Shown: positions 1-64,000 of the stretch, in pieces
How the letters are laid out: each line of letters opens with the position of its first letter
Position numbering within the stretch: position 1 is the stretch's first letter
Origin: Glycera tridactyla
Lineage: Eukaryota
Reading direction: 5' to 3'
NCBI GenBank assembly: GCA_965644265.1
Contig: OZ286460.1
Span: 52,824,001 to 52,888,000 of the forward strand
DNA length: 64,000 bases
The notes under the pieces: model-generated
What the model saw: the letters and a program-made list of their open reading frames with translations, nothing else
Database searches by the model: none
What the model was told of the DNA's origin: nothing
Made by a program: the position numbers and the translations under genes

Positions 1-158
1 ATCTGAATGTGTATATGTGTGCATGTGTATATGCATGTGTGTGGCTGTGTGTATGTGTAAGTGTGTGCTTTTGACTGGGTGTGAATCAACGAGGGAGAGA
101 GAGGGGGTGGAGAGAGGGGCAGGGTGTGTGGATGTTTGAGTTACTGGCCCACAACAAC

Positions 159-182
159 GTGTGTGTGTGTGTGTGTGTGTGG

Positions 183-221
<39 letters not shown>

Positions 222-242
222 GGTGGGTGTGTGTGTGTGTGT
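159..242. repeat. Interrupted (GT)n microsatellite
   Basis: Seen directly; explains the VC/HT-rich pseudo-ORFs at 81-345. Confidence 0.97.
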
Positions 243-486
243 ATTGCTTTCAGCTGCAAGTCTTTTATGTATTGCATGGGATCCATCGATCCATGATAAT
301 CAATGCAGCACTGATTTAGATCACTCGACCAAAGCTACATCATAAAATATATTGACATTTATGTACACAAATCTAGGTCACACATCATACCAGCAGAATG
401 CTGAACTCAGAATTATATCACCCCAGTCTTACACAATAGTATCTCCATCTCATATGAGATCACATTAGATTGATTGCAGAGATGAT

Positions 487-487
<1 letters not shown>

Positions 488-523
<36 letters not shown>
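488..523. repeat. (GATT)9 microsatellite
   Basis: Perfect tetranucleotide array seen directly. Confidence 0.97.
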
Positions 524-526
<3 letters not shown>

Positions 527-2379
527 AGCTTGAGGTCCACTGACATGTCTCAATCTATGGGATTACACTTTCCATGTACCACACTAATATTCCCAAATAT
601 CCAACATCGAGAAAATGCCTGATAAAGTGTGACCTTTAACATCACTCGAACATCACCAAAATGTAGTCTCTCATTGAGGTATATTCTGTGAAAGAGAAGC
701 TGAATTGGAGAGCATTCCAATGTTCGCAGATGGTCTTGTTGCCAGTTCAACTGTATTTTGTGGAAAGTATGAGTATGAGTATGTATTACTCCAAAGGTGT
801 GTGATCACAGAGTCAACAAGGCCAAGAAGGCAAGGCCAGTACTTAGGTACTCGATGGCAGGCTTGAAGTAGTACTGCGGGCAATTGTTGATACACATCTG
901 TTGTGCAGACCCTATTTACCTGAAGGAATCCACTTAGTAAGAGCGCTAAGCTTATTGCGGCCACGTACACTTGAATGTGTCCTGTTGACGGCATTAGCCA
1001 ATGGACTTTGCACATGACTTGACATTACAGTGGCTACTTAGCTTTCATTTAAGGCCGGATAATGCTCCTGCGGCCAGGTAGAACCTGATGCTATCGACTC
1101 GCTTTACACTTGTTATTGCTCCCTACCCACTCCTCCAACTAAATACCACACACTCCACACAACAACACAAATACAAAATCACTTTTTAAATGATAATCCC
1201 TTGCCAGTTACATCACAAATTGGTTTTAATTCGACCCAGAATTTCTCTCAACAAATACGAATTCAGAGAATTTCAGGTACTAGTAGTAGCGGTATAGCTT
1301 CTGTGTTGCCAAAAGTTTATATAATGATGACAATAATGATAATTCGATCATATTCATAATAATAATGATGATCATGATCATAATTGAAATAAATGTTATC
1401 ATCATCAGTGCTACTACTAATAAAAATCTCTGTCAATCCTAAGTGTAGTGGAGTCCTCAAAATAACAAAATATATATGAAGGGCATGGGTGAAAGTGGCA
1501 TTGGACAGTTGAAGGGTTAAGGGCCAGCGGCCCAGAGAGAAGGTAGCTGAGTGCGCAGGTCTGGGCCATTCCCTCTTAGCGGGTACACACTGACTCCATT
1601 TTAAGTGTAGTCTTTGATCTCGGCTGCCGGTTTAAATGCAGATTGTTAGAACGTGAATCTGATCCGAGATCTGGTTATCTCATACCCCAAGGCATGAAAC
1701 ACAAGGCACTGCGCCACCATCTGGTGGACACAAGATGCAGCCTGTCTCTCTCTGGCCTTAGCTAGGGTTTTCCCCCATCCTCCATCTCTTCGTATAATCC
1801 AGGGCATATTTTCACAGCGTCTAGTGACCAAAAGTGAAAGCTAACATAATACTCCTTGATCTGTGGATATTCAAGTTGAAGAGCCACTCATATCTTGTCA
1901 AATCTAAGTTAGTAGTACAGAAAAACCTGACACGAGAAGTGCTTTCTTTGAACAGGTGGTCTCTTTGATGGGGTTGAACAACAGGTTCCAATATGATACT
2001 CTCCATAATGACCTGATTATTCAAGACAGGTTGATGCTCTGTGGAGGTGGATTCAGGCAGATTTGACTCATTCTTACAACAGTAAAACATACTGGCATAG
2101 ACATTCCCCAGAAGAAGAACCCGAATATATATGTCAATTTTTTTCTTGAAAGCAACTCCCTCAACTCGTTGCACACTGTAACACATGAGGAAAATGGCGG
2201 AGAATCAGGAAAGAGCAGGGCATTGAAAACACCTGGTGGCAGTCTTCCGTGATATCATTATCCCTGGAGATAATCATCCACAAGAATATAATGAGAAAAG
2301 CAGACTGAAATGAGAAATAGGTAAGCTGATTGTCATACTCATCTGCTGGCGCTGATGGCTAAAACACAAACTCGGGTAC

Positions 2380-2417
2380 ACTCACCTAGAAAAAAAGAAG
2401 AGGAGCAAAAACATTAG
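2380..2417 (-). other. Candidate recursive splice site (ratchet point, zero-length exon); junction 2386|2385
   Basis: Minus strand reads CTAAT-GTTTTTGCTCCTCTTCTTTTTTTC-TAG|GTGAGT: branch consensus about 28 nt upstream, AG-free pyrimidine tract, and an acceptor abutting a consensus donor, on the transcribed strand. Confidence 0.65.
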
Positions 2418-4489
2418 ATAAAGGAGACGAATTAAGCAGCGTATGAAATATAAAATGTGTTCTCCCTCAAGCCTTCATGTAAGGACTAGAAGATGGTATG
2501 CTGGAAAGTAAAAAAATAAAGGATGGATAGTGCAAGTATTAAAACCCAAGACGCCAACACATATGTCATCATACCAACCATTTTAGAGTCGTAAGCACAA
2601 AGATGCCAAACTTTGGTGACTAAAATGACCAATTAGGGAGAGTGATGATAGCAATGGCTTCAATGAATCCACAGGAGAAATTCAAAAATTCGGTCAATAC
2701 CAGTAATTAATGTAGCTGTCAGTTCAGACACGTTCTCAGTTATATTTCATAGCATAAATGAGATCATGCATAGAATATTTCAATAGGGCACAGTACAAGT
2801 CATACCCAAGACTTGTTAATCTATGCTCCTATTCACGAAAATGAATCAAATGAAGGTGTCAAATCCGTGCATTTTGGAGCGACTGAGGTTAATTTGAGGA
2901 TGTAGGGCTCATGTTGGAGGGGGTTTGAGATGGTATAACCTAATGTACCAGCAGGTCAATATCTTATCTCGGTAAATGCTTCTCGGCACTTGGAACCTCT
3001 TGCAACTTGAGGTAACCGATGCAGCATGTGGTCTTACGTCTAATGGAGACAGCCACGAGTAACGGCAGGAAAATTGATGATAAAATAGATGAAACCACCA
3101 TAAGACACTCATAAGTAATTCAATGAAAGAGATCTGACAGGCCCAAACATATGGGATTTAACTACCATATGATATCAAATATTGATGCAAATATTTGCCT
3201 AATGTCTTTTGGTTGCCTGGCATCCACCAATCAGATTGTTCCTGCTGGGGAAGATATGGATATTCAGTTCATTTAATGCCATTCCACCTGATTTGTGGGA
3301 CGATTGTCAAGACAGAAGTTGAAGGAAGGAAACCAACTTTAAAAACACAGTTTGTGAAATCGCTGGGAGGGCGGGTGCCGAATGCCTACTTACACGACTT
3401 TGACACAGAACAATGGTTGTCATACCCATCCAGTGGCCTGATAACTTTAAGACACCCTCACCCTCCATTAGAATCAAATAGGCTGATATTTTTTCTAAAA
3501 TCTCAAATTGTGTACCTCGTGGACTTCTAGATCTCACCACACAAAAGACATCTCGAGTGTATTCAGCCTCTCATCATGAAATGGACTGTTTTGTGAATTT
3601 GTATACATGCAAGGAGGAAAATGAAGATGGAAATTTGATTCACGGGGATTCATATTTTAACCATATCATCATTCAAATCTAATGACTTTAGGACACAAAA
3701 TGATCCAAATGACCCAAAATGAAACTAAATTTGATGATACAGTATGACCTCTCAGGAAGTTTTTCACCAGAGAACTTATGAATGAATACGGGTAGCTATA
3801 TATATAGAAGAGGGACCAGCTAGGCATGAGAGGGTTAGTCAGTGGTGGCAGAGGGTAACTTCTACACCAGACACCTATCTCTTACGGCATCGAGGCCTCC
3901 ATGCATAACCCTCCTTATCATTCATTCCCCAGTTCATATTACATTTTAATGTTATTTCCCCTCTCTTATCAAAATTTTAATTTGGCCTGCTAGCTTGACT
4001 GGGCTATCATATTCAGCTTGTATTAGATAGATAGTGTATAGGCATTCTAGCAAGGTAGTGCTGAACCACACAGAACACCTATAATAAAAGTGGTCTTACA
4101 AAAAAGGATGGTCTGTTACAAGAGGTCTCAAAGTATTACCCATCAACAAATAAGGGAATCGAACATTGTGTCCATTAATTTCTGAATGTGTAAAATGTCA
4201 CAAAAATTCACCAAAATATGATAATCATAATGGCTTGCATCTTCACAATTGTTTCTCAGTTGGTGGAAAAATATTGGAATATCAAAATAGATGCCAGATG
4301 ACCTCTGCAGAGAGGAAAAGCAGGGCTGACCCCTAATGTGGCCACTCTGCAGGAAACAGTGCTACTCACGTAGCTAGTCACCAGAGACAAGCCACCAGAG
4401 GGAGATGTTGACCAGATTGTGCGACATTAAATGTGCATCAGTGGCGAGTGTGGGACAGTGGCCAGATGAGACGAAATGTGTGCTTACAT

Positions 4490-4635
4490 GACTACATGGT
4501 CATCATCTCAGTCCAGTGGTCATCTCCCCCTCCTCCCTCCTCTTTCTTCTACATCATCATCATCCTCATCATCAGCTCACTCTCCATCCCTCCATTCCTC
4601 CCATCAAATCACTCCCAACCATCCCCATCCACCAA
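4490..4635. repeat. Low-complexity (CAT)/(CCT) tract
   Basis: CATCATCAT, CCTCCT and CCATCC runs; explains pseudo-ORFs at 4433-4999. Confidence 0.85.
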
Positions 4636-6073
4636 AAACATTACTCACCAAATTGGCATGCGATTCAACCACATAAAAACCTGCCTATCATTCCACCCTA
4701 ATTCTATAGTTCATTTGTTTCAACTCACACTTATATCTCATAATATTATGAGCTTGGGGACAACAGAGGCTGCAATTCCGCTCAAAATATTTCAATCAAT
4801 GCCACAAGCTGTTATTTATTTATTCCTTTTTGGAGTGGGGTGGGGGGAGAGAATTCATCAACTCATTTACAGTTGTTCAAATCAGCTAAGCGATCTTGCA
4901 AAGATGATTTCAATGAATCAGCATCACAACAGCAGTCCTCTTTTTCCACGTATGTATTCATTACCATTTTACTGGAAGGGAACAACCTCAATGAATTAGA
5001 GATCTGATAAAGAGTGAATATCTCTGAGTATTTCAGATGGATGCAAGCATGGATGAGTTAATGGGCTACTGAGCTGTGTAGGTGAGTCCCAGTGGCTCAC
5101 AGGAAGCAGCTCCAAGCTCAGGTTCGCACTCATTCTCGGGCCATTTTAATTAGGCCAGAACTCTACGGCCAAGAACTGGTCAAGCATCGGGTGTGAGCGT
5201 GTGAGCGTTCACAATGATAAATGACCAGGGCTAGTAGACCTGACCAGACCTGAATGTGATTACAACGTCATTAGCAAAACGTTACTCACTAAAATGAGCC
5301 ACCTGATGACCTACTTATGAGCTACTCACGCTTCCATACCTGAGATCTGCTCACTTCAATAGAACAGCACAAGAAAATGAGTTCCTACTTCCATCTTGAT
5401 CAAATAAGAATAAACTTCAAACCCAGACCCATATTCATCTTCGTGATTTGGGGAGACTACACACTATACCTTCCACAGGTCGAATATGATCACCACAAGT
5501 GTGAATGTGAAGGAAATGAGTCATGAGATCACATGTTTATTGTACTCTGCACAAACTGAGAAATTCCTCAGCTCCCACAGCCAACTCCACATCATTAATA
5601 ATTCAATCCTCATATCCTGTATTTTAGTCAATTCTTTTTACCTTGAATCACATGCAAATGATTTTGATGGGATTGATGAAAAATCAAGATATGAGGGAGA
5701 CATCAGATGGTAGCGTTATGATGTCATAAAAGAGTTGCCGGTATTATGGGCCCACTGCCCTAGTCTCCATCACAGCTGATAGAGGGAGCCCTACAAGAGA
5801 GAGCCATGACCCAGATTTATGTAAGCCATCTTACAATTTGATCGCATGAAAACAAATACCAGGAGTCGGTTTATCAACAAATGATAATGAATCAATGAAT
5901 ACTGAAGCCACCAGTGAAGACCCCCTAAGCCATTTTGAGAAATTCACATTGATCCAACAACCATGTAAAAAATCTGTCATGACAGTTTTCAGCAATATTC
6001 GTGATCAAACATATCAAATTCCTGAACTACTTTCCTTCCCATCAAGGATTGTAACATGATATATTTTTGACTA

Positions 6074-6244
6074 CAGTGAAACCTGTGACAAAACTGCCCT
6101 GAATGCCAAGAATATTGGTTCTATAAAATAGGTCATATCTCACCAGATTTATATTTACATAGGCCATAAAAAAGAACTTCCATGAAATGATCGCTCAAGA
6201 TAGGCGCTCTCTTGTCAGAGGGTCTTTCATCAAAGGTTGCACTG
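6074..6244. mobile_element. MITE (Tc1/mariner-type non-autonomous element), 171 bp, diverged copy
   Basis: TA | CAGTGAAACCT ... AGGTTGCACTG | TA; interior aligns by eye to the reverse complement of the 36710-36885 copy (ACTGCCC..AATGCCAA..AAAA.AGGT..TCTCA..TATATTT). Confidence 0.8.
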
Positions 6245-6559
6245 TATCTCAATTTTGAGGTATATTGGTCCAATTGAGAAGAGTTATAATTTTGCATGTG
6301 TTGGTAAGATTCTGCTGCAATTATGTTCTGGTTGAGTAAAAAAGATTACATTTGGCCAAGAGCAAGTATATGGCGCAATACATTTTGTATCGTTTTGATA
6401 CGACGAAGATAGGGATCTTTGCATCTTTGAAAGAAAATCATCCGGGAAGAATGTGTGTTTGACACATGAATCATACCGCATTTCCTGGAAGAAAATATGA
6501 GCTATCTGATGGAATGGCTCCAGTAACAGAAACAGAATTCACCTTGGAGCATTTACTAA

Positions 6560-7060
6560 CATATATATGGCTATCACAAACGCTGAGTGCTTGACAATCC
6601 GCCACACATTTCAGAATGGGACGGTAGAGCAGCAGCGGTGATGGTGGTGATTTAGCAGCGGCTGATTTGGCATTGATCATTGCATGCTTGCTCTCCAGAT
6701 GACAGCCATCTTGTTTTCTAGCAGGAGTGGAGGCGCTAGGTTTGAGGGGGAGAAGCGTAACATGCAGCCTGTCGGAGCGATCATCGGATGCATCCGTCAG
6801 ACGTTTAATGACCTCACAATAATATCATTCGACTTCATGCTGCACTCGCCACTAAACCCACCCAGCACCCAACCAGCCAATAAACCCATCTCACCAAATA
6901 TCATCACTTCAATTGTTTTGTCGATATCTATAGATGAGATTGTGGATCATAACTCTGCGGGCTAGCAAGCGGCATCCCTGACTCGTCTCCACGTCTGCAG
7001 ACCCATGCCGAGGAAGCAGGAGCAGCTCATTAACTGCACCACTACTGACAAAAACACAGC
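6560..7060. promoter_or_regulatory. Candidate intronic enhancer / conserved non-coding element (boundaries approximate)
   Basis: Locally GC- and CpG-rich non-repetitive island; CGGATGCATCCG palindrome at 6785-6796 and TTTAATGA homeodomain-type site. Inference only. Confidence 0.35.
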
Positions 7061-8599
7061 GCTTCTAACTGATCCCAGTCCAGGAACTCAAAGAAGGGGC
7101 GATGGCATGCACACATGTTTCTCTAACAAATGTGTCTGGCGTTGGTCAATTTTTTCCTATAGGTAATGTTTTTTCATAAATTTATCATTCTTGCTCATAA
7201 GCATCTTTGATTCAGTTATGCTGCTGAATCATTACAGCAATTTGTATCAACATCGCTGAAACTCTATCCATCTAGAAATGAATTCCTGTATGAGATTATT
7301 CATAGCTGAATATCATAAATGAGAAGAATATGCATAAAATGTAAATCCAGCAATGAGCAAGTGCTACTGAATATTCACTATTTGTTCCTGGAAGTGAGAG
7401 CTCGTTGATTGCAATTATATTGCATGTGCAAAGAAATGACCAGATTCCTTTAGAAAAAGGCTTGCTCATGTCTACTGCATCCTCTTGAGGATAACAGATG
7501 ACTATGAAGAGGAGAAGTAGCTACACGGAAAGTCATTGGAGTGTAAAATGTTCAGCCATATTTGATTCCCATAATTCAGTTGAATAAAGCGTAAAACATA
7601 TTAGGATTCCATGCTGTGGGATGGTTCAGCACTTATTTAGGCATGCATGAGGGCTGATGGGAGAGAATGCAGTCAGACATCTCGGACTTAATCTTCCATC
7701 TTCTGCATCAGTTAATTGTCACCATCAGGAATTCTGTCACTTAATCTACATCACAGGCTATTAACAGCCGAGATGTACCCAAATTAAAACCATTGACTGT
7801 GGGAGGCAAGATTCCCAAAAATCCAATAAAACTTCATTCCCGGTGATGACCTCATTTCAGTGTGCAGGGGCCAGATTAAGCAGGTCAATGATCAGGTTGG
7901 CACACAGGAAGTCAGGGGGAGGTCACTAGACGAGTGCCGTATCTCGAAGACTACGCTCCTTGCCATCTAATCCACCAATCCAACTCGCTGATGGAATACT
8001 TCTGCATCAGTTCACCACGGAAATCATGCCCAAATATTCCCTAATTCGCACAAAAAGCGGCTGAAGAAGCTGCGGATTACAGACAATGACTGCGCCTGCA
8101 TTCTCACATGAGTTGTGCTCCGATGTGTGGCTGATTCCCCATCATCTTACATACTCCAAAATTGAATTGGATAATATGACTATTGGTAGCTGCCATATAT
8201 CTGGCTTTAGAGAAAATAATATCAGAATGGCACGAAAACATGGTGATCAAACACTATGTGAAAATAAGTGAGGTCTGGCTGATTTCCATGAGACTTTGAA
8301 CCCTGTCAAAATTGTATTTTTTTTTCATGATTACATGACCTACACCCCACTGACTGCTATTTCTAGGAGTATATTTCACACTAAAGAACTCGTGCAGAAT
8401 ACAGCTATGGAAAGGTTCATGTTGATTGCTATCTACATTTCAATTAAACATACATTCAGATGACTAAGTCTAGCCAAGTGAGGAGAGAATGGCAGACCAA
8501 AACTCATGCAAAGATACTTATGTTTTTTTTTCATTGGGAGAAGAATACAGACCTACAGCAATAAAACGGAGGATGATATGGTGTACAAGCTGATAATGT

Positions 8600-8900
8600 A
8601 GAGCTTGCGAGACGCATGTGATTTCTACCACTAAGTTGCAATAAGACCTGGCTACGCTAATCTCCTTAACGACCCCACTCAAAATGCCAGATGACATGTT
8701 CGCCAATTTTAATTTCACATGTAGGCTGCTGAAACGGGCGGTGAACATGCTAAATTGTGGTGGATCCCTCGGCGGGTTTTTGGCCGCAGTGCAATATCTG
8801 GAGAAATGTTGCGATCGCATGCGAACAACTGCGTCTAAGCACCCGACTGATTCATCCCATGGTGGTGACCTTCGTGACACCAAGTCTCAATTTCACTGGG
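8600..8900. promoter_or_regulatory. Candidate intronic enhancer / CNE (boundaries approximate)
   Basis: CpG-dense island, TGCGATCGCA palindrome at 8810-8819, no coding potential recognised. Confidence 0.35.
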
Positions 8901-9574
8901 AAATTAGTGAGCTGTTACAATTCCCCATCAAATCATCTCAAGCATCTTTCACTGATGTTGTTAGCTGGCACAGAGCTCACTCTTCAGGTAGCTGTTGCAA
9001 CTGATCACTGACTACATAACTATCGAAACAATTTTGGTGATCACATATTTGCTATATTACAGGCACAGTTTGAAGGATAAATGCATGAACATCTTCCCAT
9101 AGTGCAAATTTGTCCTTTTATTTTTTTGACTTCCTTTCATTGATTGATGTCTGACAAATTAATTTGCAATCCAAATGAGGCTTTTGCATGGTTATGAAGA
9201 TTGGAGGTTTTCTCTTCAATTGATCTCTTTTTGGTAACTCAAGTCATCAACATGAGCAAGATGACAGATATCTTGAGTGACTTATCAAAATAGAAATCTC
9301 ACTGTTGTGGGAAGCATTTGGGTATATCCCAACAACTAGAGGCAGTGTTAACAGATTTTGGCTTTTTCATAGAGAATAGCTTGCATAATGCAACTGGGAC
9401 AGTCGTAAGTCAGAACACTCCCCCAACCCCCATCCAAAAAAAACCAAGCATCAAAACAGATACAGTACATCAAACCATTTTAACTGACTGTGGTAAGTCC
9501 AACATATTTCCCCATTGAAACGATCATCTCATCAGAGACAAGGGTTAAAACTACTCAAAGATGACTGTAGATGC

Positions 9575-9790
9575 ACTTTGGTTTGCACGGCGCGGTGGCG
9601 CACAGCGGATTTGTCTCAGTGAACTATCGATCGGCGAATGTATTCAATCAATATTGGCACCTGATAAAAATGTTCGAACATGGTCAATACTCTGATACGA
9701 ATAGACAATCGCTATTGATCAGACACGCGGCAACATTACGCATTGTTTTAACATCAATGTAGATCGACACGCTTACATTAGATTCCACTT
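9575..9790. promoter_or_regulatory. Candidate enhancer with clustered CUT/ONECUT-type and Sox sites
   Basis: ATCGAT 9626, AATCAATA 9646, TATTGATC 9713, CATTGTT 9741, ATCAAT 9753 in a CpG-rich island. Confidence 0.4.
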
Positions 9791-12700
9791 AGATCCTATG
9801 CATTGACTCTCCAAATGCAGAATGCCAAAGTTCTACATCTATCCCAGTGTCCCCTTGCAAACAAATTACCAGCACAGACTGAGGGCTGCACTGGTGCATC
9901 ATCACACGGTCTATGAAACATTGGTGGGAAAAATGCTCGCTTTGATAACAGCTTCATAGATAGGAATTGTTCTCGAACACCAAGAAGGAAACATGGCTGA
10001 TACAAATACAAGGATATGAGAGATAGCATCATTAGAGCAATATTTCTTGCACAGCTGCCTTCAAGAACAAAATAATAGCACGCAATTATGCACCAATGGG
10101 ACCACTTTGGCCACAGAGGGAATAGAATAGCGTGAATTCACAATCACAATCTCATGTTCTAAATTGAGTTTTTTCTTGTTTTTTTCATCCCAGGAGTAAC
10201 AGGGATGAGGTCTGATTCTGAGTACCCAGGGCCATGCCCTGGCCTAGGTAACAGCAGCCTGGTCACCAGGGTATGAGCAACGATCCACAATGACCTATCT
10301 TAAAGCCTCAACACAGATCAGGTGTATCAAAACATTCAGGAATGGTCAATTTTCAGGTTCCACATCATCAGTGGATCTCACTCAAATACTTCATATCGGA
10401 CACAAATGCAAGAAGCCACTGTCTCACTGAATTACAACACCATGCATATGAATTCCAAAGGCATAGAATCACTCCACAGTATCAGATTTCCTCCAGTCAT
10501 CTTAGTTTGAGCGTCATGTTTGTTGAGCAGGTCTGACTGCAGAATTAACCTGATGCAGAAAGCATGGTGGCCAGCCACATTGGTGTACTTTTCCTGGAGG
10601 AAGAATGGACACTTCATCTGGTGGCATTTTGGATCGTTTTCATCTGGCAGTGTTTGATAAAGAATCAGAGTAAGGCAGAGCAAGGTGTATCAGCATTCCC
10701 GTACCCGTTCTTCCCATTCCAGACAGCTGGATATCATTGGCCTAATCATAAAATGGGAACTGTCAGTCACAATCAGCACAAAGACAGTGAACTGTTTCTA
10801 AACACGTTATCCTAGTCGCTCCACAACACATGTATTTACCTGGGCAACAATGTGCAAAACTGCGCTATTGACGAAAAACACCCAAAAAATGTGGTGCTCA
10901 TCACGAATAAACACTGGCTGTCGGGGTGTTCCAAGTGCATTTCAGTAACCGCTCAACTGGCTTATGGGTGCAATTGGGGTATTTTCGTAACACCCCATTC
11001 CCTGATGGGCATCAGATGGCGTCTCGTTGCACAGTTTTCCCGCAGCTGTCATTTTTCATTTCTTGCCACAAGGTGGCGCTCTTTCATTCTGGGTGCTATA
11101 AGCCACCTCTCAATTACGATCACAAAATTACCACATGATGCTCTTTTTTTAGATTAGTTCATCTAATTCTGATACTGACACCAAGCGATGTTCAAAGGAA
11201 TTCAGCATGAAAACATTACTGAAGTCCTTATGTGTGCGCGCATGTGTTTGTATGTTTGTGTGCGTGAGCGTTTTGTGCATGTATATGCATGATATTTTTC
11301 CGCCTCTCCACCATAAAGGTTCCCATTAAATCTGATTTCCTTGACCGACAGTGGGTGATGATTTCAATAGTATCATTGAAATCATCCCCCGACAGAGCTC
11401 TTTCCTTCTTTTGATAAGCTCTGAAATTTTGAGCAGAAAAACCCACTAGATTCTCTGCTGAACCAGATACACATCATGGCATGCATCTCAAGAATAGATA
11501 CATGAAATTATTGTGTGAAGATCACAGTGATTTTTGTCAGTGTTATGAAAGAAAAAACTCCCAAAATGACAAGATGGCATGGGCAATCAATCATTCGTTT
11601 TTGTGACAGATGTCAACGAAAATGAGAGGGGAGAACAAAAGAGTTCAACTAGCCAGGTAAAGTATACACCCCAGGACTGTCAGTACATTGTATGACTTAA
11701 GTCTCATTCATCGGAGGAGGTCAAAATCTCCAGTGAACTTATGCAGCAAATGAGGTCACCTTCAAACATACTATAGAATAGCTATTTTGTGAGACACCTG
11801 TGACCTTAACATCCAACTCAGGCTGCTTGAGATCTCAGGATACCAGACTTTTCTGAGTCCTCTGGCTACAGTGTATAGGATTGACAGTCGATCAGGTTAT
11901 TTCCAGAATGTACAACTTCTTCCACATATATTACATGGTCTGTAGTTGCAGGCCATTTTTCTTGGTGTTACCTTGTGTGCACAATAACCGTAGCCTACTA
12001 TATACGCCAACTCCCATCACCCTGTGCAAACCACGATCCAATATGACAGATACCGTAACAAGCTCACACCTGACTAATTCCACTCTTTCATCAGCAACTC
12101 ATTCCAAAATGGCAAATGTATGTTTTGTTGAACATCATCTATAAGGATCTAGCATAGGGTGTATATTATCAACAAGGATAAACACCGATCTGAAGACAGA
12201 CCCAACTGCACTGTGAATCAATTCTATTGAATTTGAGCTCATCATCTCGTGCTATGATAAGAATAGGTGAAAATCAAAATGAGCATTCAAGAGTTAATGG
12301 AGATGTCCAGGTCAGATCAAGCTGACAATGATCATTGATGTGCTCTCTCATCCATTGTACCATCATCATTCATGTATAACCTCTGAATAATAATCTCTGA
12401 TCCACAAACTCATCCACCTGGCAAGTTTGGTGCTTTATAAGGATTTCAACAACAATAATTTCCATATTGTTGCAAATCTCTGATGAAAATCAGTCATTTG
12501 CATGTGCAGGTAACTTTCCATGGATTTACATGAATTTCATAGATGTTGCTCTCCACCACAAACCCACAGCCTAGTGAATGCCATATGAACACATATCATC
12601 ATAGCTTGATGTAGCAGCCAGAGTATCTCGATATAGCCCACATAATTCAGTTTCTTTTGCATTCATTGGAAGGTTATCATAGATTGATTATAGGGAACAT

Positions 12701-12895
12701 TCTAATTAGAATGAGTATCTCCCTGAAGATTTGAATAGAGAGATCAGATGAAATGACCTACTCGCTTACCTGCCTGAAACGATCAAGGCCTAGAGGTATG
12801 CCTCTTCGATCCTGAGAAGTTTACATTTACACCAAGATAAATAAATACCAATAGAATGGCCAACAACTGTTTCACAGGCAACCAGCTCCATGCCT

Positions 12896-12924
12896 CCCCC
12901 CCCCCCCCCCCCCCCCCCCCCCCC
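12896..12924. repeat. Poly-C29 (G-run on the transcribed strand)
   Basis: Seen directly; exact length may be sequencing-dependent. Confidence 0.9.
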
Positions 12925-13023
12925 ATATCCGATGTCCTGATACTATCAAATACTGCATCATATTGCTCTGAATAAGAATTGAATTTCAGAAGCAAAATAA
13001 TATTTGATGCTGTATTTGTCATG

Positions 13024-13070
13024 TGCAACTGCAACTGCAACCGCAACTGCAACTGCAACTACAACTGCAA
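13024..13070. repeat. (TGCAAC)n hexanucleotide array, about 8 units
   Basis: Seen directly, two variant units. Confidence 0.93.
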
Positions 13071-13241
13071 TGATCTATGCAAAATCTATGCAATTGGCAT
13101 CGCGAATGGATGAGTAGTCTGTCGTCCCTTCAAGAATATCACAGCTTTTGTTGAATCCATATTAAGGCTGAGATTCATTGGAAGGAGCAGATTATGGTTT
13201 GTCTACATTCCAAAAGATTTCCCCATTCGTCCACGATATTA

Positions 13242-13417
13242 CAGTGAAACCTGCTCGAGAGTAAACCTGCGCTAAGCCAAATCCTGTCTCAAGCACATAC
13301 CCACGATCTGCCCGTATGTTTTTTTCTCACTATAATTGTCCTGCACTAAGCAAAATCCTGTCTTAAGTGAAAGAAAAATTTGGTCCCGTGACTTTTCACT
13401 CAAGACAGGTTTTACTG
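13242..13417. mobile_element. MITE (Tc1/mariner-type non-autonomous element), 176 bp
   Basis: TA | CAGTGAAACCTG ... CAGGTTTTACTG | TA; internal repeated module (CCTGC..TAAGC.AAATCCTGTCT.AAG). Confidence 0.85.
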
Positions 13418-13824
13418 TACTAAAGAATATGGGCTCCTTGACAGGAGCAGATGCTGAACAAAACTGGTGTGTAATCTCTTGAAAGTGTTATCAGAAAGGC
13501 AGCGATGTCATGAATCAAGTGCCAACGATCAGCCAAGAATATCGGCGCTGAATCTCTTGGGGCATGGTACCTCCTTGATATGGTGTGTTTATTCACACAA
13601 CACACCTCGTGTGGATCCAGGAAACATGGGCCAACTCTCAAAAACAGTGCCAGAGAAGAAACAGAATGTGCTATTTTCTATGTCTGGAAGTCTGAATGAG
13701 CTGCGAAGCAGTGCATGTGTGTGAACTACACAGTTCCAACATTCTATGTATGTATGTTCACACATTGCAACTGGTGCAACAACACCCATATAATAAACCT
13801 CCCTTATACTGTGGTGAAATATCT

Positions 13825-15568
13825 TATATGGCCAATTCTCCCAAATTGGGGCCAAAAAATGGCAGATAGGGTCACTTTTTCAAACAATCCTGTTTGATTA
13901 ACCATTATTGCCATACAGTTCCACCACTTGTTGGGTCTTCATACCAAAAAAATCGGGGAGATCTGCTGAGCCAAAAAATGATTATCACTGTTTTCATGAG
14001 TGGGGGTCATCAGCCGTTGCGTATGTCACTTTTTTATGAGAATCTCTCAAAAACACTCATAAATTGCTCTGAATTAACATTTATCATTATAAATCAATAA
14101 ACTTTGTTCCAGGATGTCATTCTACACTACTTATTTCCTTCTCAAGCTCAGTCATTCAAAAAGATTTGAGCCAGAAATACAATGTCCATCTTCAATCCTC
14201 AGGCGCTGTCTTTAATTTTTTTTTCTAAGCAATTACAATAAGCATAAGTACCAAACTCATTATTCCAATTGAATACATATTGATGAGATGATGGGAACAG
14301 GGTTTTGTCATTCTCTGGAAAAGGTGGGAAGTAATGAACATCATCTTATATGTATGTTATTTTATGTGACGTATGTTACTGCTGACGCCATTTTTTTAAC
14401 CCGAGTTATCTCATGTAAATTTCATTCAGTAATTGCCACCAAAAGTAGCTAGTAGCTACATTTATCTTCAGAGTAATCCAAATTTACATAATATCGTTGA
14501 ATAGACTTGAAAACATTTGGACTTTCCAAGTTATCTGATTGTATATGACCACTCTCAAGAAAACAAGTCAAGGATAACATACATATTGGGTTGTAGCTCG
14601 TGCAGATTATGTCAAAATAACATACATATGCTCACATCATCCATATTCCTATACCACAGTGATCATCTGTGACTATCAGTGAATGAATAAGCATGGATCA
14701 TCCAAATGTTGAGCAACCGTCCAACAAGGTCAACTTTATCCTGAGATCCCTTGGCTTAGTATCACCTAGTATATATGTATGTTATGCAAAGTTTGCATGT
14801 TACTATAATTTTTCAGTTGACATTCATGCACTTTTTTATCAACTATAAACCAAATTATGAACTAAACCGGAAAAATATATAGTGTCATGAATGCATGGGG
14901 ATCACATTTAAAGGAGTGATCAATCCAAGATGGCACCTGTTGCTTGTAAACATGCTAAAACTCTGACCATAGGTATGTTATCCATTGACGGAAATGTCAC
15001 CCTTTAAGTGCCAAATCATTTTTTAGAGGTTGTTTATCACCTTGTTGATTCTTTTGAGCACTGGGTTGGTCATTGTAACAATATTTTCAAATGATCTGAT
15101 GGTGATACACGAGTTGATTCATAGCAGAAATCAGTGGGATTGAATGGTGAACTTGCACTCAAAAATTGACGGAATGGTAGTAACATACTGTGACGCAGTT
15201 CAGAGATATCAGGGAGCTATTTATCTCTAACATTTGACATGTCCCAAGGTTGTAAAATGAAGCCCTGCTATCGATTGTCAAGACTGAGTATGTTTGAGAT
15301 CTTGGGATTATCTCAATTTGATATAGCACATCACCAAAGTAGGGTGGGGTCTGGTGTTACGTTTTGTGCGGTCAAAAATGGCCAATGTTGGCCATTAAAT
15401 TGCCTCTAACTTCACCAAAATTAGAGATATTCCTATCAAAATTGGACCAACTATTGTTTGAATCACATTACATCAGTCACCATGTCCAAATTCTGGTTGA
15501 AAGCTGCTGAATTTACATAAGATACGTTTTTCGGTAGCTGGCCCCAATTTCGGAGAATTGGCCATATA
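13825..15568. repeat. Inverted 30-bp repeat pair (13825-13854 and 15539-15568)
   Basis: TATATGGCCAATTCTCCCAAATTGGGGCCA versus the reverse complement of the second copy, TATATGGCCAATTCTCCGAAATTGGGGCCA: 29/30 identical. Confidence 0.85.
14912..15003. mobile_element. Possible short TTAA-flanked non-autonomous DNA element (Kolobok-like ends)
   Basis: TTAA | AGGAGTGATCAATCC ... GGAAATGTCACCCT | TTAA; imperfect TIR, single copy in the window. Confidence 0.3.
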
Positions 15569-16559
15569 TATTTTCATGAAAGTTGGATGCTTTGATCAGG
15601 GGTTCTCATATTCCAAAAATGAATTTCATTTTGATACCAGTGTCCTCTTGAATGGATTTTGTTTATTGACTGCATATTTTACGGCATATATCTTCAAGGA
15701 AATATATCCTCATATATGAAAAATATGAGCAGATGATGAGAAGAATTGTACATGAGTTTCGGTTCAGCTTTTAATGATTCAAGCAAATTTCTATGATTTC
15801 ATGCTCTGAAACAAGCATGAAGCATCTGGTGCGGCATACAGAGTGACACAGATCATACAGTATTCACGAGCATGTGTGCGTGTGTATTCAGAGTGCATGA
15901 AGGCTGCGGTTGTACTTTCTACTCTTCACGCTACCTGATGAAGCAATTCAGGTTGTGGGGTGTGGTCCAATCAAGATCAATGTACTCCTGATGACGTATC
16001 TACAAAGATCATGATGAACAACCAGGTCTGCATGTGTCCAACAACATGGCATTATTCATGTTTGGAACTTTCTGCTGATTTCGATACTTGGACTTATGCA
16101 CTAGCCTAGAATATGCAATTAACATATGGGATCGAATTACTTGGTTGCAATTCATCATACATCAATTAATCATTGTATGTGTTCGCTATTTTTGGTACCT
16201 GATGCCACTCAGAACATCGACTGAAACATTCCAGCTTTTGCGATGTGTTGTGTTACAATCCTCTGCAGTCAGCCAGGTTCATCGAATCAGTACATCAGCT
16301 GCACAAATTCCAGGACATCTTGCTTTCTCTTGACCCAAATACAGGTGTAGTCCACAACACTGATAAAATTGAGGTTTTGAATGAAGGTAATTTGCATAAC
16401 AACCTGAAGAATATGAGTCAAAGTAAGATGGACAGATGGCAAAAGTTGGATCTGATTGGTGCACAAGAAGTGTCCGGCAGCTGATCAAAAAGTGCCATCT
16501 ATGTACAAGATAAGAAACCCCCTACACCAATAGTGTCTCTTGACGATGCCATTTTGCTT

Positions 16560-16830
16560 GCCCTAATTATAGCTTTGCGTGCATCGGCCAGACGGGATTA
16601 ACTTGGCCAAACTCGACCAACTGAGCCGCTGATGAGTGAATGCGGATATTATTGGCAGTGCAAGAATTCCAAATTACAGAGGTGGCGCAGGTCATCGGAC
16701 GCCATAAACAATGGGTCAGCTGGCTGGAGAAAACACGATGCCTTCTGATTAGAGGCTGGCTGTGCACAAATAAAAGGTATGCGTATGGCACATGCTGTGA
16801 CAATAGCACATTAAGCTAGGTAGGATTCTG
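16560..16830. promoter_or_regulatory. Candidate developmental enhancer
   Basis: TAATTA 16564, GGGATTAA 16594, AGGTCA 16689, CCATAAA 16702, AACAATGG 16707, CAGCTG 16717 in a CpG-rich island. Confidence 0.4.
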
Positions 16831-18951
16831 CAGGGGCTTTGGCCAGCGATGCTCAAATCAAGCCCCAACCATGTGTGGTCTGACCAGGGGGGACCAATTC
16901 ACCAAATACCCATATGATCCAAATTGCCAAAGGTAACCAACCACCTTCAGTCATCTTCCTGAGATGACCAAACCTCCTATATAGTCTTTCATGATATATT
17001 TTTACATCTTATATTTTATATTTCATAACCTTGGCTGACTCTGTTCGGGAGTTTTTCCATCTTGAACATACAAACCACCCAAAGCACCATTTTCATAGAA
17101 AAGTTTTGTGGAAAAATGTGCATAACAGGGGGCTTGTACACTGCCACAAAAATGCTATGAACTATCTGCCAATTTGTGACATGTCAAACTAGAATAGCTT
17201 TAAAATCTGTGAGGAGGCATTGGGCAACTGAAAAATGAGGCTAGCTCACCTCAGATAAATTTGGGAGTGAAGACCGTCGAGTGGCAAACTTGGGTTTGTC
17301 TGATGATGAATGAACAAGTCTTTGATTTATCGGCAAGGCCGGCATGTCATATTAAAGTCCAGTTCTCAAGAGTGACCAATGTCCACTGATGTCCATCAAA
17401 CTGAGCAGTGCAGGATTTGAGAGGTCCTGCTGGGACATTCAACCCTTCCATCTTCAACCTAACTCACATCACTTTCACCAGACTGACCATATGAACAAAT
17501 CTGACAAATACTGCTACTAACAATACTGCAGCAACCGACAACAACGAAATATCGGTTCCCTATATATCTTCATTAAATTCCAATTACGGCCTAGATGCTG
17601 GATGGAATACAGGGATACTTTGGAAGGATTTGCAGCAGGAAGGGTTAATAGTCAGTTGGGATCCCAGAATATCAGGGTCATCACTCATGTTGGGGGTCAG
17701 CCGCCTGACAGGGCACAACAAACCGTAGAGTCTACAGACATCTGTAGGGACCCTCGTCTTTACAAACTATCTATCAGCAAGGGGAGAGACTTTTCTCAGC
17801 TATCACCCTCCAAATCAAGCATTCATTGATATGATCGCATAGCTATTCTCGGAGGCTCACCCTGGAATCTGAGTAAAATGTTCACACTCAGAAGGAGGTC
17901 AAATGAGCATTCACACCCCTGGCGATGATTGCAATCTACGCGTCATCGCTGGCATGACTATGAACAGCTCCGTGCTCATCGGCTTCTGATAGCATGGAAT
18001 GAAACTAACGTTTTACCTTAAAGCTTTGCCTATCTCCAACTCAATATTCAACATATTCACAGCAAAAATCCATCATTTAAAGAAGAATTTCAATTCTCAT
18101 TATCCACTCTTCATAGCTATATTCTGCAGTGAGTTTATCTCACAGTTGAACCTACGATAATTACCAGGAGGTACAAGTCTACATCAAAATGATTATATGC
18201 TAACTACAATCTGGTCAGCACAGGTTTGACTATAAATCCACACTGCACACTATTGCTGTGCAATGAGTCTCGACAGGGTTTGGCATCTCAGAGTTCCTAC
18301 ATGTTGATGAAGATATTTGGATTGCGTTGCCAGAGGTTGCTAGGTCAACTTTATAATGAAGAAGCTCTTCCATCATCCACCAGACAAGATCTAACCATGC
18401 TTTCAACAAGACTGAATAAGCGAATTGCTCACACGTGACCAATCTAGACGCTTCCTTGTGACTAGACAAAAGCTGAGAGTTGCACATAGTGGCACTCATG
18501 GCTTTCCTACTGCATGACATTTGCTGAGATTGTGAATTTCGCCAGATATCAATGACATATTTGCATGTTTCTGAATAGGCCAAAGGCATCACAGAAGAGT
18601 GCAAAATACAATAGGCTCCCACAACTCTAACACTCCCAGGAGTAAGATCAGCCTCAAAGAACTATGATTATATCCCATGGGATTGACGATAACATGACAC
18701 TTCATGGAACATACAAATCCTTCTTCCCATACTGAAAATAGCTGCACATCACTGATGTGACAACATTTCTTCTGACAGACTGCTTTTGTATAACAGTAAG
18801 AATAGTCCCCAATCCCAGGTTCCACTGTATGCTTCAAATTGCATGCTTTAAATTTCAGCAACCTCATAAACATCGGTAGATACTTGTGAATGTGCAATCA
18901 GATGGTAGATTCCCTGTTGGCAATGCAAGCATCCAGACAGCCAGTCCATCA

Positions 18952-19137
18952 NNNNNNNNNNNNNNNNNNNNNNNNNNNNNNNNNNNNNNNNNNNNNNNNN
19001 NNNNNNNNNNNNNNNNNNNNNNNNNNNNNNNNNNNNNNNNNNNNNNNNNNNNNNNNNNNNNNNNNNNNNNNNNNNNNNNNNNNNNNNNNNNNNNNNNNNN
19101 NNNNNNNNNNNNNNNNNNNNNNNNNNNNNNNNNNNNN
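18952..19137. other. N gap (186 nt)
   Basis: Run of N. Confidence 0.99.
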
Positions 19138-22100
19138 AGCGGTGTGTGGCAAGCCCAGCAATGGCCGTTAATGATCGATGATTAATTACAGGATGTGATC
19201 CTGAGTTATTAGGCCTAATATGATTTGTGTCTACTGCTCAGTTAACGCTCTCTTATTAGGCCACACCCCACAAAATGTCTTCACAGCCAATACATCCCAA
19301 ATTGAACATATGTCGATACTAAGCATATGAGCTGCCTGAAAAACTGTAGCCCTATCTTTCATTCATCATAATATGTTCCTCTGCTCATATATCCATAAGC
19401 ACCTGAGATTTTCTCCAATAATGACATTGATCACACTGAACTATCCTAACAGTTTTGTCAAAGGTAATTGGATAAAATTTCACAATTTGCTATATTGCTT
19501 CTGATTGGACATGACTCTGCTGTTAATCATCCATCCTCTGACTAAATGCTGGGACGCAAGTTCCATGAAACTATCAAAAGATGCTTCTGATGAAAATCAT
19601 ACATTTGATTGAACGGCAAAAATGACTTTTCCTCAGATCGTTCATGCTTGTCAGTAGGTTCCAATGTTATTTGCAAGCCAGCTATCGGTATTTAAAGCTA
19701 GATGGCGTATTGTATTTGGTTCAATATTGGACAATTATCTGGCTGAATGCTGCCATTACTCATTCTAATCTATGACGGGATCTCTTCCTTTCGACGATGA
19801 TAGTTGGTGTATTATCGCAGCTTATCATCAATTGGTCCGGTTCAATGTGATAAAGTGTTGCTTCGGCAGCTTGCGCACTGAATATTGGAGGCTAAGCCAG
19901 CGCCTGAGCCATGGAAAGGCCATCACAAATGTATCAGGTATGAAGACCTCAATCACTGCCAATATCTTGATGGTCACCTAATCATCAGACATATGCTCTC
20001 TCATTTTTGTGGCTTGTAATTGGAGCTTGAGCGCTCACTAGAGCACCTCCTGCATATCAGAGAGTCTGCTCGTGGTCAGTGCGTCCTCGTGGAATGCTAA
20101 TAAATTGGGTTTTGGAGTTATCAAGTCCCCCTGACACACCAATTACGGGCGATGTATCTAAGGATGGTGATATTAAAGTCGTGGATAAGGGTGCGGGCAA
20201 ATCCCCGAGGATTGGGGCCAGTCAGTTTACAGGCCTAGCACAGCAGCAAATGATGGCCATGAGGACAGCGTGATGGCTTGCCCAGATCCGGCAAACATCC
20301 AGTGTGTCCACTACATGACAATTTGACCCTTACCTTTTCGCCTCTATTCACCATGATGTGCCAGTGATAAAATGTGTTCTCGTGAAATATTTCCTTTTGG
20401 AACAGTTAAATGATGACATTCTGAAACAGGATTTTGATGAAAATTCCATCTCAATAAATATTAGCATGCGACCTGCTTTGTACAGAGCACAATTAGATGA
20501 TATGATTTGGAATTAGTATGGCGCTGGAATCAAACATCGCCATATTGCCATATTCATAGGCTAAAATCAGGTGAATGCAGATCATGAGATATAAGGTTCA
20601 ATCATTTTCTGAAATTATTCTGAGATGTTGCATCTTGCCCATCTTCTTCATATTGACTAAGACCTAGGAACGATGAATAGTTCTCCCTTGTCCCTTCTCA
20701 GCTAACTACGTGATGAAAAATTCAAAAGCAATTAGTTGGCGTAATTATGAATCTATGTAGTGGCTATCAGTGGGATATAGATAATCCGTGAGTGGCGTGA
20801 GGCAGGGTGTGCAATCTAGACAGGCTGTGGCACGGATAGTGGCAAATAATCAGCTGCAAACAAATGAAGAGCTGTCCACACATATCACAATGCTGTTCCA
20901 TCAAGTCGCAGGCCTGCCTGCACGTCTTGTTCACCAAATCAGCGACCATTAGAGTGCTGTTACGCCACCCAGGGCTTGCATCATTTAGTGTGCACTGGTG
21001 TCAACATCGGCTCACATGTGCTTTCTCAGCCGCTCACGACCTACTCTCGCTGTATTCTCCTTCCTTTTCACACTATGCCACCACCTGATCAATCACCATC
21101 ACAATATATGATCAGATGAAATCGGTCAACAGCCTCCCAAATAATTTGAAATTCAGAATCATCATCCAAGTGTTCATTTGATGTTTGATTCACATTTATC
21201 TCCATGCAAAATGTGGACAACTTCAGAAGCATGTGTGCCCTAAGTACTGGCCTCTATTTGAACCATAAAATATGCTGCATTGAAATTATGATGCTCTATA
21301 GAATGCCAGATCTTGATACTGGATCTGTATCACATAACCAGATGGCTAGCATTGGGACGGATGATGAGTAGCCCTGACAAGCAACTGATTTGGTGGGTTT
21401 TCATGGAGCTACAGAAGCCCCACATGCTCTGTTATTTAGGACGTGTCTTCAATCTACTTATCCTGATAGGATCGCCATGTCACTCCAAATACAGAAATGG
21501 AGAGAGAATGTAATTTGCTAATTCAACCTGACACATATTGAAAAGTCCTGTCTCATGCTATGGGACCCACTGCAGAATCTGCGTCTTTTGTGCCATTGCC
21601 CGATTCTGGATAATCTAGCACGGGCATTTTGTGGAATAAGTGGAGGGTCGACAATTCAATTTCACTATTGATAAGTTCTCACTGCGAGACTCGGAGAAGA
21701 AAAGATAAGAAATTGGTTCAGCGACGATCGAGCCATTGCGCTGATGGCTAGTGTTGGCTCAATAGCTAATCTTCATAACGTACTAACATCATGACAAAAC
21801 AAATCAGGAAAACAGTTGATCAAGATTGCCAGCTTCTATTCGGGGACTTGTCAGGCTGCGTTAAACTCGCCTCCATATTAGATTAAAGGCAACCACGCGA
21901 GACAAGCAGACAAATGCTGCAGCAGCCCAATAAGGCCCAACAAGAGCACACATGGTGAGCCTGTGACCGAGTCCTCGCACCAACTCTAATTCACAATAGC
22001 CCAGCCCATTTGCGAGGGTGTATAGAGCTTGTCAAAATCAATTGATTAAAATGGATTGTGTAGATCTCATGAAATCTGCTAATTGGTAAAGCCCGGGAGT

Positions 22101-22919
22101 TAATCTCATACAGCGCCGCGAGTGGTGCTCATTGGTGAAAAGCGAGGGTGGAGACGGTTGCCCACAGGGAGCAGCAACTATGCGGGACAGTAGAAACCAA
22201 TGCAATACTGGTAATTCATTTAACTCTGAACACTGCACTCAACCACTTCCGCCTGAAGATGTCATGAAGGAGCATCCCTACATCAACGGACAGGCATTCT
22301 AAAATCAGGACCATTCTTACTCATACCACAGCCAGAGTGAGTGAACTGAAGCCAAAGGTTGTCCATGTACAATACTCAGTATGATCCTATTGTATTAAGA
22401 GTTTGCCACCCAATAGCACCCGTTTTTGAAAAATCAAGGCTTCTGAAAATCAAGATAATGTTGGAAGAAACCTTTTCTTCATTACAACATTTTCATGTAT
22501 CCATTTGGCAAAACATGTCAATGAGATGTCTGGCATGATGAACTTGCTAAACCTTTTCGTAGAATGATATATGGACAATTTTCAGATCAGATCAATTTAT
22601 CATGAATGGTGAAAAAGTTGTGGATCTTCACGAACAATTCTGGGATTGCCACCAATGGCCAGTAACCTTGGCTGCAGTGAGTGAGCATATAGGGTGGGTG
22701 TGGAGTGAAACAGATCTTGAATGGCATGCAGCTCACATGAGCCATTGCTCACAGACTGTGCAGTGTTCACCTAGAGACAGACCACATGATGGCAGTGATG
22801 TCCTTTTTTGGAGAGGGATAGATATTTATAGCGCTTTGAGTGTGCGTGATCGGTGGTGTGACTTGTGAGTCGAATACTTTGACCCCATCTGCCACATATT
22901 AGAGCTGAGGTGGTGCAGG

Positions 22920-23260
22920 CACAAATTGCTGATGAGTAGCGATCGGAAAATTAATGTTTCGCTGGCGCAGAGTGGACACGTTTAGTGGCATGACAGGGTG
23001 GCGTTTGTTGGTGCTTTGAAGCGGAAGCCATGCTGGCGATCGCGCGGATCCAATCTGATCGCAGCTCTCGTTGCATGCAACACTTTATGATTGTTTGCAG
23101 CGTGTCGCAGCTGATACTGCACATCGGCAATCACGGCACCCTGGACCGAACTCCACGCAAACCAAGCTGTCACCAGACCACCACATCCCCGATCCCACAA
23201 CCACCCATGGCTGTAAAATACTCACAAAATAGTGATGTAGTAAAGTCACTCCACGATCAA
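22920..23260. promoter_or_regulatory. Candidate developmental enhancer
   Basis: Among the most CpG-dense stretches by eye; ATTAAT 22950, TGACAG 22991, TTTATGA 23084 abutting ATTGTT, CAGCTG 23108, AGCTGTCA 23165. Confidence 0.42.
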
Positions 23261-24832
23261 CAAATAAGCAGTAAAATTGTTTGACATTCATCTTCGCTTC
23301 TTTTGTCCCAGTATGTTGAATTAGCAAATCAGATTTCCACTGGCAGATTCTAAACTTTAGGTCAAAGCAGTGGAATCAAAGAAAGAATCTTACACCATCC
23401 ACAACAAAATGGTCTTCCCCCGGAAATCTCATCTGACATCCCGTCAATGAAAGATCCACTTCTATGGTGGCTCCACATTTCAGTCATTATTGGTGAGCCA
23501 AAGAGTAGATTGAACTTTTAATGATAAACTCTTTTTCAATATTTCAATTCACTTCCAAAATGTCTACAAGTGAATATGCAGACAGACATGTGTTATGGAA
23601 CATGTTTTATCGTATGGATTACCAGACAGGCAAAGTGAGCACGAACAATACTCGGGGCATAACAACAATGCCAACTGCCTTTTGTCTCTGTTTGGCAGGA
23701 ACCTGAGGGGAATATAGCCCACGTGTAATGGGTACCTATGCCAGCAATGTGCTTGAAAAGCCCCATTCTATCTGGCCACATAAAGGCAAGTGAGGGATGG
23801 ACTAATGTGTGAAATTCACCTATTAGACAGCAGGTCTTCAGCCAGTCATACATAATGCAGCGAATGTCCTGGACATTTTTTTACTCAACAGTCGGTAATA
23901 TCATCTAACATTTATTTTATGACCTTCAATAGTCTCCATGATGGTCACATATCTGATTATGCCTCTGGGATTGGAAGCGGTCAGTGCTCAGTTGGGACGA
24001 CAGGGCTCACTATTATCATGTGCTGATCATTCCCAAAACCCCTCTACTCTCACTCCACCTTTATTTCACACATTTCTTGATTCTGTCCACCTTTATAATG
24101 ACCCAAATCAATTAAATGCAATCTCCGGATGATTAATATCTTTCAACAAGTTTTTTTATACTGAACATCACCCTTAATTTTTCTCAGCCTCAAAGAGTCC
24201 ATGATCTAGATGTGAAACAATTTTTTCCCCTGGCAATATTTAATTAACTCTCAAGGTATGGCCCTCCAACAGATGCACCACACCCTGGTTATAATTAACA
24301 CAACAGCCATTGATAATGCAACATTTCTCATTATCCAGGAGAAAATCTCAATAAAATTTGGAATCATCCTGAATGTTAGGAGGCAGCATAAACCATGGCA
24401 TATCTGAGACATGTTCTTCTCTCAGATAAAAGTCGATGCCAAACTCTGAACAAAAATAGTAATTTGCCTATTTCAGAGAGTAGCAATGCTGGTATTTGCG
24501 ATGGAATGAGAAAAATCATCATTTTCTAGAGCAGCATCACCCATGAAACGAGGGAATTTGGGAAGAAAAAGAAAATTCATTACTCCAAAATCATGAGCTT
24601 TTAAATCTTCTTTCATTCGAATGGCACCACACACATTGTAGTGATCAGTGGGAATATTTCTAAATCTAAAATAATTGTACAAATTATTCACTGATCACAA
24701 AATGAGTTTCTTGTTTGGCCAGTTCTCTAGAATCCTAGAATGGTTTCTGAGATTATGTCAAGAATTCAAAATGTAATCTGTTTATGAGCTAGGAGGGCCC
24801 TATACAGCAGATTCCAAGAAGTTGCTGGCCAG

Positions 24833-24873
24833 GCTGCTGTTGTTGCTGTTGCTGTTGCTTGTTGCTGTTGCTG
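24833..24873. repeat. Degenerate (TTGCTG)n array
   Basis: Seen directly. Confidence 0.85.
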
Positions 24874-25530
24874 GTGCGGAGTGTGCTGGCGGTATCGTGG
24901 GATGTGAGATGCTGGGGTCAGGCATGAGAGCGTAACCATGGAGTCATGCATCACAACCAGACCCAGCACTTGACCATCATCCATCATTCTCAATCTGACA
25001 TCTCTCCTATACTGATCTCCCCACACCCACCCACACCACTATTCTACAAACCCCCACCCACCCACCCACCAAGGAAGCCGGACTAGCATGGATGAAATCA
25101 ATGCAAACCAAAAGGCCAGTCACTCTCGATGAAAAACAAACACACCCTTTTTCAGAAATCACAATGAAAGAGAACTTCTGCTATACAGAGGCATCATCAA
25201 TTGAAATTGAAATGATATAATAACGATGTTAATAAAGATTAGGGCTGAAAGGTAAGCATAAAATTCAAAAATCCAGAATGAAATTATGAGTAGTCACTCT
25301 TAGGTCAATTTTTACAATTGTGATTCTCAGTCGAATTTTGTAATTTTTAGTCGAGTGATATATTCATGATATTATCAAATGTTGGATGCTATATGATCGA
25401 GTATGGCATTTCATCAAATCATGGCAACAGGCTTGAGAAACTGAGGAATGCTTGCGATCTCAGCAAGTGTGGACATGACCATACATGACGCCACCATTTT
25501 CAGCTTTGTAGATTCACCAACATCTGGAAT

Positions 25531-25561
25531 GGGGCATATCAAATCAGGGGCATATCAAATC
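25531..25561. repeat. Tandem duplication, 16-bp period (GGGGCATATCAAATC x2)
   Basis: Seen directly. Confidence 0.9.
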
Positions 25562-28500
25562 GCAATATTTGCTTTCCAAGATGCCAATCTCAGGATGGGG
25601 CCCGAATGTAATCAATATATTTTAATAATAACTCTGGTACCATGGCCAACAACACAGTTTTTAAATACCTAATCTAATTTCTGACATTCTCATGTTTAGG
25701 AGCTAGCGTGGAGTTCTTTCATCTGATACGCCAACCCATTGACAGCAGGGCTAGCACAGAAATACAGCAAAACGTGTAATGATAGATCACCATTGATGTC
25801 ACCAAAAAGTGGTCTCTCAAGGGTCGGCCTCGGATCTGAGGTATACTGGACTCTGTCAAATAAGGGAGCTGGCCCGCAGAAGGGGTCTCCTATTGGAGGA
25901 AGTCTCTTGTCACAGGTTTCATTGTATCATTAGGCAAAATCCCAAACTATCTGCTTTTGACAAACTTTCCACAGACACTCACTGGACTGACATCAAAACA
26001 GTGATCTTCAGCATTCTACCCATCCAATATGAAACACTACCCTAATCCTGTCCATTGGAAACAAGCATTGGTGAACATTTTCCAAGGTATATAGTGTGGC
26101 ATTTGCACTGAGACGTTAGAGGTTATTGGTGGTTAGTTTTGGCGTGTACCAGCCCCATTCTATCCCCAACTGCACCAGCCAACACTGCTGGTAAATATTG
26201 TCTTTCTTCAAGCATTACATGCTGGCACACTTCCAGCCGGGTAATTTGAAAGAAGTGAAACTGCAACATTGGGCAACTACGGACCGCCCACAAAAAAGAA
26301 CCTCCCAACCTATCCAGTCTGTTTGGAAATCTGTGAGGCACATTTACTTCCTTACAGTGCAAATCTTGATATGCTTTTCTGACACTGATTCAACCAGCAT
26401 GCCAAGGAGAGACACCCAAATCTCCCGAATACAATACCACAATGTGAATGAACAATCTGTTCACTCTAGAATTGGAAAAAAACTCAAGTTCCCTTGGAAT
26501 CCGATCGAGTACGATATTTTAGTGGAATGAGAGAGCCATTGAGGTGAAAACTAGGTAATGGATAAAATGTGTGGTTCCTCTAAATAAATCTTCTCTTGTG
26601 AATGAATATAAACAATGCACTTGTTCTTATCTAAAATTACCAAAATGAAGCTGCATTTCTGAAATTTCCAATATGAAGCTGTGTGGAGCTAGCAAAACTA
26701 GCAAAGTTCATATCCCTTCTGGGGATCTCTTCTTGGAAGTTCCACGATTTGTGATGAAATGTGGGAAGCATATGGAATATTCCTATCCATCCTGATGGTG
26801 GCCACATGCACCTGACAGCAACAGACAGGGCTTTTATTTCCCCGAGTGTGGAGCTGTCAGGTCTCTGTGTATTTATTATCGCAACCTGCAAGCTCGGGTA
26901 AATCCACGGACGTTTGCAAAGTAACGTTTTGGCTGCAATAATGTAAATACTAAACAAGTAGCATTTGTTTTCATAGTGATATACAGGAGGAGTCGGATGT
27001 GGATTTCCCTGACTAGGTGCACCCTCAGCCAAATGCCTGCTAAGATCCATGCAACAGCAATACCTGCTGAAAAATTTCTCCCAAAATCCAAGATTCGGCT
27101 TCCCAAAATGTGTGTAATCCCATACACTTCCAACAGTAATATCAATACCCATCACCATTTAATGATTCAAGATTTCCAGGTGGATTCTTCAACCCAAACT
27201 ACACCTGGGATATGAATGCCCATGCCCAGGGATTTCACTACATTGACCACTTCGAATCTCACAAATTATATCAACTCCAGTGGTAACCATCAAATATCAC
27301 ATTGAAAAGTGGGAATTGACCTGTAAACGATCTTGCATATATTGCTACCTCAGACCAAATAGGCAATCAGTGAGTTTCAAGAGTTAAAGGCGGCTGAATA
27401 AATAAACATGACCCAGTAGGCCAAGAATTAGAATAGGCAAACTACATCAGTTATATAAGTGTAACAGATAGGCTAGCGTTCAGTGTCATCCCTGCAACCC
27501 TGGAGGCACCCAGACTCCAACATAAGCATCTCGGCCTGCTTAAAATAAACAAACCCTGCAGAAACCCGAGCAACATCTTAACATTCAGCCAGAGTTTAAT
27601 AAACCTGACTCCTAATTGGCAGTGATTGGCTGCGGGCATTTCTCTCTCATCTTTGCAATCACTCGTGCATCTACCGGGGATGCAGAACCGCCTCCGCTGA
27701 AGAACTCCCATCAGCAAGATTCTCTAACAAAACCTCCCAGTCAGACATGTCAGGATTGGCAAAGAACGATATCGCTCGCCGGAAAATTATCTTCGCAATT
27801 CTCTAGTCCATTTCACATGAAAATATGTGACTTATTCTGTTTGAAGGTGGTCTGCATGTAGTCAAATCACTGGAAGTTTCATGGTGTAGAAATATTCGCT
27901 GAAATTTTCACACTAGCGATGGAATCTACTCTGATATACAAAGACCTGCATGGAAGTATATGATGAGGTTCAATGAGAAATTGATTTGGGGAGTGAAACC
28001 TCATAGGGGCGAGGACTACCTAATATCATGGGATGCTACTTCATCTGATATATTTCTATCAGAATCACAGCTGGTTCATGGACAAAGCAGATACTCTTGC
28101 ACGCCTCCCTGCCTCCCATACCATTCATATCGGCAGTTATCACCGATCCCCCTGATTCTTCCAGATGACTAATGTAGCAAACAGTTGGGATGCAAGTCAT
28201 CCATATCAGGATGTTTATGCCATCAGTTACCATCGGTTACCAGGTAGACCTCCTCCTCTCTTCCCCGATGCAAGTACTTGGCCCCTACAGTTGGTATTGG
28301 ATTTCAGATACACCAGAGCTTGTTTGCAGAAAATATAAACAAAGTAAAGGTGAACGGGTAGATAAAGAGCCAAGAGAGTAGGAGCCATCTGCCGTTGTTT
28401 TAGTTTTGTCTCACACAGGCCACTCGTAAACTTTGCAGTGTGTAGAAACAGAACCTTGGTGGGGGGAACATTGGTTGGGACACATCCACATACCTCAGTC

Positions 28501-28706
28501 TAATGCATTGTGGGACAGCAATGATTAACAAGCTGTCTTGCAATGTAGAAATGTGAGCTCTATCTAATTACAGTGATAATTTTATCCTACAAGAATATTT
28601 CCCTGGCAAATTATTTCAAAAACAGATTTCACCATGTTGGCAAAACAACTAGAAGGTATGAGGGAAATGTTCAGACACCCCATCCCTCTCAGAGCAATTG
28701 TTTTGA

Positions 28707-28867
28707 NNNNNNNNNNNNNNNNNNNNNNNNNNNNNNNNNNNNNNNNNNNNNNNNNNNNNNNNNNNNNNNNNNNNNNNNNNNNNNNNNNNNNNNNNNNNNN
28801 NNNNNNNNNNNNNNNNNNNNNNNNNNNNNNNNNNNNNNNNNNNNNNNNNNNNNNNNNNNNNNNNNNN
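28707..28867. other. N gap (161 nt)
   Basis: Run of N. Confidence 0.99.
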
Positions 28868-28966
28868 AGTAGGATTGGGCTCCAACATTTCCACTCATCT
28901 CTGAAGAAGCTGACAGACCTGGAGGCAAGTTAGGAAGGTGAAAGAAAATAATGAAAATTCAACTCA

Positions 28967-29080
<114 letters not shown>

Positions 29081-30310
29081 TCAAACATCATGTAAAATGC
29101 AGGAGACGGAGATGAATTTAGCATGGTCGGGAAAGGATCCTGATCGGCTCCTAGGGTGAAAAACAGATACATGATGGGTTTCATAGCTTGACGAAATAGC
29201 AAGAAAGATTTTACTGCTTCATATTTCATCAGGTCTTTTTCTTTATAAATATATATACATCATTTGTTGTGGGAGGTGTTGGAGTGATGTGCCAGTATTG
29301 TCTGGTACGCTTATTGTTGCCGCATACTGGCAGTTTCCACGAGGTGGCATGTCAGCAGCATATAATGTAACGCCACAAACCCCATGATTCATAATGCCAC
29401 ATGATCTGAAGTGATAACGAATGTGAACGCCACCAATAACTTACACATGTCAGTCCTTTGAAGTTGAACGTACACATCTACAGTGTAATAATGTGCTAAG
29501 TATATGCAGCAGGCATTCTCTCTCTCCAGCGATAAGTCATAGATCATTTCTGTGTTCCCCGCCACAATATTGTCAAAATACCCGTGACAAAAACTCAACT
29601 CCACCTCTAATTGAATCGACCCCATGATCCAGTATTGAGTAACAGTACACCAACTGGCTGGTCAAAGCACTCATATTTCTTCCAACCCAAACTACTTCTC
29701 AATCTTTTTAATAGCCTCTTTTTTCTGCTAATGAAACTGAATACAGACTTGCTACAGTGACTGCATATTTGCTATCCTTTTAAAAATAAGATGGACCACA
29801 TATCTCCTCTATATGGCTCATAAGTCAAATAATGATCTCTGTTTTTCTGCTAAAATAAAAGAAATGGAAATGGGAAGAATGAAGGCAAGGTCACACAGAC
29901 GCAAACATTCAAAGATAATACGAGGGTAACAGCTGAAAATCTGATTTTGCTATAACATTCTTCATCCATATGATAACAGTTAATGTGACAGATAAAATAA
30001 ATTGAAATAAACTACTAACATTGTGCAGTAACCACACACACACACATCATTTCGATTTTGCACTTTTTATGTGACAAAACTGAGTTACCAGTAAATGACA
30101 CCAATTCCTGTCCAAGAGAACAAAACACAAAATGTGCTGTTGAATGCTGTAAAGGTTTATGATGACATTATGATGCTGAATTATTATCATCATCATTTCA
30201 TGATCTCACAAATTTCACATCATAACATTTTGTCATGAGTGAATTCAAAATGTAATATGTGGATGAAATTTTCAGAGCTGTCCATCAGTACAGAGAGACT
30301 TCAAGAAAGT

Positions 30311-30343
30311 GAAGGAAAATTAGAGGAAGGAAAATTAGAGGAA
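30311..30343. repeat. Perfect tandem duplication, 15-bp period (GAAGGAAAATTAGAG x2)
   Basis: Seen directly. Confidence 0.9.
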
Positions 30344-33300
30344 AGTTTGATTGAAGGGGGACTACGTCAGGCTTCCCTATAGAATGTGTTGAATGATTGG
30401 GGGAGGGGAGTAAAGGAGGAGTGTGCCTTCTTATGGCTTACTACATGTAAGGGTGCCATATGTAGCCATGTGTTGTCAAACTGCCAACCGCCAAGGAGGC
30501 CAATGCATTCTGACAACGTTCTGACAAGGACAACCTCTGCCTTTCACTACTTTAACAAATTACACTGCATTTTGACTTGCATGACAAATAAGTATAATTC
30601 TGCAGCCGGCGCAAGCTGGGCCTGTTTGCTCTCTGACAGTTTGACGGAGCAGTGAAGACGGCTCGCTCCAAGGCTCCAAGGTCCTGACGGCATGCTAACA
30701 GGGCACCTGTGGCTTCCCAAATGACCTTGCCTCATTTTTCTTCTAGGCCAGCTAGAATCTACAGTTTGGGGCTGCTGCCACATGGGTAGGGGTTAGCTTG
30801 TCTCACCCAGGGGTGGCCTGTCATCTTCTGTGGCTATTACATCAGCTATGATGCATGTTCTCACCCTCCATCTCTCATGCCCTGGTCTGTCCTATCTTCA
30901 CCATGTTTCTGACAAGCAGCCACCTTTTTGAACTTGTATATTTTCATTTCGCTCTTCAATGCACACAGTACAATATATGACATGTACAAAAATCTCTATA
31001 TGCCATGTTTTCCTTCTTAATTTGTATGTTCTCCCACCTCCTTCCCCTCTCTTTCTCTCTACACATAAACACACACATATACCTGCACGCATAAGCTCAA
31101 TTCTGTTAAGTGATATATTTCCAATTTTTGCAATAACCCACAAGTGAGTTGTCAGGAAAAAATAATTTCAAAATGTTCAGTTGAATGGAAAAGCTTGGAG
31201 GGTAAATTGTGGTGATTAGCAAGTTGCGTGCATGGCAAGAAGACTATGAGATGTTGTAATGTTGGGTGTTTAACATGGCAGATAGAGAGGCCGCTACAGA
31301 TACATCTTCGTAACCTGTTACACACTCTACTGACCTGTCACTCCATTATGTCACCAGGATCACTCCTCGCCACACCAAAAAGTAGTCCATTCAAAACAAA
31401 TGAGTCTGCTAATAATTTGTCAACAAGGTCGGTATTTGACCCACATCTGAGAGACTCGCCAGCGTACAAACCTACATGCCCACAATTAATTACCCTCTTG
31501 TAAAACATCTTCCCTCGTTTGATGGATGATCACAAACCTATACACTTGTTAAATAATATTGGGGAAAAAAGGATGTCTATTACACAACAGATCGCTCATT
31601 CTGGAGAGGCTACATGACAAGCCATATAGTTGATTACCCTCTAAGTTTCATGCTGATAACACCAGGTCTCCTGCAGGCAATGACAGCTCGCTTTGTCATT
31701 TACATGTTATCACAATGTGAAAATTACCACGGCTAGTCCATCACATTGCTTCAGAGTGAGCTGTGAGATTTAATTATGTCTACCTATCTCTTCCAACCCC
31801 ACAAATCATTCCCACATCCATTCATATACATCTCCTGCTTATGATTCCAATTTTTGTCTAACGCCAACGAGCTGTGCGATATTTCATGGCATTTTTAAAA
31901 TGTCTACTTAGCGACAGCATGCACTTTAATGAAGCTGCACTTTTTGCAGTGATACCTACATATTCCAGACACTCACACAATCAAGAATATTTACGACTGA
32001 GTACTCATAGCATGGACATATGAAATACAATACATCAAGAGCAGCACAAGCATTGCATATTTCATTCTGATCTGGAAGACAGGGAATGCCTACAGGGTAT
32101 GCCTGACCAATGTGTTGAGATGTTGTTAAAGCTCAAATAAAGAAACCACTAAACCAACAAACCAATCAATGTGCAGCGTTCAATGATAGATGCCAAACAA
32201 TGCATCATACTAACTTAAACTACTGATTCTGCCAATGTCTTGGATGAACGTTTATCAGGAGCAGAGATGTAAAACTTGGAAGTAGCCTTCAATATCAGAT
32301 CCACGGAGAGTCAGGCTACAGTAGTAGCATTTCAAGTCATCATGGTCTCATGAGAAAGTCACAAATGAGATCTCAAGTGTAAAGAAGCATTTGTCAATCC
32401 TCTCCACAAACCATGCTGGTGCCACACTATTGTAGACAAGCTGACATGTCACGAGACATATTTTTGGAGGTCTGCTCAATTTATACCACAAGTGCAGGGC
32501 CTCACATGGACTGCTTCATGTGTCAGGGACGGGTGATAAGGTACCCAGCCTAGATCCCCAGCTCTGTCTTGTTTCCAAAATAATAGTAGCACAATGCGTG
32601 TTGGCCAGGCTTTAGCTTTTGTCTTTGCACGATTATTGCTAATCGTAACAAGAGTGTTTTGGTTGTAACTGCCATGCTACTGTCAGCTCCTGCTTTATAG
32701 CTGACGGCCTCCAGATAATGGTGTAGGGGGCCCCTAGCGGGCTCCCGTAACCCTCAACAACTGGGCCAAAGTAGTGTGCGATACCCCAGGCTGTGATCAG
32801 AATACATGTCACAGAATACACTTGGGTATTGTTCAACATACTACAGATCACCAGGATCTCCCATCCCCTGTCTTCAATCCCATGGTCTGTTTGTTGTAGC
32901 ACTAAATGTGTCTATTCCCTTCAAGAATCTCTTCGTCTTTAAGGAAAGTTTATACGTATATCTTTTTTGAACATTTTTCTGTTACCAAATCTTGAATTTC
33001 AACAAAACTATCAGAACACATATTTTGTACTTGTGAGATGACTTTCTGTTGTCATTTACGATGATTTCTTGTCATGGCTTCTACTGGAAATGGTCAGCAA
33101 ACTGAAGTGAAACCACAAAAAGGACAAATACAATTGAATAACATCGACTGATAGAACAACTCCACACATAAAAAGCAGATCAGTTTGGATTATGGCTTCC
33201 CTAGATTTGCCAACTGCATAAACTTTTATATTTTTTGTGCTATTGCTCCCCATTCCTGTATTTGTTCTCATTTCAATAATCAAATAATTCTATTATTCCT

Positions 33301-36300
33301 ATTAATTATTATAACCACATTACCTAAGTTAATTATGTAGAGTTCAGCTTCTCGGGATTACAGAACTAAAGCGTTATCAGGCAAAAACCCATGCGGAAGC
33401 CAACGTCGTTCTGCCGTGGCTGTGTCATCATTATGTGTGGAGAATTTGCCTGTCACAGCATTACATGGTCTTTTCACAGGACCACCACATCCATGAGAGA
33501 TTCACCCATGGGATAACATGAGAAATAACTCATAATCTCGCAATTCTCTAATCTCACATAGCTTCAATCTATATGGGTCCTGGGCTCAGAATCAAATGAT
33601 TTCTTTGTTGTTTGAATGTGGAAATGGTGGATACTGAATAAAATCCATAGCTTGTATTTAGTGGCACTGCTATGGAATTTCTAATGACTGGCCCACCTCA
33701 TGGGATATAACACTTTTATCCACTAACCATGGGTTATAGGCTTTTACTAATCAGATTTCTTTGAGGGTGGGAGAAGGAAGATTTGATCAGGTTTGGTGTT
33801 TTGCCAGTGAGAGTGGATCACTGCTGAGTGATTCTCATCTGAGGTGTACTCTCAGCTGAGCTCAATGAAAATTGGGTGTAGAAAGGTATAAAGTGCCACC
33901 TGGGGAGATGATGAACATGCATTCATGTTTCACCCCTAGGGGCCAGGGCTAGACTGACACCCCTATTTGATAGTAGCAACATCAGTAAAGATCAGAGGGA
34001 GAGAACACATGGGCTGACGGGCCGAAAATATACCCCTATCACCGCAGGTATGCCGGTCTGCCTGCTACTCAACCCCAACCTCATACCACCACTCAAGTCA
34101 GCTATCACAAGCCCACCATCCTCATCCCGCCACCCAAATTCCCATCGCAATTCTGTATAGAAATCCTAGGACTGGCAGAATAATTTTCTCACTATCACAT
34201 ATCCAGGTTATTTTTGCCAGACATGCAATCTTCTGAGAGTGTCCTGATTACAAGGAACATGGCGTGATTTACTAGATGATGTTTGACGTTTTTAAGTGAA
34301 ATAAGTTGGTGTGAGAAAGGTTTGCTGGATATAGAATGTGTGCATGGTATTTGCTGGTGAGATGAGAGCGAGTATAAGATATCTCCTCAAAGCAGAATGC
34401 TGCCAGTATGGTCCCCAGGAGGCTAATAGAAAATACTCCGCAGCTACTCATTTCGCATAGAAATATCAAAACAGTGATGCAAAACTGATCAAATCACACA
34501 AAATCATCCCAAGTTTTGAATCTAATCAGACATCCCTTAGCATTTAACTAAAGAGGAATCACTTTTGAGTCCCAAATTACTGGTGGTGTGAATTTTTCCC
34601 TGCCTTTTGAACATAATCAAATGTACCCCCATTGTCATAAAATCACTCTTGTGGAGTTATCAAGGTGGGAGGAATGATCGGCAGTTGTGACCAAATCAGG
34701 GCAATTTTGCCATTCTAGCAGATTCTCGCCATGGCCACTTGGCGATTTAGAGATGTCTGGTGAGGTATGTATGAATTATGTATAGGTAGTAGCCAGGAGC
34801 ATGCTGTCATTAGAAGGGGGTGGGTGTAAGGTAAGGGCACTCAGATCTAGGTCATGGAAAGCATGTGATGATTTATCATGTGAAAACAACTGCTATGCAG
34901 GAACGCAGGTTGTGATTTTTATGACGGGCGAGGTTGTGGATTTATGAAGGATAATGATGTTCAAAGGTGACGGTGCTTATTCTTGCTGCGTGTGCTTATG
35001 AGTGATGGTGAGAAGGGCTGAGCTGACAGACATGATGTGCCGCAATTATGATCCCCACTACTGCCCTCTGTCAGAGGAAACTGAAGCAAACTAGCATTGC
35101 CTACGATCATTCATCATTCTACAACTACTAGGCATCTCATGAAATATGGTGCTGTGGACGCCTGGTGAAATATATCCCTACAGCATGCTGCAGGAAGCTT
35201 CCAACTGGGACATGTTGAGCAAACGGGTGCCGACAAATCAATGAATGATCCCTCGGTCTTGTTTTGACTGGTGGTCATACATCAGCATTGTCTCTGACTG
35301 GTCGTCTGGTGGGGTTACTCAAGACAACTCAGCCTTATCGTACATCTCCAGGGGGTACTACATCTACAAGACATGGACTCTGACCTCTTCCAGCCACATT
35401 CATATATCATGCAACCAAACAAAATAAATACATTTCAATATGATCACAACCTGTAGGCACCAGTCTAATCTACAAAATGGAAGATATTTCACTCAGTTGT
35501 ACTGGCCAGTTTAGTGATGCATATCGGACAGGAGCAGAAGCAGCCTATAGTTCCACCATGATAAAGTGACCCAATAAATATGGGTTTATGATACAAAGTA
35601 CCAAAACCAAGTTTGACATGAGTGGGCCCTGCAGTGTATCTCCGAAACCACACTGGTGATTTTGACCTAACTTATTGTGACAAATCACAATCTTCTGATG
35701 CCATTATCAAATGGTATACTTTCACAAGATTACATGAATAGAAATCGTCCACTAATACAATCATGACAACTGACCCAGTTTTTCATGCACAAGCAGGATT
35801 GTCAAATCCTATTCCTTTTATTCATCCAACACCTACATTAAAAAAATATGAAATGCAACAAGCCATAAATATCACAATTTTGCCACCAAGAATAGCTTCT
35901 TGATGAGCCGTCAGAAGAATTAAATGTGTATTTGAATTCATCTCATGTCTTCATGAGTTTTGATTGTATGAGGAGTTTTGATACGACGTGTGTTGTGCAC
36001 GTAGTTCTGTGTAGTTGGGTTAAGGTGATCCGAGATTGTGCTAGTAGTCAGCGTCAGGAGAATATGTGTGATACAGATCAGAGGAAATCTTACACACCAG
36101 GCTAAGTAGTTTAATACCCACTTCCTCTGCACACTGCCGCCACACTCAGCTCGCCCGTTTTTATCAGCACTGCTTTGGGGGTTGGAAATATCGATGATGG
36201 AAGTATTAGGAGGCAAGCAGAGCGCAGTGAATGTGGCCACTAAAGGCATGTTGGGTAGGATGACGAAGCCACCGCCAGCACAATAAATGCACTCAGGCTG

Positions 36301-36709
36301 ACACAATGGAGGAATTGTAGCAGCGGCAATCTGAGCGCCTTCTATATTAAAACTTCCAATATCATATTCACAATGTCGCCCTATTATCGCCCACAATATC
36401 TCACCGACAAAATCTCGCTGAAGAGAAGTCTGGAGACAATTGCAAATCCGCTGAGTCACAATTGCTTCACTACATCTTCTACACAATGGATGGATTAAAG
36501 TGGTGACTTCATAAAAATATGAATAACTCAAAACGAAAATGGAAGGGGTCTGATTTCCTTGTAGACTTGTGTGTATTTTATCAAGACTCTCCAGATGCCA
36601 ATTGGTTGAATTCATCTGGGAGAAGTGTATGAATGCATACATAGTCAGCACCATCCACAATCCAAGTTTCCACTCAATGCTTTGTATTTCGTGAAAAAAT
36701 TTCCAAATA

Positions 36710-36885
36710 CAGTGAAACCTGTCTTGGGAGACCCCTCTTGGGAGACCACCCTCTAATGGGAGACCGCTCTTTATCGGCTCTTCTCTATTTGACATAGTCA
36801 AATATACCTCCAATGAGAGACCACCTGTTTTGAGAGACCACTTTTCATTGGCATTTGGGGCAGTCTCCCAAACCAGGTTTTACTG
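36710..36885. mobile_element. MITE (Tc1/mariner-type non-autonomous element), 176 bp
   Basis: TA | CAGTGAAACCTG ... CAGGTTTTACTG | TA; internal iterated GAGACC motifs and a central TATTTGAC-ATA-GTCAAATA hairpin. Confidence 0.88.
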
Positions 36886-37593
36886 TACATACTTATCAAG
36901 AGAAAATCTACTCACAGCATATCAACAATCTGCACCAATGATTTCCTCCATGTGAGAAGGGGTCCAAAGGATTTTTATTACATTTCACGAAGGATCTATG
37001 TTCTGACAGTATGTTGTACCAGCTTTACAATACTGACAACATACAATACTCAAATGCAAAAATAGGATCTAAAACGGTTTCCACCATCATTTCTTCAGCA
37101 TTAGTTCCTTGACATAGTAAGCATGATAACATGATGATCAAAGTAATTTTACTGTGTGCAGTCAATTCATTGCTTAAGAATCATTTATTGTCTGTTTTAT
37201 TTTACTGACAAATTAAACTAAGTCATTCAATATATTTTGTCTTCCTTTCTTCCAGTAATCTAATTTGAATGACTGAATAATTCCCTGATAATCCTGAAGT
37301 CAAACATACTGAGTAGAGATGGTTAGAGAGAAAGAGCCTGCAGCAATATTTTGCCATGATGTATCCATCATGGTGCAATCAAAATCTGGTAGAGGGAGGT
37401 ATTTGCTCATCAAATGTGGGATTTGGAGAATTTGTCTAACAAGACGGCTGCACTTGCCTGCCAGTCCCTTCTTAGTTGCCTGACTCCAGGCTCCCAATGT
37501 GTGCCAATAAATTTCAATTAATCTCGGCTTCGCCTTCAGGTGACTTCATGAACCATGGCTGGGTGGGTGGAGAGTGGGGGAAGCAGATGATGA

Positions 37594-37612
37594 GGGGGGG
37601 GGGGGGGGGGGG
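37594..37612. repeat. Poly-G19
   Basis: Seen directly. Confidence 0.9.
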
Positions 37613-39767
37613 TATGAACAGATGAGCAAGGGGATCCAACATGCATTATCCTGATGAGCCATGCCGCAGAGTTGCTGCAGAAATGTATCCTCCCACCCTC
37701 CCAGGCTCAACCCTTTCCCTCAAACTCCCAAACCAGAGAGCTGCTTTCTGATTTTTTTGTGCCATCATACCATCTGAATATTTCAATCGAGAATTTCCGA
37801 AAGAATTGGTAGGTAGAGTATCCAAGATTTCCATGCAACTGGTTTGTAACAATTTGACTAGGAGTATACTTCCAGGCTACCATTTGAATCTACCGTAAGC
37901 ATGTGGTTAGAAAAGCTATTCATTTAAAATGATGACCTTTAAGGAAAATAGATGCAGTACTTCACTGAGCGAAGCCTATTAAACTGTATTCAGACGTGTT
38001 TTCAGAAGGAAGAGAGAGGCGATGTGACAAACTGAGCTTTCTTAGCCATTTCCTTTGTTGCCTCCCCTGATGTAGGCTTGCTTTGTTTCATTTCACAGCC
38101 TCGGTGCAGGAGCGGGTGCTGAAGGAAATGACTTTCTTCAGGACGGGTGTGCACAGAGGAAGGGCCTTTGTTGTTCAAGTGCAAGGCTTTTCAGGCACTG
38201 GCAATGTCTGCCAATAGTGCCAGGGTTTGGCCGTTAATGAGAAAGACAAAATCAGGCGCAGAGGTCACACCTTCACCTCTTAGCCATCCATCAAGCGGCA
38301 AATCACAAAATTAATATTTTGTCAGATTGTACGAGGCCGGTGTTTCACGTGGCAGCGTATTGTGGCATGGGTGCCGATGGAAGGCCAGCATGCATGGCCT
38401 CTTTGCAACTCCCCTATTATCGCCCACATAGTCTGATCACTGTCCCGTTCATCCAAGCCAGCCAACAACTTGAACTTGACCACAAAGCAGCGAGACCTCC
38501 ATGCAATTCAATTTATTTCACTCTTCCATGATGTGGAATTAGGTCACTTGTTCATGCCACCTAAAGATTATATTGATAGCGTGTTCGAATTCCATCTCCT
38601 ATCTTTTTCAGCCAGAGAGCAGATTGCACCGATATTGCTCACCAGAAGTAAACCCATTACCAGATAAGATCACAATATTTCTGGGTAGTTCTGAGGAAAT
38701 AATAAAGCAACAGTAGTGATAAACAGGAGAAATGGCAGCAAAAAGGTGATTTCACATGTGACTGCCCCCCCATCCACAGAGTATATTAAAACGGAGCTGT
38801 CGAGATGATCGATCACATCAAGTGTTAACTTACTGATAACCAGAAAAGTAAGAATCCAGCCTCATCATCTTCTCTATCCAGCCATAACATTCACAACTTT
38901 CAAGTATCTTTCCAAAGATATTTGTACTTTTCCAAGTGAAGAAGACATACCAGTCATATACTGGATATTCACTGGCAATGACGAGGATTGTTCCTAGTTC
39001 AGTTCACAGCAATTGTCAGAAATCATGTCCATCATATTTCAATGCTCAAAATGTAGTATATTCTCATTTATGAAAAAAAATATGTTATAGGAATTTGCTA
39101 CCCTGAACAGTAATGTGAAATTAGAGATTCCGCTAATCTGTGTAGGTAGGCAACCGGTCTATGACAGAATGTATGATTATTGGGTGTGAATTTCTGACGT
39201 GCCACGGCTCATCTCAATGAATGTAACACATAATCTATGACATGTTCCAAATTGCCATGAGGCGCCATGCTGATTGTCGAGCGTTTTTCTCTCGCGTTTC
39301 TTTCAGGGAAATCATGTCAATGGAGCTTTTGTAATCCAGCGAGTGGAGATGCATTATCCTATTTGTCTCAAATTAGCCAGCATATCGTGGAAACTGTAAT
39401 GGATGCATATCATATGACCAGCGATGAATATGCCCAAATGGAAAAACAGAAAAATGGAAAATCGATCATGGCAATGGTGATGACAAAAAGTACAATCTTG
39501 ACAAGTCTTCCAAATGTATATTTCCGTCATCTCTGAAGTGAGGCTTTCAGTCAGATTGTTGGATATAGCATATGGGTCACAATTGTACCACATTCAAAGC
39601 GTACTGATGGATGACCCAGTGCAAAATGTCACCGTATGCACCTGCTGCCTTATATCAAGTCAATGATAAAGAGGACCCAAATCATATCAGTTGACACTAA
39701 TTTTGAAAAAATGACACTTAGTCCAGAATCACTTGTTTATGTTTTGTTTGTTTGTTTGTATGTTCAA

Positions 39768-39900
39768 CAGAGAAGGGGGAGGGGAAGAGAGGGCAGGAGA
39801 GGGAGAGAGGGGGGGGGGGAGAGAGAGAGCAAGTGGGGAGAGAGAGAGGGGGGAGGGGGAGAGAGATATATATATAGAGAGAGAACAAGGGGAAGAAGAA
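39768..39900. repeat. Polypurine (GA/GGA) tract with a short (TA)n insert
   Basis: Seen directly; explains the pseudo-ORFs at 39636-39987. Confidence 0.92.
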
Positions 39901-40355
39901 CCAGCAGTTCTCTACTTCTGAGAAGCTCAGATGAACTACTACTGATTTTGGGGGATTCAAAATACAGATAGCAAAGGGTTGGCACACGCTTTATTATGAT
40001 ATAGGAGATCAGTTACTCTTGCCGAAAGATTGTCTCCTCCCAGCTGCTGTACCATTCATTTCTGTTAAGTCTGGCATTTGTACCAGTGATGCAAACCTGA
40101 CGCGCTCTCCAGCATCTCTTGGAGCCACTGACCTGAATTTGCAACATCAGGGCAACCCCAAGGACATAGGAATTTCACCAGTTGCTGAGCTACCATGATT
40201 TACTCCTGACTGATTACCATTCTCAGTGGCTGCATTTCTTCAAAAGGTGCAGCTTCTGATTGGTGGGAAAAGCAATATCCATCTTACTGATTCCAAATTC
40301 ACCTTATGACTGATGTGATGACGTCTTTATTTATCTACCAAATTCAAGTATTATA

Positions 40356-40435
40356 GTGAGTGGGTGAGTGAGTGAGTGAGTGAGGGGGAGTGAGTGAGTG
40401 AGTGAGTGTGGGAGGGAGGGAGGGAGGGAGGGAGG
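40356..40435. repeat. (GTGA)n followed by (GGGA)n microsatellite
   Basis: Seen directly. Confidence 0.93.
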
Positions 40436-41457
40436 TTTCCCTGAACAAGAAAGTGGGTGTGGCCTGTTTCAGAGTGCATGTCAGTTGTTGAGACAAGGAT
40501 CTGAGAATGGAGGTAGCAGCAGAAGCAGCCAATGATGGTGAATGAAGGAAGATGACACGATGGAGCAAAGAGCTCATCTGTCCATCCCACCGGCTGTCAC
40601 ATTTCACCACCATTATCACTTGTTATTGGATCAAGTGGGTGCTGCTAGTGGGTGATGCACCTGTCCTCCTGAGACTTACTTCAGAGCACAACGCCACAAT
40701 CTCCCACGTTCATTCCCTTTTTTTGGCTACAGTAAGAGCTCAAAAATGTGGAAATAATGCAAGAAAATTCAATCCTATTCACAGATCATGAAGTTTAATT
40801 CATTTTCATCACTGATTTCACTATTCACATCATTCAGTGAGCTGCTGAAGAAATTCGAAAAATGCAAAATGATCACAGAAAATATGATCCTTTTTCACAT
40901 ACTTGCCTTCCAACCTCCACCCCCACCCACCCATGATCTCAGCATTACAGTCAGCTACACCTTGCGGAAAGCCATCCTTGTTTTTTCCCACCCACAAATC
41001 ACTTGGTTCCCAGCCTATCATCACTCTGTCTACAGATAGCAATCCATCACACATCCTCCTCCTGGCCTGCTCCACTTTGAGAAGACCAGATGCCCAACCA
41101 TTTCCTGCCAAGTAAGAGGATGATGAACAGGAGCCTGGACTGCCATTCCCTGTGTGATTCAGATGGCAATATAATCTAGCTCAACTTCAAAGATTCAGGT
41201 TCAATGAGGTATGAAGGATTTCAAAGATGCAACAAATTTCCCGATTATTGATTACAAAACCAGATTTTGAAGAGAAAGCGGGCCCTGGTGAACTTATGGG
41301 ACCACTTCCCATACAACCAAGATATGCTTTGTAGGCAAGTTTGACAGTACTGATTTTTTCATTTTTCTCATTCAATATTTTTGGATGCAGACGTAGTCAA
41401 ACAGGAGGCATGTAAGAAAATAAAGTAAAACAAAAAGGGTAGTGAGAATATACTTAC

Positions 41458-41609
41458 TGATAAATGTTGGAAGAGCCATGCTCTCATGATATTTGTGGCA
41501 ACTTTAGGAAAAATGCCTCTTTTCTTTTGTCTTGATTTAGAGTTTGATTCTGAACCATCTTCGTCAGCTGTTCCTTCACCGGAACCAATACTGTTATCAG
41601 CACCATCGT
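41458..41609 (-). CDS. Meis: Meis/homothorax internal coding exon (acidic linker, homeodomain N-terminal arm and helix 1), 152 nt, phase 1 in, phase 0 out
   Basis: Translates (x)[51 protein letters not shown]; [23 protein letters not shown] is the MEIS-class signature. Acceptor TCTTTTTTCTGTGTTTGCAG ends at 41610; donor GTAAGT starts at 41457. Confidence 0.98.
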
Positions 41610-41805
41610 CTGCAAACACAGAAAAAAGACAAGACCAATTAACAACAGAATTCACAGTTGGATCTGTAACCTTCCCAACAGTATGAGTTTCTCTGCATAG
41701 TAGTATTCATAACCTATATGAGGCAGAAACTGATCAGGTTCCTGCGGAATATAAAGAAATGTATTTTTAGTGAATCATGTTGAAGTGCAATCCACAGTTA
41801 CACTA

Positions 41806-41819
41806 CCCCCCCCCCCCCC
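41806..41819. repeat. Poly-C14, about 200 nt upstream of the Meis exon acceptor
   Basis: Seen directly. Confidence 0.9.
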
Positions 41820-44800
41820 AAGCCCATCAAGAGACAACCTGTTTTGGAAATTATCAATAGTAATGAAGTAGCAGTTGGTTATGCACAGATCTGTTGAGTA
41901 GTATTTTTCAATGGATTTTGTGTTTCAGGATCATTGTCAAAATGCAGTATTTTTTGGAAGTATCCCAGTCATTGCCAAAACGAGGTCCAGATCGGGATGA
42001 CAGGAACAACACAAGCAACAGGTTGGAGAGTAACATCGGACACTCATTACATTAATTGCCAATGTACACATTCAACAAAGCCGCCTATTTTCTATTCATT
42101 TGCAAATGCATATATTAGTGAGCCTGTGAGGGCCCGTGATGACTGTCGGATGTTGTGAATACAAACATCCGCTCGTGAGCAGCAGTGAGCACGTGTGAGC
42201 ATCACAAGTCAAGAATAGCTCCCTCTTGTTGCTTGCAGGTTCTAGGCCATGCCCTCTGACAGTTTATATCTCTCAAGACAACACTGAATGCTCCCTTTGA
42301 CAAACATGCATCAGTGATGTAACCATCTGTACGGAAATTAATCATTCCTTGTCAGTAAACACAAAAGTACATGAACAGCAAGAGAACCATGTGGCTGAAA
42401 ACCAAAGGTTTATGAACGAAATAACAGCATTCTCTGAGGTGCGCCTTGCTTCCGATTTCAACACAACCTTCAGTCAGAGAGAACAGAGAAAAACATGCAA
42501 AATTACCTGTAACAAATACTCTATATAACTAACTCATGATAACAGTGAGTCGATTGAAGTCAAGTGTTTTGAAATACTGGATGCTGGATCGCACGGTCCA
42601 TGTTTGCACGTTTGTCAGTACGTACGCCAGGCACGTGACTCTGTGTACAAATGCCTAAGTGTCACCAGGTGTGAAAATGTGACTGCGTAATTCGCACCAA
42701 TCTGGATGGCTCAGTAAGCCAGCCATGTCAAAGCAAATAGTGACTCAGGTTCAGGTTAGCCTTAATCCCAAGTCAAACAAATTCCTACACTGGCGTCGCT
42801 GGTGTCCAGGTCATGATACGCGGCATGCATATCCACATATGCCTATCCAACCAGATATGCATAGAAAATCATCTGAATATCAAGAAATCAACAAAATTTG
42901 TACAATATTATCAAAAAACTGATTTCCACCATTACAAAACTTGTGATTCTGCTCAGGATTAGGTAGTATTCCAGCTATCAATTGTATCAAACCAAGGAAT
43001 GTAACATGGTTGCAAAAAACATCCGACATGTCAACCAATGAATATGGACAGATGAATCGCCAAGAAGTATCAGGCAAATAGCACTACATCTGTCATTGAA
43101 CTGAATACGACAAATTATTGATCTATAAAAACATGCAGATATTCCATGTGAACAAGAATTATTATCTTAAGGTAGAAGTTTCACGATACTCACAGTTTAT
43201 TCGTAGAAAGTCATAGCTTTATCAGAATTATTAGAATTATTATAAATCTGAATACTCTATATATGCGGATTTGCAACATTAATCTGGTCCAAGCAATACG
43301 TGGAACTGTATCGATTTCAAGGCAGGTTACAGACGGGGCAGTTACAAACATGGGATATTCATGCCAAATAAGGTTAGGTCAAGCTGGCGAAATGGTAAGC
43401 AAATAGTCGGCAGTGCGAGGGTGTGTTGATGCACTCTTTGCCGATGCTACTCTCTTGTTTGATGTGTCAACACAGAGTAAATGCATCCAATTCACACGCT
43501 GTTATTCCAAACAGTTAACTTGGCTTTTGGGCTGCAAATAAATTTGAATGCTGTTTGCTTTGCGACATATTAGATTTCGCTTATATCCATTTAGGGTGCC
43601 CTCTGCCAACACACCGTATTTGCACTCATGCTAACAGCTCAGAATATCAATTCTGGATACATTCTATCAAGAGCCCCGAACCTTGCTAATGCTCCACTCA
43701 AATGCACATAAAGTTACATTCTGATGTGGAAGTCCTCTCGCCAGTGAGATATTTACAAGATGATGTGAATCTCAAGTTGTTGATGAGATTGTGATGCATG
43801 ATTGAAACGAAATACCTCTCTATATTTAGAGTTCATCTTCACGCTCACAAATAATGAACTGAGTGTGGACGAAATGCAAAACTCTGCATAGCACTGATAG
43901 CAAAGCCAACCGCCTATCAGAAGGCAGTGTGGTAATGACGACAAATTCTGCCCAACATTTTTGTCTATTTGTTTTAATCCGTTCCAGCTCACTTGTTTCA
44001 TTTCTGAGCTAATTAAGAGGGGCGCTTCTGATGACTGCTTTAATTCCCCATAAGGCGGAGAAAAATTGTATCGCTTTCCAGTCGAAATAGTTGCACTTGG
44101 ACTATGCTACTAGGCAGGGGAGTACCATGAACACCTGCAAAACATCATTTTCTATGCTGATGATTCCTTCATAATAAATTTCCAACACTTAGCACAAGCT
44201 TCCAAGCCTGAGAATGTTTACCTAGTTATATTATGCATTGTTCTGCTCATCATGAATTCAATTTAGGCATCATGATATTTTTCATGAGATTTTCCATTAT
44301 TAGTGATGAAAACGGGCACTCAAATATTACCCACCTCTACCCCAATAAATTTTCAAAAGTTGCATACAGCAAATATATAGCAAGTTTGAAGATTTAAAAT
44401 TTCAGTTTTGATTTACTTCTGAATCCATGAAATGCCCTGAACATTGTCAATACTGGTCTGTAAATAGGTTCATGCCACACCAGCAGGGAGTATGCATGCA
44501 CGAATGCACATACGGATGCACATGGATGTATGGGATGCACCTTGCGGCTGTACTCCTGTCAGTTATGGCCGCATCCCTGTGATCATCATCACCAACATTT
44601 GATGTGACCCGTGACTTCATACGCTTGCAGTTACGACCAACACAAACACATTAAATTCATACCTTTAATGCTCTGGCTGTAAACCCATCTCAAAGGTAGC
44701 GGAACTCCAGTTTGGAGGAGCTGACATGTGTCAGATAATTTGATACATAAGTGTGGTCGGAAATCACTGCCGGCTATTACGGTACCATGATTTTCACTGC

Positions 44801-45735
44801 TCATTTATAGGTCTATACCAGGGGCCAGGCACGTGTCACATCCTGAGAACTAACGGAACCAGCCTGCAGGCTTCATTTTGTCATTTTAATAGTGCCATGA
44901 ATATATCAGAAATCAGAATCATCTCAGTATGAAATTCTGTTATCCGTTACGTAATCATTTACTCAAAAAATGATTAGATTAGGGTAAGGAAAGGGAGTTA
45001 GAGGATATGCTCTTCCCAAAAAATTATGATACAGCCTCCTACTACTTGTGAGCTACCTGAAAAAAAGAATATGGGTTCTAACTTGGGATATTTCAGGACC
45101 TCAATCATACTGAAGGGTCTGCACAGACCTGGAGGAAGTAGACGGGGACAGGGAGGTGGAGGTGGCGGTGATATACTAAAAAGCTAATTTGCATCAACGC
45201 CCACAGTTGGAGGTAGAAAATTCAGTTATCCAGAACCACCCCTCATCCTCTCCGAATGAACGAGCCATTCTTCACAACCTGAAGACCCAAATAGCGGCCA
45301 CCAACCCTTTGCACACTACAACACCACCACATGGAACTTGACTCATTTTCTCCCCATTTCCATCCATTTGGATCAATCAACATCCAGAATATCTACATCA
45401 AAATGCAACTCATTCAAGTGTCTTTTTCAGATTGACTTTCAGTGTTGAATTTCCATCAACTGTCTATGATTTGTTTGAGTTTATTTGGGGATAATTCGAG
45501 ATGAACCGAGAAATGTCCAATCCCTATCGATGCTCCAATCATGAATCCACTCAAAGTGGGTGATATGCACTAGCTATTTCAAAAAGCAGCACTGCAGCAA
45601 CATCATCATTTGTGAGTGGAATCCAGTGATGAAGTGGAGAGCTCGACTGCAGTTTCTGATTCTTGATGAGGAAATGAAAAGTAATGCAGTATTTCGAAGA
45701 TCATTTCATGCTCTGAATGCTTTTATTCACATCCA

Positions 45736-45756
45736 CCCCCCCCCCCTCCCCCCCCC
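45736..45756. repeat. Interrupted poly-C run
   Basis: Seen directly. Confidence 0.9.
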
Positions 45757-48700
45757 ACGTTGATAATCCCTCCCCAGGAAAGATACCACCCATGGTGCAT
45801 GCAGCTGACACCATGGCGAGATGAAGAAATGAAAGTTGGCGGTGGACATCCCACTAAGATGAGAAAGTCAAGTTAGCATGTGGAGGGCAAAGGCTTCAGA
45901 GATGATGTACAAGCTGAAATTATCCCTTACCAATCCATATCCCCAGGTCAAATCATATGAAAAATACACAGTGAGCGTTACAAATTCTCAAAGTAGACAA
46001 ATTGAACCTTCTGAATGTAAGATTTCAAACTATAAGAAACAACAAAATAAGCAAAAATAGATAAAATTATATGGTTGGATTTTCACAAGTGGTGCTAGCA
46101 GTTGCCCAGCATGGGGCAATACCATTTACCTAGTGACCTTTCCAATGAAGAGTCGGGGGAACTGAATATAGGTAGCAGACATGCAAGGCCATTGTCACCT
46201 GCACTAGACCAACCTACAGGAATCACCCCTGTACCGCACAGAGGGCAACACTTCTCACCCTCACCTGCACCCCAATCTTTACTCTAAAGCAAACAATTCA
46301 ATCTAGAACTGTGATAACATTGATGGTAGGAGCAATTCAAATGTGGACAAAAAACACAGAGGGGGATGTACAAAGCAGCGTTAAAAGGGCATGCTTATCA
46401 CAAATCTTTGCCGGAACTATTCCTAACTGCTGCAGTCAAAGGTGTAATTAAGTCGTGCCAAGTGATCACAGAACGTCCCCAGTTGATAAACCGTCCTCGA
46501 TGATTGTAATGATTGCGGCCAGACCCACGACACACCCATTCCTACCTCACTCCTTCTAATTTCAATAATGACTAGCAAAGTGAATTTGTTATTTCCTTTC
46601 AAATGGCACATAAACCTGAGTAAACAGAGATGTGCCTTTGCAGATGCAGTCATCCTTTCCCTCCGTCAGTGCAGTCCCTCACCTGGCTCATCAATCCAAG
46701 CTGTGATGACATTTTCACATTATTGTCATCATGTTGAAAAGTTTCAATTTTACTATTTTTCTGTTCAGCAATATATTGGAGGTGGAAACAGGAATTCTGA
46801 TCTCAGATGTAGGTCAACATTTTTCCCTTGAGCTACAATCTTCATTGGAAGAATTGATGAAAAGACACATATGGGTGGTCCGGATGAGATCACCAAAATG
46901 AGAACTTCCCCATTTATCTGTGAGTCATACTGGAAGGTGTGACATCATCATGAAGTCAAACCAGCAAAATTAGACTGTCCTTACACACTATTTTGCGGAG
47001 TATATTTCTGGGGAGTGACAAATTCACTCATGCACATGCACACACTTGCATGCATGTACATGCCCTCACAGGTGCATCACCCACACATCCACACAAAGAC
47101 ATGTATCATCCACCACAAACAAACATACCAGGTCTCTCATACCATAGATGCTACCATCTATGCTCATACATTTTCAATGAACCAGCTTTCGAATCATCTA
47201 AATGCTGGATGAAAAAACGGTAACATTTACCTATAAATGTCAAATTGGAGTAACACACGTCACTCCACCGCAGCGAATCAACAACACAAAAATCATATTT
47301 ATTTAGCGCAGAGTGTATCTTTTCAAACAGTTTAAAGGGCCAGGCATATGACGAAACATATTTGGGTGCAAGCATCCCACCGTATTTTGTAATCAAATTT
47401 TTAATTGAGCCATCTGATGAAAAAGTCAAATCTAAATGGGAATTGTGAATTTAGAGGACATAATCACTTGTCAGCTATTATGTGATGCTTTAACACATGA
47501 TGCACTGAGCATCCACCAACAAAAAATGTATCTATTTTTTTTCTGAATACTACAGTTAATAGACCAATTTCCTAGCATGCGGATGGACGTATAATGAGGC
47601 TCGGATCACAATTCTGACATTCGCTCAACCAACCTTCCATGTGAGTTATTTTTGTCATGAAACAGTCATGACAAAAGTGGGTCATGGAAAATGAAAGATG
47701 GCCGAGGATGGTGATAATTATGGGTGTGGATAAATGGTGTTATCATTGAGGTTCATCGGTAAGACGTTTTGAGGTAGGCTTTGGCAGGCAGATCATGACT
47801 TGCAAAGAGATCATGACTCTCTTTCACAGATATTCAATCTGCATGTGATACCATGACAAAAATATATCATGATCATCTAGCCAAGCTTTCATTAAATGAC
47901 ACCTCTTTCATTCATCAACCCCAATCCATGCATATTGTGGTATCATTTGAACTACTTTTTTCATCTATCTCACACTGTGATTTACTGCCAATGTGAGGTA
48001 AAGCAACGACCGAAAAACATTAAAAAGCCCAAAAGGTGTATCATCCGTTTGTGTCTAATCATGAAGCAGAATAACCTCATATCACAGATTCAACACCATT
48101 CTAAACGGATATACGAGTTGATACAAGAAATTCGTCATGAAAACAAGCATCTGTGAGTTTCATCATTTTCACATATTTAGGGTAACTGCTGATGTGACAA
48201 CAGTCAAATATATGTCTGGATAGAGAGACACACTGCGATTCACACCAGATTTTGTTCCTGCCCACATAATCCCCGAACCGGCTACATGACAGGGCCAGTC
48301 AGCGTGAATATCCAAGATAACCAATTATTGTGTCAATGGTCACTGCTATTATCCCTCGACTCCCAATCGCTGCTCAATTGTGAGCCCCTAACATCATCAC
48401 GGGGCCATACCATGCAAATTATCGCCCACTTTTGGGTAGCAACATCGTATGAAGAACGTCAACGTAGTAACCAAACAGGACACAATATTAGATATAATAA
48501 CAGCCTGAGCCTATTATTTTGATCAGATATTAACATTGTGGAGCCAGTAACAGTAATTTTAATTGGAAGTGTGCTGTCTGAACTGCCGAAATTGTGGCAT
48601 GTCACCCAGATGGGAGTGGTTATAAGCAGCAAATGGAGTCGGTTTATTGGAGCGAATTATATATGTGAAACTGGAGCAGATAAAGCTTGTTGATTTACAT

Positions 48701-49881
48701 ATATATTAAAACTGTTCATACCGCTGACAAACATTGCCAACTTCTGTATGAAATATGATAGCGATATATTTCTCAAAGGGATCATGCATCTCGGGTTTGT
48801 GAAGTGGAGGTGATCAGAAAATAGATGTCTGTCTCTATCATCTCTAAGCCACTCTGTTTTACATGTGTGCAAATGTGCAAGTGTGTGTGTATCTGTAAAA
48901 AAAATGCACCTGAATTTGAATTCAATATTCGGGGCACAATTGTGTCTCCGGGATCAGAGGCCACGTCAGATCCTCCCAATCTACGTTTCACGCCTTCTGG
49001 ATGTCTGCATCAACCAAACTTCCCCAGAAAAGAATATGCTTTATCACGCTGAATCTCTAGCACAACAGAATTGCAGATGTCATTGATATTTTCATCTCCT
49101 CTTCATTGGAAATACTGAGATTAATTCAGTCTAAGTTATATATAGCTGATCTTAATCAACAGAAATTGTGCATTCGAAAGGTAGGACTACTTTCATGGCC
49201 AAAAATACTGAATACTGGGAAAATGACACAAGTGGTGTCAGGAGTGCTGATGCTTGATTTTGATGAAAGTCACACTAATAATGAAGAGACATATTCCAAG
49301 AATACATGTATAGCTCCCAAAATAAGTCAAGCAGTTGTAATTCATTCAAGAAATTCGCTGAAATTGGGACATTTCAATGTCCACTTGATTAGAGAACACA
49401 GATGGAAGATATGTCAGTTTCCTATAACAACAAAAATGATGAAACTGAAGCCAGCTTTGTGTGTCAACCTTGGACAGTTGGTTACCCGCAGGTCTGTTGT
49501 AACCTAAACCTGCTATTTGCTGCGATCCCATGAAAACCAACATTGTTTGAAGTGAGGTCACACCTTCTGGCAATAACAGTTACACACTAGAGAACATACA
49601 CAAAACTCGCAGGTACAAAAAAAGTCTAATGTGCAGCGTGGAAAGAAGCACTCACTATAAGCTGAAGCTATCAAGAACATATGTGCCAACAGATTGACAC
49701 GTTGGCCATTAACCCTAGCTCCAAATGACCAGAAATTTCTATATTTTGCCTGAAAGTTGAAAATAATATCGAACTTTCAATTTAATATTTGTTCCTTAGT
49801 GCGGGCAGGTGGACATCCACCATTTTTTGCACGACGTTTACGTTGGTTAAATGATCATAAGTGGATGAGATGCATTCTGTA

Positions 49882-50242
49882 NNNNNNNNNNNNNNNNNNN
49901 NNNNNNNNNNNNNNNNNNNNNNNNNNNNNNNNNNNNNNNNNNNNNNNNNNNNNNNNNNNNNNNNNNNNNNNNNNNNNNNNNNNNNNNNNNNNNNNNNNNN
50001 NNNNNNNNNNNNNNNNNNNNNTGTCAGAGACATATTTCCAGATTGTACTGGCAACAGGTCCATGAAATGTGTTCCAAACGCCCAAATTATTTTTTGGCTT
50101 GTATGGGNNNNNNNNNNNNNNNNNNNNNNNNNNNNNNNNNNNNNNNNNNNNNNNNNNNNNNNNNNNNNNNNNNNNNNNNNNNNNNNNNNNNNNNNNNNNN
50201 NNNNNNNNNNNNNNNNNNNNNNNNNNNNNNNNNNNNNNNNNN
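49882..50242. other. Two N gaps (49882-50021 and 50108-50242)
   Basis: Runs of N separated by 86 sequenced bases. Confidence 0.99.
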
Positions 50243-53200
50243 TACCATGAATCATTGCACAATAATAGAATATCATCAATGAATGTGTCAGCCTCTCCAA
50301 AATACCAAATATCTTTTCAGAGCATGGGGTCTCGTCACATCACATGTGAATAAACTCTTCATTACGGGCAGTCAATAGGCAAGGAAAGATCTCAATCCAT
50401 TCAATACAATGACTATTAATGCCTCTGAATCCATCCTGTGTGATATATCCCCCAAAACTTTTAAACAGACAGAAGCAGAAGGCAGAACGATAAATAATAC
50501 AGGAGGGGTTGCACACATATTGTGCCGAGCAAGATGCAAGATGCGTGGAAACCCTCTCTCAAGTATTTCACCATGATTTAATGAGCTGGCATTGAAAGAA
50601 CTTGCTTTTGTCGTCACCCTGCCACCAGATTAACCAGTAACCACCCAAGATAAGATGCTGATCGCTGCACAACCATGCATCAGCTGCTCACAAAATCCAC
50701 TAATGCACATCAGAATTAATATATTCATTATGAATAATGACAAGAGAATTTTAACCATTCTGCAATTCATTCCACTTGCATGGTACTTGGTATGATATTT
50801 CAGAATTGACCAACATATACCCAACTAAAAAAACAAATGGTTCTTCTTATTTCGATACCTACACCTGAGGATGGGTGAGGGTCGCTGAAGACATATATGT
50901 TGATAAATCAAAGTGAAAGCTAGCACCTCTTGATGCAAGATGCTCTAAGAAGTTTAAATGGAAGTAATTAATAATGATCAGAGAGAAGCGAGTGAAGCTC
51001 GATGGTACGGCTTGGTATGGAAATCCGAAAAATATACAGGTATCATCTCATCATTGTAGCTTGAATATCCTCTATGCAATTAGTAGCTGGAAGAAAATCA
51101 TCAGAGATGCACAGTAACCGTCTTTCTTCACTTATTAAATCTGTAAATTTGTCTACGTCATGCAGGCTTATGCAAGGATAAGTTTTATGGCGGATTGAAA
51201 AATACTCTAGTTAAGTTGGCCTATGTGCCCATTTAATGATGAGATACCCTTTTTTATTCTAGAATTGGAGCAAAATTTCAGCCATGTGGGTCATTCAGAC
51301 AACTGTCTAGAATGACCACAAAAGCGTCGCATGCAGACATATGATGTCATGAGGGCATATTTTTCAAAAAGATTGGTCACATAGAGTAAATGCAGTTGTC
51401 AAAACCGAGGGAGATGAGGCCATGCTTGGAAGCTGCTCCTGAGAGGTGATCTAAGGACAATATCTCATTGACTGTATTTGTCTTTGCACCTGAGCCAGAT
51501 TACTGAACATTAATCAAGGCAACATGAACATCGCCTGCCGTTTTCTTCATTGATCACACACCAGGCCCAAGCTTTCATGACAGTCGAAAATCTGCTACAT
51601 CAAGAATATGCTTCCAATATATTTCAAAGTTTCAACTTTCACATTTTTTCTCTCATATCCAATGAAAACAGATAAAGACTTGAAAATATACAGTGTGAAG
51701 GAATCAAACTCACACAGACAGATATTCTGAACAATTAAACTCTGAAGCACCATTCATTTGGGTGTAGGAAGCTTTCAGATGGGTGTGGATGGAAGAAAAC
51801 TAAATGGAGGACATGTTTTACACTATAGAGCAATGCCATGTCATGGCCAAGAGCATACAACTCTTGAATAACCAGGTGAATCAACAGGACCAGCATGTTC
51901 AGTACACAGCAGTCCCTCTGGTGCTCAAAGACAACACTTGCTCAAAAGAAAATTCAGAGAGGACATATAATTGAGATTGCAACTTTCAAAGCCTCCAACA
52001 AAAATGCATTCAACAGTGATGCCATTGAAGTGAGCTGATTGTTTTTTTTAATACATCGGGATTTTCTGAAAATACCTGAACCGAATGTCAACAGTATGTG
52101 ATACAAGACGTATCAGGTTGAAGGAATTATAGCGGTCATGTGAAATCCGTGTTCTCCCATTACACTCATTAATTAGCAGCTAAATGAGCAGCTAACATAC
52201 ATGGAGAACGGCAGTCATAATGCCATCGGCAGACTCCATCCCAGACTCAGATGATAAAGGATGAAATAATCTCTGGGAATTATGACTGATCATGTCTGCT
52301 CTTCTAACCAGTGCAGCCCTGTAACTGATCATCGGGTTTTGAAAACAGCACAGGATGTTTTGCTTTTCAGAACACACCATGATCACATCAGCAGCCGTTC
52401 ATAATAATATCTAAACCTGAATCTGAATGTAAGTGAGCATTTAAGACTTACCCACAGTGAATGTCTTTTTCCTCGGTTTTATAATCAAAATGACAGGGAG
52501 ATGTAACCTTAATTCTAGCCGAGAGATGGGACATGATATTTCACCAGCATGGCAAGCAATCTCGGCTGCATGTTCACATGACCAAGGTGGCCAGTCACAA
52601 GAATTATAAAAGATGTCACAATCTTTTCCGGACCAGCACTTCTAAAATATCACTGAATGGTCAGCAAGAGATATGAGTTGTGAACACGATGCATTGAGGG
52701 AGAAAACTCTGATGAAGCTAATCGGAATACTTGGTGATGCGATGAACTTGAATAGCTCAAATTAGCGCAGTTTTTTTTTCAACACCTTCACACCCAGCAA
52801 AGGTGCCGTTCCACCACCAGGAGATTCTTTGGGACAAATAAATGATGCGCACATGTTTTTTCACATGTGCAGATATTTATTCAGTGTGTGATACATCACA
52901 TGTGATGTCAGAGATCTGTTGTGTTCAGATAGGTTTTTGCAGGGGTTTGACCCTAAGCAGCTGCCCACTGGAGGCAACACTTCAGAGCAGAGCTATCACC
53001 TAGAACAATGCCCAGATTGTGGCATATTGTTTCTGCATGGCTCAACGAGCCAACTTCTCTCTCCTTGCTATGATGGCCTCTCCACTCAAGTGGATGGGTG
53101 GTCAGCGTATCCCTCCTCCTGTGGAAATAGTGCCAGCATCAATACTAGCCTCCACTGACACTGGACAATGGCTCCAAGGATTAGCAGTCCACAGACTTCA

Positions 53201-54599
53201 ACCCAATGTCCATTCTGAATTAATTCACAATTAGGCAAAACAACATGCCCCTATAAAAACTGCATGAGTACACATAGGCATGTGTCCGCTGTCTTTATTC
53301 AAATTCCTATTTCATTTTATTCTCAAAAGGAAAAGTGGTCTACATTCAAATTTCTATGCCATTTCTTTCAAACAGATATGGACGGCAGACCACACAAAGA
53401 TTTTCAATCTTTCAACTCTGCCCGGTATAGCTGAAAAGATGATATGCTGCTCAGACCCCTATAGTACAAGTGTGGAGAGAAATGAAGGTGGAGAATAAAA
53501 GGTCAATAGTGTGAGTGCATTAACTGACAATCTGGGGCGACCATCTCTTGTCCCTCCTCTATTGTCTCATCATTAGCCAAGTGCTGACCAGCCGGCCAAC
53601 CAACTCGCCATCTGCACACATCGGAATTCTCCGTTTCACTTCCATACACTTCACAACCAAACTTGATCCAAATACATGATTTTGAAACTGGGCATAAGAG
53701 AGAATTCCACACAAAAATTATTATCTGATACATATTCACTTCTTAATCTTTATTCCACATTTTGGGAAACTAATATGAACCCAATATGTTGAATGAACAT
53801 GGATGTTGCTCAGCATGACATCTGCGAGCTGGTGAGGAGTGGAGGAGTGGGGATTGGTCATTCACAGAGCCAGGAGTTAAGTGGTGCAGGTTATGAGGGT
53901 AAGCATGGAGAACAATACCAGAGAATAAATCTAATTACTTAGCAGTAATTCGGTAATTTGTTAATTAGTCAAGAGGGTACTGCACAGGTTGGTATAGTTG
54001 GATCCAGACGGCGTTGACTCAAGCCTACTGACTACAGTCACCTCCACACCTTAATCTCTCTCAAATCCTTGGACACTGTTCACGTTTACTCTGCAGATTG
54101 ACAAATTCCCAATCATATTCTCATTACAATGTAAAAAATAAGCATGGAATTACTTACAGGCTATTAGTTATCAAGAATATTCCCATGTGAATAAAAGCGT
54201 GTTGAATATATGTATTGGAAACATATGTCTGCGCAAACGTAAACAAAACTATACACATATATACCATTCACTCCCAACACTAAGAAATCATTCCCAATCT
54301 CATACAATAGTGTGTCAGTTACACAACTGACACAAAATTGATAGATTCGGATCCACGTTAAATAATATTTCAAGGTGCTGCAATATTTTGGATTGAAATT
54401 TCTCGAGAAATGTATCACAGACATACTCAGGTAGATGAAAATATTTGAGTGATGACAGCTTGGCACAGTGTGGGATCGAGATATACAAATAAAATCATAG
54501 ATATAAATAAATAATGACAAATAGTAGGCTGGAGATTTTGCCGAGGAGCATTGTGTTTCCCAGTACAAATCAGAGAGCCTGCCAGAAGAGTTTACTTTA

Positions 54600-54960
54600 C
54601 AAATGCCTCATAGACGTGCAGGGAATAGTCTGGTCTGGCCGCTCGTTGCCCGGCGAAAATAAAAGCATATGAGGCACGAGCTGCAGACAAATTGCCCGCA
54701 AGGTCTGCCCTCTAAACACCTAATGATGAAGCCCTGATTAATGCACATGCACAAAAAATGAGAGTCGGCGCTTGCTTCGACAGGATGTCTCTGCGGATTT
54801 TAGCCGGAATGGGCTAACGGGGAATTGGAAAGGCGAATGGAGTAGCGTAAGGAATTTGAAATGGAACTTGTGCTGTCCTTGGAGGCTCACTAGATCTGGC
54901 TGGCGAGCAAGGAGGAGGGCTGTGCTCGCGCTCGTACATGGACTTGGCTGGACATGTGGA
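54600..54960. promoter_or_regulatory. Candidate developmental enhancer
   Basis: CpG-rich island containing the PBX-HOX-type composite TGATTAATG at 54735-54743. Confidence 0.38.
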
Positions 54961-55250
54961 TATGCTCAATGACCTTACAAGTTGAAGTGTGAATAACCTC
55001 TCTCTCACAAAAGTTGGCAAACTTCTTGCTCTGCATGCTAATAGCCCTGATCAACTCACTCCACCTACCATATTAGTCCTGACAACCACACCTGAAGGAA
55101 TTTCTCCAGATTCAACATCCCCTCCAAACTCCTATAATGGGATCCCAAGACTGTTACTACAAATCATCATCACAACGAGTCCTGTGAAGGGATACCCCAT
55201 TTGAACAGACACAAGAAACCAATCTTGCAGGGTGACAGTTTTAGTCGACA

Positions 55251-55312
55251 TAATTGATTATGCCCCTGAGAGATCACATGTTTAGGGTAGTCTCTGATTG
55301 CAGGTTTCACTG
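55251..55312. mobile_element. Partial or degenerate MITE of the same family (one end only; left boundary approximate)
   Basis: Ends GTAGTCTCTGATTGCAGGTTTCACTG | TA, matching the family TIR; no matching left TIR about 176 bp upstream. Confidence 0.55.
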
Positions 55313-56458
55313 TATGTCAATTATGGAGTTTATGTATCATACAATAATTCACCACCAGCGAAGATGAAATACATGGCAGTGTAATATCAAGTCCTCAAAT
55401 ATCCCAAACCTACATGAGAGACATTCAGCTCATTGGAAACCTTGATTGTCAGATTTTTTTTTGAATTTTGATATCCTCAAACCAAAATCAACCTCATGAT
55501 ACCCTGATAGAGCACATAAAACATTATATAAACATTCATAAACCTTGCAAATTTGGTACAAAATGGCAATCGGATCCCAACCAAAAAAAATTTACCAAAA
55601 TATCTCCATTTCTTCAATGAAGAATGACACGCCTTTATTTTTTCCATTGATATGTACATCCAAGTCATACAGTCACGTTTCCCCCTTCAGTCTATTCTAC
55701 ACACCCCCACATCTAATAACCCTCAATTATCAAATCAAATTTTATCTCTGCTTGCCTGCCTCAATTTGCTCTGAAATAGATCCCCTTATCTCTCAGGCTA
55801 TGTCAATTACCCATATTTCTCCGACTATCTCTTTCTATGAAACCTTATATACTTGTATTAATTGTGATTTTCTGTAAATCCTACCCAGATTTTTTCCTTT
55901 GCATGTATCTGTTGATATGTCTAATCTGATGTTGGCATATTCTTATACCGAATAGTGAACATTAGCTATTTTTCATGACAAACATGGATGGAGTTTCAGA
56001 TATTTTTTCTGCTAATGGAGGTTCAAATTCCTCGGTCCTCACCAATCTGTATCTCATAAATTCTAATAAAGTAGACATGTTTGTTTCAAACAAGGAACAT
56101 GTGGATACATTTCTTTTGAAAGCTTGTAGAAGATGAAATTTGTTTCACATCGTACCAACAAGACACGATGCCTCATATTTACAAGGATTGTGTCAATGCA
56201 TTTCTACCCTACCTACTGAGTCTCAGCATCTAAGATATAAATGCAGATATAAATTCGATATGAGCCGTCTACTTTCTAGCCTGCTGGTCTAGAGATGGGT
56301 TGGAACTAGGTTAACCCCGATGATATTAACCCAGCAGCTCATGGAGGATATGAGACGGGAGTATTAGCGTAGACACAGAGCCACTAATTGTTCATTATTT
56401 TTGATAAGGCACACAGTAATCTGCTTTGTGGCCTGTGCAATACAATTAGCCGGCAATG

Positions 56459-57038
56459 NNNNNNNNNNNNNNNNNNNNNNNNNNNNNNNNNNNNNNNNNN
56501 NNNNNNNNNNNNNNNNNNNNNNNNNNNNNNNNNNNNNNNNNNNNNNNNNNNNNNNNNNNNNNNNNNNNNNNNNNNNNNNNNNNNNNNNNNNNNNNNAGGC
56601 AGACAGACTGACTGACTGNNNNNNNNNNNNNNNNNNNNNNNNNNNNNNNNNNNNNNNNNNNNNNNNNNNNNNNNNNNNNNNNNNNNNNNNNNNNNNNNNN
56701 NNNNNNNNNNNNNNNNNNNNNNNNNNNNNNNNNNNNNNNNNNNNNNNNNNNNNNNNNNNNNNNNNNNNNNNNNNNNNNNNNNNNNNNNNNNNNNNNNNNN
56801 NNNNNNNNNNNNNNNNNNNNNNNNNNNNNNNNNNNNNNNNNNNNNNNNNNNNNNNNNNNNNNNNNNNNNNNNNNNNNNNNNNNNNNNNNNNNNNNNNNNN
56901 NNNNNNNNNNNNNNNNNNNNNNNNNNNNNNNNNNNNNNNNNNNNNNNNNNNNNNNNNNNNNNNNNNNNNNNNNNNNNNNNNNNNNNNNNNNNNNNNNNNN
57001 NNNNNNNNNNNNNNNNNNNNNNNNNNNNNNNNNNNNNN
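56459..57038. other. Two N gaps (56459-56596 and 56619-57038)
   Basis: Runs of N. Confidence 0.99.
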
Positions 57039-57150
57039 AGGCAGACAGACTGACTGACTGATAAACATAAAATGTCTCTCTCTCTATCACACACACACAC
57101 ACACACACAGACACACAGACACACAGACACACACACACACACACACACAC
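56597..57150. repeat. Unresolved (AGGC)(AGAC)n(TGAC)n minisatellite spanning an N gap, followed by (CT)n/(CA)n
   Basis: Identical 22-mer AGGCAGACAGACTGACTGACTG at 56597-56618 and 57039-57060 on both sides of the gap; CA/CAGA repeat to 57150. Confidence 0.8.
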
Positions 57151-57361
57151 ACCCCAAGATGACAAATGTATGGGTGTCAGTGCTTGACCGAAGTAATCAT
57201 GACTACACTTACATGTGCTGCTCACTATTAAAGAAGAAACTCCAGCCACTCCAGTGTGTACCCCACATGGCTGCGGTCAGATAGCTTTGTTGACTAAACA
57301 GTCAACTACCAGCACTCCATCAACCATTCACCAACAACTGACTATATGAGACACCTCACTT

Positions 57362-57375
57362 CCCCCCCCCCCCCC
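57362..57375. repeat. Poly-C14
   Basis: Seen directly. Confidence 0.9.
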
Positions 57376-59289
57376 ATCTTATTCAGCTGACCCATCGCCA
57401 TGGAAACTTGTATTCTTCTCTAAAAACTAGATAGCAAGTGATAGTAGCTTTTTCTGCTCAGAGTTGATCTCACACATTCAGCACAGTGTAGTCACACCAG
57501 AAGGTACAATGATGAGTGAATCATTGAGTACTGTTGAGAGGTAATTTTATTACATTAATGGGGATATAGAAGTGTGGAGATTCGAGGTAAAACTTGCTTT
57601 CAGCTGAGAAGAATGCATGGAGCAGGGAGCATTGATTGCCGGTGATTCATCATTGAAACAATACAAGCTCATTACCAATATCACATTAGAATTCAATCAC
57701 CGCTGACCAGTCGACTCACAGTCCAGGGTTATCAGCAACAAGTACAGGCCCTTGGCCCAGTGTACTCCGCCAATGGAAAGGCCCAAACCCAATGCCGGCA
57801 TCAATGCCTGAAAGAAGTTGATTCCAAGGGAAACAATCACCCATTCTATGCCCAACAGATGCTGTTTGCGCCATTCAATCCTATCTAACTGATGCAGATT
57901 CCAAGCACAGCGACTGAATCCAGCAATGGACAGAATTCGCTTACCTTGCTGACGCCGGAAGGCCAGCTTGAAAGGAAGCGCAAAATGACTGCTTGTCGAA
58001 CACACCACAAGTGAATTCTGTTCATTCTGATTACGTAGGGGTCACTTTAGTTCCACAAAATGAGTTAAAAGTTTAGGTCAACAGAGAATTGGGGCACATT
58101 TCACCAATCTACCACTGGTTTGCACCCCTTCTTCACCAAACCTTGAACAATTACCCATGGACTTGTCGCAAATTCTGATTAAAGCTCATATTAGGACAAA
58201 AAGCATTGCTGAGTGGAAAAGGCTTTTCAACTCATGAGGATTTCACAGAAAACAAGTCATGGACTCATGAACATTCTTTTCAGGGAGAAAGAGAGAGTAA
58301 TAAAAATTATACAAATACAGCAAATTTTATTTCACACCATTTGCAATCATGACCACTAGATATAAACTGTAGCAGTAAGAAAATGTGGTTCATATTGTTG
58401 TACATTTCATTCTCTTCTGTACATAAATAAAGGTGCCAGATCAAAAGTACATATGATTTGATAGTATTTTTGCCCCACAATAAATTCAAGCCAGATGCAG
58501 TGGAGTAGCTGGCACACACAAGCAGCTCATTCATCTTGTTTTTATCACTCTTTGCCAGAAGCCGAAGCACCATGTTGTTGAAATAGGTATCAGGCTCATC
58601 CCCCAAGAATGTGCTGGATGTTGCCGCTGCTGAGATGGCTGCATGATGGCCGATGGGGGGCTTTGTCTGCTACCCCCTTAGGTCAAAGGCCACAGGTAAA
58701 GCTACATCGGGGCAAGCTGCATCATCAACAGCTTGGCTCATCTTGAAGTCATTCTCACTTCCCACTATATCCACCTTCCTGTATCCATTCACGATATCTC
58801 CAGTAGGGTATCTCATGGTTGAATTGAAAGTTTAGCTATCAAAGGTTTTTATCCTGATTGTGACACAAATCTGCTAAGAACTTGTAATTGCATCTGTTCA
58901 GTACACAATTCGGCTCTCACCAGTTCCACCCTTTTCTGTAGCAATTCTTTACTCTTCATATGACATAGGAACATCCAGATCAAAATCAAATTTAACAATA
59001 AGCATCATGGAAATAATGACGTAAAGTTTTTGATAATCCTGAATATGTAAGAATTCAAATGCCATCATGCACTTTTGTACACAGTACACCATGTGACTAT
59101 AGATATCAAAATTTGTCAATGAAGCAAATAACTATTGAGTGATAAATCTTTATATGGAACATGATCAAATGCCTGGGAATATCTACAAAGTGCTCTTTGC
59201 AATAAGGAGACAACAAAGATAAACACATGAATCACGTAAATCACATGAAAAGAATGAATATGAAAATTTGCGGAGGAGCTGAAGCAGAC

Positions 59290-59640
59290 AAGTGCTGAGT
59301 GGTTAACGTGGATATAATGGCGCGGAAGGCATCATTGCTCACTATCAGTGCAGCTCACTTTCTTAGTGTCAGCGGGCCAAAATGGCTCTCACTATTGATT
59401 CGAATATCAATAAAGTCAGTCATTGCGGTCATCGTTGTGCTCGTTTTGATCAGACATGCTCGGCCGCAGATGAGACTGTCAGCAAGACAAGCGCGGCACA
59501 ACTTCATCAGCCTCGTGTCAAAATTAGGTGCAAAACTTTCCCGCCTGAGATTAAAGTCATCATATCGCCTGATATGGAATAGATTTATCGATTTATCAGC
59601 ACTCCATTCTGCAGCTAAAATAGGTCAAGCCTCGCAAACT
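59290..59640. promoter_or_regulatory. Candidate developmental enhancer
   Basis: CpG-rich island; inverted ONECUT-type pair TATTGAT-N6-ATCAATA at 59393-59412, CTGTCA, and AGATTTATCGATTTAT at 59581. Confidence 0.42.
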
Positions 59641-60507
59641 TCACCCCATCATTTCTGAAACTCGCCAACTTATGTTTACATAAATAAGATTTTTTAAGAA
59701 AAACAAAAATTAAAATAATAAGAATTGATATCATAACTTGTTGATGTGCATATATTACATATAGGTCAGGACTTTCTTAATCATTGTCATCATATGGGCA
59801 ATAAATACTGCTTGAATGATCCCAGAAAGAGGTGAATGGATGGCCACAACAAAACTAACCAAGTATATCACTCCTAAACTGCCTCTTATAGCTGCTAATG
59901 TTTAGAAAATAAATTCACATAAATATCTATTTAACATTTGGGTGCTAGCCAAGGGCTATATAAACACCCCTCTGCCCCATTTACCTTAAGAAAAATACTT
60001 ATAATAACACAGCATTAGTACGCAAGAGGTTAAGCATTCCTCCCTGGTTAACTCCTTATACACTAGATTATCATGCCTATGGTGGACACCTGCTTGGTGG
60101 CTAAAGCTATCGCTTGGAGGGATTGAAATAATTCAGATTGGCTGTTCCCATCTGTGCAAACTTTGTATCACTTATCCAGGTACATGAACCACAAATGAGC
60201 TGTAAATTGAAATGCACTCTAGGATGTGTATTGTACTCATGCACACTCCTTCCCAGGGTTAAAAACACCAGGGCCCCACATTTCTGGGCTACTAGCCCGC
60301 CTCAAGGTGCCGAGGCACCTCACTATGTTTTGAATAGATTTAGCAAACTAAACAGTCGATAAGTGTTGCTATGTTTTTTGTGTATATAATGCAGAAACAA
60401 CACACATGCATATTACATAGAATAAACATAGCCATGGAACAGCATGTCTTGGGTTTGCGAGGGTAAAGTGTACCAGCCACAGCTGTTGAGCCAAGTGTTC
60501 TGACCCT

Positions 60508-60517
60508 TGATTGACAG
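60508..60517 (+). promoter_or_regulatory. Exact PBX-MEIS/PREP decamer TGATTGACAG
   Basis: Exact match to the established TALE heterodimer consensus; function unverified. Confidence 0.35.
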
Positions 60518-63250
60518 CATGCAACAACTACAAATGATGATCCAATAAAACCAACAGTCTACCTGTGAATAAAAAATATGACATGCTCCAGATGACACGA
60601 AAACATGACCATTATGTATTTATACCGATAACTTGCATCTACATACATTAATTCCCCATAGTTTTGACAATATTTCTCCTGTGATTGTATCTTGATGATT
60701 TTATTCCATGACAAAATATGTCAAGATACACATACATGAAGCTATAATGCAAGATTCCCAAGTGGGACAATTGACATCGGGCTTTGTCCATATTGTTCTG
60801 GAAAGAGATGCTCACGCAACGACAAGAGGAGGTTATATAAGAACCAATCAGAGGCCCTGCAGGAGATCAAGCAAGCCAATCTGACAGTATCTTTGCTCTT
60901 ACATAAGATGAGGTCATCATGCCAGTTCACCTGCAGGTGATGCCATTGAGAAGATGGGGACTGATGACAGGGACTGCATGCCGGCCAGCATCCCTCAGCT
61001 AATGTTTACCCACCAATCATACTATTACCCTCTTACTCTGACCATAATGATGTCAGTCTGTTGGTTTGGAAAATTATATCACAATCCTTCATCTGAATAT
61101 CATTCTCTCGACAATTGACCCCAAGCCCATATTCAACCTCATGATTTCAGGTTCAGGAGATATATGTATATTCATTGCAGAAAAAAAGAAGATTAAGAAA
61201 CTTCCTGAAAATATTTCTTTAAAATAGATGACAAAAAAATACTAAAAAATGTACTTAGTAAAATGCGATATGGCTGGTGCTTCTATTGTTTGATAGATTT
61301 CTTCCACACATAATCTCAATTTGCAAGTATACTACAGGAAATTTGGCTGAGGATCCCACTTGCCTCATCTCCTCTCCGTCAGAGAATGCAACCTGATTTG
61401 ACTCTCACATCACATTATCAGTCAGAGAATGGCAGAAGTCTCCACTCGCACAGCATTGCCTTTAATCCGAATATTGCCTCAATTACATGGCAGCCTTACC
61501 GTCATATTGTCTGCATCAAGAAAAATAGAAAAATAAGTGTGGAGTCTGCAGCCTAAGTATGATTTATGTCTATCTATTATTCATCAACTTACTGTTTCCA
61601 ATTGCAGCCAATCAGCACGCCTGGTTGTGTCACCGAACACCCATCATTCGTTATGGTAAAATTAATCAATCTGAGGTTGTAGGCATAAATCTCAGCAGTG
61701 GCAGAGCTTCCACCAAGAACACACGCCTTGTCTAATTCTGGTTCAACCTGAAATTAGTTTTAGAAGTTTCCGAATGCCGCAAGATGTATGATTCTTGAGC
61801 CAATTCCAACCAATACATATAATATGAAGCTATATTGGAATCACCATTTTTATTTGAGGTTCTGAAAATTTGATGGAAAGTCAGAACTATATACCCATCA
61901 ACTTTTATGCCTGCTATTTTTTGCTCACCAAGGTATCAGGCTGGACAGTGCTATTCTATCATGAGATGCAGAAATGTGAAATGAAAGGGTTGGGCAGTGC
62001 TTGCATGTGAACACAGTTAGAATCGGTGGCACGGCATCTTAGACAAATCCAGAGGGGGTAAAACACCCTTGTGCACGCTCCTTCACGGCCTCCGTGTGTA
62101 CCAACAATACCTGTGTTTTGTGACTGGCGTCAAAACTGTGTGGCTCACCCACTGAGTCGTTTGCCACTCGAGGGGCCTAACGAGATGACCTGGCCACCGC
62201 TCGCAGCACGTGGCCCTAAACAGCTCCCATGCAATGCTCCCAGACCCAACTGCTTTGCTGATAAAAGTCACCAGCATGGGTGCTTTGACCAAGGCGTCTT
62301 AGGCACAGCAATATTTGTCCGGCTCACCTTTCCTATTGTGCGGCTAAATTGCTTAACTTTTTCATTGCTGCCTCATACCAGACCTTTCTCCAATTACAAA
62401 TACTGCAGTTGTAAATAACGAACGCTTGTCTTAACAAGTGTATACTCTCACAATGATTTCACACTGACACCACTTTTGCAGTTTTGTTTCAAATATGGCA
62501 TTTTCAGTTTCATTTTGCTAATGAGAACAAGATGAGAATTTCAAAAGAAATTAGAGAAATCCAACCAAAGTAAAATGCTACTTATTTTGGCTTCACTTGG
62601 CACATTACAGGACCTGTGGAGTATATGTCTACATTGATAAGCTATATTCATTTTATTCAAGAATACCCCTTATGAGATTATGGAGACTGACAGACTGACA
62701 AACTTCTGTCTCCAGTAGAATGTTTGTTTATAAGAAACCTATCTTACTCAAGAGAATCTAAACTCAGTGATGAGGACAATCATAGCCATTACCGGTACCT
62801 TTCCGAAACCTTTGCAACTGTATTTTGATAAAATGGAGGATATTTTTTGATGTCTGAATACAGCACCATTTGGAAATATGGCTGTGATCTTGACTCTGGG
62901 GCGCTGTTCGGAGATTGAAGGGTGAGGTGGGGTGGAAGGCTGGCATGTTGGGCCTCCCGCTGGTGCCCTTATGAAGGCTTGCCCTCACCCCATGCTGGAG
63001 TGACTGACGGCAGAGAATATCTCTTTAATAACTGCATTCAATAGATTCCACAGCTCACCAAAGTTCTATTCTGATGATAGAAGTGATAGTCAGCTCTCCC
63101 CCATCTCACACCTATACCGTCATCATTAGCTAAAATCTACACCGGGAGCTGACAGTAGAACCCAGACCACTATACACCTTATCTGATCAAACAACATCCA
63201 TGACCATTCTACTTCCTACAGCACAGTTCACCCACCCACCACCAGCTTGC

Positions 63251-63309
63251 CTCAACCTGTTCTTTTCACTATCTGTCCTCAACTTGTTGTTTTCACTATC
63301 TTTCCTCAA
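63251..63309. repeat. Tandem duplication, 27-bp period
   Basis: CTCAACCTGTTCTTTTCACTATCTGTC / CTCAACTTGTTGTTTTCACTATCTTTC, 24/27 identical. Confidence 0.88.
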
Positions 63310-64000
63310 AACTTATAAATAAATTAGTGTAACACATACACCAGGAGAAAAAAACTACTAAAAAATCACTATATCATCAAACTCCCAAGTTCTACTCCAT
63401 TCTGACTGATGCCCTGATCCAGTTTGAGATGATATTCAGGTATCCTATCACCTCAATATTCACAAATTGCATCACTCACTATGCACATTTCAACTGTGGT
63501 ATAAAAGCAAAAATATATCCCTGTAACAAATAATCAGGGACCTTCAAAGTCTCAACCTCCAGCCCTAACATAAAGCCACTGAGAAATAATGTGTATCTTC
63601 CACAAGAGGTTGATTCGTTGGACATATCATCCAATATCATAAACCCAAATGTTGAGTAATTTGGCAGCTGGGATTTTTTCAAAGCTTTGAGATGATAGGG
63701 AGAATCACAGTGCTATGTATTGGATGTGTCTCAAGAATGCAACTGGTGTAAGATTATGTTCCTCTCAACCATTTATGCTAGATTCAACTAGAAAATTGGA
63801 CGTATGAGTGAGTCCAGGCATGTAACAGATGTATATCTAAATTGAGTCATCAAAATACATGTGCAGATTGTTATCTTTCACAAAAACAGAATATCGGTTT
63901 TTGAGGGGATCAGTCACATTTAGGACATTGAAAAAGCGCACATCTGAAGAATGAGAAAGGCTCTTAGCATCTTATTCAACAATTCACGATGGAAGACAAC

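Follow-up and report, generated by a model that had tools for sequence, protein, structure and literature searches.

The window, by which we mean the whole stretch of 64,000 nucleotides analysed here, contains a strong recursive splice site predicted in silico, which lies deep in a long Meis intron and stands out by its elements, its rarity, its strand and its position, and from these we infer each step of its use. We lean towards the view that it is a recursive splice site of the fly type (a ratchet point) that is really used. The best pyrimidine tract, an acceptor–donor junction and the best U1-type site fall within 80 nt of each other on the sense strand, a combination that is very hard to attribute to chance, and the layout of these three co-located elements appears to be that of a fly-type recursive cassette. 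Flies and vertebrates are the groups in which recursive splicing has been demonstrated; elsewhere it is known mostly from motif statistics. According to the original prediction it was also undescribed in lophotrochozoans, and our literature search on molluscs and annelids agrees with this, having returned incidental mentions only.

The candidate site within its host intron

The window has Meis exons on its minus strand. The features needed to describe the intron and the site are listed below; here and in the text, a slash within a motif marks a splice junction.

41609-41458, minus strand: 152-nt Meis exon, with donor GTAAGT
28968-29044, minus strand: 77-nt Meis homeodomain exon, ending TG in phase 2; the same exon is present in relatives
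28962-28967, minus strand: true donor GTGAGT of the 77-nt exon, from the sequence and its consensus score
2413-2417, minus strand: branch-point-like CTAAT, with the branch A at 2414, read from the sequence
2389-2412, minus strand: pyrimidine tract, with 19 of 20 pyrimidines, 13 T, and TT at −5/−6
2386-2388, minus strand: acceptor TAG, from the sequence
2380-2385, minus strand: GTGAGT abutting the acceptor, from the sequence and its consensus score
18952-19137, 28707-28867, 49882-50021, 50108-50242, 56459-56596 and 56619-57038: runs of N inside Meis introns

The 77-nt exon, whose 3′ end at 28968 reads ...AATAATTG, is presumed to be the upstream splice partner of the candidate recursive site. 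The next homeodomain exon (FINARRR...) was not found between 28967 and position 1, and because it is absent from 1-28967 the host intron must be at least 29 kb long, barring an exon in a masked run. The six runs of N within the Meis introns of the window are irregular in length (135-420 nt). Either 18952-19137 or 28707-28867 could conceal an exon, which would give the site a different upstream partner, and the first of these could, in principle, conceal the 59-nt FINARRR exon. Even with an exon in 18952-19137, the candidate site would sit 16.6 kb into an intron. Furthermore, as both relatives that we followed have a long orthologous intron, this masked run, which is 9.8 kb into the intron, is less likely to hide the next exon.

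Read on the minus strand, which is the Meis sense strand, the site consists of CTAAT (2417-2413), GTTTTTGCTCCTCTTCTTTTTTTC, TAG (2388-2386) and GTGAGT (2385-2380), and the sequence downstream, beginning at the junction at 2385, is GTGAGTGTACC. The 3′ and 5′ consensus sequences are juxtaposed at AG/GT on the transcribed strand, as in a zero-nucleotide recursive splice site. The site also has what is seen at ratchet points in the fly, namely a prominent tract with TT at −5/−6 and a usable branch point, and it is located inside an intron of tens of kb. The branch A at 2414 is 28 nt upstream of the acceptor G, and the zone above the acceptor at 2386 is free of AG for 76 nt, the distance to the nearest upstream AG. 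Splicing from the donor at 28967 to the site would remove 26,582 nt. The original prediction had described CTAAT, a tract and TAG/GTGAGT on the transcribed strand, with a branch point about 28 nt upstream, an AG-free pyrimidine tract and a position 26.6 kb downstream of the true donor at 28967; on re-reading, all of these statements about the sequence proved correct.

In the fly, the tracts of ratchet points are stronger than those of ordinary acceptors, and TT is present at −5/−6 in 196 of 197 of them (10.1101/006163). Fly ratchet points are common in introns of >40 kb in developmental genes, and they are conserved (PMC6110457). With its sense-strand location, 26.6 kb or more into the intron of a developmental gene, the candidate site belongs to the class that is enriched for recursive sites in flies.

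Two further motifs were seen close to the 77-nt exon. Fifty nt past its true donor, the minus strand carries an acceptor-like CCTCCAG/GTCTGT (28918); this is followed by AG/ATGAGT at 28900-28893, and a masked run begins just beyond, at 28867. The motif AGATRAGT has two copies in the window, both strands included, one being that at 28900-28893 and the other lying 43 nt past the candidate ratchet point.

Rarity of the site and the Meis loci of relatives

Candidate sites were ranked by a crude consensus score for the 3′ splice site plus the 5′ splice site, as distinct from a model trained on this species. On this scale the site at 2385 ranks first among the 446 AGGT sites in the window, with the runner-up composite score far below it. 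Its acceptor and donor score 24.25/8.0, compared to 21.5 and 20.5 for the true acceptors and 5.5 and 7.0 for the true donors. The site had been predicted to be as strong as the two true acceptors, and by this crude measure it is in fact stronger; that the plus strand holds nothing comparable was borne out when the whole window was scored. Across the Meis loci of three species (157 kb), the site is again the first, this time among 1,064 AGGT sites, with 1.84 against 1.49 for the next.

The rarity is also seen in the individual motifs. There are two copies of AGGTRAGT in the window, counting both strands, and the one outside the candidate site (+5080) lacks a pyrimidine tract. The longer pattern Y10-N-YAG-GTRAGT, allowing at most one mismatch, has one match against 0.10 expected. 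The pyrimidine tract of the candidate site is the best in the window, where the sense strand has two loci with tracts of this quality and the antisense strand has none. We also trained Markov models of order 1, 3 and 5 on the sense strand and simulated 12 Mb with each (36 Mb in total); no simulated site was as strong, and simulated sites that match real splice sites in strength appeared at 0.02-0.05 per 63 kb of strand.

Of the 17 best-scoring AG/GT sites of the window, the sense strand holds 13 and the antisense strand 4. Three top-scoring sense sites (45128, 28918 and 8552) have YAG/GTCTGT in common.

A search with the ORF that carries the 152-nt exon gave exon-level matches only, with identities no higher than 83-88% across 52-62% of the query. 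The sequences matched were the named lophotrochozoan Meis proteins of Pomacea, Capitella, Octopus, Tegillarca, Paralvinella and Ridgeia, together with short ORFs on long ENA contigs, and the collection searched contained no sequence from the same genus. These matches support the kind of animal, lophotrochozoan-type, that the original prediction had guessed. The gene for Pomacea Meis isoform X1 spans 142.7 kb. We followed the orthologous introns along two ENA contigs through the called ORFs. The intron after the 77-nt exon is complete in species 1 (ERZ21781341), where it runs for 25.8 kb up to the FINARRRIVQPMIDQSNRAG exon, and it is longer than 31.4 kb in species 2 (ERZ25767047). There is no comparable ratchet-like site in the 25.8-kb intron of species 1 or in the first 31.4 kb of the intron in species 2, and neither intron can be aligned with the window; the site is thus probably not a feature that the Meis intron has had since ancient times. 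The DNA of the exon shares only 88% identity with the relatives, and the intron next to it gives no alignment at all; therefore, the two relatives are too distant for a fair test of conservation.

The same contigs gave two observations on other parts of the gene. In species 1, the 152-nt homeodomain exon is present twice, at local positions 10163 and 10597, about 430 nt apart, with the second copy diverged, and the pair looks like mutually exclusive exons; the window has a single copy of this exon, compared to two in species 1. In species 2, the intron before the 152-nt exon contains a strong acceptor, then GTCTCTCAGAATTTACAA, then GTGAGT (local positions 4291 and 4260, one on each of two contig pieces), and GTCTCTCAGAATTTACAA is likely an 18-nt micro-exon, conserved between the two haplotigs of this species.

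The downstream U1-type element and the proposed splicing path

Every position on both strands was scored against the 11-nt U1-pairing consensus CAGGTRAGTAT. This brought out an element close downstream of the junction and, with it, a putative short exon.

2335-2345, minus strand: U1-type site CAGATGAGTAT, that is CAG/ATGAGTAT, matching CAGGTRAGTAT at 10 of 11 positions, the top match for both strands of the window
2343-2385, minus strand: putative 43-nt cryptic recursive exon, proposed on the RS-exon model in PMC8605326

The element CAGATGAGTAT lies 43 nt past the AG/GT junction, and its sole mismatch to the consensus is a change of G to A at +1. In 315 kb of real strand sequence, comprising the window and the Meis loci of the two relatives, it is the only match of at least 10/11. 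The Markov chance of such a match in the 80-nt zone is about 1.5e-3, and about 2.5e-4 for the version in which the mismatch destroys the GT; as the test was framed after the sequence had been seen, these values are something to replicate and not a proof. By the chemistry of splicing, an A at +1 bars use as a normal GT donor. Because this A is the sole mismatch, CAGATGAGTAT should bind U1 but stay uncut, and CAG/ATGAGTAT is presumed to be a U1 anchor that would be unable to act as a GT donor. The 43-nt unit begins G TGA, and when joined to the 77-nt exon it reads TGG TGA, a W and then a stop. It ends CAG/AT, and thus lacks the GT or GC donor of a cassette or poison exon.

Elsewhere on the minus strand, an AG/GT at 919 (CTTACTAAG...CCTTCAG/GTAAAT, 897-919) is weak in both its tract and its donor and was not counted as a site. 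CAG/ATGTGTAT, which is 22 nt past this AG/GT, is a 9/11 U1-type match, and here too there is an A at +1.

The intronic ratchet points of the fly need a short cryptic exon (RS-exon, about 50 nt) with a donor downstream to close it, and inclusion of the RS-exon is blocked by donor competition (PMC8605326). For the Meis intron, we propose that U2AF and U2 would recognise CTAAT, the strong tract and the TAG at 2386, and that U1 snRNP, at CAG/AUGAGUAU 43 nt downstream, would assist them, so that a short cryptic exon would be defined. The upstream donor (28967, unless there is a masked exon) would be joined to 2385, with about 26.6 kb removed as one lariat, and the junction would re-form a GUGAGU donor (TTG/GTGAGT), whose core is identical to that of the donor at 28967. 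The re-formed donor would then be spliced to the next acceptor, and the 43-nt pseudo-exon and the remaining intron would leave no trace in the mRNA. Since the A at +1 keeps the downstream U1 site from competing as a donor, the pseudo-exon with its stop should be left out of the mRNA.

Rival readings and known recursive splicing

A splice-like motif that arose by chance or neutrally, and is unused or only sporadically used without selection, is an unlikely explanation. It would fit with a single site that was chosen post hoc from a scan of many windows, with the pattern shuffles, in which 10 of 100 trials gave at least one loose match, and with the lack of an equivalent in the two relatives, whose introns are unalignable. 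However, 36 Mb of simulated sequence contained no site as strong, and the 80 nt in question hold, on the sense strand, the best tract, one AGGTRAGT copy out of two and the sole U1-like match of 10/11. The joint chance of this co-location is roughly below 1e-5 per window. The signals might instead have another source, for instance a mobile element with splice sites of its own or a nested non-coding transcript; we assign this reading very little probability. There are no repeats within 1-8000, no tandem or dispersed repeat at the site and no Rfam match there; none of the ten ORFs around the site has a match in the protein collection, the 121-aa ORF 200 nt downstream has no homologue, and neither the cassette nor its core 25-mer had an exact-pattern match in metagenome contigs.

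The strength of the acceptor and the stop that follows immediately after the junction could also be explained by a real alternative exon, either poison or terminal, which would cut Meis off after the W of helix 3 (TGG TGA). Isoforms of Meis/hth without the homeodomain are known, and they count in favour of such an exon. We nevertheless consider it improbable, as an exon that opens with a full consensus donor would be re-spliced. For a poison exon there is no good GT donor below the site, the best being the weak CAG/GTGTTT at +153 and CAG/GTCATT at +373, and the sole poly(A) signal below the site is ATTAAA at +1155. The A at +1 of the downstream element may itself be misleading, if it is a recent mutation, an individual variant or an assembly error in a former or polymorphic 43-nt cassette or RS-exon with donor CAG/GTGAGTAT. 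A G at this position would give an 11/11 match to the donor consensus, and the locus would then have the ordinary design of flies and vertebrates, with two competing GT donors; we regard this as distinctly improbable.

The reading that we prefer, a ratchet point in use, can be compared with those described in other animals. The Meis site has the same AG/GT juxtaposition, very strong tract and TT at −5/−6 as the ratchet points of Drosophila (Ubx, kuz, Bx and hth), and, like them, it is located in a long intron of a developmental gene. The cryptic RS-exon is about 50 nt in Drosophila compared to 43 nt for the putative one here, and both bear a stop and end at a U1-type site. In Drosophila this downstream site is a working GT donor that is outcompeted, whereas here it reads AT, unlike the RS-exon design as published, and cannot compete. 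The acceptor of the Meis site is TAG, compared to the commoner CAG in Drosophila. Use and conservation have been demonstrated for the Drosophila sites, whereas the Meis site is known from sequence alone. Fly homothorax (hth), the orthologue of Meis, has a known ratchet point that has been reporter-tested. Vertebrate RS-exons (Sibley et al. 2015; Blazquez et al. 2018, PMC6224609) are similar in that exon definition is followed by donor choice and inclusion leads to a premature stop. They differ in that the donors of the vertebrate RS-exons are functional GT donors and that the genes with such sites are for the most part neuronal and far longer.

The census of Shepard et al. 2009 (PMC2773006), which included no lophotrochozoan, put the antisense-strand density of ratchet-type motifs in long introns at about 0.1 per 100 kb for every animal tested. 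The sense-strand density was 0.5-2.2 per 100 kb in the five invertebrates (sea urchin, fly, mosquito, bee and beetle), which is an enrichment of 4-22 times, and the long introns of vertebrates have no sense-strand excess (PMC2773006). Our evidence is of the same kind as in that work, a motif only, in the form of an RP-type site on the sense strand of an intron of tens of kb; however, theirs is a census, whereas ours is a single site.

Finally, we tentatively raise a broader scheme, which is possible although rather doubtful: that giant introns in this lophotrochozoan are removed stepwise, with the cryptic exon defined by an uncuttable U1 anchor (A at +1), and that the cassette at 2335-2417 is one instance of it. 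If true, the uncuttable anchor would allow exon definition without the risk of including the stop-bearing pseudo-exon, and it would replace the donor competition of flies and vertebrates as a new variant of RS-exon definition. The site with A at +1 raises the idea that the cryptic exon might be defined independently of donor competition, by which its exclusion from mRNA is currently explained. Given the parallel with hth, a verified Meis site in a lophotrochozoan would, if the reading is true, mean that long developmental genes make use of the mechanism throughout the protostomes.
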